Shown here: one piece after another, positions 1 through 32,000 of the stretch
Numbering within the stretch: position 1 is the stretch's first letter
Layout of the letters: every line of letters starts with the position of its first letter
NCBI RefSeq assembly: GCF_000008565.1
Contig: NC_001263.1
Coordinates: forward strand, 144,694-176,693
Length of the DNA stretch: 32,000 bases
Direction of reading: 5' to 3'
DNA from: Deinococcus radiodurans R1 = ATCC 13939 = DSM 20539
GTDB lineage: Bacteria > Deinococcota > Deinococci > Deinococcales > Deinococcaceae
Translations under genes and position numbers: made by a program
Notes under the pieces: model-generated
Databases searched by the model: none
Told to the model about the DNA's origin: nothing
The model's input: only the letters and a program-made list of their open reading frames with translations

Positions 1-532
1 GTCCGCCACCGAGCCGGGGCACTCGGCACAGCTTCGGGTAACGGTCACGCCGAGTGTCACGCCCAACAGCAACCAGGCGGCTTATCTGAACACGGCCCGG
101 TCAAGCGCGACCTCGGTGGCGGAGGTGACGTCGGCACAGGTCAGGACGGACGTGATCTACACCCGTCTGTTCAAGCAGGTGCACAACGTGGGCAGCAACC
201 CGCCGGCGGAGGTTCCGCAGCAATCCCCCGCCTGGAGCGACAAGAGCCAGGGCCTGCCCGGTGAAGCGCTGGAATACTGCATTGACTTCTATAACTACGG
301 CAGTGTGGCCCTGAACAACTACGTCGTCAAAGACGTGGTGCCGGCCAACACCACCTATGTGGTGGGAAGCGCCACCGTGAAGACGGGAACGATGGGCACG
401 ACCCCACTGCAAACCTTTGCCGGTGCTTCTGTGGGCGAAGCGAAACGGAGTGGTGACGGCGACCATCGGCGCTCTCGCTCCCCAGGCCCGGGGCAGCTTG
501 TGCTTCCGCGCCCGGATTCGGTAGTTGCCTGA
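1..532 (+). CDS. C-terminal part of a large DUF11 (conserved repeat domain) surface protein; 5' end lies outside the window; probable frame change near 430-447 (alternative end TAG 522-524 in frame 3)
   Basis: Frame 2 is open from the window edge to TGA 530-532. PGEALEYCIDFYNYGSVALNNYVVKDVVPANTTYVVGS fits the DUF11 repeat signature. The last ~27 codons read better in frame 3 (NGVVTATIGALAPQARGSLCFRARIR*, high GC3) than in frame 2 (Arg/Ser/Pro-rich, poorer GC3). Confidence 0.5.
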   Translation, partial: SATEPGHSAQLRVTVTPSVTPNSNQAAYLNTARSSATSVAEVTSAQVRTDVIYTRLFKQVHNVGSNPPAEVPQQSPAWSDKSQGLPGEALEYCIDFYNYGSVALNNYVVKDVVPANTTYVVGSATVKTGTMGTTPLQTFAGASVGEAKRSGDGDHRRSRSPGPGQLVLPRPDSVVA

Positions 533-547
533 CCCACCACTCACTTT

Positions 548-577
548 GCCCCCACTGTGACTGGTGGGGGCTTTTCT
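548..577 (+). terminator. intrinsic terminator after the DUF11 gene
   Basis: Stem CCCCCAC (549-555) / GTGGGGG (564-570), 8-nt loop, then CTTTTCT. Confidence 0.55.
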
Positions 578-596
578 CCGTCGTACCCTGTCCCCC

Positions 597-1352
597 ATGT
601 TCGACTCGCACACCCACCTCGATTATCTCGACGACCCCGCCTCGGCGCGGGGTGAACTGGGCCTGACCGGCATGGTCTGCATCGGCGCCAGCGCGGAACA
701 TGCCCGCAACGCGGTGGCCCTGGCCGAGCAGTTCGGTGACGTGTGGGCCACCGTCGGCCTGCATCCTGGCGACGTGGAAGAGGACTCGCCGGACACCCGC
801 GCCGCCATTGAGGCCCTGCTGGACCATCCCCGCGTGGTCGGCATCGGCGAGAGCGGCCTGGACGACTACTGGAACGACACACAGCGCCCCGCACAGCTCG
901 CCGCCTTCGAGTGGCAGTTGGAGCTCGCGCGGCGCAGTGGCAAACCCCTGGTTATTCATACCCGCGACAAGCCGGGGCAGGACTCGGCGCACCGGGGCGT
1001 CATCGAAACACTGAGGGACTGGCCCGATGTGCAGGTCATCCTCCACTGCTTCACCGGGCACGCGGGGCTGCTGGCGTGTGGCCTGGAACGCGGCGCTTAC
1101 TTCGGTTTCGCGGGCAACGTGACCTACAAAAATGCCGTAGAGATTCAGGCGGCGGCCCAGCAGGTGCCGCTGGACCGGCTGCTGGTCGAGACCGACGCCC
1201 CCTTCCTGGCGCCGGTGCCCAAGCGGGGCAAACCCAACCGGCCCGGCTACGTGCGCTATACGTTGGATTTCGTGGCGGGGCTGCGCGGTCTGAACCCGGC
1301 AGAGCTGGAGCGCGTCACCGACGAAAACGCCCGGCGGGTGTACGGCATCTGA
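597..1352 (+). CDS. tatD: TatD-family metal-dependent hydrolase
   Basis: N-terminus [11 protein letters not shown] (HxH metal motif), plus HCFTG and LVETDAPFL motifs typical of TatD. ATG 597 is preferred over the ORF-track start 564 because a TACCCT box (584-589) lies 7 nt upstream. Confidence 0.88.
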
Positions 1353-1361
1353 AAGGCATTT

Positions 1362-1388
1362 GCGCGGAGTTGCTATACTGCTCCGCGC
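1362..1388 (+). promoter_or_regulatory. candidate tRNA promoter; the -10 TATACT sits in the loop of a perfect 8-bp inverted repeat
   Basis: TATACT at 1374-1379, 13 nt before the tRNA 5' end. It is flanked by GCGCGGAG (1362-1369) and CTCCGCGC (1381-1388). Confidence 0.35.
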
Positions 1389-1392
1389 GAGC

Positions 1393-1469
<77 letters not shown>

Positions 1470-1475
1470 TAAAAA

Positions 1476-1504
1476 GCCCCGCCTAGCGCGGGGTTCTTCT
1501 TTTG
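1476..1504 (+). terminator. intrinsic terminator after tRNA-Arg
   Basis: Stem CCCCGC (1477-1482) / GCGGGG (1488-1493), 5-nt loop, then TTCTTCTTTTG. Confidence 0.75.
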
Positions 1505-1624
1505 CTTTGAACACTGCAAGAGCGTCAATTTTCAAACAAGAATTTAATCCTTTGCTTTGTCTCAATAGTCCGTGCAGTTTTGGAATTCAGCTAACCAAGC
1601 TGCGATAAACACGGCGTTTTTTGT

Positions 1625-1660
1625 CCCTCCCTCCTTGCGGGGGAGGTTGGGATGGGGGAG
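1625..1660. repeat. GC-rich REP-like hairpin element inside the low-GC islet
   Basis: CCCTCCCTCC-TTGC-GGGGGAGG hairpin followed by TTGGGATGGGGG. A related ...GGGGGGATGGGG element is at 25203-25244. Confidence 0.4.
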
Positions 1661-1673
1661 CGCAAATGGCGTC

Positions 1674-2213
1674 CTAGACAGCAAGATCTTGATCGCCCTC
1701 TGTAACGACCACAAAACTGCACGAACCATTGTTGTCTGTAGGAAGGATAAAATCTTCCCAGGCATAACGTTGACCATGATCTTCGAAATTATCTGTGACA
1801 TATCTATGTAGAATTTCAACCAGCAAGGTAGAAAATGAGACGAAACCTACTGGGGTTAGGCGCATGTAGCGAATCTTTTGAAAATTACCCACCGATGTTT
1901 CCAAAATCTCATCAATAGAAAACGTCGTATGGTTATGTTTTGCAATCTCAGTCTGCGCACTATCTGGCAAGCGAGAAAAGAGGTCTTTTGGGTTGTGGGT
2001 GTGCTTGGGTTGAATCCCATGCATCAACAAAATGCCCTTTAAATAAAGTTCGGATGAAAAAGAAGCGAGCACCATAGAGGTGTATGGAAGTTCCCTCACC
2101 CAGGGCCGTGAATATAAAAATAGAGGGATGGGAGCCACTGCCCTTACGTTATTTCTGTCGAAAAGGACATGCTCTCGGTGTCGCATAACCTCGGCAGCGT
2201 ATTGATAGGCCAC
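1674..2213 (-). CDS. hypothetical protein with a HEPN-like signature, in a low-GC islet; 5' end uncertain or possibly frameshifted
   Basis: The frame is open for ~200 codons (2273 down to 1674) in ~40% GC DNA, which is unlikely by chance. SELYLKGILLMHGIQPKHTHNPKDLF resembles the HEPN helix pattern (LKxxLxxxGxxxxxTH(D/N)xxxL). No in-frame ATG lies at the 5' end; candidates are GTG 2213 and ATG 2186. Confidence 0.55.
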   Translation of the reverse strand: MAYQYAAEVMRHREHVLFDRNNVRAVAPIPLFLYSRPWVRELPYTSMVLASFSSELYLKGILLMHGIQPKHTHNPKDLFSRLPDSAQTEIAKHNHTTFSIDEILETSVGNFQKIRYMRLTPVGFVSFSTLLVEILHRYVTDNFEDHGQRYAWEDFILPTDNNGSCSFVVVTEGDQDLAV

Positions 2214-2366
2214 TGCTTGATCAAATACTTGCAGTGCCTTTTCTTGATCAGACGGTTCTGCTTGATTAATATTTCATCACTCCTCTCTGAGCACAGACAT
2301 TTGGGTGGAATTCAGGCGTTATATCTGAGTAAGGGCATCTAAAATACAACGTAGCTCTGGAAATTA

Positions 2367-2397
2367 TGAAAAACCCGCCACCCTCGCAGGCAGCGGG
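2367..2397 (-). terminator. intrinsic terminator of valS
   Basis: On the minus strand, CCCGCUGCC / GGUGGCGGG stem (two G-U pairs), loop UGCGA, then UUUUUC. Confidence 0.7.
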
Positions 2398-2411
2398 CCT
2401 CCCTCAACATC

Positions 2412-5153
<2,742 letters not shown>

Positions 5154-5180
5154 TGCGTGGCTCCTTCGTCGCCGTCTCAG

Positions 5181-5245
5181 GGTCTAAAAGTCAAAGGGTC
5201 TAAGGTAAGTGGAAAGTTGAGTTGGTCTGGACGCCCCCTCACCCC
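5181..5245. repeat. partial SNR-type intergenic repeat (left module) in the Nudix-valS spacer
   Basis: 5204-5245 aligns at about 85% identity with 24934-24974 (GGTAAGTGG...TTGGTCTGGA.GCCCCCTCACCCC). It also carries the GGTCTAA/GTCAAAGG words seen at 10182-10255. Confidence 0.7.
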
Positions 5246-5700
5246 AGCTCGGGCAAAAACGCGTCCATCTCCCAGTCCACCCGTGCCGAATGCAGCGGCT
5301 CCCAGCGGAAGGAAAACAGATGCCCGTCGGCGCAGTGCTGCCAGGTGTCGGGCAGGTCGTCGGGGGCGGTGAGGTGAACGAAATGACGCAACTCGCGTTT
5401 GGCGTGCTCGGTGTTGAGCCAGACGGCACTGCCGAGGAAGCCGACGACTTGAAAGCCGTCCTGCCCGGTTTCCTCGCCTGCTTCGCGCAAGGCCGCCTGT
5501 TCGGGCGTTTCGCCGGCTTCCAGCCCACCCGCGACGACCTGCACCCCAGCGCCGCCGTCCGGCACATGGTCAAAGACGAGCAATTCAGTGCCGCGCCGCA
5601 CGATGTGGCAGACAGCTTTTTGGCGCAGACCGTGGGCCTGAGCGTAGGCCCGCGCCCTTGCCAGTTCAGTGAACCTGAGGTTGTGTTGCGCCCGTTCCAT
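5239..5700 (-). CDS. NUDIX hydrolase
   Basis: Nudix box GGLEAGETPEQAALREAGEETG. ATG 5700 with GGGAGG 7 nt upstream. The upstream extension of the ORF-track entry overlaps the T-box terminator. Confidence 0.85.
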   Translation of the reverse strand: MERAQHNLRFTELARARAYAQAHGLRQKAVCHIVRRGTELLVFDHVPDGGAGVQVVAGGLEAGETPEQAALREAGEETGQDGFQVVGFLGSAVWLNTEHAKRELRHFVHLTAPDDLPDTWQHCADGHLFSFRWEPLHSARVDWEMDAFLPELG

Positions 5701-5726
5701 CACCCAGCCTCCCAGAACCATCAACG

Positions 5727-5998
5727 AAAAACGCCTCGCCCGCCGGCTTTTGCCGTTTGCGGACGAGACGCGAACCCATTTAGTCCCGTGGTACCACCGC
5801 GCTTCCCAAGCATTAAGCCCGGGCACTCGCTTGCGCTGTATCGGGCGCACCCGGACGGGTCTACTGGGCCACTGGCGCAGCCTTTCTTCCGTTCCTGCTC
5901 GCGGGCGACTTTCTCCGGGGCGCGTCTATTCAGGCTTTCAGCCGGGGCCTGAACTCTCTCTGAGACCGCTTCGCCGGGTACTCCTCCCGGTCACTGCT
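5727..5998 (-). promoter_or_regulatory. T-box leader (tRNA-sensing riboswitch), specifier GUC = Val, with terminator/antiterminator
   Basis: On the minus strand, in canonical order: K-turn (GC-AGU-GA ... GA-GC), AGGAGUA (AGUA-I), AGAGAGAG bulge, 7-bp distal helix with a GCUGAAA-containing loop. Next the specifier loop AGAAA-GUC-G (GUC = 5909..5907), CAGUAGA (AGUA-II) and the T-box GCGCGGUGGUACCACGG (5798..5790 = GGUGGUACC). Last is a 16-bp terminator plus U5 (5770..5727). Confidence 0.8.
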
Positions 5999-6004
5999 GC
6001 CCTC

Positions 6005-6034
6005 AGTGTAGGTCGCCGGCTGACCGCTTTTCAA
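6005..6034 (-). promoter_or_regulatory. sigma-70-like promoter of the T-box leader
   Basis: TTGAAA (6034..6029), 18-nt spacer, TACACT (6010..6005) on the minus strand. Confidence 0.45.
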
Positions 6035-6058
6035 TCCTGCGTTTTTTGCCTCAGCCCC

Positions 6059-6580
6059 TTAGCCGAAGTCGAGCAGGCCGCCGCTCACAAAGGGCGCGTA
6101 CAGCCCGGCGGCGGTGCGGGGCAGCAGGCCACTTTGCTCCACCAGCGTCCGCAGCGAAGTGCCCGGACTCACGCGGCTGAGCAGCCGGTACTGGTCGCGA
6201 GTCACCGGCTGCTGGTCGGTCCAGCGGGCCGTGAAGTGCAGGGGACGGTCCCAGTCGGGGAGCACCTGAAGCAGCGGGGCCCAGGCGTCGGTTTCGCCCA
6301 GCAGCCAGTGCAGCGCGGCGTCCTGCTTGAGGCTCAGGGTGCGCTCGGGCGGGGTGGCCCCCGGCTCGAAGGTAAAGGTGCCGCCGTTAACGCTGGCGAG
6401 CAATTGCAGCGCCGCTTCGCCGCTCAGGCCGCCGCTGCGGGCGTGCAGCACTTCGCCGTGCTCGAACCACAGCTCGCCGCCCCGGGGGTGATCCACGGTG
6501 AACACCCCGCCCCGGCCACTGACCAGCAACATTTGCAGCACCGGCAGCAGAGGAAAGACGCTCAGGTCACCGCTAATCAT
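6059..6580 (-). CDS. DUF4388 (PATAN-like) domain protein
   Basis: MISGDLSVFPLLPVLQMLLVSGRGGVFTV... matches the usual DUF4388 N-terminus (G.L..f.l.dvlQ.l...k.tG.L). ATG 6580 is preferred over TTG 6646. TAGACT lies 8 nt upstream. Confidence 0.7.
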   Translation of the reverse strand: MISGDLSVFPLLPVLQMLLVSGRGGVFTVDHPRGGELWFEHGEVLHARSGGLSGEAALQLLASVNGGTFTFEPGATPPERTLSLKQDAALHWLLGETDAWAPLLQVLPDWDRPLHFTARWTDQQPVTRDQYRLLSRVSPGTSLRTLVEQSGLLPRTAAGLYAPFVSGGLLDFG

Positions 6581-6648
6581 CGCCCGCCAGTCTAGCGGCT
6601 GCCCTCCCCGCTGCGTACCGCCCGCCGGGGGCAGAGCGGAGTGCAACC

Positions 6649-7854
<1,206 letters not shown>

Positions 7855-7922
7855 GGCCGCAGTGTAGGGGAGCGGCGGCCAACCCCCCGCCGCCGGTCGA
7901 GGGGCCGTCTGGACCGCCAGCT

Positions 7923-8756
7923 TCAGATGCCGACGCCCTCGTTGAGCCGCAACTGGAAGTGGGGCGTGTAGCTCACCGCCGTCGGCGTGGCGGTGTCGCC
8001 GATGAGCTGCCGCAGCCGCGTCGCCATCGGGTGCAGCGAGGTGGGGGAGACGGTCAGGACGAAGGTGCCGGGCTCCGCGCTGCGGCCCTCGTCGCTGCGG
8101 GTGACCGACGTGGCGCGGAAGAGTTGGTCCTCGAACTTGGAGTACAGCACGAGGTCCTGCCAGTCGTCGAGCCGCTTTTCGGCGCCCGCTTCACCCTCCA
8201 GTTTCAGGATGAATTCGTCCTCGCGCTCGGGGTCGTGGACGGTGCCCGCAAAGCTCTTGCCTTGCAGCGCGAAGTCAATGTTGGTCACGAACTTGGGGTA
8301 GCCCCACAGGTCAATCCCCGCCTTGCACGCCGGGGCAGTTGTCACCGGCAGGTCCACGATGTAGTCGCCGAGTTGGCGGCGGTCGGCGGGCAGGTCAAGC
8401 GCGGCCTGCGGGTCGGCGGGCAGCGGGTAGCCCTGCGGATTGACGAGCAGCGCGATGCCCGCCTCGTTGTAGGGCGTGCCGTTCGTCAAGCGGCGGTACT
8501 CGTAGACGACGACGTTCATCAGGGCCTTGCTGTTGGGCAGCCGCACGAGGTCGAGGTCCGGCGCCTCGATAAGCGCGTTGGCAGCGTCCCAGTCCACTTC
8601 AAAGGTCGCCATCACGCAGCCCGCGTCGGTGTAGCGGGTGGGCAGCGCCATCACGCCCAGGCTGAACGCGCGGTGGTGGGTGGGCACCTGAAAAAAGGGC
8701 GTCTTGAGTTCGGTCGGGTTGGCCGAGCCGAGCAGTTGGGTGTCTTGCTTCGCCAT
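7923..8756 (-). CDS. acetoacetate decarboxylase-family (ADC-like) protein; family assignment tentative
   Basis: 277-aa ORF with high GC3 and AAGGAGG upstream of ATG 8756. The pattern LPTRYTDAGCVMATFEVD...PYNEAGIALLV resembles the ADC family. Recognition is from memory only. Confidence 0.55.
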   Translation of the reverse strand: MAKQDTQLLGSANPTELKTPFFQVPTHHRAFSLGVMALPTRYTDAGCVMATFEVDWDAANALIEAPDLDLVRLPNSKALMNVVVYEYRRLTNGTPYNEAGIALLVNPQGYPLPADPQAALDLPADRRQLGDYIVDLPVTTAPACKAGIDLWGYPKFVTNIDFALQGKSFAGTVHDPEREDEFILKLEGEAGAEKRLDDWQDLVLYSKFEDQLFRATSVTRSDEGRSAEPGTFVLTVSPTSLHPMATRLRQLIGDTATPTAVSYTPHFQLRLNEGVGI

Positions 8757-8938
8757 AAAAGCCTCCTTGACTGTGTTGACCCTAGCCCCGCCGCCCCCGG
8801 ACTTTCGTCAGCGCAGCGGCGTTGTGAAGAAAAAACGAACGCCGGAGGTGTTACTGCACCCGTTCAGCCCCCCGGCCCCTGAAGGCACCTTCCTTGCGGC
8901 GCGGGTGCCGTACCCTGAACGCGGTTCTTCAGGAACCG

Positions 8939-9083
8939 ACCTCTTTCGGGGCGGGGCGAAATTCCCCACCGGCGGTAAGTTCTCCCGAACAAGCCCGCGA
9001 AGCCCGCGCAAACCGCACCACGCGCCGGGCCCGATGCCGCGCAACTCGGCAGCCGACGGTCACAGTCCGGACGAAAGAAGGAG
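8939..9083 (+). promoter_or_regulatory. FMN riboswitch (RFN element) upstream of ribD
   Basis: CTCTTTCGGGGCGGGGCGAAATTCCCCACCGGCGGTAAG...AGCCCGCGAAGCC...GGCAGCCGACGGTCACAGTCCGGACGAAAGAAGG matches the RFN consensus blocks. The P1 3' arm runs into the AGGAGG Shine-Dalgarno. Confidence 0.92.
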
Positions 9084-9095
9084 GAGACGCTCAGC

Positions 9096-10196
9096 TTGCC
9101 CCCCAGCAGGCGGCGTCCGCGTATGAATACGGAACATCCGCCTGACGCGGAATACATGCAGTTGGCCCTGAACGAGGCCGCCAAGGGCCTGGGCCGAACC
9201 AGCCCGAATCCGCCGGTGGGCTGCGTCATCGTTCGTGACGGTGAAATCGCCAGTGAAATAGTGGGGCGCGGCTTTCACCCTAAGGCCGGAGAGCCCCACG
9301 CCGAGGTCTTCGCGCTGCGTGAGGCGGGCGAGCGGGCACGCGGGGCCACCGCCTACGTCACGCTCGAACCGTGCAGCCATGACGGGCGCACCCCACCCTG
9401 CGCCGACGCGCTGATTGCCGCTGGCGTGGCCCGTGTGGTCGTGGCGGCGGGCGACCCCAACCCGCAGGTGAACGGGCGCGGGCTGGAAAAACTGCGCGCG
9501 GCGGGCATCGAGGTCGCAACCGGCGTGCTGGAAGCCGCAGCCGTGCGACAGCAAGCCGGCTTTCGCTCGCTGGTCACGCGGGGCCGCCCCCACGTCATCT
9601 ACAAATACGCCATGACGCTCGACGGCAAGGTCGCCGCCCTGAACGAGGGCAACGGCCCGGTCAGCGGCCCCGAAGCCCGCGCCCGCGTAATGGCGTGGCG
9701 CAACGAGGTGGACGCCGTGGCGGTGGGCGCCCGCACCGCGCTGCTCGACAACCCGCAGCTCAACGTGCGCGGCCTGGACGGCGGACGCGACCCCCGCGCC
9801 GTGCTGTTTGACCCCGAGGGCCACCTGCCCGCCAGCGCCCGCGCCGTCCGTGAGGGCACCGTGCTGGTGCTGCGCGAGGGCCGGAGCACGCCGCTTGAAC
9901 GCGACCCCCGCGTGACGGTGCTGCACGCCCATTCGCTGCAAGGCGCTCTGGAGCAGCTCGCCGGGCTGGGCGTCGCCACCCTGCTGCTTGAAGGCGGCCC
10001 CACCCTCGCCAGCGCCTTTTTTGAAGCGGGATTGATAGACGAACTGCGCGTCTTTGTCGCCCCCAAACTGCTTGGCGCGGGCCTCTCGCCCTTGCTCGCG
10101 CCGGTGCGGAGTATGCACGCGGCGACGGAGTTGGCGGTGGAGCGGGTCGAAGTGGTCGGAAACGACGTTCTAGTGATTGGAGGTCTAAGCGTCTGA
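9096..10196 (+). CDS. ribD: bifunctional diaminohydroxyphosphoribosylaminopyrimidine deaminase / 5-amino-6-(5-phosphoribosylamino)uracil reductase
   Basis: Deaminase zinc motifs HAEV...PCSH..RTPPC and the C-terminal reductase domain. TTG 9096 lies 11 nt after AGGAGG. ATG 9123 (MNTEHPP...) is an alternative start. Confidence 0.93.
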   Translation: MPPSRRRPRMNTEHPPDAEYMQLALNEAAKGLGRTSPNPPVGCVIVRDGEIASEIVGRGFHPKAGEPHAEVFALREAGERARGATAYVTLEPCSHDGRTPPCADALIAAGVARVVVAAGDPNPQVNGRGLEKLRAAGIEVATGVLEAAAVRQQAGFRSLVTRGRPHVIYKYAMTLDGKVAALNEGNGPVSGPEARARVMAWRNEVDAVAVGARTALLDNPQLNVRGLDGGRDPRAVLFDPEGHLPASARAVREGTVLVLREGRSTPLERDPRVTVLHAHSLQGALEQLAGLGVATLLLEGGPTLASAFFEAGLIDELRVFVAPKLLGAGLSPLLAPVRSMHAATELAVERVEVVGNDVLVIGGLSV

Positions 10197-10255
10197 AGGT
10201 CCGAAGGTCTAAGGGAAGTCGCCCTTAGACGTTAAGACCTTTTGACCCTTAGACG
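10182..10255. repeat. nested palindromic SNR-like element spanning the ribD stop and the ribD-ribE spacer
   Basis: Outer pair GTCTAAG (10183-10189) / CTTAGAC (10248-10254). Inner pair GTCTAAGGG (10207-10215) / CCCTTAGAC (10222-10230). Also a GAAGGTC.GAAGGTC tandem. Confidence 0.6.
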
Positions 10256-10272
10256 CTCCCCAAGGGAGCCAC

Positions 10273-10913
10273 ATGTTTACCGGAATCATCGAACAGATAG
10301 GCCGCGTCACGCACGCCGCCGAACAAAACGGCAACCTCGCCGTCACCATCGCCCCCACGCAGATGTGGGCCGACCTCGTCCTGGGCGAGTCCATCGCCTG
10401 CGGCGGCACCTGCCTGACCGTGACCGGCTGGGACGAGCAGAGTTTTTGCGTAGACCTCAGCCGGGAAACCCTCGCCAAGACCGCGCCGCACTGGGAGGCA
10501 GGCCAGGAAGTCAATCTGGAGCGCGCCATGACCGCGCAGGCCCGGTTCGGCGGCCACATCGTGAGCGGGCACGTGGACGGCGTGGGCGAAGTGCTGGAAG
10601 TCCGTGAGGAACCCGGCGCCTACACCATGCGGGTACGGGCGCCGCGCTCCCTCGCTAAATATTTGACGCCCAAAGGCAGCGTCACCGTGGACGGCGTGAG
10701 CCTGACGCTGGTGGACGTGGGCGGACCCGCCGGCAGCCGCCCCGAGTGGCCGCTCGACGAATTCACCCTCTGGCTGGTGCCGCACACGCTGGAAGTCACC
10801 ACGCTGAAGCACTGGCGCGCCGGCACGCGGGTCAATCTGGAAGCCGACCAGGTGGCGAAATATGTGGAGCGGCTGCTCGCCGTAGGCGCCGCAAGTCCGG
10901 CAGAGGTCCAGCA

Positions 10914-10917
<4 letters not shown>
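10273..10917 (+). CDS. ribE: riboflavin synthase (alpha chain)
   Basis: [13 protein letters not shown]-terminus and the internal duplicated barrel. AAGGGAG lies upstream of ATG 10273. Confidence 0.93.
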
Positions 10918-12128
<1,211 letters not shown>

Positions 12129-12133
12129 CCGGT

Positions 12134-12177
12134 GATGGTTGATGGTTGATGGGAAAAGTCCCTCTCCATCAACCATC
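12134..12177. repeat. perfect 12-bp hairpin built from GATGGTT heptads in the ribBA-ribH spacer
   Basis: GATGGTTGATGG (12134-12145, and again at 12141-12152) pairs with CCATCAACCATC (12166-12177). No U-tract follows. Confidence 0.6.
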
Positions 12178-12222
12178 AGCGCAGCGGACCCCTCGACCAT
12201 CAACCCTCCAAAGGAGCACTCC

Positions 12223-12690
<468 letters not shown>

Positions 12691-12698
12691 GTTTTAGA

Positions 12699-12795
12699 GC
12701 ATTTGACAGAAAAAGCCCCCTCACCCCTTGCTTCGCAAGGCCCTCTCCCACGAGGGTAGAGGGTCAAAAACGCAAGGCATTCTTATGTCAAATGC
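12699..12795. repeat. MITE-like SNR repeat with 10-bp terminal inverted repeats, filling the ribH / convergent-gene spacer
   Basis: TIRs GCATTTGACA (12699-12708) and TGTCAAATGC (12786-12795). The core GCCCCCTCACCCCTTGCTTCGCAAGGCC.TCTC...GAGGGTCAAAAA is shared with 24962-25039. Confidence 0.7.
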
Positions 12796-12796
12796 T

Positions 12797-14173
12797 TTAC
12801 GTTTCGGCTTCTTCCAATCCATCGAGCAGGCCCGGTGCGCCGAAGGAGGTGCCCGGCACCGGACTTTCGCGCAGGAACGGCCAGCGCGTCGTGCCGGTGC
12901 GGTTCAGGCTCAGTTCGCCGCGCAGTGGGCGGTAAAACGCCAGCGTCTCCTCGAAGCCGGGGTCGGCCCCGGGGGTCGCGGCAAGTACCTCCTGCGCGAT
13001 GGCCTCGGCGGGGCGGAGGTCGGGTTCGGTCTGTTCCACCTGCGGTTTTTCGGGGTCGTCCATGTTGAGGCGCATCTGGCCCCCGGCCCAGGGAAAGACA
13101 TACATCTGGCTCAGCAGCCCCGCCACGTCGGGGGTCACGTTGCCGGCGTCCACCCAGTTCACGGTGTAGGCGAACACCACCTGACCGGGGCGCACGGTGC
13201 CGAGTTCTTCCACGTCGCGCTCGCTTTGCAGCAGGAACTTGCTGTCGGCGGCGACAATCAGCGCGGCGCCTTGCGGGCGTTCCCCGGTCACCAACGGCAC
13301 GCCCAGCAGGCTCGCCAGTGCCCGGCCCAGCACCTCCGAATCGCGCTCGGGGACCGCCCAGACGACGGGCGGCACCTGCCCCACGTCCTGCAAGAACTGG
13401 CGCAGCTTGTGCAGAATCAGCGCCACTTCGTCGGTGCCGCCGCTCTGGTACACGTAGCGCCCGCCGGCCACCTCCAGCGCGCCAGCGCCCACGCGCTCGT
13501 CCATGTAGTCCAGAATCGCCGCGCCGTACTGCACAAAATGCCACTCGCGGATGGTCCACTCGGCCAGCGGGCGGGCCAGGCCGGGCCGGGTCGCGGCCTC
13601 GAAGCGGGCGAGCATGTCGCTCAGCCGCTGGGTACTGGTGGCGTAGTGTTCCCGTTCGGCGACAGGCACCTGCGCGGCCTCTCGCGGCAGTTGGCGGGCC
13701 CTGTCCGGCTGGCCCAGCATCAGCTCGGTGCGGGCGAGTTCCACTTGTCCCCAGTAGGGAAGAGGGTCGGCGCGGCGCAGCACCTCGGCGGCGGCCTCAA
13801 TCTGGAAATTCCCCCGCTTGGTTTCCGCCAGGGCCAGCGCGGCGATCGGGTGCCCGCTGAGTTCGAAGGCCCGCTGGAGAAAGGGCTCCGCCAGCGGTTG
13901 ATCGGCCTCCGCGAAGTGCATCCCGAGGTCGAACAGCGCCTGCAAAGGCTCGCTCTGGGTGGCCGCCTGAAACAGCGCGGCTTCTTCCTCGGCGCCCATT
14001 GCGGCCAGCAGTTCGGCGGCGAACGCGTAGGCGGCGCGGTCTTCGGGCTGCTCGGTCAGGGCCTGCTGCAAGGTGCCCAGGGCGCTCTGGGCGTCGCCCG
14101 TCCCGAACTGCTCACGGGCGCGGCGCAGCGTTTCGCTTTCACGGGGCGCGGCATTCGCTTTTCTCCAGAACAT
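12797..14173 (-). CDS. hypothetical protein, N-terminal TPR-like helical region
   Basis: 458-aa ORF with protein-like composition. The opposite-strand ORF 12728..14269 is G/H/R/A-rich junk. TAGAGT lies 6 nt upstream of ATG 14173. Confidence 0.7.
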   Translation of the reverse strand: MFWRKANAAPRESETLRRAREQFGTGDAQSALGTLQQALTEQPEDRAAYAFAAELLAAMGAEEEAALFQAATQSEPLQALFDLGMHFAEADQPLAEPFLQRAFELSGHPIAALALAETKRGNFQIEAAAEVLRRADPLPYWGQVELARTELMLGQPDRARQLPREAAQVPVAEREHYATSTQRLSDMLARFEAATRPGLARPLAEWTIREWHFVQYGAAILDYMDERVGAGALEVAGGRYVYQSGGTDEVALILHKLRQFLQDVGQVPPVVWAVPERDSEVLGRALASLLGVPLVTGERPQGAALIVAADSKFLLQSERDVEELGTVRPGQVVFAYTVNWVDAGNVTPDVAGLLSQMYVFPWAGGQMRLNMDDPEKPQVEQTEPDLRPAEAIAQEVLAATPGADPGFEETLAFYRPLRGELSLNRTGTTRWPFLRESPVPGTSFGAPGLLDGLEEAET

Positions 14174-14265
14174 GCCTGCACTCTAGCGGGCACCCGCTGC
14201 CCCGCCCTCGGCCATATGGCGCAGCCGGCGCTCAGCACAACGCTCACAGAACCCGAAAACAGACC

Positions 14266-14290
14266 ATAAAAAATCCGCCTTCTCAGGCGG
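14266..14290 (-). terminator. orphan terminator-like hairpin (U-tract on the minus strand)
   Basis: CCGCC (14275-14279) / GGCGG (14286-14290), 6-nt loop. On the minus strand it is followed by AUUUUUUAU. The stem is only 5 bp. Confidence 0.4.
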
Positions 14291-14479
14291 TGATAAAAAA
14301 AGAATACTGCCGTATGCAGCCGCTGTCAACTTCATGCAGTCGGGCGGGGGTTTTCAGGGGAGACGGGGCAGAGAGGTGTCGTCCTGTCCCCCACCTTTTG
14401 ACTCTTTTCCTGTTGCCTGCTGCGCTACCCTACGGCGCGAAAAGCAGCGGTGCCCAGCGCGGCGCCGGGAGGAACAAGA

Positions 14480-16140
<1,661 letters not shown>

Positions 16141-16178
16141 CCCTGCCTTCGGCAGGCCCTCTCCTGCGGCCCTCCACC
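16141..16178. repeat. diverged copy of the SNR hairpin core directly after the udk stop
   Basis: CCCTGCC-TTC-GGCAGG-CCCTCTCC parallels CCCTTGC-TTC-GCAAGG-CCCTCTCC at 12724-12747. Confidence 0.45.
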
Positions 16179-16223
16179 TTTGGTTTGATGTGGATTTCAT
16201 TCAACCGGCTTAGGATAAGTGGC

Positions 16224-18107
16224 GTGACCGATCCTCTTCGATCCCCCGCCCCGGTGGTCCCGACCGGCCCGGCCAGGCCGAGTCTGGTGCCGCCGCCCAA
16301 CTGGCACCCCCGCACGCCGCTGCTGCTGGGGCTGGTGTTTCTCTCGCTGATTCCGGCGCTGATTCTGACCTTTCAGCGCGTGCAGTTCGAGCAGTCGCGC
16401 AAGGTGACGGCGCTGGTAATGGACTACCCGGCGCTCGTCATTCAGGCGCGGCGCTACGGCCAGGACCCGCAGGCGCTGCTGAACAGGTACAAGGCGCTCG
16501 GCGTCAACGGCGTCGCGCTCTACGAGGACACGGTCGCCAGCTTGCAGCAGCGCGGCGAGATTTTGCTCAAAAACGGCTACGACCTCGCCGACAAGTTCCC
16601 CGGTGCTCCGGTCAAGCCCAACGCCGTGTATATGCGTTCGGTGGTGCCGGGCGTGGCCGAGTCGCTGCCCGCGCGCTACACCATTCCCACCCACACGGTC
16701 ACGGTGGGCGGCCAGTCGTGGCTGGAATGGCCGAGCGACCCCAGCTACCTGCCCGCCGGCCCCAACCGGGCGCAGGTCGCCGAGTTCCAGCGGCAGGGCA
16801 TGGTCCTCGTCTACCGCCCTTACAACGACGAGGCGCGGCCTGTCTCGCAAGTCGGCACCGACTGGCCCGCCGTGCCCTACGTCGCCTTTACCGACGACGC
16901 GGTGATCGGCGCCCGCACGCCCGAACTGCTCGAGCAGGTAGACCGCGCGATGGGCCAGCGGATTCCGGCGGTTATCGAAGGCAACATTCAGGACGGGCTG
17001 GAAGATCTGGTGCTGACCCACGGCGGGGTGCGGCTCTTTGCGCTCGCGCCGAGCTGGCAAAACCAGTTGACCCCCGAAGAAATCGCCAGCAAGTACAACC
17101 TCGCCGCTCGCGAGCGCAGCCAGCAACTGCTTTACTTGCGCCCTTTCCCGACCATCAACGAAACGACCGACATGCTGGCGCGGCTGCAAGAGCTGATGAA
17201 AAACTCCGGCATCAAGGTTGGGATGCCCGTGACCACTGCCTTTGAGCCCAGCCCCGTGCTGCGCTGGCTGAGCATCATCGGGCCACTCGCGGCGCTGCTG
17301 CTCGCCGGGCTGAGCCTGCCGCTGCGGCGCCTGGGCCTGCTCGGCGCGGCGGGCACGCTGCTGCTGTGCCTGGGCCTGAACTACGCCACGCCGCTGGCGG
17401 GCTTCGCGCTCGTCGCCGCCGTGACCTTCCCGGCGCTGGGGCTGCTGCTGCGGCGTTCGCGCATCACCGACTGGTTTATCGCCACTGGTCTGAGTCTCGT
17501 CGGCGTCGTCTTCGTTTCGGCGCTGGGGGCCACCCCCGACTCCATGCTGGGCCTGCACCCCTTCCGTGGCGTGGGCCTGACGCTGCTGCTGCCGCTGGCG
17601 ATGGTCGCGGCGAGCTTCCTGCCCAAACAGGACATCCGCAAGACAGTGAGCGACGTGTACAACGCACCCATCAAACTCGGCGACATCGCCGTGATGGGCC
17701 TGGGGCTGGCGCTGCTGGGGCTGGTGTACTCGCGCCGCGGCAACGCGACGGGCGGCAGCGTGACCGAGTTCGAGTCCAGCCTGCGTCAGAACGTGCAGGA
17801 CTCGATGGTGCGCCCCCGCTTCAAGGAAGTCGCCGCGCACCCGCTCGCCATCCTGGGGCTCTCGGGCAAGCTGCCCGGCTACTTCAGCGGCCTGATGCTG
17901 CTCGGCGGCACGATGGGGCAGGCGAGCATCCTCAACACGTTTTCTCACTTCCACACGCCGTTTCTGATTTCGGCCACCCGCTGCTTTCTGGGTCTGGGCC
18001 TCGGCCTGCTCATCGGGCTGCTGCTCGTTAAACTCTTCGACGTGCTCGCCGGGTTCTGGCGCAGCTACCGGCCCGACGCGGCGGTGGGCCCCAGGGCCCG
18101 GGCGTGA
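16224..18107 (+). CDS. polytopic membrane protein (DUF5693-like) upstream of csaB
   Basis: One N-terminal TM segment, a large soluble domain, then multiple C-terminal TM segments. GTG 16224 is preferred because TAGGAT lies 7 nt upstream and the 16188-16223 codons have poor GC3. ATG 16188 is the alternative. Confidence 0.75.
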   Translation: MTDPLRSPAPVVPTGPARPSLVPPPNWHPRTPLLLGLVFLSLIPALILTFQRVQFEQSRKVTALVMDYPALVIQARRYGQDPQALLNRYKALGVNGVALYEDTVASLQQRGEILLKNGYDLADKFPGAPVKPNAVYMRSVVPGVAESLPARYTIPTHTVTVGGQSWLEWPSDPSYLPAGPNRAQVAEFQRQGMVLVYRPYNDEARPVSQVGTDWPAVPYVAFTDDAVIGARTPELLEQVDRAMGQRIPAVIEGNIQDGLEDLVLTHGGVRLFALAPSWQNQLTPEEIASKYNLAARERSQQLLYLRPFPTINETTDMLARLQELMKNSGIKVGMPVTTAFEPSPVLRWLSIIGPLAALLLAGLSLPLRRLGLLGAAGTLLLCLGLNYATPLAGFALVAAVTFPALGLLLRRSRITDWFIATGLSLVGVVFVSALGATPDSMLGLHPFRGVGLTLLLPLAMVAASFLPKQDIRKTVSDVYNAPIKLGDIAVMGLGLALLGLVYSRRGNATGGSVTEFESSLRQNVQDSMVRPRFKEVAAHPLAILGLSGKLPGYFSGLMLLGGTMGQASILNTFSHFHTPFLISATRCFLGLGLGLLIGLLLVKLFDVLAGFWRSYRPDAAVGPRARA

Positions 18108-18117
18108 AGGCGCGCGC

Positions 18118-19095
18118 GTGAAGGCGGTCGTCAGCGGGTACTACGGCTTCGGCAACACCGGCGACGAGGCGATTGCCCTGGCGATTACCCGCGAGCTGAA
18201 AAAGCAGGGCATTGACCCGGTGCTGCTCTCCAACGACCCGGCGGAAAGTGCCCGGCTCTACGGCTGCGAGGCGGTGGCCCGGATGCAGCCGCTCGACGTG
18301 GGCCGCGCCCTGCTGCGCGCCGACCTGCTGCTCTCGGGCGGCGGCGGGCTCCTGCAAGACAAGACGAGCAGCCGCACGCTGACCTATTACCTCGGCGTCA
18401 TCCGCATGGCGCGGCTGCTGCGGAAGCCGGTCTTCGTGTTTAACCAAAGCGTCGGGCCGCTGAGCGAGGCCGGGCGGCGGCAGGTGCAGCGGGGACTGCG
18501 CGGCGTGCAGGCCGTCGTGCGTGACCGGGGGAGCCAGGAACTGCTCGGTCAGCTCGGCGTGCCCGCGCGGCTCGGCGGCGACCCGGCGCTGCTGCTGCGG
18601 CCCTCGGCGGGGCTGGAGCGCGACATGTCGACCGTGGTCATTGCCCCGCGCGGCGACGTGACTGAAACGCTCGCCCCCCTGCGCGAAGTGACGGCGCTGC
18701 TGCGCTCGCGGGGGCGGCGGGTCATCGCCCTGAGCTTCATGCCGGAGCAGGACGACGAGGCCGCCCGCTCGCTCGGCGCCGCCGAGGTGCTCAGCACCCG
18801 CGACCCGCAACTGGCGCTCGACACCATCGCCCGCAGCGGCTTCGTCATCGGGGTCCGGCTGCACGCCCTGATTCTGGCCGCCGCCGCCGAGGTGCCCTTT
18901 GCCGGCGTCGCCTACGATCCCAAAGTGCAGGGCTTTTGCGACGACGCCGGGGCGCCGGTCTTTCCCGTGCCGCCCGACGCCGCCGACCTGACCGCGCACG
19001 CCTACGAGCGCGCCACCCCCGACTGGAGTGCGGTGGAAGACATGAAGTTCCGGGCGATGGAGAGTTTTGCCTGGCTGCGGCAACGCGGAAACTAA
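18118..19095 (+). CDS. csaB: polysaccharide pyruvyl transferase CsaB
   Basis: MKAVVSGYYGFGNTGDEAIA...LLSGGGGLLQD...VFVFNQSVGP is the usual CsaB N-terminal pattern. GAAGG lies 7 nt before GTG 18118. Confidence 0.85.
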   Translation: MKAVVSGYYGFGNTGDEAIALAITRELKKQGIDPVLLSNDPAESARLYGCEAVARMQPLDVGRALLRADLLLSGGGGLLQDKTSSRTLTYYLGVIRMARLLRKPVFVFNQSVGPLSEAGRRQVQRGLRGVQAVVRDRGSQELLGQLGVPARLGGDPALLLRPSAGLERDMSTVVIAPRGDVTETLAPLREVTALLRSRGRRVIALSFMPEQDDEAARSLGAAEVLSTRDPQLALDTIARSGFVIGVRLHALILAAAAEVPFAGVAYDPKVQGFCDDAGAPVFPVPPDAADLTAHAYERATPDWSAVEDMKFRAMESFAWLRQRGN

Positions 19096-19113
19096 AACCC
19101 CGTCCTCTTTCTT

Positions 19114-19144
19114 GAGACCCGTCCTGAGTGGCGGGTCTTTCCTG
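19114..19144 (+). terminator. intrinsic terminator after csaB
   Basis: GAGACCCG (19114-19121) / CGGGTCTT stem, then TTCC. Confidence 0.55.
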
Positions 19145-19190
19145 TAGGCGGCGGCGCATGCTGGCGGGTGCGCCGGGGTACACTCGCGCC

Positions 19191-19649
19191 ATGCGTAAAA
19201 CTCTGGCCTGGATGTTGCTGCTCGGCTCCGCTTCCCTGGCGTCCGCCTGCCCGGTCAAGGCCGGGACTTTTGCCAACGGAACCATCAAAAGCATTCCGGC
19301 GGGACTGAAGCCAGAGTGCGGGATTCTCTACCGCCTGATGAAGACGGGCGTCGCCTCGGAAATGGGGGCCGGCGGCTGGTTCGAGCTCTACAGCAGCCCC
19401 ACTCCGGTGAACCTCAGCGCCCTGGAAAGCTCGGTCGCCAAGCAGGGGTACACGTCGGTATCGACCCTCAAGGAAGCCAAAGACAGCATCGCCGGAATGC
19501 AAAACGAGTTCCGGTCCATGATCGGCAAAGACGCCCGCACCGATGGCCGGTTTCTGATCAGCAACAAAAGCAACCAGGCCATGATGCTGCTGCAAATCGG
19601 GGTGCCGGGCGACAACCTCATCATCGTGTTGGCGATGCCGACCAAGTGA
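19191..19649 (+). CDS. small secreted or lipo-protein, hypothetical
   Basis: Signal peptide MRKTLAWMLLLGSASLASAC. TACACT lies 6 nt upstream of ATG 19191. Good GC3. Confidence 0.7.
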   Translation: MRKTLAWMLLLGSASLASACPVKAGTFANGTIKSIPAGLKPECGILYRLMKTGVASEMGAGGWFELYSSPTPVNLSALESSVAKQGYTSVSTLKEAKDSIAGMQNEFRSMIGKDARTDGRFLISNKSNQAMMLLQIGVPGDNLIIVLAMPTK

Positions 19650-19665
19650 GCCGAGCCCCTACCTA

Positions 19666-21486
19666 TTGAGCCAGCCTGCCCAGCCCTCCGTCACCCGCCG
19701 CCTCTACGGGCTGCTTACGCCCTACCGTACCGCCGTGGGGGCGGGGCTGCTCCTGCTGCTCGGCAGTGTGGCCGCCGAACTCTACCCGCCGCTGGTGTGG
19801 ATTCGGGTGGTGGACCAGGGGATTCCGGCGCGCGATTGGGGACTTATCGGCGGACAGCTCGCCGTGCTTGTCGGCGTGTTTGCCCTGCAACAAGTGCTCA
19901 GCGCATGGCGGGGGGTGCTGCTGGAACGGGCCGGGCAACAGTTTACGCTCGACCTGCGGACTGCCGTGTATCGCAAATTGCAGTCGCAGTCCGCCGACTA
20001 CTTCGAGACGCAGCGGACCGGCGACCTGCTCGTCCGGGTGACCGGCGACGTGGACGCGCTGCAAGACGTGCTGGTGCGCGGCACCGATTCGGTGATTGCC
20101 AACGCGCTGCGCCTCGTCGGCGTCATCGGCATTTTCATCGCCCTGCAACCGCTGCTCGGCGTGCTGACCACCCTGCCGATGCTGGCGGTGGGGCTTCTAC
20201 TGTGGAATTACGGCAAGACCGTGCGCCCCGCCTACCGCGCCGCCCGCGCCCGGCTTGGCGAACTCTCGGCGCTCATTGCCGACCGGCTCGCGGGCATCCG
20301 GGTGGTGCAGGGCTTTGCGCGTGAGGAAGCGGAAGCGGCCCGCGTAGAGGCGCTCGGGCGCGAACTGTACCGCGAGCAGGCGCGCGCCGTCGCGCTGCGC
20401 AACCGGGCCTTTCCCGTCGCCCGCTTCGTCGGCAACCTCGGCAACGTCATCATGCTCGGCGGCGGCGCGTGGCTGATTCTGGCGGGGCAGTTCACCCTCG
20501 GCGGCCTGCTCGCCTACCGGGGCTACGGGCGCTATTTCTACGGCCCGATTGACGACCTCGTGAACATTTCCGACCTGCTGCAACGCGCCGAAGCCGCCGG
20601 GCGCCGGGTCTTCGCGGTGCTCGACGCCCCGGTAACGGTGGCTGACCCCGCGCACCCCAAGCCTTTGCCCACTCCCGTGCGCGGCGAATTGCACTTCGAC
20701 AACGTGACCTTTGGCTACGACTCAGCCAGCTACGACTCCGCCAGTTCTGACCCCACTCAGCCCATTCTGCGCGGTGTCACCCTGCACATTCCGGCGGGGC
20801 AGCGCGTCGCCCTGCTTGGGGCGTCGGGGGCAGGCAAAAGCACGCTGCTCGGGCTCGTCACGCGCCAGCACGACCCCCAGTCGGGCCGGGTACTCCTAGA
20901 CGGCGTGGACGTGCGCGACGTGGCCCTCGCCGAGCTGCGGACGGCGGCGGCGGTGATGCCGCAGGACACCTTCCTCTTTCACGACACGGTGCTGGAAAAC
21001 GTGCGCTACGCCCGCCCCGACGCGGCGCTCGCCGAGGTGGAGGAGGCGCTGCGGGCCGCCTACGCGCTGGACTTCGTGCGGGCGCTGCCGCAGGGGCTGG
21101 AGACGCTGGTGGGGGAGCGCGGCGTGCGGCTCTCGGGCGGTCAGCGCCAGCGCCTCGCCATTGCCCGCACGCTGCTTGCCCGGCCCGCGCTGCTGCTGCT
21201 TGACGAACCCACGAGCGCGGTGGACGCCGAGTCCGAGGCGCAGGTGGTCGCCGCCCTGAATGACCTGATGCAGGGCCGCACCTCGCTCACGGTGACCCAC
21301 CGCCTGAGCCTCGCCCGCGCCGCCGACCGGGTGCTGGTGCTCGACGGCGGCGTGGTGGTGGAAGACGGCCCGCCCGCGCTGCTCAGGACGCGCGGCGGCC
21401 CCTACGCCCGGCTCGAACAGGTGGCCGAGCGGCTCGAACGCGGCGAGGTGGCGGTGATTTCAGAAGTTGTCAACTCCTCACTGTAA
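19666..21486 (+). CDS. ABC transporter, fused permease/ATP-binding exporter (MsbA/MdlB type)
   Basis: Six-TM ABC_membrane region, Walker A GASGAGKST, signature LSGGQRQR, Walker B LLLLDEPTSAVD. TTG 19666 is the only plausible start. Confidence 0.9.
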   Translation: MSQPAQPSVTRRLYGLLTPYRTAVGAGLLLLLGSVAAELYPPLVWIRVVDQGIPARDWGLIGGQLAVLVGVFALQQVLSAWRGVLLERAGQQFTLDLRTAVYRKLQSQSADYFETQRTGDLLVRVTGDVDALQDVLVRGTDSVIANALRLVGVIGIFIALQPLLGVLTTLPMLAVGLLLWNYGKTVRPAYRAARARLGELSALIADRLAGIRVVQGFAREEAEAARVEALGRELYREQARAVALRNRAFPVARFVGNLGNVIMLGGGAWLILAGQFTLGGLLAYRGYGRYFYGPIDDLVNISDLLQRAEAAGRRVFAVLDAPVTVADPAHPKPLPTPVRGELHFDNVTFGYDSASYDSASSDPTQPILRGVTLHIPAGQRVALLGASGAGKSTLLGLVTRQHDPQSGRVLLDGVDVRDVALAELRTAAAVMPQDTFLFHDTVLENVRYARPDAALAEVEEALRAAYALDFVRALPQGLETLVGERGVRLSGGQRQRLAIARTLLARPALLLLDEPTSAVDAESEAQVVAALNDLMQGRTSLTVTHRLSLARAADRVLVLDGGVVVEDGPPALLRTRGGPYARLEQVAERLERGEVAVISEVVNSSL

Positions 21487-21621
21487 TTCTGACTGTGTGA
21501 GGCTGTTTGTGCGCCAATCATTTTCGACGGCTGGGACGTACAATTTCCCCTTAACATAAAGATTCTTAATCTGCCAAATTCGGTGCCGAAGCCGTGAGGG
21601 TCACTTCCTTAAGGTGTCTTC

Positions 21622-22539
21622 ATGCGACTGCCCCTCACCGTCTTGCTGCCGCTCTCCGCTGTTCTGCTCGCGTCCTGCGGGGGAACGCCTTCGCCCGTTG
21701 CGGCGACTGTGTTCCCGGCCACTCCCGCCGCTCAGCCGACCCGCACGCTGGCTGCCCAGGCCACCCCCCCGCTGCGGCTGCCGCCCGCCGGCAAGCTGGC
21801 CTGGGACTGGCAAATCGGCGCGGCGACCGAGGCGAAAGTCGCGCTGCCCGCTGGCGTGTCGCTGCTCGACCTCGACGGCTTCGAGACTTCGGCGGCGAAG
21901 GTGGCGGACCTGAAGGCGCAGGGCGTCTACACGGTGTGTTATCTCAACGTGGGCAGCTACGAGAGTTACCGTCCCGACGCGGCGCAGTACCCCGACTCTC
22001 TCAAGATTCAGACCGACCCCAACTGGCCCGACGAGAGCTTCGTGGACATCCGCGACGTGTTCCGGGAAGGCGGCGTGCTGGCGGGCATTCTCGACCGCCG
22101 CCTCGCCCTGTGCGCCGCCAAGGGCTTCGACGCGGTGGAACCCGACAACCTGCAAAACGACCAGAACGTGACCAGCGGCGTGATTAGCCGGCAAGACCAG
22201 CTCGATTTCAACGGCTGGCTCGCCGACCGCGCCCACGCGCACGGGCTGGCGATTTTGCAGAAAAACGGCCCCGACTACGTCCTCCAAGCCGACCGCCAGG
22301 GCCGCCTGATGGTGGACCTTTTCGACGGCGTCCTCAACGAAAGCTGCCAGCGTTATAAGGAATGCGGGCCGCTCACCGAGTACGTACGCCGGGGCAAGCT
22401 CGCGCTGAACGTGGAATACCGCCAGGCCGACCTGAACTGCGCGACCATGAACAGCCTCGGCGTCAACGCGCTGTTTAAGGACCTTTCCCTCGTCGGCAAG
22501 CTGCAAAAGGCCTACAAGCGGGTGAGCTGCACCGGCTGA
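21622..22539 (+). CDS. endo-alpha-1,4-polygalactosaminidase-like glycoside hydrolase (GH114) lipoprotein
   Basis: Lipobox LLASCGG. WDWQIG...CYLNVGSYESYRPD...GFDAVEPDNLQND fits the GH114 pattern. AAGGTG lies upstream of ATG 21622. Confidence 0.8.
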   Translation: MRLPLTVLLPLSAVLLASCGGTPSPVAATVFPATPAAQPTRTLAAQATPPLRLPPAGKLAWDWQIGAATEAKVALPAGVSLLDLDGFETSAAKVADLKAQGVYTVCYLNVGSYESYRPDAAQYPDSLKIQTDPNWPDESFVDIRDVFREGGVLAGILDRRLALCAAKGFDAVEPDNLQNDQNVTSGVISRQDQLDFNGWLADRAHAHGLAILQKNGPDYVLQADRQGRLMVDLFDGVLNESCQRYKECGPLTEYVRRGKLALNVEYRQADLNCATMNSLGVNALFKDLSLVGKLQKAYKRVSCTG

Positions 22540-22553
22540 GTGGTGCGGGCAAC

Positions 22554-22592
22554 AAAAAAGAAGCCGGACGCTGTGGCCCCGGCTTCTTTTTT
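22554..22592. terminator. bidirectional terminator between the GH114 gene and the S9 peptidase gene
   Basis: AAAAAA-GAAGCCGG (22560-22567) ... CCGGCTTC (22579-22586)-TTTTTT. Confidence 0.85.
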
Positions 22593-22600
22593 CGTTTGCT

Positions 22601-24568
22601 TTACAGCCAGCGTTCCAGCCAGGCGAAGTACTCGTTCAGCCGCGTCAGCCGTCTGTCGGGCCGGCCCGAGCGCGACAGTTCGTGGTTTTCCTCGGGGAAG
22701 CGCACGAAGCGCACCGGCACCTGATGCTTGTGCAGCGCGGCGTACCACTGCTCGGCTTGCTCGACAGGGCAGCGGTGGTCAAGGACCGAATGGACGATCA
22801 GGGTCGGCGTCTTCACGTTTTCCACGTATTGCAGTGGCGAAAGGTCCCAGAGCTTCAGCGCGTCCGCCCGGCGCGAGAAGTCCAGCCCCAGCTCGTCGTC
22901 CCAGAAGCGCAGCCCGATGTCGGACGTGCCCCCGAACGAAATCAGGTTGCTGATGCAGCGGTCGGTGATGGCGGCCTGAAAACGGGTGGTGTGCCCGGTG
23001 ATCCAGTTGGTCATGAAGCCGCCGTAGCTGCCGCCCATGACGGCGGTTTTTGCGGCGTCCAGGCGCGGCACCGCTTCCAGGCAGCGGTCGAAGAAGTTCA
23101 GCAGGTCGTCCGCGTCCACCGTGCCCCAGCGCCCGTAGATGGCGTCCACCCACGCCTGCCCGTAGCCCACCGAGCCGCGCGGGTTGGAGTAGCACACGCC
23201 GTAGCCGCGCGCCGCCATCAGCTGGAACTCGTGGGTAAAGCCGTGCCCGTAGTCGGTGTGCGGCCCGCCGTGAATATTGAGCAGCGCGGGCACTTTCTGC
23301 TCACCTTCCGGCAGCAGCACCCAGCCCTCCCCCTCGCCGAGTTCGGTCTCAAACGTGACGCGCTGCGGCTCGCGCACCGGAAAAGGAAAGCGGGCGTGCA
23401 GGTCGGTGACACGCTGCCCGTTCAGTTCCACCTCGGGAAACCGGGTCGCCGATTCCCGAATCAGCGCGACGCCGTGTTCGTTGGCCGTGAACGCCGAGAT
23501 GACGCCCTGCGGGTCGTGGTCGTAGGCCTTCACCCCGCCGCCGATGTGGGCGGTGAACAGGCCTACGCTGCCGCGCACGGTGGACGAAAAGAGCAGCGTG
23601 TCGCCGTCCAGCCAGCGCGGCCCTTCCGGAAAGGCCCCCACGTGGCAGTCGCCGCCCACCGCGTCACCGACCGGGTGGTCGTGCCCGGTGTCCAGCCGGC
23701 GGTGCTGCCCATTCTCAATCAAGTAGAGGTGTGCGTGCTCGGTGTTGCCCTTCCCGGCGGGCCGGCCAATCAAGGCGAAGCGCTGGCCGTCGGGGTGCGG
23801 GGCCAGCCCGTGCGCCGCCGAGTTCCAGTCCAGAAGCTTCTGCGGGGCAGCGGGCGCGTCGGCAGTGGGCAGCGGCAGGTCATACACGTCCTGACGCCAC
23901 TGGCTCGCCTGCCACTCGTCCTCGCTCTGCACGATCAGCACGCCGCGTGAATCGGGCCACCACGACAGCGCCCCGATGCCGATTTCGGGCGCGTACCACT
24001 CGCGCAGTTTGTCGGCCTCCACGTCGTAGAGCCACAGCGCGGCGGGCCGCTCGGGCAGCCAGTCGGCTCCGTTGGCGCGGTACACGGGCCGGGTCAGCAC
24101 GCGGGCTTCTCCACGTTCGTCGCGCTTGTCCTCGGTATCAGCCGTGGTGGTAAAGGCGATAAACCGCCCGTCTGGACTCCACTGCGGCCCGCTCACGCCG
24201 TTCTTGAAATGGGTCACGCGCCGCGCCTCGCCGCCCTTGAGTGGGAGCAGCATCAGCGCCGCCTTCACCTCGCCCGCACTGCGGACAAAGGCCAGGTTCT
24301 GACCGTCGGGCGACCAGCGGGGGGCCGAGTCGCCGCGTCCCGTTTCGGCGTGGGTGAGTGGCCGCGCCGCCCCCCCTTCCGAGAGCCACAGGCCAGAGCG
24401 GTAGCGCGGGCGGGCAAAGTCTTTGTCGGGTTTGGCGGGGTCTTCTTCCGAGATTTGCGCCAGCACGAAGGCCACCTGCTTGCCGTCCGGCGACACCTGC
24501 GGGTCGGAGGGAAAAGCGAGGGCCAGCAGGGAATCTGGGCCGGGGGCCGGGGTTTCCGAATTGTTCAT
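22601..24568 (-). CDS. S9-family serine peptidase (acylaminoacyl-peptidase / prolyl oligopeptidase type)
   Basis: N-terminal beta-propeller repeats (SPDG motifs) and the C-terminal hydrolase with GGSYGG nucleophile elbow. Confidence 0.92.
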   Translation of the reverse strand: MNNSETPAPGPDSLLALAFPSDPQVSPDGKQVAFVLAQISEEDPAKPDKDFARPRYRSGLWLSEGGAARPLTHAETGRGDSAPRWSPDGQNLAFVRSAGEVKAALMLLPLKGGEARRVTHFKNGVSGPQWSPDGRFIAFTTTADTEDKRDERGEARVLTRPVYRANGADWLPERPAALWLYDVEADKLREWYAPEIGIGALSWWPDSRGVLIVQSEDEWQASQWRQDVYDLPLPTADAPAAPQKLLDWNSAAHGLAPHPDGQRFALIGRPAGKGNTEHAHLYLIENGQHRRLDTGHDHPVGDAVGGDCHVGAFPEGPRWLDGDTLLFSSTVRGSVGLFTAHIGGGVKAYDHDPQGVISAFTANEHGVALIRESATRFPEVELNGQRVTDLHARFPFPVREPQRVTFETELGEGEGWVLLPEGEQKVPALLNIHGGPHTDYGHGFTHEFQLMAARGYGVCYSNPRGSVGYGQAWVDAIYGRWGTVDADDLLNFFDRCLEAVPRLDAAKTAVMGGSYGGFMTNWITGHTTRFQAAITDRCISNLISFGGTSDIGLRFWDDELGLDFSRRADALKLWDLSPLQYVENVKTPTLIVHSVLDHRCPVEQAEQWYAALHKHQVPVRFVRFPEENHELSRSGRPDRRLTRLNEYFAWLERWL

Positions 24569-24619
24569 GCGGCGTAGTCAACCACAACGCGGTGCCCAGC
24601 GCCGAATTAAACTGAGTCC

Positions 24620-24874
24620 ATGAATTTTGAACAGGCCCAGCAGGAAGTCAACACCCTGTCGAAGAAGCCCGGCAACGACGTGCTCCTCAAGCTCTACGCC
24701 CTTTACAAGCAGGGCAGCGCGGGCGACGTGGACGGCAAGCGCCCCGGCGGCTTCGATTTCGTCGGCGGCGCCAAGTACGATGCCTGGGCCGGCCTCAAGG
24801 GCAAAACCCAGGAACAGGCCCAGCAGGAATACGTCGCCCTGGTCGAAGAACTGAAGGCGAAAGACGGGCAGTAA
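24620..24874 (+). CDS. acyl-CoA-binding protein
   Basis: 84 aa. LKLYALYKQGSAGDV...GAKYDAW matches the ACBP signature. TAAACT lies 6 nt upstream of ATG 24620. Confidence 0.88.
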   Translation: MNFEQAQQEVNTLSKKPGNDVLLKLYALYKQGSAGDVDGKRPGGFDFVGGAKYDAWAGLKGKTQEQAQQEYVALVEELKAKDGQ

Positions 24875-24899
24875 GGGGTAATAAGCGGGGAAAAGGGCG

Positions 24900-24927
24900 G
24901 AGCGGCGGAGGGCTGCTCTGCTTTTTT
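24900..24927 (+). terminator. intrinsic terminator after the ACBP gene
   Basis: GAGCGGC (24900-24906) / GCTGCTC (24912-24918), then TGCTTTTTT. Confidence 0.7.
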
Positions 24928-24933
24928 GGTGGG

Positions 24934-25039
24934 GGTAAGTGGCGGGTTGTTTGGTCTGGAGGCCCCCTCACCCCTTGCTTCGCAAGGCCTTCTCTGCTCC
25001 GCAGCTCTTCGAGTCCCGCGAGGGGAGAGGGTCAAAAAG
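24934..25039. repeat. SNR-type mosaic repeat (left module plus hairpin core)
   Basis: The left part matches 5204-5245. The core GCCCCCTCACCCCTTGCTTCGCAAGGCCTTCTC...GAGGGTCAAAAA matches 12715-12770. Confidence 0.75.
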
Positions 25040-25304
25040 ATGCTTCACGCCTAACAGAGGAATGCAGAACGCCAGGGCCGTCGGGCGCTGAAGGCGCACG
25101 GGCCGGACACGACTTGAAAAAATTAGGCGTCCACACCACCCACGCAACTGCGGAACACCGCAAAACAGGCGAAATCACTGCCATGTGCCCAGTGCCAACG
25201 TCAGCCCCCCTTGCCCCTCTGGGGTAAGGGGCGGGGGGATGGGGCCAAAAGCTAAAGCTGAAGCCTCCAAGCCCCACCCCCAAATCCCTGTTAAGCTCCC
25301 ATTC

Positions 25305-26171
25305 GTGACCGCCCCCGACGCCCTCGCCGCCGCCAAAGCCAGGATGCGCGACCTGGCGGCGGCCTACGTGGCGGCCCTGCCCGGACGCGACACCCACAGC
25401 CTGATGGCGGGGGTGCCCGGCGTAGACCTCAAATTCATGCCGCTCGGCTGGCGCGACGGGGCGTTCGACCCCGAGCACAACGTCATCCTCATCAACTCGG
25501 CGGCCCGCCCCGAACGCCAGCGCTTCACCCTCGCCCACGAAATCGGGCACGCGATTTTACTCGGCGACGACGACCTGCTCTCCGACATCCACGACGCCTA
25601 CGAGGGCGAGCGGCTCGAACAGGTCATCGAAACGCTGTGCAACGTGGCGGCGGCGGCGATTTTGATGCCCGAACCCGTCATCGCGGAAATGCTGGAACGC
25701 TTCGGCCCCACCGGGCGCGCCCTCGCCGAACTCGCCAAGCGGGCCGAAGTCAGCGCGTCGTCGGCGCTCTACGCCCTGACCGAGCAGACCCCGGTGCCCG
25801 TCATCTACGCGGTCTGTGCGCCGGGCAAGCCTCCGCGTGAGCAGGCCGCAAGCGACGAGGACGCTGGCCCAAGCACAGAAAAAGTCCTGACGGTCCGCGC
25901 CAGCAGCTCGACGCGGGGCGTCAAGTACACCCTGGCGAGCGGCACGCCGGTACCCGCCGACCACCCGGCGGCGCTTGCCCTCGCCACGGGCATGGAAGTG
26001 CGCGAGGAAAGCTACGTGCCCTTTCGCTCGGGCCGGAAAATGAAGGCGGAGGTGGACGCCTACCCGTCGCGCGGCATCGTGGCCGTCAGTTTCGAGTTCG
26101 ACCCCGCCCGCCTGGGCCGCAAGGACAGCGAGCAGGCCGACCGGGACGAGCCGCAGGACGCTGCACAGTGA
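25305..26171 (+). CDS. irrE: IrrE/PprI radiation-response metalloprotease (COG2856 zinc peptidase)
   Basis: HEXXH site LAHEIGHAIL. The sequence is recognisable as Deinococcus IrrE. GTG 25305 is preferred because TAAGCT lies 7 nt upstream and the upstream 40 codons are made of repeat DNA. The longest ORF starts at ATG 25185. Confidence 0.9.
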   Translation: MTAPDALAAAKARMRDLAAAYVAALPGRDTHSLMAGVPGVDLKFMPLGWRDGAFDPEHNVILINSAARPERQRFTLAHEIGHAILLGDDDLLSDIHDAYEGERLEQVIETLCNVAAAAILMPEPVIAEMLERFGPTGRALAELAKRAEVSASSALYALTEQTPVPVIYAVCAPGKPPREQAASDEDAGPSTEKVLTVRASSSTRGVKYTLASGTPVPADHPAALALATGMEVREESYVPFRSGRKMKAEVDAYPSRGIVAVSFEFDPARLGRKDSEQADRDEPQDAAQ

Positions 26172-27037
26172 ACTGGACGGGCCGTATCCACGAGCTGACC
26201 TTCGGGTTTCCCGTCCCCAGCGCGGAGAAAGGCCCAAACGGCTGGACGGTGCGCTGGCCGGGCTGCCGCGTGATGGGCATCCTCAACGCGACGCCCGACA
26301 GTTTCAGCGACGGGGGCCAACATCTCCAACTCGACGCGGCGCTGGCGACGGCCCGCCGAATGCGTGACACGGGCGTCTTCATCCTGGACATCGGCGGCGA
26401 AAGCACCCGCCCCGGCGCGGAGCCGGTGGACGCGGCGACCGAGCTCGACCGGGTGCTGCCCCTCATCCGCGCCCTGAGGGGCGAACACGTCCTGCTCAGC
26501 GTGGACACCATGAAACCCGAAGTTGCCGCCGAGGCCCTCCGCGCGGGCGCCCACCTCGTCAACGATGTGACCGGCCTGCGCGACCCCGCCATGATCCGTG
26601 TCTGCGCCGACGCCGGGGCCGCCGCCTGCGTCATGCACATGCAGGGCGAGCCGCGCACCATGCAGCACCAGCCCGTGTACAGCGACGTGGTGGCCGAGGT
26701 CCACGGCTTCCTGCGCGAGCGGGCCGCAGAGGTGAAATCGGCGGGCGTGCCCTCCGTCCTGCTCGACCCCGGCATCGGCTTTGGCAAGACGCTGGACCAC
26801 AACCTGAGTCTGCTGCGGGCCGTGGACGACCTCGCCAGCGGCCCGGACCCTGTGCTGATCGCCGCCAGCCGCAAGAAAACCATCGACCTCATCGCGGGCG
26901 TTCCGGAGGCCGCCGACCGGGACCCCGGAAGCCTCGCCCTGCACCTCCACGCGGCCCGCTGCGGCGCGGCGCTGGTGCGGCTGCACGCGGCGGGCGAGAT
27001 GGTGCAGGCGCTGCGGGTGGAGGCGGCGCTCGCCTGA
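26168..27037 (+). CDS. folP: dihydropteroate synthase
   Basis: MGILNATPDSFSDGG, DIGGESTRPG and DPGIGFGK motifs. GTG 26168 overlaps the irrE stop (GTGA). Confidence 0.92.
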   Translation: MNWTGRIHELTFGFPVPSAEKGPNGWTVRWPGCRVMGILNATPDSFSDGGQHLQLDAALATARRMRDTGVFILDIGGESTRPGAEPVDAATELDRVLPLIRALRGEHVLLSVDTMKPEVAAEALRAGAHLVNDVTGLRDPAMIRVCADAGAAACVMHMQGEPRTMQHQPVYSDVVAEVHGFLRERAAEVKSAGVPSVLLDPGIGFGKTLDHNLSLLRAVDDLASGPDPVLIAASRKKTIDLIAGVPEAADRDPGSLALHLHAARCGAALVRLHAAGEMVQALRVEAALA

Positions 27038-27061
27038 GCCACCAGCCTCTACACTCTCCCT

Positions 27062-27418
27062 ATGTCCCGCGTCGTCCTGGAAGGTCTGGAATTTCACGCC
27101 CATCACGGCGTTTTCGCTGCTGAGGGCGTGCTCGGCGCCCGCTTCGTCGTGGACGCCGAACTGCACTCCCCCTTCGCCGGCATCGCGGACGACCTGGGGC
27201 AGGCCGTCAATTACGCCGCCGCCTACGCCGCCATCCGCGAGGAAGTGACGGAAAAGACCCACCAACTCATCGAGGTACTGGCCGACCGCATCGCCGACCG
27301 CCTCCTCTCCGATTTTTCCCGTCTGGAAAGGGTCAAGGTGCGCGTCCACAAGCCCTTCGCGCCGCTTCCCGGCATCTTTCGCGACGTGTACGCCGAAATC
27401 GAGAAGGAGCGCACGTGA
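27062..27418 (+). CDS. folB: dihydroneopterin aldolase
   Basis: 118 aa. LEFHAHHGVFAAE...VNYAA...V.V.KP pattern. Confidence 0.88.
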   Translation: MSRVVLEGLEFHAHHGVFAAEGVLGARFVVDAELHSPFAGIADDLGQAVNYAAAYAAIREEVTEKTHQLIEVLADRIADRLLSDFSRLERVKVRVHKPFAPLPGIFRDVYAEIEKERT

Positions 27419-27930
27419 CGCGGGCTTTTATCGCGCTGGGCGCCAACCTGGGCGACCCCCAGGCCACCCTGCGCCGCGCCCTGACCGAACTCGGGGCCCT
27501 CGGCGAAGTGCGCGGCGTGTCGGCCCTCTACCGCACCGCGCCTGTCGGCGGCCCGCCCGGACAGCCCGACTACCTCAACGCGGTGGCCGAACTCGAAACG
27601 GCCCTGAGTGCCCCGGCCCTCCTCGCCGCCCTCCACGCCCTGGAAGCAGACGCCGGACGCACCCGTGACGTGCGCTGGGAAGCCCGCGTGCTGGACCTGG
27701 ATTTGATTGTCTACGGCGAAGACGTGTCAGACGACCCCGCCCTCACGCTGCCCCACCCCCGCGCCTGGGAGCGGGGCTTCGTCCTCGCGCCGCTGAGTGA
27801 CCTCGCCCCCTCCCTCGCCCACCCGAGGACAGGGGAAATGGTGGCGCAGGCGCTGCGCCGGGTGGACCTGGCAGGCGTGGAGGTCAGTGAGCTTTCTCTG
27901 TGCTGGCCGGAGTTAGGGTCAGGCGAATGA
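27415..27930 (+). CDS. folK: 2-amino-4-hydroxy-6-hydroxymethyldihydropteridine diphosphokinase
   Basis: AFIALGANLGDP...LYRTAPVGGP.QPDYLNAV...R.WE.R.LDLD...LTLPHPR motifs. GTG 27415 overlaps the folB stop. Confidence 0.9.
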   Translation: MTRAFIALGANLGDPQATLRRALTELGALGEVRGVSALYRTAPVGGPPGQPDYLNAVAELETALSAPALLAALHALEADAGRTRDVRWEARVLDLDLIVYGEDVSDDPALTLPHPRAWERGFVLAPLSDLAPSLAHPRTGEMVAQALRRVDLAGVEVSELSLCWPELGSGE

Positions 27931-28525
27931 GATGGGGCTGGCTGCCCGGCTTGCGGCGGTACTGTGCCAAAAGCTGCAACAGGTCACGTTGAAGGGCTTT
28001 GGCCTGCTCGAAGTCGAGTGACAGTTCGCCTAACAGGTCGAGCACTGCGGGCGCTTGCGGACGCGTGAAATTCCACCCGGCAGACCAGGCGGCGTGTTCC
28101 AGGGTCAGCGCATTCTCCTGCCGCCTGACCTGCATGCCCCAGACGCCATGTCGCCGCGCTTCATCCTCGGCAGTGCTCAGCAGGGCAGTGTCCATGCGGC
28201 GGTTCCACTCGGTGTGCAGGAGTTGCAGCATGTCCTGCGGCCAGTGGGCTGGGGTCAGCTCGTAGGGAATAAAAAAACTCTCTCCTTCGGCCTGATAGAG
28301 GGGTGGCCTGCCGTCACACACCATCTTGAGTAAGCCCAGACGGCGCAGTTTCTGCCACTGATACTTCACGGTGTTGAGGGGCCGTCCCAGGTCACGCGCT
28401 GCCGCGCTCAGGCTGGTGGGCGTCAGAAAGGCGGACAGCACCAGACGGCTGCGGGTGTCGAGAAGGGCCGAAGCCACCTCTGTGTCTGTGACCTGCTGTG
28501 AGGAACTGCGAGAAGTCTGTTCCAT
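27884..28525 (-). CDS. winged-helix (ArsR-like) transcriptional regulator
   Basis: LLDTRSRLVLSAFLTPTSLSAAARDLGRPLNTVKYQWQKLRRLGLL is a wHTH. ATG 28525 has TATGCT 8 nt upstream. The 3' end overlaps folK by 47 nt, convergently. Confidence 0.75.
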   Translation of the reverse strand: MEQTSRSSSQQVTDTEVASALLDTRSRLVLSAFLTPTSLSAAARDLGRPLNTVKYQWQKLRRLGLLKMVCDGRPPLYQAEGESFFIPYELTPAHWPQDMLQLLHTEWNRRMDTALLSTAEDEARRHGVWGMQVRRQENALTLEHAAWSAGWNFTRPQAPAVLDLLGELSLDFEQAKALQRDLLQLLAQYRRKPGSQPHLIRLTLTPASTEKAH

Positions 28526-28555
28526 TTCGCACCAGCATAGGCCGAGCCTGAGGGG

Positions 28556-29371
28556 GTGGACACCCTCAAGATTCATGGCTTCAGTACAGGCCAGATTCAG
28601 GTCAAGTCGAAATTCCTGCGTCCGGAGCCGCAGAACCTGCTGGGAAGCCTCAGGTCTTTTCTGGACCGGCAGTACAGTGCGCCGCTGCCAGTCTGGTGCT
28701 GGCTCATCGAACATCCGTCAGGCCTGATTGTGGTGGACACCGGCCTGACCTGCACCGCCAGAAGCAACTGGTTTAGCCGCACTCAGACGCGTCTGCACTA
28801 CACGGAACACGACCGCCTGAGTCGGCAGATGCAACGGGCGGGTTTCGATCCGGCCCAGGTCAGGGTGCTGATTCTCACGCACCTCCATATCGACCATGAC
28901 CGGGGGATGGGCGACTTTCCGGAGGCTCACCTGCTCGTTTCAGCGCGTGAGTTACGCGATTACCGGTCGCCGCTGGCGAGGCTGATGGGCTACTCGGCTC
29001 CGACCTGGAAAAGTGTGCCGCACGCCGCGCCATTTTTGCCGCTCGCTCACGGTCCTTTCCGGGAGAGCGCCGACGTGATGGGCGACGGGCGCGTCCTCCT
29101 GCTGCCGACGCCTGGGCATACGCCAGGCCACCTGAGTGTGCTGGTACGGCAACCGGGCCATGACATTCTGCTGGCCGGGGACCTGACCTATAGCGAGCAG
29201 GATTTACGCACCGGCAGGCTAGGGGGAATAGTGCCGTCCCCCCACATTCACCGGAAGTCGATGCGACAGGTCAGGCAGCTGGCGCAGCTCAGGCCGCTGA
29301 TTTACCTGCCCTCACATGATCCGGATTCCCTGCGGCGCTTGCAAAGAAACCAGCCCTTCTCGCTGACCTGA
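28556..29371 (+). CDS. MBL-fold metallo-hydrolase (N-acyl-homoserine-lactonase-like)
   Basis: HLHIDHDRG (HxHxDH) and PTPGHTPGH motifs. GTG 28556 is the start. Confidence 0.85.
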   Translation: MDTLKIHGFSTGQIQVKSKFLRPEPQNLLGSLRSFLDRQYSAPLPVWCWLIEHPSGLIVVDTGLTCTARSNWFSRTQTRLHYTEHDRLSRQMQRAGFDPAQVRVLILTHLHIDHDRGMGDFPEAHLLVSARELRDYRSPLARLMGYSAPTWKSVPHAAPFLPLAHGPFRESADVMGDGRVLLLPTPGHTPGHLSVLVRQPGHDILLAGDLTYSEQDLRTGRLGGIVPSPHIHRKSMRQVRQLAQLRPLIYLPSHDPDSLRRLQRNQPFSLT

Positions 29372-29425
29372 GTGGCCGGAGAAAGGCTGGAGTGGAGAGG
29401 CCCCGAGTGTTCGGTGTGGTTTGGC

Positions 29426-30521
<1,096 letters not shown>

Positions 30522-30859
30522 GGTGCGTGTCTCCTTTCCGCGCGGCCTGTGTTCGTAGGCGTAACCCGTTGGGCGGGGTGCGGACTGTGCCAAGCCGGCA
30601 GTATAGCGGCAAAGCGCGTCCCGAACGGTGCTTTCTGTGGGCTTTGTGGGGAGCGGGGCGGCCCGGGTCCGCGCCCTTGCTCCCGCACCACTGTCTGCGC
30701 CGCCCTTGCCCCAGGGGGGTCTGTCTGGTACCCTGACCTTTAGTGTCTCGCGCTTGGTAGGGCCGAGATGACCGGGTGGCTTTCCCGGACACGGACGTTT
30801 CTCCCCCCAGAGGCGGGCCGTCGTCGCCAGCCAAATCCCCCCTTTTACGGAGTTTCAAG

Positions 30860-31300
30860 GTGAAAACCTACATCCCCAAAAACGACGAGCAGAACTGGGT
30901 CGTGGTGGACGCCTCGGGCGTGCCCCTCGGCCGCCTCGCCACCCTGATCGCTTCGCGCATCCGTGGCAAGCACCGCCCCGACTTCACCCCCAACATGATC
31001 CAGGGTGACTTCGTGGTGGTCATCAACGCCGCGCAGGTGGCCCTGACCGGCAAGAAGTTGGACGACAAGGTCTATACCCGCTACACCGGCTACCAGGGTG
31101 GCCTCAAGACCGAAACCGCCCGCGAAGCGCTCAGCAAGCACCCCGAGCGCGTGATCGAGCACGCCGTGTTCGGCATGCTGCCCAAGGGCCGTCAGGGCCG
31201 TGCGATGCACACCCGCCTGAAGGTCTACGCGGGTGAAACCCACCCCCACAGCGCCCAGAAGCCGCAAGTTCTTAAGACGCAGCCGCTTGAGGTCAAATAA
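30860..31300 (+). CDS. rplM: 50S ribosomal protein L13
   Basis: [42 protein letters not shown] 30860 has ACGGAG upstream. Confidence 0.93.
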
Positions 31301-31302
31301 TC

Positions 31303-31704
<402 letters not shown>

Positions 31705-31727
31705 AGCACCCTGCTCAAGAGCCCCTT

Positions 31728-31749
31728 CCCCCGCGGAGGGGGTTTTTTG
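31728..31749 (+). terminator. intrinsic terminator after rpsI
   Basis: CCCCC (31728-31732) / GGGGG (31738-31742), then TTTTTT. Confidence 0.7.
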
Positions 31750-31792
31750 TGGTTGGAGGACGGGAAAGGCGGGACGCCTTAAACTGTCTTCC

Positions 31793-32000
31793 GTGCGCCG
31801 CTTCCTGCTTCTGAGCTTCCTGCTGCTGCCCGTGGCGGCGCAGTCGTCCACACCGGCACCGCCTGCTCAGGCCACTCAGCCCCAGCCTGCACCCGCGCCG
31901 AGCGTCACCCTGGAGCGCGAGCCGCTGCCGACGGGCGCCCTGGCCCACACCCTCGCTGAGGTGCCGCGCCCTGTCCGCACCGGGCTGCTGGTGCGTGACC
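31793..32000 (+). CDS. 5' part of a secreted protein gene (runs off the window)
   Basis: GTG 31793 opens VRRFLLLSFLLLPVAAQS (signal peptide). The frame stays open with high GC3 to the window end. TAAACT lies 7 nt upstream. Confidence 0.45.
   Translation, partial: MRRFLLLSFLLLPVAAQSSTPAPPAQATQPQPAPAPSVTLEREPLPTGALAHTLAEVPRPVRTGLLVRD

Follow-up and report, generated by a model that had tools for sequence, protein, structure and literature searches.

Between the tRNA-Arg(CCT) gene and valS of Deinococcus radiodurans R1 lies an islet of low G+C content that is recently imported DNA, and whose single credible ORF encodes an HEPN-type protein of the PF05168 kind. The most probable reading, and the one preferred here, is that the islet is an acquired remnant carrying a solo HEPN gene, which would have an RNA-directed, defence-like role if intact, and that the copy in R1 is decaying. 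According to this reading, a short horizontally acquired segment would persist 3' of the tRNA gene in the chromosome I of the D. radiodurans type. All positions refer to the window, i.e., the whole stretch of 32,000 nucleotides that was analysed, and the coordinates of the features are collected in Table 1.

The locus is an ordinary mobile-DNA remnant and not a new system, and it bears on no long-standing open question. Its value lies mainly in annotation, where a "hypothetical protein" becomes an HEPN-T-like gene, probably degenerate, of an imported islet, and a "REP hairpin" becomes a SNR/MITE insertion (small noncoding repeat) with a known empty site. It also provides a compact example of the erosion of imported AT-rich DNA within a genome that is naturally transformable and high in GC.

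Table 1. Features of the islet and of its borders, in window coordinates.
Feature	Position	Strand	Remarks
tRNA-Arg(CCT)	1393..1469	+	ARAGORN; Rfam tRNA 68.4 bits; 3' side toward the islet
Terminator-like hairpin, bidirectional	1475..1495	both strands	Next to tRNA-Arg(CCT)
Low-GC islet	1500..2365		0.44 G+C; between tRNA-Arg(CCT) and valS
Target-site duplication TTGTCT	1557..1562 and 1732-1737		6 bp; single copy in the empty site of L001
SNR (MITE-like), 169 bp	1563..1731		Inside the 3' end of the ORF; GC-rich hairpin 1625-1660 is its centre
Terminal inverted repeats of the SNR	1563-1582 and 1712-1731		20 nt, 18/20 match
SNR-encoded C-terminus NNGSCSFVVVTEGDQDLAV, then stop 1674-1676	1674..1731	-	First Asn codon, 1731-1733, spans the junction
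Native coding region, HEPN-T-like gene	1732..2273	-	Residues 1-180 of the 199-codon frame
Family motif codons	E75 2049-2051; K79 2037-2039; H93 1995-1997; R135-Y136 1866-1871	-	
Abnormal 5' end	2268..2300	-	Same sequence in L001 and L089
valS terminator-like hairpin	2373..2391	-	valS-side edge of the islet
valS	2412..5153	-	Flanking housekeeping gene; yardstick of divergence

The Islet Is Imported DNA

The G+C content of positions 1505-2365 is 0.443, while its flanks reach 0.662 and 0.675, and the segment 1500-2365 is the sole low-GC stretch within the window. An initial annotation of this DNA had counted G+C by hand on four lines of sequence, all four counts being exact (0.333, 0.367, 0.433, and 0.733), and had placed the islet between the terminators of tRNA-Arg and valS, where hairpins are indeed present at 1475-1495 and 2391-2373. 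The first of these serves the tRNA gene on the plus strand and, in alleles without the SNR, the HEPN ORF on the minus strand. Apart from the tRNA, an Rfam scan gives no match in the islet.

The foreign origin proposed for this tRNA 3' flank is borne out by comparison with Deinococcus sp. PESE-38, from which the islet differs by 1 mismatch in 819 nt, while the adjoining valS differs by 129 mismatches in 2661 nt (4.85%; third codon positions account for 104). The islet has therefore been imported, its divergence being about 40 times below that of valS (Fisher p = 2e-14 for the contrast), and its spread from lineage to lineage outpaces the divergence of its flanks. In PESE-38 only nucleotides 32-77 of the tRNA are left beside the islet and are followed by an integrase-encoding island. 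That the segment could be old, native Deinococcus DNA of unusual composition is very hard to credit, even if it is found at the same junction in every D. radiodurans-type genome seen, because this view is contradicted by the divergence contrast. Moreover, other Deinococcus yielded no orthologue, and the junction lacks synteny across the genus: among the matches listed by a valS-anchored genome scan, mostly distant valS genes, there are three other Deinococcus species and not D. radiodurans itself, and none of the three has a tRNA within 4 kb of its valS.

The islet resembles known tRNA-linked islets in its location at a tRNA 3' flank, its deviant G+C content, its patchy distribution and a divergence out of step with that of its surroundings, and integration at this tRNA gene is active in PESE-38. 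It differs from tRNA-linked islands in that it spans only about 0.7 kb, holds one gene, and is accompanied by no integrase and no att repeat in the window. An ORF survey finds no integrase ORF in the islet, and when the valS side was searched for a repeat resembling an att copy of the tRNA 3' end, a single 12-nt match (11/12) came up, which lies inside the ORF and is probably due to chance. An origin as att-proximal cargo of a tRNA-integrating element may nevertheless be proposed; since the window contains neither integrase nor att repeat, the argument is drawn from tRNA adjacency and from analogy with the closest homologue in L096, where the C-terminal remnant of a tyrosine recombinase abuts the HEPN gene.

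The ORF Encodes a HEPN-Type Protein

As had been proposed from the letters of the sequence, the islet holds one real ORF of about 200 codons on the minus strand. The frame is open from 2273 to 1677, i.e., 199 codons without a stop, and the chance of finding its 181 native stop-free codons at the base composition of the islet itself is 3.7e-5. The HEPN-like character of the product is supported at the level of the family, as all 16 members match PF05168 at E ≤ 0.1 (best 1.7e-7) and three of them (P0003, P0012, and P0016) carry a precomputed match, the match of the window protein being marginal (20.5 bits, E = 5.5e-4, with a cut-off of 22 bits). None of the 16 members matches any other Pfam family, HEPN_AbiV included. 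The protein or its family was also compared with NCBIfam, PADLOC and PHROGs, without a match, and PDB sequence searches, with the single protein or with a profile, return nothing meaningful.

The mean pLDDT of the AF2 model is 62.7, with values of 83-94 for the core residues 70-130. When this model is compared with the PDB by Foldseek, five of the six top matches are annotated as HEPN (1ufb, 4nqf twice, 2hsb, and 1wol), with weak E-values of 0.18-1.3, the remaining one being YutE (1ylm); 1o3u is also among the top matches listed as HEPN, and the match to 2hsb (AF_0298) has a probability of 0.99 and a TM score of 0.67. The fold indicated for the protein is the four-helix up-and-down bundle of HEPN.

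Across the 16 sequences F72, E75, K79, R135 and Y136 are invariant and H93 is nearly so. E75 and K79 constitute the Ex3[KR] motif of helix 2, which contains a conserved acidic residue and is defined for HEPN proteins (PMC3710099), and H93, which belongs to the TH(N/D) motif, is located in the loop after the helix 63-84 of the model. The Rx4-6H-type site, for which the initial annotation had suggested looking, is absent from the end of helix 3, where R135 is followed by YMRLTPV without any His. In the alternative site of the AF0298/AbiV type the Arg is kept, the motif His is absent and a second His is conserved in the segment inserted between helices 2 and 3 (PMC3710099), and the same pattern is seen here, with R135 kept, the motif His missing and H93 lying N-terminal to the Arg in the helix 2-3 insert. 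The protein is assigned to the AF0298/AbiV type because the Ex3K motif, the alternative His and the Arg are kept and Rx4-6H is lacking. In all 15 other members E or D is found at R+4/+5, where the D. radiodurans clade has L139-T140 and thus no acidic residue replacing the motif His; in addition to T140, the clade departs from the family by P95, which stands in place of a conserved L.

The closest known counterparts are the AF0298-like HEPN-T proteins (PDB 2hsb; Anantharaman et al. 2013, PMC3710099), with which the window protein shares the helical HEPN fold, the Ex3K of helix 2, the occurrence of stand-alone versions, the His of the helix 2-3 insert, and the retention of the Arg in the absence of the motif His. 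It differs from them by its marginal profile match, by an extra loop of about 30 residues between helices 1 and 2, by the Thr of the D. radiodurans clade where the family has Asp or Glu, and by belonging to a tiny subfamily of 14 representatives at E < 1e-3. AbiV of Lactococcus lactis is likewise a solo protein of about 200 aa that lacks Rx4-6H and whose alternative His occupies the same position (PMC3710099), and is a plausible model for the working mode of an intact copy. By analogy with AbiV and with the superfamily at large, the intact protein would act on RNA, by cleavage or binding, in defence or abortive infection. In contrast to AbiV, no member of the family matches HEPN_AbiV or PADLOC, and no relatives are found in phage genomes (tblastn) or in IMG/VR viral contigs (scan).

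Relatives and Their Genomic Neighbourhoods

In an exhaustive search of 1.84 billion representatives only 14 relatives are found at E < 1e-3, the next-nearest one having 40% identity. At six independent loci of the family the distance to a tRNA 3' end is 64-289 nt, and the homologues in L090 and on the D7000 plasmid, like the gene studied here, are low-GC genes within high-GC DNA. The recurrent placement of this HEPN subfamily at tRNA 3' ends is a modest lead for cataloguing the defence cargo of integrative elements.

These neighbourhoods also bear on the idea that the ORF is the toxin of a MNT-HEPN pair whose antitoxin gene was lost. Many HEPN proteins are paired with MNT (PMC3710099), PF05168 is the MNT-associated clade, and the type II/VII toxin-antitoxin proteins of this kind (e.g., SO_3166/SO_3165 of Shewanella and HepT-MntA) share the fold, their structures 7ae8, 6m6w and 7bxo being found lower in the Foldseek list. 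Yet none of about 20 family loci has a MNT (NTP_transf_2) neighbour, the Rx4HxY motif is missing, and an active orphan toxin would not be stably retained, so that this idea, raised when the ORF was first described, has next to nothing to recommend it. The accompanying observation that no partner gene is at hand was right, since no second credible ORF is found in the islet.

The 5' End of the Gene Is Abnormal

The initial annotation had drawn attention to an odd 5' end, and the elements that it named (GAGGAG 2285-2280, ATG 2277, AAA 2274-2272, GTG 2213, and ATG 2186) are all at the positions given. An in-frame ATG at 2300 opens the sequence MSVLREE, which is followed by tandem TGA TGA stop codons (2279-2274). 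The SD-like GAGGAG is separated by just 2 nt from the ATG 2277-2275, which is out of frame and encodes MKY before a stop. Further on, the non-canonical in-frame ATT 2270-2268 lies 9 nt past GAGGAG. The earliest canonical in-frame starts are GTG 2213 (residue 21) and ATG 2186, and homology to the relatives begins at residues 6-15 of the query and extends 8-15 residues upstream of GTG 2213, which confirms that the 5' end is abnormal. The removal of one A from the AAA run, which had been proposed as a repair, does restore the frame but is not the sole way to do so, the ATT being better spaced from GAGGAG than the ATG (9 vs 2 nt). This ATT represents a possible weak start for a full-length product, a point against decay.

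Readthrough of the tandem TGA codons was considered and rejected. The "WW" of P0027, a metagenomic protein, finds its simplest explanation in a gene call that read TGA as Trp on a contig of 805 bp. A consensus promoter scan finds no minus-strand promoter upstream of the ORF.

It is improbable that a truncated protein made from GTG 2213 (164-179 aa) or ATG 2186 (170 aa) is the functional product. These codons come first among the canonical in-frame starts, Deinococcus commonly has leaderless mRNAs, and gene callers have predicted products of 170, 164, 133 and 132 aa, with four different starts in public records. GTG 2213, however, has no SD, and a truncated product would lack the FDQAVAY motif and helix 1 (residues 7-34 of the model), about half of the first core helix being lost with GTG 2213 and nearly all of it with ATG 2186, whereas full-length relatives begin 10-14 residues ahead of FDQAVAY.

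The suggestion that the gene is "freshly inactivated" is not supported, in that the same 5' sequence, GAGGAGTGATGAAATATTAA, is common to R1, L001 and Deinococcus sp. PESE-38. The 5' defect is not fresh because the same odd sequence is present in three of four alleles and the region is deleted in the fourth.

A Small Noncoding Repeat Provides a New C-Terminus

The GC-rich hairpin at 1625-1660, which had been taken for a REP-like element inserted downstream of the gene, is instead the centre of a 169-bp element located inside the ORF. This element is a D. radiodurans-specific small noncoding repeat/MITE. A search for terminal inverted repeats gives 2 matches against 0 expected, and the alleles L001, L088 and L089 have empty sites. 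Copies with the same ends are found on chromosome II (100%) and MP1 (91%) of D. radiodurans, and the element occurs in 15 plasmid or chromosome II records, all from D. radiodurans, with target duplications of 7 bp at two other copies.

D. radiodurans has 295 SNR copies, which fall into at least 9 types (PMC1978522). The element resembles these SNRs/MITEs in being non-coding and 169 bp long, with 20-nt terminal inverted repeats and duplications of 6-7 bp, and in its presence on several replicons. It differs from them in that the present copy lies within a coding sequence, to which it provides a new C-terminus and a stop codon: the last four native codons are replaced by 19 foreign ones, while alleles without the SNR end in ...ILPTDKAKD. 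The change affects only the last four residues, outside the conserved domain, a second point against decay.

Allele Comparison and the Case for Decay

Four features of the locus may be read as signs of decay, namely the lack of a canonical start upstream of the conserved first helix, the foreign C-terminus brought by the SNR/MITE, the clade-unique changes at two family-conserved positions, and the finding that the alleles differ by nonsynonymous substitutions, IS/MITE insertions and a 5' deletion only. L001 has an IS630-type insertion at the 5' end, 63 nt upstream of ATG 2277, and L088 has a 73-bp deletion that removes the odd 5' region. The R1 gene is thus most likely decaying.

On a competing view the locus is a working solo HEPN gene for defence or abortive infection, started at ATT 2270, perhaps by coupling to the MKY mini-ORF, whose stop overlaps the ATT, and tolerating the SNR tail, which touches only residues beyond the domain. 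This is unlikely, though by no means negligible. All four alleles keep the 180-codon core frame open and retain every invariant residue of the family, the same 5' arrangement is found in three alleles, and the spacing of the SD-like sequence is good for the ATT and not for ATG 2277. These points are offset by the rarity of ATT starts, none being documented for this ORF, by P95 and T140 as unique departures at family-conserved positions, and by the lack of a minus-strand promoter-like site. The 5' deletion of L088 and the IS of L001 suggest, moreover, that the gene is dispensable, and the open core frame says little on selection because the alleles are so similar, their near-identity depriving conservation of its weight. 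An extended proposal, in which the subfamily is a single-gene AbiV-like defence module with an alternative E/K/H/R site, carried as att-proximal cargo of tRNA-integrating elements and surviving beside tRNA genes as a solo islet once the remainder of the element has gone, with the R1 copy expressed from the ATT and possibly coupled to the three-codon mini-ORF, is less likely still.

The substitutions among the four alleles are all nonsynonymous (7/7), which is weak evidence on either side, since the count has p = 0.17 under neutrality and diversifying selection on a working defence gene would give the same result. In the reading preferred here, that of an acquired remnant decaying in R1, the agents of erosion differ by strain, being a MITE, an IS or a deletion.

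A low-GC islet with a single open reading frame

Between tRNA-Arg(CCT) and valS the G+C content drops to 0.40-0.49, against 0.62-0.71 on each side, and the islet at 1505-2365 has a G+C content of 0.443, with flanks of 0.662 and 0.675, while no other stretch of the 32-kb window falls below about 0.61. The islet is bracketed by two terminator-like hairpins and contains a stop-free minus-strand frame of 199 codons (the ORF), whose 181 native codons would stay open by chance with a probability of 3.7e-5 at the base composition of the islet; no second credible ORF fits in it. The initial annotation had described an islet with a lone ORF, correctly, and its four G+C hand counts were exact on recount.

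Features of the window and tRNAs lying near HEPN genes of the family
Feature	Locus	Position	Strand	Remark
tatD-like gene	window	564-1352	+	
tRNA-Arg(CCT)	window	1393-1469	+	near HEPN gene
Terminator-like hairpin	window	1475-1495	both	bidirectional
ORF, 199 codons	window	2273-1677	-	
valS terminator-like hairpin	window	2391-2373	-	
valS	window	2412-5153	-	
FMN riboswitch (RFN element)	window	8938-9086	+	Rfam, 95.1 bits
tRNA-Ala(TGC)	L096			near HEPN gene
tRNA-Lys(CTT)	L103			near HEPN gene
tRNA-Lys(CTT)	L098			near HEPN gene
tRNA-Trp (CCA)	L084/L085			near HEPN gene
tRNA-Val (TAC)	L087			near HEPN gene

Relationship of the product to HEPN proteins

The match of the ORF protein to the Pfam HEPN family PF05168 is marginal (E=5.5e-4, 20.5 bits vs a cut-off of 22) and spans exactly the segment initially singled out as HEPN-like, and sequence searches of NCBIfam, PADLOC and the PDB gave no match. 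A word-indexed search of 5.8 billion proteins recovered only the protein's own 90% cluster, and an exhaustive phmmer run over 1.84 billion representatives yielded 14 hits below E=1e-3, of which the top one outside that cluster shares 40% identity (E=3e-25); the family is therefore genuine, though very small. PF05168 is matched by 16 of the 16 members (best 1.7e-7), with no other family recurrent. In the 16-sequence alignment F72, E75, K79, L98, L102, F131, R135 and Y136 are invariant (numbering of the 199-codon frame) and H93 is nearly so. An AlphaFold2 model from a shallow alignment (mean pLDDT 62.7) is all-helical, with pLDDT 83-94 over residues 70-130. The best Foldseek hits of the model among PDB entries are HEPN proteins (1ufb, 4nqf, 2hsb, 1wol and 1o3u), with weak E-values of 0.18-1.3, and 2hsb (AF_0298) is matched with probability 0.99, TM 0.67 and rmsd 3.9; Csm6, kanamycin nucleotidyltransferase and HepT toxins stand lower in the list.

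Helix 2 of the protein carries Ex3K and the conserved His lies in an insert between helices 2 and 3, while of the Rx4-6H motif the Arg is kept and the His is missing, an acidic residue taking its position in other family members. The same four-part pattern, suggested there to form a possible alternative RNase site, was described in AF0298-like HEPN-T proteins and in AbiV (Anantharaman et al.; PMC3710099), which the family matches in its Ex3K, insert His, retained Arg and lost motif His. The HEPN assignment is thus supported by the family-wide PF05168 matches, the Foldseek matches and this pattern, yet the canonical Rx4-6H site, for which the initial annotation had proposed a check, is absent, and any RNase activity of the product is putative.

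The family is stand-alone. No MNT nucleotidyltransferase lies beside the relatives in the loci inspected (a Deinococcus sp. D7000 plasmid, an Acinetobacter plasmid, a Firmicute chromosome, a prophage-like region and several metagenome contigs), where the neighbours are heterogeneous, and the window islet has no room for a partner gene, as had been noted at the outset. Searches of phage genomes, viral contigs and PHROGs brought up no relatives.

An abnormal 5' end

The alignment of the relatives begins at query residues 6-15, and a conserved (V/I)(F/I/L)DQAVAY motif straddles GTG 2213 (residue 21), so that the coding region reaches upstream of both canonical starts, GTG 2213 and ATG 2186, either of which would also cut into the first core helix as modelled (residues 7-34). 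Upstream of GTG 2213 the open frame has no canonical in-frame start, so the suspicion of an abnormal 5' end was well founded. The frame upstream reads ATG 2300, MSVLREE, TGA TGA, then NINQ..., and ATG 2277, a single nucleotide off this frame, follows GAGGAG by only 2 nt; ATT 2270 is in frame and follows it by 9 nt. Possible histories are the insertion of one A, as originally proposed, mutation of an ATG start codon to ATT, and genuine initiation at ATT. Since the abnormal sequence is identical in the window, in the metagenome contig L001 and in the Deinococcus sp. PESE-38 chromosome (L089), it did not arise freshly in this strain, contrary to what had been suggested.

P0027, a 193-aa gene call on an 805-bp ENA metagenome contig, renders the tandem TGA TGA as Trp-Trp (MSVLREEWWNINQ...); this is most simply explained by the use of a TGA=Trp genetic code on the short contig, and real readthrough was rejected.

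Insertions, deletion and substitutions in the ORF and its alleles

Inverted repeats of 20 nt lie at 1563-1582 and 1712-1731, and exactly 1563-1731 is missing from three related alleles of the junction (L001, a second metagenome contig, L088, and PESE-38), which have a single copy of the TTGTCT that flanks the insert twice in the window. The 169-bp element recurs in D. radiodurans only, with a 100% identical copy on the 412-kb chromosome II and a 91% identical one on MP1, both sharing its ends and each having a 7-bp target duplication of its own; in these features it fits the small noncoding repeats of this species (295 copies, at least 9 types; PMC1978522). Through the insertion the native C-terminus ...ILPTDKAKD became ...ILPTD-NNGSCSFVVVTEGDQDLAV, and what had been taken for a GC-rich REP-like hairpin downstream of the gene is part of this MITE-like repeat inside the ORF.

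In L001 a 1067-bp IS630-type element (207-1273; two ORFs, HTH_32/33 and DDE_3; 11-bp inverted ends, TAGATAACGTG; TA duplication) lies at window position 2340/2341, 63 nt upstream of ATG 2277. In L088 (205-215, window about 2267-2342) a 73-bp deletion takes out the whole SD and start region, and its left edge, at most 3 nt from the TA used in L001, suggests an IS-associated deletion. The deletion also places an in-frame TTG beside the ORF. Among four DNA alleles 7 of 7 substitutions within the ORF are nonsynonymous (p=0.17 for a neutral expectation of 0.78 per change), which is compatible with absent purifying selection or with diversifying selection. Pro95 is unique to the D. radiodurans clade, the rest of the family having Leu, Ile or Val, as is Thr140, where 15 of 15 other members have Glu or Asp.

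That the ORF is a functional defence gene of the AbiV kind, using a non-canonical start, appears rather unlikely; most likely, it is a solo HEPN-T-like gene in decay, on an islet that was recently exchanged at a tRNA flank. The initial interpretation holds for the HEPN identity, the foreign origin, the missing partner and the abnormal 5' end, and is wrong or unsupported for the fresh inactivation, the Rx4-6H site, and what the hairpin is and where it lies.

Divergence of the islet and its flanks

The valS genes of the window and PESE-38 differ at 129 of 2661 nt (4.85%), 104 of the mismatches being at third codon positions, and mismatches persist up to 17 nt from the stop codon (the last at 2441 and 2429). 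The next 819 nt, namely the islet without the repeat and the 3' part of the tRNA, hold one mismatch, at 1928 (Fisher p=2e-14). Together with the low G+C, this bears out the foreign origin proposed for the islet at the tRNA flank. Within the islet the closer strains L001 and L088 differ at 3-4 positions and thus exceed the more distant PESE-38, hence the history of the islet is out of step with that of its flanks, which points to recent horizontal exchange. The divergence falls sharply at the valS stop codon (1732-2411 compared against 2412-5072), so the valS terminator may be part of the exchanged segment.

Three other Deinococcus species among the matches listed lack an orthologue of the ORF, and their valS has no tRNA closer than 4 kb. 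In Deinococcus sp. bin12 (L008, 6763-8141) an unrelated convergent gene lies downstream of valS (89% amino-acid identity), with no tRNA and no tatD, so that synteny within the genus breaks at the valS 3' end.

Association with tRNA genes

In PESE-38 (L089, 3429-6354) only nucleotides 32-77 of tRNA-Arg(CCT), the 3' 46 nt from the anticodon loop to CCA, are left beside the islet; beyond them lie short repeats of the CCCTAAG type and an island with genes for PIN_3, HTH_17 and a phage-type integrase. This island, outside which the HEPN islet lies, resembles an integrative element that entered the tRNA around its anticodon loop, and tRNA-Arg(CCT) is therefore an active integration site.

Six independent loci of the family have the gene 64-289 nt away from a tRNA 3' end, a proximity with a roughly estimated chance of about 2% per locus; outside the window its orientation relative to the tRNA is mixed, some being convergent and some co-directional. 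The closest homologue, in L096, is also a low-GC patch (0.47 vs 0.63), and what is left of a tyrosine recombinase, its C-terminal part (...LGHSRPSFKADVY...), directly precedes the gene and abuts its start codon; low-GC genes within high-GC DNA are found again in the homologues of L090 and the D7000 plasmid. From the tRNA-flank loci, the low-GC patches and the recombinase remnant we infer that the family would be carried at the att-proximal end of tRNA-integrating elements, of which the window islet may be a leftover.

The tRNA-Arg(CCT) of L001 (1971-2047) has a C to G change, expected to introduce a mismatch into the anticodon stem (5' strand), and an A to G change in the variable region, and that of L088 (835-911) has a T to A change in the D-loop; these differences may be errors of low-coverage metagenomes.

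What the first reader, a model, noticed from the sequence alone, without database searches (positions are those of the whole stretch)
5727..6034. Complete valine-type T-box leader (GUC specifier) in front of a Nudix-valS pair
The 358-nt gap between the DUF4388 stop and the Nudix ATG is not empty. Read on the minus strand it has TTGAAA-18-TACACT, then every T-box landmark in the correct order. These are a K-turn at the stem I base (GC-AGU-GA paired to GA-GC), AGGAGUA (AGUA-I), an AGAGAGAG bulge, and a 7-bp distal helix (UUCAGGC/GCCUGAA) with a GCUGAAA-containing loop. Then come a specifier loop AGAAA-GUC-G, CAGUAGA (AGUA-II), the T-box GCGCGGUGGUACCACGG, and a 16-bp terminator plus U5 whose 5' arm overlaps the 3' arm of the antiterminator. 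GUC is a valine codon, and the only aminoacyl-tRNA synthetase downstream is valS. The UGGU bulge (N=U) fits the A73 discriminator usual for tRNA-Val. T-boxes are overwhelmingly a Firmicutes device and are rare in Deinococcus-Thermus. Here the first regulated ORF is a Nudix hydrolase, with valS second across an SNR-containing spacer. That would put a nucleotide-pyrophosphatase under uncharged tRNA-Val control. I cannot tell from here whether this instance is already in Rfam.
Basis: partly seen in the sequence, partly recalled or inferred. Interest (0 to 1): 0.7.

Follow-up and report, generated by a model that had tools for sequence, protein, structure and literature searches.

The report
Valine T-box leader controlling Nudix-valS operon
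This is a genuine but ordinary tRNA-sensing "T-box" RNA switch in Deinococcus radiodurans that turns on the valyl-tRNA synthetase gene when uncharged valine tRNA accumulates; the only unusual part is a small Nudix hydrolase gene of unknown substrate sitting between the switch and the synthetase gene.

Summary
On the minus strand, 6003-5756 matches Rfam RF00230 (T-box) end to end (model 1-219, 79 bits, E about 1e-15 to 1e-17). This is below this Rfam copy's gathering score of 93, so default annotation misses it.

The window is D. radiodurans; valS is DR_0148 and the Nudix gene is presumably DR_0149. Homologous leaders precede valS in all 38 Deinococcota loci retrieved. Every one has GUC plus a purine as specifier, and covariation in Stem I, Stem III, the IIA/B pseudoknot and the terminator is strong.

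A Nudix gene lies between leader and valS in 27 of 38 loci. In 16 of those its stop overlaps the valS start by 4 nt, so both genes are under the T-box. The slot is not fixed: some genomes have a GNAT, a PIN or an unknown ORF there, a decayed Nudix, or nothing.

A valS T-box was already reported in D. deserti (2014), and T-boxes in this phylum have been known since 2008. This is a new member of a known kind. The Nudix substrate is unknown.

The parts
6005..6034 (-). Promoter-like site TTGAAA-18-TACACT. The -10 box (TAnACT) is conserved in the orthologues.
   Evidence: only such site in 5000-6300; 0.0 expected. (T2, A3, A5 invariant in 33 leaders).
5756..6003 (-). T-box leader as matched by Rfam RF00230, model positions 1-219 (antiterminator conformer).
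   Evidence: 79.0 bits, E=1.4e-17, GA 93. (E=1e-15 for the whole window).
5897..5997 (-). Stem I: GA/K-turn motif at the base, AGGAGUA, specifier loop, AG bulge (5962-5954), distal helix 5954-5947/5935-5928 and distal loop with GCUGAAA.
   Evidence: alignment; the distal helix has 7 of 8 pairs with compensatory changes (89% paired); the K-turn-flanking helices are 100% paired.
5907..5909 (-). Specifier codon GUC (Val), followed by the conserved purine G5906, in the canonical frame at the 3' end of the specifier loop.
   Evidence: Invariant G103 T104 C105 in A1. GUC plus a purine in 38/38 Deinococcota loci.
5855..5892 (-). Stem II region with AGUAGA (S-turn-like motif). The exact pairing register is not resolved across species.
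   Evidence: helices 6 and 7 are only 52-68% paired in the MAFFT alignment, while AGUAGA is invariant.
5832..5853 (-). Stem IIA/B pseudoknot: IIA CGGG/CCCG; IIB UGCG pairs with CGCA.
   Evidence: IIA is invariant. IIB is 89% paired with compensatory changes (G-C to A-U in L008) and U-G in L017/L029.
5805..5823 (-). Stem III hairpin CCCGGGC/GCUUGGG.
   Evidence: 6 of 7 pairs have changes on both sides; 93.9% paired.
5759..5800 (-). Antiterminator: GCGG / 7-nt bulge UGGUACC (5796-5790; UGGU 5796-5793 is complementary to tRNA 3'-ACCA with A73) / ACGGG...CUCGU / CCGC.
   Evidence: helices 11 and 12 are 100% paired. UGGU in 36/38 orthologues. -13.1 kcal/mol alone.
5727..5771 (-). Intrinsic terminator: 13-bp outer helix plus a 4-bp inner hairpin, then U5 (5731-5727). 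Its 5' arm overlaps the antiterminator 3' arm.
   Evidence: -30.3 kcal/mol, z -5.1. (94.1% paired against 39-49% slid; the inner hairpin covaries).
5239..5700 (-). Nudix hydrolase gene (153 aa; presumably DR_0149), the first ORF after the terminator. SD GGGAGG at 5713-5708.
   Evidence: PF00293, 9.5e-19. (Nudix-box residues at least 90% conserved in 44 homologues). (AF2 pLDDT 93.9). (orthologue in 27/38 loci).
5154..5238 (-). 85-nt Nudix-valS spacer with internal direct repeat TTAGACCCT x2. No promoter-like or terminator-like site detected.
2412..5153 (-). valS (valine-tRNA ligase, 913 aa; DR_0148), the regulated target.
   Evidence: tRNA-synt_1, Anticodon_1, Val_tRNA-synt_C. (DR_0148 = valine-tRNA ligase). 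(identity with D. radiodurans).

Best explanation
This is a class I, transcription-attenuating T-box riboswitch specific for tRNA-Val. It controls a two-gene operon, Nudix (presumably DR_0149) then valS (DR_0148), in Deinococcus radiodurans.

Transcription starts a few bases after the -10 box TACACT. The nascent leader folds Stem I, whose specifier loop presents GUC to the anticodon GAC of tRNA-Val. The AG bulge and distal loop form the platform that stacks on the tRNA elbow.

If the bound tRNA is uncharged, its 3'-ACCA pairs with the UGGU of the T-box bulge. That stabilises the weak antiterminator (-13 kcal/mol), so RNA polymerase reads through into Nudix and valS. If the tRNA is charged, the much stronger terminator (-30 kcal/mol) forms and transcription stops at the U-run near 5727.

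Shown here: the sequence and structure match, phylogenetic conservation, covariation, mutually exclusive helices, and operon architecture. Inferred from the established T-box mechanism: tRNA binding, charge sensing and read-through. The Nudix enzyme is co-regulated, but its substrate and any functional tie to ValRS are unknown.
For: - Full-length RF00230 alignment, E 1e-15 to 1e-17.
- Homologous leaders upstream of valS in 38/38 Deinococcota loci, including a Trueperaceae and a Thermaceae MAG.
- GUC plus a purine at the specifier position in 38/38; UGGU in 36/38.
- Antiterminator-form structure 86.9% paired against 37-49% slid, with 27 pairs carrying double changes and 0/500 shuffles reaching that.
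- Terminator 94.1% paired against 39-49% slid.
- Terminator -30.3 kcal/mol (z -5.1) against antiterminator -13.1 kcal/mol, with overlapping arms.
- Single promoter-like site upstream, and none between Nudix and valS.
- The Nudix stop overlaps the valS start by 4 nt in 16 loci.
- Where there is no Nudix, the leader directly abuts valS (L014, L026, L032, L034, L035).
Against: - The score is below Rfam's gathering threshold (79 against 93), although the E-value and the comparative evidence outweigh this.
- There is no experimental evidence for tRNA binding or valine-dependent read-through in this organism.
- tRNA-Val(GAC) with A73 could not be checked.
- In D. radiodurans and its nearest relatives the Nudix-valS junction is a 27-149 nt spacer rather than an overlap, so an additional valS promoter cannot be excluded. 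My promoter scan only knows the sigma-70 consensus.
- The Stem II register is not resolved (52-68% paired in the MAFFT alignment).
Confidence: 0.9

Rival explanations
1. The T-box controls only the Nudix gene in D. radiodurans, and valS is transcribed mainly from its own promoter within the 85-nt spacer (5154-5238) or inside the Nudix ORF.
For: D. radiodurans and its closest relatives have a 27-149 nt spacer instead of the 4-nt overlap seen elsewhere. The spacer contains TTGACT, which resembles a -35 hexamer. Deinococcus promoters can be poorly matched by a sigma-70 consensus scan.
Against: No promoter-like or terminator-like site was found between Nudix and valS. The specifier is a valine codon, which only makes regulatory sense for valS. 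In genomes without the Nudix the same leader abuts valS directly, and in 16 genomes the two ORFs overlap. The only weak terminator-like hairpin inside Nudix (5398-5386) has 5 pairs, and such sites are as frequent in shuffles (2 found against 1.4 expected).
Confidence: 0.12
2. The leader is an evolutionary relic: a T-box-like sequence that no longer switches and acts as a constitutive long 5'-UTR or a constitutive terminator.
For: The sub-threshold Rfam score, and the absence of any experimental data for this organism.
Against: All functional positions (GA motif, specifier, AG bulge, distal loop, UGGU bulge, both alternative helices) are invariant or covary across 38 genomes whose ValRS N-terminal 300 residues are 68-93% identical to the window's. 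A relic would not keep compensatory changes in Stem I, Stem III, IIB and the terminator. valS is essential and could not sit behind a constitutive -30 kcal/mol terminator.
Confidence: 0.03
3. It is a translational (class II, actinobacterial-type) T-box that sequesters the ribosome-binding site rather than terminating transcription.
For: Outside Firmicutes, many T-boxes (actinobacterial ileS) are translational (TBDB paper).
Against: A canonical intrinsic terminator with a U5 run follows the antiterminator and is conserved. The Nudix SD GGGAGG (5713-5708) lies 13 nt beyond the last U of the run and outside the helix. Stem I is full length with an AG bulge and distal loop, and Stem II and the IIA/B pseudoknot are present, all of which are class I features.
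Confidence: 0.03

Closest known systems
Rfam RF00230 T-box leader, class I (transcriptional); e.g. Bacillus subtilis valS/tyrS/glyQS T-boxes
   Same: The overall architecture matches in the canonical order: Stem I with GA/K-turn, specifier loop with the codon followed by a purine, AG bulge and distal loop, Stem II, IIA/B pseudoknot, Stem III, a 7-nt UGGNACC bulge in the antiterminator, and a competing intrinsic terminator. The target is the cognate aaRS gene.
   Different: It is very GC-rich (65%) and scores below the family's gathering cut-off (79 against 93), as do all Deinococcota orthologues tested (35.9-79 bits, with two giving no hit at E<=1e-3). The distal loop reads NCUGARA rather than GGUGNRA. 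In most Deinococcus the AG bulge is ACAGGAAG rather than AGAGA. A non-aaRS gene (Nudix) sits between the leader and the aaRS gene.
Deinococcus deserti valS T-box leader (de Groot et al. 2014, PMC4007540)
   Same: It belongs to the same genus and has the same target gene. It was reported as a long 5'-UTR matching the Rfam T-box, based on dRNA-seq TSS mapping.
   Different: It is a different species. The paper's supplementary table is not held, so I could not see whether a Nudix gene intervenes there or compare the sequences directly.
D. radiodurans ileS and glyS T-boxes (Wels et al. 2008, PMC2494555)
   Same: They are in the same organism and belong to the same riboswitch class, controlling aaRS genes.
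   Different: That HMM-based census listed only two T-boxes in D. radiodurans (Ile and Gly ligases) and did not list valS. The valS leader was therefore missed there, which fits its low model scores.
Nudix hydrolases of the RppH / Ap4A hydrolase / DIPP / DR1025 structural neighbourhood
   Same: It has the Nudix fold with an intact GX5EX7REUXEEXGU box. The best Foldseek matches are NUDT4/DIPP, E. coli RppH (including the Ap4A complex), DR1025 and the Aquifex Ap4A hydrolase.
   Different: Sequence identity is only 17-24% and TM-scores are 0.5-0.66. No NCBIfam equivalog comes close to its cut-off. The family has its own invariant motifs (LVFxH, GVQ, W120), and all named members are from Deinococcus. 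The substrate cannot be assigned.

Membership tests
T-box leader (RF00230), class I transcriptional | Significant match to the family covariance model over its full length | tested here: inconclusive
   The hit is full length (1-219), 79.0 bits, E=1.4e-17 and 1e-15. It is below the curated gathering score of 93, so it is met by E-value and not met by Rfam's own cut-off.
T-box leader (RF00230), class I transcriptional | Stem I with a GA/K-turn motif at the base, a specifier loop, an AG bulge and a distal loop | tested here: met
   The alignment shows them. The GA-motif residues G20, A21 and G112-A113-G114 are invariant. The distal helix covaries in 7/8 pairs.
T-box leader (RF00230), class I transcriptional | Specifier codon at the 3' end of the specifier loop, followed by a purine and matching the amino acid of the regulated gene | tested here: met
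   GUC-G at 5909-5906, upstream of valS. GUC plus a purine in 38/38 orthologous leaders.
T-box leader (RF00230), class I transcriptional | Conserved T-box sequence forming an antiterminator with a 7-nt bulge 5'-UGGN-3' complementary to tRNA NCCA-3' | tested here: met
   GCGG-UGGUACC-ACGGG...CUCGU-CCGC. The helices are 100% paired in 33 sequences. UGGU in 36/38.
T-box leader (RF00230), class I transcriptional | A mutually exclusive intrinsic terminator that overlaps the antiterminator 3' arm, followed by a U-run | tested here: met
   -30.3 kcal/mol, z=-5.1, U5. 94.1% paired across orthologues. The 5' arm includes CUCGUCCGC.
T-box leader (RF00230), class I transcriptional | Stem II, the IIA/B pseudoknot and Stem III between Stem I and the antiterminator | tested here: met
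   IIA is invariant, IIB is 89% paired with compensatory changes, and Stem III covaries in 6/7 pairs. The Stem II register itself is unresolved (52-68% paired).
T-box leader (RF00230), class I transcriptional | A cognate tRNA in the same genome with a matching anticodon (GAC) and discriminator (A73) | not testable with these tools
   Only tRNA-Arg(CCU) lies in the window and in L081, and there is no tRNA in the 38 loci. Indirect evidence: GUC makes up 21 of 117 Val codons in four window genes, so a GUC-reading tRNA must exist.
T-box leader (RF00230), class I transcriptional | tRNA-dependent, charge-sensitive antitermination | not testable with these tools
   This needs in vitro transcription or in vivo reporter and starvation experiments.
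Nudix hydrolase superfamily (PF00293) | Nudix fold and Nudix box GX5EX7REUXEEXGU with the catalytic glutamates | tested here: met
   PF00293 at 68.2 bits against a cut-off of 21.1. G58, E64 and R72 are invariant, and E73, E76, E77 and G79 are at least 90% conserved. AF2 pLDDT 93.9 with Nudix-fold neighbours.
Ap4A hydrolase / RppH subfamily of Nudix | Match to a subfamily equivalog model or a close structural match to characterised members | tested here: not met
   The best NCBIfam scores are 17-24 bits against cut-offs of 80-259. Foldseek identity is at most 24%, and the hits are mixed with DIPP, NudC, MutT and ADPRase.

The most novel reading that the evidence does not exclude
The Nudix enzyme may be a functional partner of ValRS rather than a passenger. 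It has been kept under tRNA-Val control across the genus Deinococcus and in one Thermaceae MAG, often translationally coupled to valS. Under this reading it would be induced with ValRS during valine limitation to hydrolyse a nucleotide by-product or signal linked to aminoacylation stress. Candidates are Ap4A/Ap3A made by the synthetase side reaction, or Np4A/NAD-type RNA caps. That would extend the T-box regulon from amino-acid supply to nucleotide-signal clearance.
Probability: 0.15. Interest if true: 0.55.

Novelty: new member of a known kind. Interest (0 to 1): 0.28.

Why it matters
The T-box itself adds little, because it is a textbook mechanism in a phylum where T-boxes are already documented. 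Three practical points are worth keeping.

1. The whole Deinococcota valS T-box lineage scores below Rfam's gathering threshold, so Rfam-based genome annotation will systematically omit it. One 2008 census did miss it in D. radiodurans. A GC-rich seed addition would fix that.

2. DR_0149-type Nudix genes are co-regulated with valS by uncharged tRNA-Val. This is the first regulatory clue for one of the many uncharacterised Nudix paralogues of D. radiodurans, and it suggests which condition to test (valine limitation) and which substrates to try (ApnA, capped RNA).

3. The space between a T-box terminator and its aaRS gene behaves as an insertion-tolerant slot holding Nudix, GNAT, PIN or unknown ORFs. 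This is a small but concrete example of how accessory genes get captured into riboswitch regulons.

Tried and rejected
- The default Rfam scan at gathering threshold showed no T-box. That would have been a false refutation. The permissive scan recovers a full-length hit.
- My first exact-pattern search for GGTGGNACCNCG missed the closest relatives because they carry GGTGGTAAC. BLAST and MAFFT fixed this.
- Whole-leader MFE folding is uninformative (z=-1.48). The signal lies in the terminator and in covariation.
- The Stem I middle helix and the Stem II registers taken from the window sequence do not transfer to other species in the MAFFT alignment (52-68% paired). I did not resolve them.
- I looked for tRNA-Val in the window and 39 loci and found none.
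- I looked for a second copy of the spacer repeat in the window to test the 'SNR' label and found none.
- I tried to assign the Nudix a substrate using NCBIfam, PDB sequence search, AF2 and Foldseek. It is only a generic Nudix, so I rejected calling it an Ap4A hydrolase or RppH.
- I tried to read Vitreschak 2008 and Gutierrez-Preciado 2009 to see whether the D. radiodurans valS T-box is already listed. Neither is held. The supplement of de Groot 2014 is not held either.
- Literature searches for DR0149/DR_0149 and for Nudix with valyl-tRNA synthetase in Deinococcus found nothing. A search combining Nudix with T-box terms returned only papers whose titles looked incidental; I did not open them.
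- I considered a translational T-box and a relic T-box and rejected both (see rivals).

Full report
**What is there**

Read on the minus strand, the 358-nt gap between the DUF4388 gene (stop at 6059) and the Nudix ATG (5700) holds a promoter-like site, TTGAAA-18-TACACT (6034..6005). It is the only such site in 5000-6300, with 0.0 expected from shuffles. A structured leader follows it.

A default Rfam scan at gathering thresholds reports only an FMN riboswitch (8938-9086, +) and a tRNA. A permissive scan aligns RF00230 (T-box) over its full length, model positions 1-219, to 6003..5756. The score is 79.0 bits, with E=1.4e-17 for the local search and 1e-15 for the whole window. This Rfam copy's gathering score is 93, so the element is highly significant yet sits below the curated cut-off.

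- GA/K-turn motif at the base of Stem I
- AGGAGUA
- AGAGAGAG bulge
- distal helix GUUCAGGC/GCCUGAAU with a GCUGAAA loop
- specifier loop GAAA-GUC-G (GUC = 5909-5907)
- AGUAGA
- the IIA/B element
- Stem III
- T-box GCGG-UGGUACC-ACGGG (UGGU = 5796-5793)

The terminator GCGUCUCGUCCGC...GCGGGCGAGGCGU plus U5 (5771-5727) folds at -30.3 kcal/mol (z=-5.1). The antiterminator alone folds at -13.1 kcal/mol. The terminator's 5' arm contains the antiterminator's 3' arm. That is the standard T-box design: a weak antiterminator that needs the tRNA acceptor end to win.

**Where the window comes from**

The Nudix protein's best named homologue is from Deinococcus radiodurans. The region 5140-6060 is identical to D. 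radiodurans CP094462 except for one C in a C-run inside the Nudix ORF. Two papers give DR_0148 as valine-tRNA ligase. The Nudix gene is therefore DR_0149 by adjacency, which is an inference.

**Comparative evidence**

A genome scan with the ValRS N-terminus returned 38 Deinococcota loci: Deinococcus species, a Trueperaceae MAG, a Thermaceae MAG and related MAGs.

All 38 carry a homologous leader upstream of valS, and the specifier is GUC followed by a purine in all 38. Of these, 37 were caught by a regular expression, and L030 reads GAA-GUC-G in the alignment. L035 first looked aberrant only because Rfam deleted its Stem I. Its real Stem I lies further upstream and also reads GAAC-GUC-G. The T-box bulge is UGGU in 36 loci and UGGG in 2.

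On a MAFFT alignment of 33 leaders (A1):
- The antiterminator-form structure has 86.9% of cells paired, against 37-49% when the 3' partners are slid by 1-3 columns.
- 27 pairs carry changes on both sides, and 0 of 500 shuffles reach any of the five measures.
- The signal is concentrated in the distal helix of Stem I (7 of 8 pairs), Stem III (6 of 7) and the IIB arm of the pseudoknot (for example G-C to A-U in L008).
- The terminator is 94.1% paired against 39-49% slid, and its inner hairpin covaries.
- The helices flanking the GA motif, IIA and the antiterminator are invariant, which says nothing either way.
- The middle of Stem I and the Stem II register were not resolved (52-68% paired).

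**Rfam status**

Every Deinococcota valS leader tested falls below the gathering score: 35.9-79 bits where a hit was found, and L005 and L009 gave no hit at E<=1e-3. The lineage is therefore invisible to default Rfam annotation. This fits the 2008 HMM census that listed only Ile and Gly T-boxes in D. radiodurans.

**The regulated genes**

The first ORF after the terminator is a 153-aa Nudix protein (PF00293), with an SD GGGAGG 7 nt upstream. valS follows after an 85-nt spacer.

Across the 38 loci, a Nudix orthologue lies between leader and valS in 27. In 16 of those its stop codon overlaps the valS start by 4 nt, which is the classic signature of co-transcription and translational coupling. 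D. radiodurans and its closest relatives have spacers of 27-149 nt instead. No promoter-like or convincing terminator-like site lies between Nudix and valS in the window. I conclude that the T-box controls both genes. A supplementary valS promoter in D. radiodurans cannot be formally excluded.

**The slot is not fixed**

- L014, L026, L032, L034 and L035 have the leader directly before valS.
- L010, L012 and L013 have a non-coding gap of about 300 nt.
- L030 has a GNAT acetyltransferase in place of the Nudix.
- L031 has Nudix plus GNAT.
- L033 has Nudix plus a PIN-domain gene.
- L037 has two Nudix copies.
- L038 has an unrelated ORF of 176 aa from its ATG (187 aa from the first start codon) with no Pfam match.
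- L027 has a degenerate Nudix box.
- L007, L019 and L024 look frameshifted.

The Nudix is also much more divergent than ValRS (28-70% against 68-93% identity). It therefore behaves as a long-standing but dispensable passenger of the valS leader.

**What the Nudix is**

The catalytic Nudix-box residues are invariant or at least 90% conserved in 44 homologues, and the family has its own invariant motifs (LVFxH, GVQ, W120). All named homologues are from Deinococcus. No NCBIfam equivalog comes near its cut-off.

The AlphaFold model is confident (pLDDT 93.9). Its PDB neighbours are a mixture of NUDT4/DIPP, RppH (including an Ap4A complex), DR1025, Aquifex Ap4A hydrolase, YmfB, NudC and MutT, at 17-24% identity and TM 0.5-0.66. 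A leaning toward the dinucleoside-polyphosphate/RNA-decapping neighbourhood is a hint and no more. The substrate is unknown.

**Mechanism**

Shown here:
- a full T-box architecture
- an invariant valine specifier
- a UGGU bulge
- mutually exclusive antiterminator and terminator helices with the expected stability ranking
- covariation
- operon structure

Inferred from the established T-box mechanism: uncharged tRNA-Val(GAC) binds through the anticodon-GUC and ACCA-UGGU pairings, stabilises the antiterminator, and allows read-through into Nudix-valS, while charged tRNA-Val lets the terminator form.

The cognate tRNA could not be checked, because no tRNA-Val gene lies in any sequence held. GUC accounts for 21 of 117 valine codons in four window genes, against 93 GUG. 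A GUC reader must therefore exist, and the switch monitors the minor isoacceptor, not the major one.

**Comparison with what is known**

T-boxes in Deinococcales/Thermales are acknowledged in the literature (the TBDB preprint). [quoted passage not shown] I could not read Vitreschak 2008 or Gutierrez-Preciado 2009. From memory, which is unverified, the former lists aaRS T-boxes in this phylum.

No paper in the library mentions DR_0149, and none combines Nudix, D. radiodurans and valyl-tRNA synthetase. A search combining Nudix with T-box terms returned only papers whose titles looked incidental, and I did not open them.

**Verdict**

It is a new, or at most poorly catalogued, member of a well-known kind. 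The modest extras are the systematic sub-threshold Rfam scores, the co-regulated Nudix of unknown substrate, and the variable cargo slot. Interest is low to moderate.

Noticed in passing
window 8938-9086 (+): FMN riboswitch (RF00050, 95.1 bits against a gathering score of 66.2) upstream of the riboflavin operon, divergent from the valS cluster. The same element is in L001 (104 bits).
   Followed up: partly
window about 5366 (C-run inside the Nudix ORF), compared with L081 about 6334: Strain polymorphism or sequencing error. D. radiodurans CP094462 has CCCC where the window has CCCCC. That shifts the Nudix frame, giving a 171-aa product with a different C-terminus that ends 30 nt before valS. 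The window's 153-aa frame is the one conserved in the orthologues.
   Followed up: yes
L030:2470-2960; L031:760-1165; L033:2560-2940; L038:1896-2459: Other genes occupy the slot between the valS T-box terminator and valS in some Deinococcota: GNAT acetyltransferases (PF00583) in L030 and L031, a PIN-domain gene (PF01850) in L033, and an ORF of 176 aa from its ATG (187 aa from the first start codon) with no Pfam match that overlaps valS by 4 nt in L038.
   Followed up: partly
L027:2480-3004 (D. altitudinis): The Nudix orthologue has a degenerate Nudix box (S..RT..LE in place of G..RE..EE) and no Pfam hit, yet keeps the 4-nt overlap with valS. It may be a non-catalytic derivative.
   Followed up: no
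L030:2388-2403 and L037:1823-1838: The T-box bulge reads UGGG instead of UGGU in two species. That predicts a C73 or U73 discriminator, or a tolerated mismatch, in their tRNA-Val.
   Followed up: no
window 5239-5700 compared with 2412-5153 (-): Valine codon usage differs sharply between the two co-transcribed genes. The Nudix uses GTC for 7 of 12 Val codons, and valS for 6 of 61. The numbers are small, but this may reflect a different origin or expression level for the Nudix gene.
   Followed up: no
window 6011-6025 (both strands): A GC-rich palindrome GGTCGCCGGCTGACC sits exactly in the spacer between the -35 and -10 hexamers of the T-box promoter. The scan scores it as a terminator-like site on the + strand (followed by GCTTTTCAAT). 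Its function is unknown.
   Followed up: no
L035:2750-2850; L004, L006, L022, L027, L038 terminator loops: There are lineage-specific insertions in the leader: two extra hairpins in the Stem II region of L035, and enlarged inner hairpins in the terminator loop of several species.
   Followed up: no
window 1393-1469 (+); window 1674-2213 (-): tRNA-Arg(CCU) lies downstream of valS, next to a small ORF with a weak HEPN-domain match (E=5e-4, below the Pfam cut-off).
   Followed up: no
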